A stretch of DNA of 1,248 bases from Escherichia coli (GTDB lineage Bacteria > Pseudomonadota > Gammaproteobacteria > Enterobacterales > Enterobacteriaceae). The stretch is taken from the NCBI RefSeq assembly GCF_003334335.1, contig NZ_QOWQ01000115.1; one strand, given 5' to 3'. Below the pieces are notes generated by a model. That model ran no database searches. It was not told where the DNA came from and was given only the letters and a program-made list of their open reading frames with translations. Numbering within the stretch: position 1 is the stretch's first letter; every line of letters begins with the position of its first letter. Below, piece by piece: positions 1 through 1,248 of this stretch. The translations under genes were made by a program, and so were the position numbers.

Positions 1-40
1 CTGCGATCAGCAGGATCAGCGCGCCGACTATCTGTAACAT
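1..40 (-). CDS. yeeR: Start of a downstream co-directional gene with a hydrophobic N-terminus (putative inner-membrane protein); 3'-partial, only 13 codons in window
   Basis: ATG at 38-40 (minus) preceded by GGAG with a 5-nt spacer. Translation MLQIVGALILLIA is strongly hydrophobic (transmembrane-like or signal-like). It lies 120 bp downstream of the flu stop on the same strand; in E. coli K-12 the gene after flu in CP4-44 is yeeR, a predicted membrane protein. The symbol is assigned by synteny and memory, not by a verified sequence match. Confidence 0.4.
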   Translation of the reverse strand, partial: MLQIVGALILLIA

Positions 41-45
41 AGTCA

Positions 46-49
46 CTCC
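46..49 (-). promoter_or_regulatory. Shine-Dalgarno sequence (GGAG) for the downstream gene
   Basis: Minus-strand sequence reads ...cacGGAGtgactATG; GGAG sits 5 nt upstream of the ATG at 40. Confidence 0.4.
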
Positions 50-115
50 GTGATGAATATCATGTTATTGTTAATGCCAGCGAATGTGGCGTTGAATATC
101 CGTTGCGCCGGTCCG

Positions 116-140
116 GGTCCCGATCATGATGACCGGGACC
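116..140. other. GC-rich inverted repeat / stem-loop in the flu 3' intergenic region (perfect 7-bp stem ggtcccg/cgggacc, 11-nt loop containing the palindrome ATCATGAT)
   Basis: Positions 116-122 ggtcccg are the exact reverse complement of 134-140 cgggacc; the loop 123-133 is atcatgatgac. It begins 21 nt past the flu stop codon. No U/T tract follows on either strand, so it is not a canonical intrinsic terminator; it may be a 3' stabilising hairpin or a partial terminator. Confidence 0.35.
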
Positions 141-160
141 ACAGAGAGGCGATGGTTCTG

Positions 161-1248
161 TCAGAAGGTCACATTCAGCGTGGCCTGACCGTTATAGCCT
201 TCAGCGCTGCTGCCGCTGACGCTGTGGACATAACCTGCCTGAACGCCCAGGGTGATATTTTCCCGGACACGGGCTTCCAGTCCGGCCTGCAGGTCCAGTG
301 ACGTACCATTCTGTGACGGTGAGAACGTCATGTTACTGCCGGCTGCGGCTGTACCCATGCTCATGTCCCCCCGGGAGCTGAAGGTGCGGATAACAGAAGG
401 CTGTACCCACCAGTTCACCGGCAGTTCACGCACACTGTGTTTGGCACTGCCGCGCAGGGTGTCACGGGATGAGGTGCCTTTACCAAAGTTCATATCGTGG
501 TGGCTGCCCAGACGGAAGCCGGCACGCACATGTTGTGCACTGCCATGCCCGAACTTCACATAACTGGCGTTATCCTGGCCGTCATCCAGGGAGAGTCCCT
601 GCCAGGTGTACTGCAGTTGCGGCTCCAGCATCAGATTGTCAGTGATACTGAAGGGCAGACCGGTTTCCAGCGAACCCAGCCAGCCCCAGCCCCGGACGCG
701 GAAGTCGTTATTGTCCGATGAGGCTTTCATGCTGTGGCGGGTTCCCTGGGCCACAATGTCAGCCCACAGGCCGGAGGCGTTGTGTATCAGATTCAGGTAT
801 CCGCCCAGGCTGCCGGCATCATCCCGGACCGTGCCGGCACGGGAGCCGTCATCATCCTTAACATCAACGGAAGAATGGCCAGCAGCACCATATACCCCCG
901 CGGTCACAGACATACCGGCAACCTCTGTTCTGAGCAGGTCACCCTCCAGACGGACGAAGCCATAGCTGCCGCTGCTTTCCGGCGTGGCTCCACGGGCAAT
1001 ACCGCCGTTGTTATCGTGACCGAGATGACCGCCCTGAATGCTGAGACGGACGCTGTTATTTTCACCGCTTACACCGGTCTGATGGCTGCGGGAGCCTGCC
1101 AGAATCCGGTCATAGTCCATTGCCTGTGTCAGCATGGAGGCGTATAGGGGGACTTCAGCACGATAACGTTCTTCACTGCGCAGATACCAGCTCTCATCAC
1201 TGTCCCGGTTGAGGGAGTAGTTAAAGGCACCGGCCTGCAGCTTATTCC
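161..1248 (-). CDS. flu: Antigen 43-type (AIDA-I family, type Va) self-associating autotransporter, C-terminal beta-domain/translocator; 5'-partial, gene continues beyond the right window edge
   Basis: Minus-strand frame is open from 1246 to the TGA stop at 161-163 (checked codon by codon from 1136 to 1246: no stops). The Met at 1135 has no purine-rich RBS upstream (cccctatacgcctcc-ATG), so it is internal. The protein ends ...SGSSAEGYNGQATLNVTF with a terminal Phe, the classic outer-membrane beta-barrel C-terminal signature. Amphipathic beta-strand-like segments are present (YGFVRLEG, GWGWLGSLETGLPFSI, HVRAGFRLGS, WWVQPSVIRTFS, ITLGVQAGYVHSV). The sequence matches my recollection of E. coli Ag43 (flu); allele or paralog cannot be assigned without alignment. 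Confidence 0.8.
   Translation of the reverse strand, partial: NKLQAGAFNYSLNRDSDESWYLRSEERYRAEVPLYASMLTQAMDYDRILAGSRSHQTGVSGENNSVRLSIQGGHLGHDNNGGIARGATPESSGSYGFVRLEGDLLRTEVAGMSVTAGVYGAAGHSSVDVKDDDGSRAGTVRDDAGSLGGYLNLIHNASGLWADIVAQGTRHSMKASSDNNDFRVRGWGWLGSLETGLPFSITDNLMLEPQLQYTWQGLSLDDGQDNASYVKFGHGSAQHVRAGFRLGSHHDMNFGKGTSSRDTLRGSAKHSVRELPVNWWVQPSVIRTFSSRGDMSMGTAAAGSNMTFSPSQNGTSLDLQAGLEARVRENITLGVQAGYVHSVSGSSAEGYNGQATLNVTF

What the first reader, a model, noticed from the sequence alone, without database searches (positions are those of the whole stretch)
1..160. Compact junction between flu and a membrane-protein gene; possible co-transcription
The downstream gene starts 120 bp after the flu stop on the same strand and has a good RBS, but I could not find a convincing sigma70 -35/-10 pair in the spacer by eye (the best -10-like hexamers are TATTCA/GATATT, 3 of 6 matches). 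With the U-tract-less hairpin this suggests the downstream gene is at least partly expressed by read-through from the phase-variable flu promoter, which would place it under the same ON/OFF switch.
Basis: inference. Interest (0 to 1): 0.3.

Follow-up and report, generated by a model that had tools for sequence, protein, structure and literature searches.

The report
Known flu–yeeR operon junction, leaky hairpin
This is the well-known junction between the E. coli Ag43 adhesin gene (flu/agn43) and yeeR; co-transcription of the two genes is already published, so the finding is ordinary, except that the spacer hairpin is where most flu mRNA ends.

Summary
On the minus strand, flu/agn43 ends at 163-161. 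A 120-nt spacer (160-41) follows, then a GGAG ribosome-binding site (49-46) and the yeeR ATG (40-38). No sigma-70-like promoter scores above chance. A GC-rich hairpin (140-116) has no U-tract.

The interpretation, that yeeR is expressed by read-through from the phase-variable flu promoter, is supported but already published. Moriel et al. 2016 showed an OxyR-repressed agn43-yeeR-irmA operon by RT-PCR, 5' RACE, promoter replacement and IS polarity. K-12 data agree: flu and yeeR respond together to OxyR, there is a "flu-yeeRS" iModulon, and an RNA-seq compendium calls the pair co-transcribed.

One correction. The hairpin is not inert. In K-12 long-read data (junction 98% identical), 403 reads from the flu start site end 3-5 nt past the hairpin, 103 end within 50 nt beyond, and 103 pass further. 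This fits the much smaller induction of the downstream genes (4.6-fold versus 63.6-fold; 12.9-fold versus 121-fold). All hairpin variants in 11 alleles keep pairing in the sense RNA.

A side observation: K-12 Term-seq maps an antisense RNA 3' end 7 nt past the same hairpin (window 147, + strand). Its origin is unknown.

Novelty: already known. Interest: low.

The parts
161..1248 (-). 3' part of flu/agn43 (Ag43 autotransporter, beta-barrel end). Stop codon TGA at 163-161; the gene continues beyond the window's right edge.
   Evidence: sequence, ORF; 99.5% identity to annotated agn43 in many genomes; K-12 flu.
41..160 (-). 120-nt flu-yeeR intercistronic spacer with no promoter above chance. Its length is invariant (120 nt) in 11 alleles despite indels.
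116..140 (-). Core hairpin GGUCCCGGUCAUCAUGAUCGGGACC: 11-bp stem, 3-nt loop, -18.4 kcal/mol as sense RNA, no U-tract. It marks the main steady-state 3' end of flu mRNA in K-12.
   Evidence: K-12 hairpin = 2074679-2074703.
108..149 (-). Extended stem around the core hairpin, from the RNAalifold consensus (A3 columns 20-61). Energy -30.3 kcal/mol as sense RNA and -22.1 as antisense RNA.
111..113 (-). Position equivalent to the K-12 flu mRNA 3' ends (NC_000913.3 2074706 and 2074708), 3-5 nt past the hairpin. Counts: 403 reads end here, 103 end within 50 nt downstream, 103 pass through.
   Evidence: SMRT-Cappable-seq Supplementary Data 1, PMC6131387; coordinate mapping.
46..49 (-). Shine-Dalgarno core GGAG of yeeR, 5 nt upstream of the ATG.
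   Evidence: sequence. Conserved in 10 of 11 alleles.
1..40 (-). Start of yeeR (ATG 40-38; MLQIVGALILLIA...). It encodes a membrane protein of unknown function, 838 aa in most strains and truncated after residue 507 in K-12.
   Evidence: No Pfam or NCBIfam family.
147..147 (+). Position equivalent to a Term-seq RNA 3' end on the opposite strand in K-12 (2074672, minus strand there), 7 nt past the same hairpin. The 5' end of this antisense RNA is unknown.
   Evidence: Adams 2021 Supplementary file 1, two entries, scores 24034 and 26941; offset calibrated; mapping.
34..63 (+). The only consensus promoter-like site in the junction (GTAACA-18-TATCAT), pointing antisense. It is not above chance and is listed only as a candidate origin of the antisense RNA.
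   Evidence: (score 7.74, reached or exceeded by 28% of shuffles).

Best explanation
The window shows the internal junction of the known agn43(flu)-yeeR(-irmA) operon. Transcription starts more than 3 kb upstream, outside the window, at the OxyR/Dam phase-variable flu promoter. At the end of flu the RNA forms a stable GC-rich hairpin without a U-tract. Most flu transcripts have their steady-state 3' end 3-5 nt past this hairpin. A minority (roughly 17-20% in K-12 in M9 medium) continue across the promoter-less 120-nt spacer. On those transcripts, ribosomes start at the GGAG/ATG of yeeR. yeeR therefore follows the flu ON/OFF switch but at a much lower level than Ag43.

Shown: the gene order, the spacer, the lack of a promoter, the hairpin and its conservation, the published transcript continuity and OxyR dependence, and the published 3' ends.

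Inferred: that the hairpin causes the drop in expression, and how the 3' end forms. The 3' end could form by U-less hairpin termination, or by termination or decay further downstream followed by 3'-exonuclease trimming back to the hairpin.
For: Anatomy. No promoter. No operon or TSS entry containing b2001 (yeeR) appears in the SMRT-Cappable-seq tables.

Hairpin as 3' end: TSS 2071316 to TTS 2074708 with 1006 / 403 / 103 / 103 reads and a median read-through of 114 nt. The K-12 hairpin ends at 2074703.

Attenuated downstream expression: flu 63.6-fold versus yeeR 4.6-fold; agn43 121-fold versus irmA 12.9-fold.

Hairpin conservation: 88 of 88 cells paired in the sense RNA, with a G-C / G-U / A-U series at one pair and three further one-sided changes that are all wobbles in the sense RNA. 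The hairpin occurs once per locus and always at this junction. The three-GATC switch lies upstream of flu in the strain with the identical junction.
Against: All the transcript data come from other strains (K-12, EC958, CFT073), not from the window's strain. The window's hairpin has a G-U where K-12 has G-C (-18.4 versus -21.0 kcal/mol), so its leakiness may differ.

SMRT-Cappable-seq 3' ends are steady-state ends, and the method disfavours very long molecules. No read covered flu plus all of yeeR, and the median read-through was only 114 nt. The true read-through fraction is therefore uncertain. I did not read the paper's Supplementary Note that defines the read-through counts.

The covariation evidence rests on about five substitution events and is not statistically significant (control (a) 245/500).

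The smaller fold-changes of yeeR and irmA could also reflect a flu-independent basal source of RNA. In EAEC 042, irmA has its own promoter downstream of yeeR.
Confidence: 0.75

Rival explanations
1. The hairpin is functionally inert for transcription, and essentially all polymerases read through. In this reading flu and yeeR are made in similar amounts on one mRNA.
For: No U-tract and no terminator-like site in the scan. RT-PCR continuity in EC958.
Against: In K-12, 403 reads end at the hairpin and 103 pass it. yeeR and irmA are induced 10-14 times less than flu. No long read covers yeeR fully.
Confidence: 0.08
2. yeeR is mainly expressed from its own promoter, in the spacer or in the 3' end of flu. 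Read-through from flu would be incidental.
For: Weak -10-like hexamers exist (GATATT, TATTCA). The compressed fold-change of yeeR (4.6 versus 63.6) would fit a flu-independent basal transcript. The ~55 nt of spacer nearest the yeeR ATG are much less variable between alleles than the rest of the spacer. In strain 042 the next gene, irmA, does have its own promoter.
Against: No site scores above chance. No TSS or operon entry with b2001 in SMRT-Cappable-seq. The 5' RACE of the polycistronic mRNA was mapped relative to the agn43 start codon, and an IS between agn43a and yeeR abolishes downstream expression. yeeR responds to OxyR as flu does.
Confidence: 0.1
3. This rival concerns the mechanism of 3'-end formation. 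The 3' end at the hairpin is not a termination point. Polymerases stop diffusely further downstream, by Rho or by untranslated or poorly translated early yeeR RNA, or the RNA is cleaved. 3'-to-5' exonucleases then trim back to the hairpin, which protects flu mRNA. This is the class described by Dar and Sorek 2018.
For: The abstract of PMC6061677 describes precise 3' ends immediately after stable stem-loops that lack U-rich tails, with those stem-loops protecting against PNPase and RNase II. That matches this case. In K-12, 103 reads end scattered within 50 nt downstream, and read-through reads extend a median of only 114 nt.
Against: The C/G ratio downstream of the hairpin is only 1.2-1.4, below the locus-wide 90th percentile of 1.47, so there is no clear rut site. 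No sense-strand Rho termination region is listed here in Adams 2021 Supplementary file 2, although flu may have been OFF in that culture. The alternative, direct U-less hairpin termination, cannot be excluded.
Confidence: 0.4
4. The palindrome is primarily a DNA-level element, such as a protein-binding site or a recombination or module boundary of the island. Its RNA effects would be by-products.
For: In K-12 it is a perfect 12+1+12 palindrome. Alleles are mosaic around it: LR31 has a CFT073-like left flank and a K-12-like right flank. Deletions and insertions are frequent in the flu-yeeR region.
Against: Natural variants break the DNA palindrome's symmetry but keep RNA pairing through G-U wobbles in the sense strand only. 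Mapped RNA 3' ends lie directly after it on both strands.
Confidence: 0.05

Closest known systems
agn43-yeeR-irmA operon of uropathogenic E. coli (Moriel et al. 2016, mBio, PMC4807369)
   Same: Same genes, same order and strand, same 120-nt spacer, same hairpin and same yeeR translation start (CFT073 agn43b junction). The operon is repressed by OxyR and transcribed from the flu promoter.
   Different: Nothing essential. The window is another allele: 12 of the 220 aligned window positions differ from CFT073 (base changes or gaps), mostly in the spacer flanks, and one stem pair is G-U instead of G-C. That paper did not describe the hairpin or quantify attenuation at it.
K-12 CP4-44 prophage flu-yeeR-yeeS region ('flu-yeeRS' iModulon; Tjaden 2023 transcription unit)
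   Same: The junction is 98% identical (H36). Co-variation of flu, yeeR and yeeS is reported.
   Different: K-12 yeeR is truncated after residue 507 and irmA is absent. RegulonDB did not list flu-yeeR as one operon.
[quoted passage not shown]
   Same: A stable GC-rich stem-loop with no U-rich tail and a precise steady-state 3' end a few nt downstream.
   Different: Rho dependence is not shown here, and no clear C-rich/G-poor rut region follows. The site lies inside an operon and is leaky, not at the end of a transcription unit.
Intercistronic stem-loops that set differential expression within operons, such as the REP hairpins between malE and malF (own knowledge, not checked here)
   Same: A hairpin between two cistrons. 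The upstream mRNA segment is far more abundant than the downstream one.
   Different: This is not a REP element. It is single-copy and found only at this junction. A stabilising role has not been tested.
Canonical intrinsic (Rho-independent) terminator
   Same: A GC-rich hairpin with RNA 3' ends just downstream.
   Different: It lacks the defining U-tract. About one transcript in five or six passes it.

Membership tests
agn43(flu)-yeeR(-irmA) operon | flu followed by yeeR on the same strand with a short spacer | tested here: met
   The spacer is 120 nt in the window and in all 11 intact alleles.
agn43(flu)-yeeR(-irmA) operon | No independent promoter between flu and yeeR | tested here: met
   No sigma-70-like site on the sense strand. 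The best graded score, 6.07, is below the shuffle mean. No b2001 TSS or operon entry in the K-12 SMRT-Cappable-seq tables. This is absence of evidence only; other sigma factors were not scanned.
agn43(flu)-yeeR(-irmA) operon | Transcripts continuous across the junction | tested here: met
   Established by look-up of published data, not for the window's own strain. In K-12, 103 reads from the flu TSS pass the 3'-end site. RT-PCR spans agn43-yeeR-irmA in EC958 oxyR.
agn43(flu)-yeeR(-irmA) operon | Downstream genes follow OxyR/Dam control of the flu promoter | not testable with these tools
   Published: yeeR is induced in an oxyR mutant, and IrmA is derepressed in oxyR mutants. I found no direct phase-ON versus phase-OFF measurement for yeeR.
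agn43(flu)-yeeR(-irmA) operon | Three-GATC OxyR/Dam switch upstream of the linked flu allele | tested here: met
   Three GATC sites at 0, +19 and +32 relative to the K-12 TSS. Three GATC sites lie in the matching stretch of SK1144 (identical junction), O104:H4 and CFT073. This lies outside the window.
Canonical intrinsic terminator | GC-rich stem-loop | tested here: met
   11-bp stem, -18.4 kcal/mol.
Canonical intrinsic terminator | U-tract immediately after the stem | tested here: not met
   The tail is CGGACCGGCG. The consensus scan found 0 terminator-like sites.
Canonical intrinsic terminator | Factor-independent termination | not testable with these tools
   Needs in-vitro transcription.
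Rho-dependent 3' end with protective stem-loop (Dar and Sorek type) | Precise 3' end just after a stable stem-loop that lacks a U-rich tail | tested here: met
   K-12 3' ends at 2074706 and 2074708; the hairpin ends at 2074703.
Rho-dependent 3' end with protective stem-loop (Dar and Sorek type) | C-rich, G-poor rut region downstream | tested here: inconclusive
   C/G is 1.2-1.4 in 78-nt windows, against a locus median of 0.96 and a 90th percentile of 1.47.
Rho-dependent 3' end with protective stem-loop (Dar and Sorek type) | Read-through increases when Rho is inhibited | not testable with these tools
   Adams 2021 Supplementary file 2 lists no sense-strand Rho region here. flu expression in that culture is unknown.
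REP / dispersed extragenic palindromes | Many copies dispersed through the genome | tested here: not met
   One copy per locus, always at this junction. The 200-nt junction query has one place in K-12 (H36).
Any Rfam RNA family | Covariance-model match | tested here: not met
   0 matches at E <= 1 on either strand.

The most novel reading that the evidence does not exclude
The conserved U-tract-less hairpin could be a dedicated two-way control point. In the sense direction it would set the Ag43:YeeR(:IrmA) ratio. A short antisense RNA that ends at the same hairpin (3' end mapped in K-12 at the equivalent of window 147, + strand) would modulate read-through or yeeR translation. That would add a second regulatory layer beneath Ag43 phase variation.
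Probability: 0.12. Interest if true: 0.4.

Novelty: already known. Interest (0 to 1): 0.15.

Why it matters
It matters little beyond correct annotation. Co-transcription of flu with yeeR (and irmA) and its OxyR control were published in 2016 and are consistent with several K-12 data sets. The useful addition is practical. Operon calls for this locus should say that the junction hairpin is the dominant flu mRNA 3' end and is leaky. yeeR, and in pathogens the vaccine candidate IrmA, then inherit the phase switch at roughly a tenth of the amplitude. RegulonDB did not list flu-yeeR as an operon.

Tried and rejected
- Rfam scan of both strands: no match.
- Pfam and NCBIfam on full-length and K-12 YeeR: nothing significant, so no functional clue to YeeR.
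- A stem sequestering the yeeR SD and AUG (window 66-34): -5.2 kcal/mol, reached or exceeded by 13% of shuffles. Not pursued.
- Plus-strand promoter-like site at 34-63 as origin of the antisense RNA: its score of 7.74 is reached or exceeded by 28% of shuffles. Not established.
- rut-like composition downstream of the hairpin: only mildly C-rich. Inconclusive.
- Covariation statistics for the hairpin: the shuffle control is uninformative (245/500) because there are too few events.
- TSS resources: the held Cappable-seq supplements and the ROSE supplement contain nothing for this region. Thomason 2015 is not held. The Dar and Sorek supplements are not held.
- A check of an ST131 genome (L006): it lacks both yeeR and the hairpin, so it could not stand in for EC958.
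- Large metagenome and genome scans were not run. The question was answered by the literature, and the cost was not justified.

Full report
**What is in the window.**
On the minus strand the window carries the last ~1.1 kb of an autotransporter gene, ending with TGA at 163-161. A 120-nt non-coding spacer (160-41) follows, then the first 13 codons of a new gene starting at ATG 40-38. The 1248 nt are 99.5% identical to genes annotated agn43 / Ag43 in many E. coli genomes. The 200-nt junction is 98% identical to the K-12 flu-yeeR junction and 100% identical to strain SK1144. In K-12 the downstream gene is yeeR, annotated 'inner membrane protein YeeR', in the CP4-44 prophage. In SK1144, O104:H4 and CFT073 it is an 838-aa protein followed by irmA. 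K-12 YeeR is identical for 507 residues and then truncated. Most of the protein's hydrophobic segments lie in its first ~160 residues. Pfam and NCBIfam give nothing significant.

**Check of the observation.**
Every item holds.
- The spacer is exactly 120 nt, and it is 120 nt in all 11 intact alleles I fetched.
- A GGAG core lies 5 nt before the ATG.
- The consensus scan finds no sigma-70-like site on the sense strand and no terminator-like site.
- In a graded hexamer scan using my own approximate weights, the best site that could serve yeeR is TTCGCT-17-GATATT. It scores 6.07. The shuffle mean is 6.5, lacP1 scores 9.9 and the consensus 18.4.
- The hairpin at 140-116 has an 11-bp stem and a 3-nt loop, at -18.4 kcal/mol (-30.3 with the extended stem). 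Its tail, CGGACCGGCG, has no U-tract.
- The 146-nt junction folds better than all 200 shuffles, z = -3.1.
- There is no Rfam match.

Moriel et al. 2016 (PMC4807369) defined an agn43-yeeR-irmA operon on four lines of evidence:
- RT-PCR products spanned the three genes in EC958 oxyR.
- 5' RACE mapped the start of the polycistronic mRNA relative to the agn43 start codon, and no separate start was reported for yeeR or irmA.
- A constitutive promoter in front of CFT073 agn43b turned on IrmA.
- An IS element between agn43a and yeeR abolished IrmA expression.

IrmA was derepressed in oxyR mutants. The CFT073 agn43b junction has the same 120-nt spacer, hairpin and yeeR-proximal sequence as the window.

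The K-12 lineage agrees:
- flu and yeeR rose together (63.6-fold and 4.6-fold) in a gcvB mutant, and both responded to oxyR deletion (PMC8614746).
- A 'flu-yeeRS' iModulon exists.
- A compendium of 3,376 RNA-seq samples scores flu|yeeR as co-transcribed (probability 0.62, not in RegulonDB). It assembles one unit from flu to yeeW (PMC10392735).
- The three-GATC switch sequence is present upstream of flu in K-12 and in the strain with the identical junction.

Hüttener et al. 2022 add that in EAEC 042 irmA has its own promoter downstream of yeeR (PMC9431211). That does not bear on the flu-yeeR junction.

SMRT-Cappable-seq captures full-length primary transcripts of MG1655 (PMC6131387). Its table lists a flu transcript from TSS 2071316 to a 'novelTTS' at 2074708. 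There were 1006 reads at the TSS, 403 ending at the TTS, 103 passing through, 103 ending within 50 bp downstream, and a median read-through of 114 nt. A second, minor TSS gives a 3' end at 2074706. The K-12 hairpin occupies 2074679-2074703, so these ends lie 3-5 nt past it, equivalent to window 113-111. About 17-20% of transcripts that reach the site continue. No operon entry contains yeeR (b2001), either joined to flu or from its own start site.

This fits the 10- to 14-fold smaller induction of the downstream genes. So the conclusion 'read-through' is right, but the premise 'no U-tract, hence no stop' is not.

Two caveats apply. These are steady-state ends from another strain, and long molecules are under-sampled. 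I also did not read the note that defines the counts.

**How the 3' end forms is not settled.**
The features match the class described by Dar and Sorek 2018: precise ends just after stable stem-loops without U-rich tails, which protect against 3' exonucleases. The scatter of ends within ~100 nt downstream fits trimming back to the hairpin. However, the sequence after the hairpin is only mildly C-rich, with C/G of 1.2-1.4 against a locus 90th percentile of 1.47. No Rho-dependence data exist for the sense strand. Direct U-less hairpin termination remains possible.

**Conservation of the hairpin.**
Among 11 alleles (8 distinct), the 11 stem pairs form standard pairs in 88 of 88 cells as sense RNA. 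As antisense RNA the figure is 94.3%. One pair shows G-C (K-12, CFT073), G-U (the window) and A-U (strain 130119). Two other core pairs and one extended-stem pair carry one-sided transitions, and all of these are wobbles in the sense RNA and A·C mismatches in the antisense RNA. Energies follow the same pattern: the window scores -18.4 as sense RNA and -14.3 as antisense RNA.

This points to selection on the sense-strand RNA structure. It rests on about five events, and the shuffle control is uninformative (245/500). I treat it as suggestive only. The hairpin occurs once per locus and only at this junction, so it is not a REP-type repeat.

**Side observation: an antisense RNA.**
Term-seq of MG1655 (Adams et al. 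2021, PMC7815308) lists a 3' end at 2074672 on the strand opposite to flu in two places in the 3'-end table, which covers three growth conditions (scores 24034 and 26941). I calibrated the table's sequence offset against a neighbouring entry. The site then maps to window 147 on the + strand, 7 nt past the same hairpin. The only promoter-like site in the junction points that way (34-63, GTAACA-18-TATCAT), but it is no better than chance. I could not reach a TSS data set that covers the region. The origin and role of this RNA are open.

**Verdict.**
The junction is an internal, leaky 3'-end-forming site of the flu-yeeR(-irmA) operon. Interest is low (0.15). The only reading with some novelty is that the hairpin, with the antisense RNA, forms a dedicated control point. 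I give that a probability of about 0.12.

Noticed in passing
window 147 (+ strand); K-12 NC_000913.3 2074672 (-): Published Term-seq maps an RNA 3' end antisense to the flu-yeeR spacer, 7 nt past the same hairpin, at two places in the table. The hairpin therefore marks RNA ends in both directions. The 5' end of this RNA is unknown.
   Followed up: partly
L001 3978 (K-12 2072596, minus strand), outside the window: Adams 2021 Supplementary file 2 lists a Rho termination region antisense to flu about 2 kb further along the antisense direction. This suggests antisense transcription running into flu.
   Followed up: no
L001 2699-2893 (isrC) and 2921-6040 (flu): The main SMRT-Cappable-seq flu transcript starts at 2071316, one base from the annotated 5' end of the 'small RNA IsrC' (2071317). 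It covers both b4435 and b2000. IsrC therefore corresponds to the flu 5' leader, not to a separate gene.
   Followed up: no
window 41-160; alignment A3 columns 7-16 and 59-72: The spacer is exactly 120 nt in all 11 alleles. In the CFT073/O104:H4 class, a 2-nt insertion just after the flu stop is offset by a 2-nt deletion downstream of the hairpin. This may be chance or a length constraint.
   Followed up: no
window 41-90 (minus strand): The ~55 nt of spacer nearest the yeeR ATG are much less variable than the rest of the spacer: only three substitution sites plus LR31's altered SD (A3 columns 79-133), even in alleles whose 200-nt junction is only ~88% identical. The cause is unknown. It could be a translation-initiation region, an antisense promoter or recent recombination.
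   Followed up: partly
L004 4129 onward (strain R3), L006 (ST131), L005 (LR31): The junction is a hot spot for rearrangement. R3 keeps the hairpin but loses the yeeR start through a deletion beginning near window 68. The ST131 strain's cah is followed directly by a DUF905 gene, with no yeeR and no hairpin. LR31 is a mosaic of the two spacer types and has an altered SD. About a third of genomes with a match cover less than 80% of the 200-nt junction.
   Followed up: partly
L002 6161-8677: Full-length YeeR (838 aa) has no significant Pfam or NCBIfam family, although it is very widespread next to agn43. K-12 carries a truncated form that is identical for 507 residues.
   Followed up: partly

What the first reader, a model, noticed from the sequence alone, without database searches (positions are those of the whole stretch)
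1..1248. Elevated GC content consistent with an acquired island context
Hand counts of two 60-nt lines gave about 63% GC inside the gene (781-840) and about 53% in the spacer region (61-120), against roughly 51% for the E. coli genome; I did not count the whole window. flu is carried on the CP4-44 prophage-like element in K-12 and on pathogenicity islands in other strains, so this fits horizontal acquisition.
Basis: partly seen in the sequence, partly recalled or inferred. Interest (0 to 1): 0.2.

Follow-up and report, generated by a model that had tools for sequence, protein, structure and literature searches.

The report
GC-rich end of Ag43 adhesin gene
The window is the well-known 3' end of the E. 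coli antigen 43 (flu/agn43) adhesin gene on a mobile island module; its GC content really is raised, but mostly because of the protein it encodes, and the islands that carry it are not GC-rich, so the finding is ordinary.

Summary
Positions 781-840 are 63.3% GC, 61-120 are 53.3%, and the whole window is 58.2%, against 50.6% for a sampled E. coli host genome.

The elevation is modest. It is z=1.7 and the top 2% of host 1248-nt windows, a level that core operons (pao, bet, dpp, thi, glc) also reach.

The window holds three things on the minus strand: the last 362 codons of agn43/flu (autotransporter beta-domain), a 120-nt spacer, and the first 40 nt of a yeeR-like gene.

The island context is confirmed independently. 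The neighbours are YeeP GTPase, YeeS, YeeT, CbeA and CbtA, and tRNA-Leu (leuX) plus an integrase bound the island. There is a second copy at pheV in the same genome. The sequence is present in 76% of E. coli genomes at 1-7 copies.

GC is not what shows this. The carrying islands are at host-average GC (51.3% and 51.9% here; 46-50% in published tables). Half or more of the gene's GC excess comes from its Gly/Ser/Ala-rich protein (GC2 at the 97-99th percentile). Codon adaptation, codon bias and synonymous GC3 excess are host-typical.

Only the dinucleotide signature is clearly foreign.

Verdict: already known, low interest.

The parts
161..1248 (-). 3' part of agn43/flu: the last 362 codons plus the TGA stop at 161-163. 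The CDS runs off the right edge of the window.
   Evidence: ORF and translation ending ...GQATLNVTF*. 99.5% identical to RefSeq 'autotransporter adhesin Ag43'. 93.5% identical to K-12 flu over the CDS part. GC 58.9%; GC1/2/3 = .62/.49/.65.
236..991 (-). Autotransporter beta-barrel (translocator) domain.
   Evidence: Pfam PF03797 Autotransporter, E=3.2e-21, residues 86-337 of the translation of window:164-1246:-. PF13505 OMP_b-brl, E=2.3e-5.
41..160 (.). 120-nt intergenic spacer between agn43 and the next gene, GC 52.5%. It includes the Shine-Dalgarno GGAG of the next gene (plus-strand CTCC at 46-49).
   Evidence: Annotation of the best hits: agn43 ends at locus 20161 and the next CDS starts at 20040. 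K-12 has the same 120-nt gap between flu and yeeR. Only 2 differences from K-12 in 1-160.
116..140 (-). 11-bp hairpin with a 3-nt loop in the spacer, as read on the agn43 mRNA strand. The extended structure spans 106-151. It has no U-tract.
   Evidence: RNA fold -38.3 kcal/mol, z=-2.35. Not called a terminator. No Rfam match. The K-12 variant at 123 turns a G.U pair into G-C.
1..40 (-). First 13 codons (MLQIVGALILLIA...) of the yeeR-like 838-aa gene downstream of agn43.
   Evidence: Annotated CDS at L001 17524-20040 on the same strand, start ATG at window 40-38. The K-12 equivalent is yeeR.
1142..1171 (.). Short mosaic patch. It contains all 7 differences from the closest genome copy and changes ...SENAYR... 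to ...SEERYR....
   Evidence: Alignment and difference list. The same patch variant occurs in other agn43 alleles: 368 records are >=99% identical over 1110-1210.

Best explanation
The window is the 3' third of the antigen 43 (agn43/flu) type Va autotransporter gene, its downstream spacer, and the start of the yeeR-like gene. These belong to a conserved module of about 12 kb (YeeP GTPase, Ag43, YeeR-like, IrmA, DUF905, DUF932, antirestriction, YeeS, YeeT, CbeA, CbtA, YeeW, DUF957). The module travels within tRNA-linked integrative islands of E. coli.

The raised GC (58%) is real, but it is a property of the gene and not of the island.
- About 3.6-4 of the 6.5-7 excess points follow from the amino-acid sequence. 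The protein is a Gly/Ser/Ala/Arg-rich beta-structure, so GC2 is about 0.49-0.50.
- The remaining 2.5-3.6 points are a mild synonymous GC3 excess that lies within the normal range of host genes.

Horizontal acquisition is well supported, but by other evidence: gene neighbourhood, the tRNA plus integrase boundary, multiple insertion sites, variable copy number, and an atypical dinucleotide signature. GC percentage is not part of that support.

Shown: the anatomy, context, distribution and composition statistics. Inferred: that the dinucleotide signature is a residue of a donor lineage or of the element's own history.
For: - Identity and domain.
- GC decomposition: the window CDS is .589 against a host CDS mean of .517. 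GC expected from the protein with host codon usage is .553 (window) and .556-.557 (full gene). GC2 is at the 97-99th percentile, CAI at the 57-73rd, and Karlin B at the 38-75th. GC3 observed minus expected is +.056, the 81st percentile.
- Not island-wide: the leuX island is .513, CP4-44 is .519, the module is .543, the yeeR-like gene is .520, and the flanking 15 kb is .495. Published Ag43-bearing PAIs are 46-50%.
- Core operons reach the same GC.
- Island evidence. Present in 4145 of 5426 genomes at 1-7 copies. Rare plasmid copies occur in E. coli, Klebsiella and Salmonella.
- Dinucleotide signature: delta* is 161 for agn43 and 116 for the module, against host means of 54 and 37. The maximum among GC-matched host windows is 73. 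The protein re-encoded with host codons gives 90+-11, and a shuffle of its own synonymous codons gives 121+-7.
Against: - The background is a 400-kb sample of one related genome, not the true (unknown) host of the window.
- Host gene statistics came from a simple ORF caller (ATG ORFs of >=150 or >=250 aa), not from curated CDS.
- The window's own GC3 (.651) is at the 94th percentile, so a small donor-derived synonymous component cannot be excluded.
- Several other module genes (YeeP .588, YeeS .581, DUF932 .567) are also GC-rich, with GC3 excess at the 90-96th percentile. This is compatible with a somewhat GC-richer ancestral host for part of the module.
Confidence: 0.85

Rival explanations
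1. One reading: the high GC is a compositional footprint of the foreign island in which flu sits, i.e. donor-genome GC that has not yet drifted to the host value.
For: - GC is in the top 2% of host windows.
- The gene is on acquired islands.
- The 12-kb module is mildly GC-enriched at 54.3%.
- The dinucleotide signature is foreign.
Against: - The islands as wholes are at host-average or lower GC.
- The directly adjacent yeeR-like gene is 52.0% and the upstream intergenic region is 44.5%.
- Half or more of the excess is dictated by the protein sequence.
- Synonymous GC3 excess, CAI and codon bias are host-typical.
- Core operons reach the same GC.
Confidence: 0.12
2. GC-biased gene conversion: frequent recombination among the multiple Ag43 paralogues and alleles has pushed synonymous sites toward G/C.
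For: - Copies are multi-copy: median 2, up to 7 per genome.
- The structure is clearly mosaic. There is a 7-difference patch at 1142-1171 that is shared with other alleles. Block identity between copies ranges from 84% to 100%.
Against: - The synonymous GC3 excess is only +.056, the 81st percentile of host genes.
- The one patch examined shows no clear AT-to-GC direction (4 versus 3 G/C bases; sequence).
- No polarised substitution analysis was done.
Confidence: 0.03

Closest known systems
E. coli K-12 flu (b2000, antigen 43) in cryptic prophage CP4-44
   Same: - Same gene family and same local order: yeeP, flu, a 120-nt spacer, yeeR, then yeeS-yeeT-cbeA-cbtA-yeeW.
- 94.2% identity over the window, with only 2 differences in the first 160 nt.
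- Same gene GC of 58.2-58.3%.
   Different: - The window's allele is closer (99.5%) to copies located between the fec operon and nanC/fim in a leuX island.
- The downstream gene is a full 838-aa ORF there, whereas K-12 has the 510-aa yeeR.
- The module there also carries IrmA, DUF905, DUF932 and antirestriction genes that are absent from K-12 CP4-44.
Published Ag43-bearing islands at leuX/fecI (PAI-S88-leuX 'Fec, Ag43', 39 kb, 50% GC; PAI-UMN026-fecI 'Ag43', 26 kb, 50% GC) and at pheV, serX and thrW (PMC7545054)
   Same: - Same chromosomal neighbourhood as the best hits (fec operon, Ag43 module, nanC/fim).
- The second GE3 copy matches the pheV type (PMC11537424).
   Different: The true location of the window's own copy is unknown, because the flanks within the window are common to all copies. 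The GE3 leuX island is larger (91 kb) and also carries a dpd DNA-modification cluster.
Cah / Ag43-family autotransporters on plasmids and in EHEC
   Same: About 95% nucleotide identity over the beta-domain part. Annotated as 'calcium-binding autotransporter Cah' or 'Ag43/Cah family' on Klebsiella, Salmonella and E. coli plasmids.
   Different: Those matches mostly stop at the stop codon (query 161-1241), so they lack the spacer and yeeR-like flank seen here. They are also less similar than the chromosomal agn43 copies.

Membership tests
Type Va (classical) autotransporter, Ag43/AIDA-I group | C-terminal 12-stranded beta-barrel translocator domain (Pfam PF03797) | tested here: met
   PF03797, E=3.2e-21, covering model positions 16-254 of 255.
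Type Va (classical) autotransporter, Ag43/AIDA-I group | C-terminal aromatic residue (outer-membrane targeting signature) | tested here: met
   The translation ends ...ATLNVTF*.
Type Va (classical) autotransporter, Ag43/AIDA-I group | N-terminal signal peptide and beta-helical passenger (alpha43) domain | not testable with these tools
   These lie outside the window. The 99.5%-identical genomic copies are full 1039-aa genes annotated as Ag43, but the window's own 5' part was not seen.
Antigen 43 (flu/agn43) specifically | Near-identity to the characterised K-12 flu and RefSeq agn43 | tested here: met
   99.5% to RefSeq agn43 copies; 94.2% to K-12 flu over the window.
Antigen 43 (flu/agn43) specifically | Dam/OxyR phase-variation switch (three GATC sites) upstream of the gene | not testable with these tools
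   The regulatory region lies about 2 kb beyond the right edge of the window and was not examined.
Genomic / pathogenicity island (Hacker-type criteria) | Insertion next to a tRNA gene, with an adjacent integrase | tested here: met
   In the closest genome, tRNA-Leu is at L005 17078-17162 and a tyrosine integrase at 17349-18593. The second copy abuts yghD, which neighbours pheV in K-12. This is shown for the relatives, not for the window's own unknown source.
Genomic / pathogenicity island (Hacker-type criteria) | Mobility genes and mosaic structure (IS elements, transposases) | tested here: met
   IS1, IS3, IS66, IS30, IS21 and IS110 fragments occur throughout.
Genomic / pathogenicity island (Hacker-type criteria) | Variable presence among strains | tested here: met
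   Present in 4145 of 5426 complete genomes at 1-7 copies per genome, in at least three chromosomal sites.
Genomic / pathogenicity island (Hacker-type criteria) | [quoted passage not shown] | tested here: not met
   The whole leuX island is 51.3% and CP4-44 is 51.9%, against 50.6% for the host sample. Only agn43 and a few module genes are raised. Published Ag43 PAIs are 46-50%.
Genomic / pathogenicity island (Hacker-type criteria) | Atypical codon usage or oligonucleotide signature | tested here: inconclusive
   Codon usage is typical: CAI at the 57-73rd percentile and Karlin B at the 38-75th. The dinucleotide signature is strongly atypical: delta* is 161 (gene) and 116 (module), against a host p95 of 98 and 62.
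CP4-44 / CP4-6 / CP4-57-type module (YeeP ... CbtA/CbeA) | Conserved neighbours: YeeP GTPase upstream; YeeR, YeeS (JAB/RadC), YeeT (DUF987), CbeA/YeeU and CbtA/YeeV downstream | tested here: met
   All are present in the same order in both best-hit loci, in the second GE3 copy and in K-12. Within the window itself, only the first 40 nt of the YeeR-like gene are visible.
Bona fide prophage | Similarity to sequenced phage genomes | tested here: not met
   No megablast match among 50,697 phage records. 'Cryptic prophage' is K-12's historical annotation.

The most novel reading that the evidence does not exclude
The YeeP-Ag43 module carries a distinctive dinucleotide signature that is poor in CpG and GpC and rich in CpA/TpG. 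Neither its protein sequences nor its codon usage explain this signature (delta* is 161, against 121 after a synonymous shuffle and 54 for typical host DNA). This could mark an unidentified non-E. coli donor, or a special mutational or selective regime acting on this phase-variable, recombining element. Separately, the conserved 11-bp hairpin in the agn43/yeeR spacer could be an uncharacterised RNA processing, stability or attenuation element that couples the two genes.
Probability: 0.12. Interest if true: 0.25.

Novelty: already known. Interest (0 to 1): 0.06.

Why it matters
It matters little for biology. Ag43, its carriage on CP4-44 and on tRNA-linked islands, and its multi-copy mosaic alleles are textbook knowledge.

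The useful point is methodological. A locally raised GC value in E. coli is weak evidence of horizontal transfer. In this case it comes mainly from the amino-acid composition of a beta-rich surface protein. The islands that carry the gene are at or below host GC, and core operons reach the same values. Gene context, distribution among strains and the dinucleotide signature are the informative tests.

Tried and rejected
- Intrinsic terminator after agn43: none found. The spacer hairpin lacks a U-tract.
- Known RNA family in the window: no Rfam match at E<=1.
- tRNA within +-20 kb of the best-hit copy: none. tRNA-Leu and the integrase turned up only about 80 kb away, at the island boundary.
- Phage origin: no match in the phage collection.
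- Spread of the exact spacer hairpin beyond E. coli: a scan of 100,044 species-representative genomes found one contig, labelled as an Oxalobacter MAG. It is 95-97% identical to E. coli DNA and is probably mis-binned. The scan is therefore uninformative about a donor.
- Codon adaptation as a sign of foreignness: rejected, because the values are host-typical.
- Exact source of the window: no complete E. coli genome holds it at 100%. The best is 99.5%, and the differences are confined to one recombination patch.
- Two scripts failed on file paths. They were rerun.
- A large protein-database search for distant Ag43 homologues and their hosts was deliberately not run. The cost is not justified for an already-known gene.

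Full report
**What is in the window.** The 1248 bases hold three features, all on the minus strand.
- The last 362 codons of a long ORF that runs off the right edge. It ends ...GQATLNVTF with a TGA stop at 161-163.
- A 120-nt non-coding spacer at 41-160.
- The first 40 nt of the next gene. Its ATG is at 40-38, preceded by a GGAG Shine-Dalgarno sequence.

The translated ORF matches the Pfam autotransporter beta-domain (PF03797, E=3e-21). A megablast against 5,426 complete E. coli genomes finds the window in 4,145 of them. Most carry it at 90-99% identity, with 1 to 7 copies per genome (median 2), and nearly all copies are chromosomal. The best matches (99.5%) are annotated 'agn43: autotransporter adhesin Ag43'. 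Identity to K-12 flu is 94.2% over the window.

**The observation.** The hand counts are exact: 63.3% GC for 781-840 and 53.3% for 61-120. The whole window is 58.2% and the coding part is 58.9%.

For a background I fetched eight 50-kb pieces at evenly spaced positions of the closest host genome, E. coli GE3. That sample has 50.6% GC. Its 1248-nt windows have a mean of 50.65% and an sd of 4.4%. The window is at z=1.7, and 2.0% of host windows are as GC-rich or richer. Those windows include ordinary core operons: paoABCD, betAB, gspE-K, glcDEF, dppBCDF, thiEFGH and zraR-purD.

Taken alone, the two 60-nt lines say little. 6.1% of host 60-nt windows reach 63.3%, and 43.6% reach 53.3%. The elevation is nevertheless consistent across the window, with 19 of 20 lines above the host mean.

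**The island context.** This was tested independently of composition, and it holds.
- In both best-hit genomes examined (GE3 and O145:H28 RM12761), agn43 lies in the same conserved module: GTPase (YeeP type), agn43, an 838-aa yeeR-like gene, IrmA, DUF905, DUF932, antirestriction, JAB/YeeS, DUF987/YeeT, YeeU/CbeA antitoxin, CbtA toxin, DUF5983/YeeW and DUF957. IS66, IS3 and IS1 remnants surround it. The module lies between the fec operon (or efa1) and nanC-fimB.
- Following the GE3 island outward, tRNA-Leu lies immediately next to a tyrosine integrase about 80 kb away. This bounds a composite island of about 91 kb.
- GE3 has a second copy of the whole module that abuts yghD. In K-12, yghD is the direct neighbour of tRNA-Phe pheV, so this copy is at the pheV site.
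- K-12 carries flu with yeeP, yeeR, yeeS, yeeT, cbeA and cbtA in the annotated cryptic prophage CP4-44.
- A review table lists Ag43 on islands at thrW, serX, pheV, leuX and fecI in various ExPEC strains (PMC7545054). A 2024 study places flu in GI-pheV (PMC11537424).
- Rare plasmid copies exist, including on a Klebsiella and a Salmonella plasmid at about 95% identity.
- No sequenced phage carries the sequence.

**Is the GC a property of the island?** It is not.

| Region | GC |
|---|---|
| Whole leuX island of GE3 | 51.3% |
| K-12 CP4-44 | 51.9% |
| K-12 CP4-44 without flu and yeeR | 49.6% |
| 11.8-kb conserved module | 54.3% |
| agn43 | 58.2% |
| YeeP | 58.8% |
| YeeS | 58.1% |
| Adjacent yeeR-like gene | 52.0% |
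| Intergenic region upstream of agn43 | 44.5% |
| 15 kb on the other side of the module | 49.5% |

The published Ag43-bearing islands are 46-50% GC, which is at or below the host value. High GC is therefore a property of this gene and a few of its neighbours. It contrasts with the island context rather than reflecting it.

**Where the excess GC comes from.** I compared the gene with 268 long ORFs from the host sample.
- GC2 is .49-.50, at the 97-99th percentile. This reflects a protein with 13% Gly, 12% Ser and 8% Ala.
- GC3 is .65 in the window (94th percentile) and .63 for the full gene (87th percentile).
- If the same protein is encoded with host-average synonymous codon usage, the expected GC is already 55.3% for the window and 55.6-55.7% for the full gene. 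The host CDS mean is 51.7%.
- Half or more of the excess therefore follows from the amino-acid sequence.
- The remaining synonymous excess (GC3 observed minus expected, +.056 for the gene) is at the 81st percentile of host genes.

Codon adaptation was measured against a reference of tuf, rplKAJL, rpoBC, hupA, nusG, ompX and cspE. CAI is .35-.38, at the 57-73rd percentile. Karlin's codon-bias distance is .28-.37, at the 38-75th percentile.

**A compositional signal that does mark the element as foreign.** Karlin's dinucleotide signature distance, scaled by 1000, separates the element from host DNA.

| Sequence | delta* | Host windows of the same size |
|---|---|---|
| Window | 167-169 | mean 72, 95th percentile 122-127 |
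| agn43 | 160-161 | mean 54, 95th percentile 98-104 |
| 11.8-kb module | 116 | mean 37, 95th percentile 62 |

- Only windows inside rpoB, a gene with extreme expression-linked bias, reach the same values. No GC-matched host window does; the maximum is 73 at 3.1 kb.
- The deviation is a deficit of CpG (.83 against 1.15) and GpC (.96 against 1.28), with an excess of CpA/TpG (1.37 against 1.11) and ApC/GpT.
- Re-encoding the protein with host codon usage gives a delta* of 90+-11.
- Shuffling the gene's own synonymous codons gives 121+-7, against the real value of 161.
- Protein sequence, codon choice and codon context therefore all contribute, and the full signature is not explained by the protein.

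This supports horizontal origin, but it is a different measurement from GC percentage.

**Other anatomy.**
- All 7 differences from the closest genome lie in 1142-1171. That variant occurs in other agn43 alleles.
- Identity between agn43 copies varies block-wise from 84% to 100%. This is the known mosaic, recombining nature of Ag43 alleles.
- The spacer contains an 11-bp hairpin at 116-140, with z=-2.35 for the spacer fold. It has no U-tract and no Rfam match.
- The spacer and the start of the next gene are much better conserved against K-12 (2 differences in 160 nt) than the coding part (71 in 1088).

**Verdict.**
The gene is on acquired islands, and every predicted neighbour is found. However, raised GC is not a footprint of the island context. 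It is mostly due to protein composition plus ordinary genomic heterogeneity, and codon usage is host-like.
- Everything here is already known biology, so interest is low.

Noticed in passing
window 116-140 (extended 106-151), minus strand: There is an 11-bp hairpin with a 3-nt loop in the agn43/yeeR-like spacer. It has no U-tract, is not called a terminator, and has no Rfam match. K-12's single difference at 123 converts a G.U pair to G-C. The spacer is far better conserved than the flanking CDS (2 differences in 160 nt against 71 in 1088, versus K-12).
   Followed up: partly
window 1142-1171: All 7 differences from the closest genomic copy cluster in 30 nt, changing SENAYR to SEERYR. The same variant exists in other agn43 alleles, so this is a short recombination (gene-conversion) tract.
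   Followed up: yes
window 161-1248; L001 12758-24524: agn43 and its 12-kb module have a dinucleotide signature that is poor in CpG and GpC and rich in CpA/TpG (delta* 161 and 116). Within the 400-kb host sample only rpoB matches it. Protein sequence and codon usage do not fully explain it.
   Followed up: partly
L015 (JAHAYL010000019.1, 4050 nt): A contig binned as 'MAG: Oxalobacter sp.' in the species-representative genome set is 95-97% identical to E. coli yeeR-like/agn43 DNA. It is most likely a mis-binned E. coli contig.
   Followed up: partly
L005 20059-40268: Immediately after its integrase, the GE3 leuX island carries a complete dpdA-dpdK cluster (7-deazaguanine DNA modification and restriction) together with queD.
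   Followed up: no
L001 17524-20040; L003 19780-21312: In the best hits the gene downstream of agn43 is an 838-aa 'hypothetical protein'. K-12's yeeR at the same position is 510 aa and runs straight into yeeS. K-12 CP4-44 therefore seems to have lost the 3' part of this gene together with the IrmA, DUF905, DUF932 and antirestriction genes.
   Followed up: no
PLSDB hits H43, H45-H50: Several records in the plasmid collection are 0.8-4.9 Mb long and evidently represent chromosomes or chromosome fragments. Plasmid counts for this gene are therefore overestimates.
   Followed up: no

Follow-up and report, generated by a model that had tools for sequence, protein, structure and literature searches.

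Antigen 43 (Ag43) is among the best-studied autotransporters of Escherichia coli; published work already covers its translocator and loops as well as its classes and distribution (PMC10058404, PMC6668479, bioRxiv 10.1101/2025.04.08.647479). The Ag43 of strain K-12 is the prototype of class C1 (PMC6668479). The Ag43 translocator, comprising linker helix and barrel, is 330 aa long, follows an autochaperone domain of 114 to 117 aa and falls into the phylogenetic cluster of AIDA-I (G13) (PMC10058404). The barrel of Ag43 has not yet been solved, and mutagenesis showed that loops L4 (D900-H913) and L5 (S969-N992) of Ag43a speed the folding of the passenger and autochaperone and are needed for clumping (bioRxiv 10.1101/2025.04.08.647479).

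The mechanism described in these three sources would apply to the present protein as follows. The precursor would cross the inner membrane through Sec, and its C-terminal beta-signal (...NVTF) would be recognised by BAM, with the help of TAM, for insertion of the barrel into the outer membrane. The passenger would thread out C-terminus first, the linker helix staying in the pore, and the autochaperone hairpin together with L4 and L5 would provide the nucleus from which the passenger beta-helix folds. Self-cleavage would then take place at D551/P552, with alpha43 remaining non-covalently on beta43. Head-to-tail pairing of alpha43 with alpha43 between neighbouring cells would lead to autoaggregation and biofilm formation.

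The window analysed here, that is, the whole stretch of 1,248 nt of E. coli DNA, almost certainly carries the 3' end of agn43 (flu) on the minus strand. The product would be the C-terminal part of antigen 43, a self-associating autotransporter of type Va, from the tail of the autochaperone through the linker helix to the 12-stranded barrel. The allele would be of the GE3/WP_000820497.1 type with a 30-nt patch from another allele, in a context of the CP4-44 type. The protein domain is thus an already known one in its customary genomic setting.

Reading frame and family assignment

The ORF listing and translation of the minus strand from 1246 to 161 gave 361 codons without interruption, followed by a stop. 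The translation begins with NKLQAGAFNYSLNRDSDESWYLRSEERYRAEVPLYASMLTQAMDYDRIL... and ends with ...AEGYNGQATLNVTF*, its last residues being GYNGQATLNVTF. The 361 codons correspond to Ag43 residues 679-1039 in K-12 numbering. Bases 1247-1248 are the final two bases of the codon before, and the frame is still open at the window edge (1248). The features of the frame are the following.

164..1248, minus strand: 3' part of agn43/flu with 361 full codons, preceded by 2 bases of codon 678 (open frame, NF033177, K-12 identity, agn43 DNA identity, dN/dS)
161..163, minus strand: TGA stop codon of agn43 (sequence and translation)

The original prediction had placed about 362 residues with an NVTF end at 161-1248, and the 361 complete codons plus stop, with the same terminus, agree with it. 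Its coordinates hold as well, but it stated no strand, and translation puts the gene on the minus strand. The description of the window as a translocator domain applies to 161-1248; bases 1-160, which lay outside its coordinates, are not Ag43.

In comparisons of the minus frame with K-12 and with strain M3, dN/dS was 0.21 and 0.19, respectively. Because the ratio is around 0.2, the agn43 frame is a coding sequence under constraint, although dN/dS records the history of the allele and not the state of the window's own copy. Plus-strand ORFs of 74-137 aa were rejected as antisense artefacts, the minus frame being the one with coding constraint.

The sole family match in NCBIfam was the Ag43/Cah equivalog NF033177 (auto_Ag43), with 857.5 bits and E = 1.3e-257. 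The match spans positions 588-948 of the 948-position profile at 2.4 bits per position. The curated cut-off of NF033177 is 1200 bits and was set for whole proteins; a fragment that covers just 38% of the profile, as here, cannot reach it. As full-length proxies, the GE3 protein and K-12 Flu scored 1902 and 1875 bits, respectively. The Pfam family PF03797 (Autotransporter beta-domain) matched aa 86-337 with E = 3.2e-21, covering model positions 16-254 of 255.

Of 5426 complete E. coli genomes searched by megablast with the whole window, 4145 gave a match; the median copy number was 2 and the maximum 7. Among the matches listed, an agn43 or Ag43/Cah annotation lay under every one. The identity of the window DNA to agn43 of E. 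coli genomes ranged from about 90% to 99.4%, the latter being the best. The comparison with Ag43 (P39180) that the original prediction had proposed gave 336 of 361 aa identical to K-12 Flu, with no gaps. Its main claim, that the window holds a translocator of the Ag43 type and type Va from a known adhesin and no new system, is upheld by sequence, profile, fold and genomic context alike.

Predicted architecture of the translocator

A PDB sequence search with the 361-aa fragment returned no match at E <= 0.001. Because of this lack of a sequence relative in the PDB, the barrel was modelled and compared by fold. The AlphaFold2 input consisted of 28 diverse homologues, trimmed and aligned with the window protein. 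The model had a mean pLDDT of 88.9 and a pTM of 0.86, and contained a beta-hairpin and a helix, followed by 12 long strands within aa 65-360. The following elements were assigned.

1157..1246, minus strand: final ~30 residues of the AC1 (autochaperone) domain, a beta-hairpin capping the passenger beta-helix, predicted strands aa 8-14 and 20-28 (model, signature, lengths from PMC10058404)
1094..1156, minus strand: linker alpha-helix, aa 31-51, RAEVPLYASMLTQAMDYDRIL, predicted within the barrel pore (model pLDDT ~95; superposition on 4MEE and 3SLJ)
164..1054, minus strand: predicted 12-stranded outer-membrane beta-barrel, aa 65-361 (PF03797 at aa 86-337, model, Foldseek)
545..586, minus strand: extracellular loop L4, aa 221-234, DDGQDNASYVKFGH, equivalent to Ag43a D900-H913 (mapping; short strand 229-232 in the model)
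419..502, minus strand: long periplasmic turn T4, aa 249-276 (pLDDT <50 at 252-270; polymorphism)
308..379, minus strand: extracellular loop L5, aa 290-313, SSRGDMSMGTAAAGSNMTFSPSQN, equivalent to Ag43a S969-N992, a beta-hairpin (mapping, model)
164..184, minus strand: C-terminal beta-signal ATLNVTF, with terminal Phe and alternating hydrophobics (translation, ends of homologues)

The linker helix comprises 21 residues in the model and superposes on AIDA-I 4MEE and on pre-cleavage EspP 3SLJ, both of which contain the helix. The lengths given in PMC10058404 indicate that the window holds the 330-aa translocator in full, together with some 30 autochaperone residues. The classical beta43 chain has 488 residues, of which these 361 amount to 74%. 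The aligned homologues end in a similar way to the window protein (...LKVTF, ...LKIRF and ...VRVNW, or V-x-F or W). Taken together, the model depicts a well-formed predicted translocator with all expected elements.

The L4 and L5 of Ag43a correspond residue for residue to window aa 221-234 and 290-313. In the model, L5 (SSRGDMS...SPSQN) carries short extra strands at 295-298 and 306-308. By analogy with the function reported in the preprint, L4 and L5 of the window may act as folding-nucleation hairpins of the SAAT type (Ag43, AIDA-I, TibA).

The window protein differs from K-12 at 25 aa, 16 of them in loops or turns (seven in T4, five in L5, two in L4 and two in T2). Among 66 E. coli protein clusters, polymorphic positions were found at 9 of 30 residues of the autochaperone end, 8 of 28 in T4 and 7 of 24 in L5, and the transmembrane strands were largely invariant. 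Apart from T4, no long segment of the model has a pLDDT <50. Such a long variable turn is unexpected on the periplasmic side, because selection on surface exposure would not account for its variation.

In a Foldseek search against the PDB, the best 18 matches were all monomeric type Va translocators (EspP, AIDA-I 4MEE, EstA, Hbp, BrkA, AaaA and NalP), and no type Vc structure was among them. The top matches had sequence identities of 12-17% and target-normalised TM-scores of 0.7-0.8. From its modelled fold, the barrel would belong to the type Va class. EspP scored marginally above AIDA-I by fold alone, at an identity of 14% in the structural alignment. A fold search does not separate Ag43 from SPATE barrels, and the assignment to the Ag43 subfamily is therefore one made from the sequence.

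The fold is common to all type Va barrels and the top Foldseek match, EspP, is a SPATE, which would be compatible with a translocator of another autotransporter (AIDA-I, TibA, a SPATE or a trimeric type Vc protein) that merely resembles Ag43. We give this reading next to no credence. The fragment matched no NCBIfam family other than auto_Ag43 at E <= 0.001, SPATE and trimeric families included, and it is 93% identical to K-12 Flu over 361 residues, compared with 14-17% to EspP and AIDA-I in structural alignments. A trimeric type Vc anchor has 4 strands per monomer, whereas in the model about 300 residues of one chain make up the complete set of 12 strands, so type Vc is out. The intra-barrel cleavage motif of SPATE proteins is EVNNLN, and this motif is absent from the 361-aa translation. 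Neither a better match to another autotransporter family nor a lack of similarity to Ag43 beta-domains, the two outcomes that the original prediction had named as contrary to it, was seen; Ag43/Cah was the only match in NCBIfam. It would be just as hard to believe that the minus frame represents a decayed pseudogene, or an ORF left open by chance in GC-rich DNA, and that the real gene is one of the several plus-strand ORFs (74-137 aa) overlapping the region. The 361 stop-free codons, the dN/dS of about 0.2, an E value of the order of 1e-257 to a curated family and the confident fold all speak for the minus frame, and the CDS lies on the minus strand in every annotated genome examined. The reading retained is that of an Ag43 translocator encoded on the minus strand.

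Allele type, mosaic patch and passenger

No 100% match to the whole window was found among the 5426 complete E. coli genomes, the best match having 7 mismatches. For the 5'-most 149 nt, the best match has 2 mismatches, and for bases 1-200, exact matches exist. The four nearest genomes sampled (GE3, O145:H28 RM12761, ETEC B7A and MLI106K4) encode one and the same 1039-aa protein, WP_000820497.1, and all four carry an intact 3120-nt gene (99.4% identity). The differences from this allele are confined to one feature.

1142..1171, minus strand: 30-nt mosaic patch holding all 7 differences from the GE3-type allele (N704E, A705R and 3 synonymous) (sequence comparison)

The patch agrees with the M3-type allele at 6 of its 7 sites. 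M3 differs from the window at 57 positions in all, 56 of them elsewhere. Among 91 protein clusters, 6 show the EER variant, which is also present in strain M3. Residues 704 and 705, with the substitutions N704E and A705R, sit where the autochaperone hairpin meets the linker helix. Since the patch matches another allele, the window is a fine-scale mosaic, as expected with several coexisting agn43 copies. From the sequence comparison, the patch looks like a micro gene-conversion tract between agn43 paralogues at the junction of autochaperone and linker helix, and the mosaic fits recombination among the multiple agn43 copies of E. coli. The window thus illustrates agn43 alleles as fine-scale mosaics.

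The sequence points to an allele of the GE3/WP_000820497.1 type that contains a patch from another allele; this type is the 1039-aa long form and has a passenger resembling that of K-12. In the comparison of WP_000820497.1 with K-12, the passenger was 95% and the N-terminal part of the autochaperone 99% identical. The corresponding value for the window part is about 93%, a figure obtained from the window itself, which is 2 residues off WP_000820497.1. Going by these identities, the barrel is not the most conserved part in this pair. The original prediction had held that the beta-domain is conserved and that the allele could not be read from it. This was too cautious with regard to the nearest allele and the long-form signature, both of which were found, with DNA identities spread over about 90-99.4%; it was right in that the barrel does not prove the class, a short-form barrel being 94% identical.

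The first 25 residues of the window carry the long-form (K-12-like) autochaperone signature NYSLNRDSDES, with the junction ...NK followed by LQAGAFNYSLNRDSDES. Where the signature has S at its first variable position, it was preceded by a long-form junction in 15 of 15 retrieved clusters, reading ...VQGN. in 14 and ...VQENM in one. The alternative NYTLNRDSDED was preceded by the short-form ALSRP in all 60 retrieved clusters. The homology break between short and long forms falls exactly at window residue 2/3, with GN(K/R) versus SRP before LQAGAF. Taken with the nearest allele, the long-form signature would predict a passenger of class C1, or at least of subfamily I, in the C1-C6 scheme of PMC10058404. 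Overall barrel similarity does not track passenger class in the sequences compared, and the barrel sequence by itself says little about that class.

The window begins its complete codons at residue 679, with everything upstream out of view, and a different origin has to be weighed here. The window could derive from a passenger-deleted or fused derivative, either a YeeP-like GTPase joined to the beta-domain or an ESPR with a stub of passenger, and would then be a remnant unable to aggregate. Such proteins occur in public data: P0007, P0008 and P0016 (581 aa) are a GTPase joined to the beta-domain, and P0003, P0014 and P0022 (496-508 aa) have lost the bulk of the passenger but still possess the ESPR signal. 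The GTPase fusions, P0014 and P0022 have the short-form junction, ...ALSRP followed by LQAGAFNYTLNRDSDED, whereas the window has the long-form one; P0003 is a long-form deletion, so the long-form signature does not exclude a deletion. The intact gene in all four of the nearest genomes sampled and the purifying selection on the frame, which reflects the history of the allele and not the window's own copy, also argue against a remnant. We consider this origin improbable and prefer an allele of the long, intact type found in the nearest genomes.

In the three GTPase fusions, the join is at ...ALALSRP followed by LQAGAF, and the GTPase is the upstream YeeP-like one. The fusions and the forms of about 500 aa suggest recurrent deletions that removed the adhesive part and kept the barrel.

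Given a short-form translocator that is 94% identical and the passenger-deleted derivatives, the passenger class and integrity are not provable from the window. The original prediction had likewise stated that the integrity of the passenger could not be read from it, and the passenger-deleted forms in public data confirm the point. Intactness, expression and aggregation are not demonstrable here because the passenger, which in the Ag43/Cah family is an L-shaped, self-associating beta-helix (SL-EJ-BL), the ESPR signal peptide, the D551/P552 cleavage site and the phase-variation region all lie outside the window; the OxyR/Dam (GATC) phase-variable promoter region lies about 2.1 kb past the window edge. 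The practical value of the analysis is a correct annotation, namely an island of the CP4-44 type with a long-form, K-12-like agn43 allele.

Downstream region and comparison with known systems

Beyond the stop codon, the window contains a spacer with a hairpin and the start of a second gene.

41..160, minus strand: agn43-yeeR intergenic spacer, 120 nt (comparison with K-12, 2 nt different)
115..139, minus strand: 11-bp GC-rich hairpin GGUCCCGGUCA-UCA-UGAUCGGGACC, 21 nt past the stop, inside a structure at about 100-155 (folding)
1..40, minus strand: first 13 codons, MLQIVGALILLIA, of a yeeR-like gene, with ATG at 40-38 and a GGAG ribosome-binding site at 49-46 (K-12 yeeR start; annotated starts)

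Compared with shuffled sequences, folding of the hairpin gave z = -4.2 for the sense RNA and z = -1.9 for the antisense. Its stem differs from K-12 at a single position, and the resulting G-U pair exists in the sense RNA but not in the antisense. A consensus scan of the window detected no canonical intrinsic terminator, there being no U-run after the hairpin in this lineage, and an Rfam scan of the whole window gave no match at E <= 1. On the plus strand of the window, one promoter-like site was found where 0.5 were expected, which is at the level of chance.

The hairpin is kept across diverged loci, and in the short-form locus of Ec-050-T5-ESBL its flanks are unrelated. There (L009 223-197), a compensatory change has replaced a U-A pair of the stem by C-G, and a U-run, UUUUUACUUU, comes after the hairpin; the scan called this a canonical terminator. 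These observations suggest that the hairpin is a terminator-derived element, which may be leaky in yeeR-linked islands. A more specific proposal, which we put forward tentatively and regard as rather unlikely, is that it is a degenerate terminator whose U-run was lost in long-form yeeR-linked islands and which now serves as a leaky attenuator or 3'-end stabiliser, coupling the phase-variable agn43 to the yeeR-like genes, the same hairpin terminating cleanly in short-form loci.

Positions 40-1 of the window are identical to the start of K-12 yeeR, and an annotated CDS begins at this point in GE3, M3, RM12761 and B7A. The downstream ORF encodes 838 aa (hypothetical protein) in the islands of GE3, M3 and RM12761, compared with 510 aa (YeeR) in K-12; from these lengths, the K-12 copy of yeeR appears shortened. 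The gene order of the island was seen in GE3, M3 and K-12, and the setting of the window matches the CP4-44-type layout.

In comparison with K-12 Flu (b2000, YP_026164.1, P39180), window aa 1-361 align without gaps to residues 679-1039 and share the ATLNVTF end. At the DNA level, 1017 of 1088 nt are identical to K-12 flu, leaving 71 differences. The K-12 spacer is likewise 120 nt long, its hairpin is almost the same, and the region of the yeeR start codon shows no difference; the ORF that follows encodes 510 aa in K-12, against 838 aa in the islands that come nearest to the window. The WP_000820497.1 locus is closer, with 1241 of 1248 nt identical; no difference falls in the barrel, the spacer or the beginning of the downstream gene. 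It differs from the window by 7 substitutions, all in 1142-1171, which include those behind N704E and A705R.

The short-form Ag43/Cah (948 aa, for example WP_000820596.1) has a translocator 94% identical to that of the window (336/359) and the same hairpin after the stop. It differs in the autochaperone module and in the middle region, the latter aligning poorly with that of the long form, and it is shorter than K-12 by a net 91 residues. Its junction reads ALSRP...NYTLNRDSDED, in contrast to GN(K/R)...NYSLNRDSDES in the long form. In the short-form locus, the U-run after the hairpin makes a canonical terminator, whereas the window has no U-run.

Among the solved type Va structures, AIDA-I (4MEE), EspP (3SLJ/2QOM), Hbp (3AEH), BrkA (3QQ2), NalP (1UYN) and EstA (3KVN) have the same 12-strand barrel and N-terminal pore helix as predicted by the model of the window. 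Their sequence identity to the window is 13-17%, and the window protein is distinguished from them by its long, low-confidence T4 and its paired L4/L5 hairpins.

Follow-up and report, generated by a model that had tools for sequence, protein, structure and literature searches.

The window analysed here, a stretch of 1,248 nucleotides on an Escherichia coli contig (NZ_QOWQ01000115.1), closes with a segment of 155 nucleotides (nt 1094-1248) whose translation precedes an autotransporter barrel, and the question raised by the locus is what this segment contributes to the protein that it encodes. An initial annotation, made from the letters of the sequence, took it for a charged, helix-prone linker that threads the lumen of a type Va barrel, and from its position suggested that the window spans the boundary between the linker and the barrel. 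The reading favoured here, with a probability of about 0.9, is that the flagged bases encode residues 679-729 of Antigen 43 (Ag43), at the junction of the surface-exposed autochaperone (AC) with the outer-membrane translocator, and that they carry in succession the last strand and the capping hairpin of the AC (aa 1-28), an unusually short tether with a YR motif (aa 23-30) and the alpha-helical linker (aa 31-50). The identity of the gene, the domain boundaries, the predicted secondary structure, the conservation and the homology to solved structures are established in turn below.

The gene and its surroundings

Judged by its sequence, the window covers the 3' end of E. coli agn43, which lies on the minus strand and encodes Ag43 (Flu/Cah), a protein of 1039 aa. 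The list of open reading frames and its translation give a single long frame on that strand, which enters at the window edge and is closed by a stop codon at nt 161-163, and translation from nt 1246 down to nt 1094 returns exactly the residues given in the initial annotation. Genes annotated as agn43 ('autotransporter adhesin Ag43') match the window with 99.5% DNA identity in many complete E. coli genomes, and a copy of agn43 is present in 4,145 of the 5,426 complete genomes. Residue 1 of the window (nt 1246-1244) corresponds to residue 679 of Ag43 and F361 to residue 1039; residue numbers are those of the window unless they are marked as Ag43 numbers. The flagged segment aligns without gaps across 34-39 homologues, with the exception of one indel hot spot. 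This nearly gap-free alignment, together with the occurrence of agn43 in over 4,000 complete E. coli genomes, shows that the flagged feature is not a chance pattern.

Membership of the Ag43/Cah family can be judged with the NCBIfam equivalog NF033177 (auto_Ag43), which has a cut-off of 1200 bits for the whole protein. As only the last 361 residues are in the window, the near-identical full-length allele of strain GE3 was tested in its place; this allele has 1039 residues, shares 99.5% DNA identity with the window and differs from it at 2 residues in the window part. The GE3 allele scores 1902.2 bits and thus falls within the family, and the 488-aa fragment termed beta43 scores 968.6 bits on its own, over profile positions 504-948 of 948. 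A signal peptide and a passenger are found outside the window, the GE3 allele starts with MKRHLNTSYRLVWNH, which we take to be the extended signal peptide region of Ag43, and the remaining passenger matches the Ag43 equivalog. An extended signal peptide region has been described for Ag43, as has cleavage of the protein at residues 551/552 (PMC10058404).

The neighbourhood of agn43 in GE3 is prophage-like, with a GTPase family protein upstream and with a hypothetical protein, an IrmA family protein and DUF905 and DUF932 proteins downstream. Within the window, nt 1-40 on the minus strand are the start of the downstream gene, the product of which is annotated in GE3 as an 838-residue hypothetical protein (WP_001315618.1) that begins MLQIVGALILLIA and has an N-terminus that looks hydrophobic. 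Scanning the window for promoters and terminators gave a single weak promoter-like site (nt 34-63) and no intrinsic terminator downstream of agn43. At nt 116-140, 21 nt downstream of the agn43 stop codon, there is an imperfect palindrome (GGTCCCGATCAT / ATGACCGGGACC); its 12-nt arms are 92% complementary and separated by a spacer of 1 nt, no run of T follows it and it was not called a terminator.

The barrel and the linker helix

A search of 1.84 billion representative proteins retrieved 729 relatives. Two alignments were used, A1 comprising the query and 38 full-coverage homologues (39 sequences, 361 aa), and A2 comprising the beta43 query and 33 homologues extended by 130 residues upstream (34 sequences, 488 aa). 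The beta43 query is a composite, taken from the GE3 allele for residues 552-678 of Ag43 and from the window for residues 679-1039; in the window part the alleles depart from each other at the 2 residues already mentioned. AlphaFold2 gave a mean pLDDT of 90.4 and a pTM of 0.87 on A1, and a mean pLDDT of 87.7 on A2, with identical elements in the second model plus beta-rich structure immediately upstream. Both models contain strands at aa 3-5, 8-14 and 20-28, followed by one alpha-helix, a coil and a 12-stranded barrel (Table 1).

Table 1. Features predicted in the 3' end of agn43, in the order in which they are translated
Feature	Nucleotides	Residues (window)	Residues (Ag43)	Strand	Basis
Short beta-strand, end of the last AC beta-helix rung	1232-1240	3-5	681-683	minus	DSSP in both models; inside the AC_1 and Pertactin matches
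Capping beta-hairpin of the AC	1163-1225	8-28	686-706	minus	Both models, block pLDDT at least 90; conservation; PDB constructs
Variable-length tether site, AC cap to linker helix, RSEER	1166-1180	23-27		minus	Alignment; minimal in Ag43
Conserved YR motif at the strand-to-helix transition, YRA	1157-1165	28-30		minus	Y28 and R29 each in 91% of 34 homologues
Alpha-helical linker of the translocator, EVPLYASMLTQAMDYDRILA	1097-1156	31-50	709-728	minus	Both models; probable location in the pore from homology and topology
Coil, C-terminus of the helix to barrel strand 1	1055-1096	51-64		minus	Block pLDDT 63 / 57; mostly outside the flagged range
12-stranded autotransporter beta-barrel, ending in a C-terminal Phe	164-1054	65-361		minus	PF03797, DSSP, Foldseek

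It is apparent that the protein is a type Va autotransporter, as the initial annotation had supposed. Pfam PF03797 (Autotransporter beta-domain) matches with E = 3.2e-21 from aa 86 onwards, with the flagged segment upstream of the match, and DSSP assigns twelve long strands between aa 65 and aa 360 in both models. The top matches in a Foldseek search are all type Va barrels, namely EspP 3SLJ (pre-cleavage), AIDA-I 4MEE, EstA 3KVN, Hbp 3AEH, BrkA 3QQ2 and NalP 1UYN. The protein ends ...NVTF before the stop codon and so has the C-terminal aromatic residue of a beta-signal; the final aligned column of A1 holds F or W, and 3 homologues carry one extra residue (H or R) after it.

Within the barrel a beta-hairpin is predicted in extracellular loop 5 (nt 322-363, aa 295-308), with a first strand of 4 residues (aa 295-298). 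A loop-5 hairpin with a 4-residue first strand has been reported for AIDA-I, where it was proposed to be a template for passenger folding (PMC5895577). Strands 8 and 9 are joined by a connection of 28 residues (nt 419-502, aa 249-276), which has a pLDDT below 50 at aa 254-263 and which by strand parity should be a periplasmic turn, since loop 5 joins strands 9 and 10. An insertion confined to the closest Ag43-like homologues accounts for approximately 17 residues of this connection.

The linker helix is the only helix of at least 4 residues in both models (block pLDDT 91-96), and it stands immediately N-terminal to the barrel as the alpha-helical linker of a type Va autotransporter does. The start of the predicted alpha-helix and beta-core of Ag43 has been placed at residue 710, with confirmation by PsiPred (PMC5802855), and the translocator has been given as 330 residues, i.e. 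with a start at 710 (PMC10058404); the modelled start at Ag43 residue 709 agrees with the published one. Chou-Fasman values, calculated from the single sequence, indicate a modest helix propensity for these residues (helix 1.07-1.14 vs strand ~1.0), and in the profile search the helix aligns with the linker region of AIDA-I 4MEE. The most conserved helix positions in A2 are L34/Y35, 38, A42, Y45 and L49, and this spacing of 3-4 residues puts them on one face, as is expected for a helix that packs against a wall. The coil that follows, 14 residues long, has no regular structure but for one 3-residue helical turn and by topology would be on the periplasmic side.

Homology to 4MEE and 3SLJ, together with membrane topology, suggests that the helix occupies the barrel pore. 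A 12-stranded barrel has its two ends in the periplasm, whereas the AC is outside the cell; the chain is therefore obliged to pass through the membrane somewhere from aa 28 to aa 65, an interval whose sole regular element is the 20-residue helix (~30 Å). It could be argued that in the mature protein the helix lies outside the pore, in the periplasm or outside the cell, or that an extended segment fills the pore instead, given that the location in the pore is drawn from relatives and topology and that the segment is expected to be extended during translocation. In the hairpin model of type Va secretion the linker segment is indeed extended, not helical, whilst translocation proceeds. Such an arrangement is nonetheless improbable, as in solved type Va translocators the linker sits within the pore or runs through it (PMC10058404, PMC9289746), the two top Foldseek folds are those of pre-cleavage EspP and AIDA-I, and, with the AC 2 residues upstream of the helix and barrel strand 1 14 residues downstream, no other segment has the length to cross.

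The probable autochaperone cap and the tether

From the models and from homology we conclude that aa 1-28 are probably the end of the extracellular AC domain and that aa 8-28 are its capping hairpin. The predicted hairpin is made up of the strands FNYSLNR and WYLRSEERY on either side of an acidic turn of 5 residues (DSDES, aa 15-19), with the beta-rich AC upstream of it, and a beta-hairpin cap has been described for AC structures of the Ag43 family (PMC8993888). Two Pfam profiles run into the flagged segment, AC_1 (PF18883), which matches over its whole model (positions 1-114 of 114, E = 9.5e-19) as far as Ag43 residue 690 (aa 12), and Pertactin (PF03212), which matches over positions 8-120 of 121 (E = 8.6e-12) and ends at Ag43 residue 701 (aa 23). 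A full-length profile match just before the translocator is what is expected of a type 1 autochaperone.

The cap is the best-conserved part of the flagged segment, with G6, Y10, L12, W20 and L22 invariant in 34/34 sequences of A2. A conserved aromatic residue is reportedly found in the autochaperone of Hbp. When Ag43 552-729 was searched against the PDB sequences it matched 7KOH and 7KO9 (E ~1e-35), crystal constructs of passenger plus AC from the Ag43 family, the chains of which end in ...LQAGAFNYTLNRDSDEDWYLRSE (...WYLRSE), a stretch that aligns by sequence with aa 3-25. Also matched in this search were 3ML3 and 5KE1, structures of the IcsA autochaperone in which the same motif reads AGSYDYRL...WYLTSQ.

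It is very unlikely that all 51 residues form one charged alpha-helical linker threading the barrel lumen, as was first proposed. The composition that prompted this idea is real, with D/E/K/R making up 27% of aa 1-51 vs 17% of aa 52-361, the three 20-residue windows richest in charge anywhere in the translation beginning at aa 12-14, and A/E/L/M/Q/K/R accounting for 51% of aa 1-51, directly upstream of the Pfam barrel match. The charge is located mainly in the hairpin turn (NRDSDES) and at the junction (RSEERYRAE), with the helix itself 15% charged. Against one long helix, aa 3-28 are high-confidence beta-strands in both models, this strand part falls inside the AC_1 and Pertactin domains and is contained in the crystallised extracellular constructs of the Ag43 family and IcsA, with a beta-hairpin cap described (PMC8993888), and a helix of 51 residues would be ~75 Å long, far beyond the need of the barrel. 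The initial annotation was therefore correct in placing a helix before the barrel and in finding a helix-prone stretch, which is limited to the last 20 residues (nt 1156-1097), but it made the helix 2.5 times as long as it is and overlooked the autochaperone cap. The strands that replace the first part of that helix are not barrel strands either, as the first of these starts at aa 65, and with the AC end, the helix and the barrel all found, the window does span the passenger/translocator junction.

There is a negligible chance that the flagged bases carry some other feature, be it a gene in another frame or on the other strand or a structured RNA, with the Ag43 frame incidental. Two ORFs do overlap them, one of 30 aa on the plus strand (nt 1120-1212) and one of 33 aa on the minus strand (nt 1129-1230), but both were rejected as being short and mechanical. 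The protein sequence of the Ag43 frame is conserved across distant homologues, RefSeq annotates agn43 only at the flagged region, and neither strand has an Rfam match at E <= 1.

At the junction of AC and translocator favoured here, the tether of Ag43 is close to the shortest in its family. Between the invariant WYL and the conserved YR the homologues have 3-58 residues with a median of 21 (34 sequences, A2), vs 5 in Ag43, and the tether in homologues is composed of 22% Pro, 12% Ser and 12% Gly. The YR motif that follows aligns with YRP of AIDA-I in the profile alignment with 4MEE.

The tether is also where alleles differ. The window and its closest complete-genome allele (GE3) are separated by 7 nt differences, all in nt 1142-1171 (minus strand, aa 26-35), at the tether and just 3' of it in the coding direction, and 5 of the 7, both amino-acid changes included, are in or beside the tether patch aa 23-27, with ER at aa 26-27 in the window allele and NA in the GE3 allele. 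No exact copy of the flagged 155 nt was found in the 5,426 complete E. coli genomes, where the best match is 98.7%, and a 1037-residue representative (P0003) carries an identical SEERYRAE. The cluster at nt 1142-1171 could be a small mosaic or recombination patch.

A speculative and rather doubtful extension is that so near-minimal a tether would keep the AC hairpin rigidly docked at the mouth of the barrel, and that tether length could tune the retention of cleaved alpha43 on the cell. It is equally speculative that the junction could be a module boundary at which AC/passenger and translocator cassettes recombine, a thought suggested by the allele-specific cluster of substitutions (7 nt within 30 nt) at the short tether.

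Secretion and comparison with known systems

The type Va pathway has been reviewed (PMC9289746) and studied (PMC5895577, PMC11451606), and this body of work includes the assembly of Ag43-beta in vitro by TAM as well. If Ag43 follows the pathway, the barrel would be inserted by BAM, and the AC, ending in the hairpin encoded here, would be the first part to fold at the cell surface, where it would template the vectorial folding of the beta-helix, its seeding probably occurring by strand augmentation with the loop-5 hairpin of the barrel. When export has ended, the residues still inside the pore would form the helix, which would plug the barrel and tether the AC. The roles of the AC in folding and of the helix in plugging are thus probable ones, assigned by analogy with the family.

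Ag43 is a textbook self-associating autotransporter and the biology of the junction has already been described for Ag43 and its relatives; the finding is real but ordinary and matters little beyond correct annotation. Published Ag43 boundaries (cleavage at 551/552, the AC, a linker from ~710 and a translocator of 330 residues) are already used in the design of surface-display constructs. What is useful is that the segment is now divided precisely, at the level of residues and nucleotides, into an AC hairpin, a tether and a helix, in correction of the single helix first pictured.

Single-sequence searches of PDB sequences with the window protein found no experimental structure of the Ag43 translocator; phmmer gave no match even at E = 10, and the 39-sequence profile was needed to reach AIDA-I 4MEE. 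This is the closest solved translocator and has served as the template for that of Ag43 (PMC10058404). In the A1 profile search the whole query, the flagged segment included, aligns with 4MEE (E = 4.5e-31), the alignment covering AGAYDY..WYL, YRPE, the linker and the barrel, and in Foldseek the match has E = 2e-14 and a TM-score of 0.77 (target-normalised) at an identity of only ~16%. AIDA-I differs in its tether, with 11 residues (TSHLPTSDTRQ) between WYL and YR where Ag43 has 5, and it is without the long insertion that Ag43 has between barrel strands 8 and 9.

In EspP 3SLJ, NalP 1UYN, EstA 3KVN, Hbp 3AEH and BrkA 3QQ2, likewise, an N-terminal segment lies in the pore of a 12-stranded barrel. 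The profiles of EspP, Hbp and BrkA, however, align only from profile position ~52-69 onward, and at the level of sequence the hairpin, YR motif and helix of the Ag43/AIDA type are not common to them. The alignment to solved translocators that the initial annotation had put forward as a check extends over the whole query for AIDA-I but not for these three. Cleavage of EspP and Hbp also takes place within the barrel; that of Ag43 occurs far upstream, at 551/552 (PMC10058404).

On the extracellular side, the Ag43-family constructs 7KOH and 7KO9 contain a QAGAFNY.LNRDSDE.WYLRSE motif at their C-terminal end, in alignment with the window. The AC fold of IcsA 3ML3 ends, as does that of Ag43, with an AG.Y.Y.L ... 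WYL.S motif, although the similarity between the two is low (E = 7.5e-5) and the hairpin turn of IcsA is 5 residues longer.
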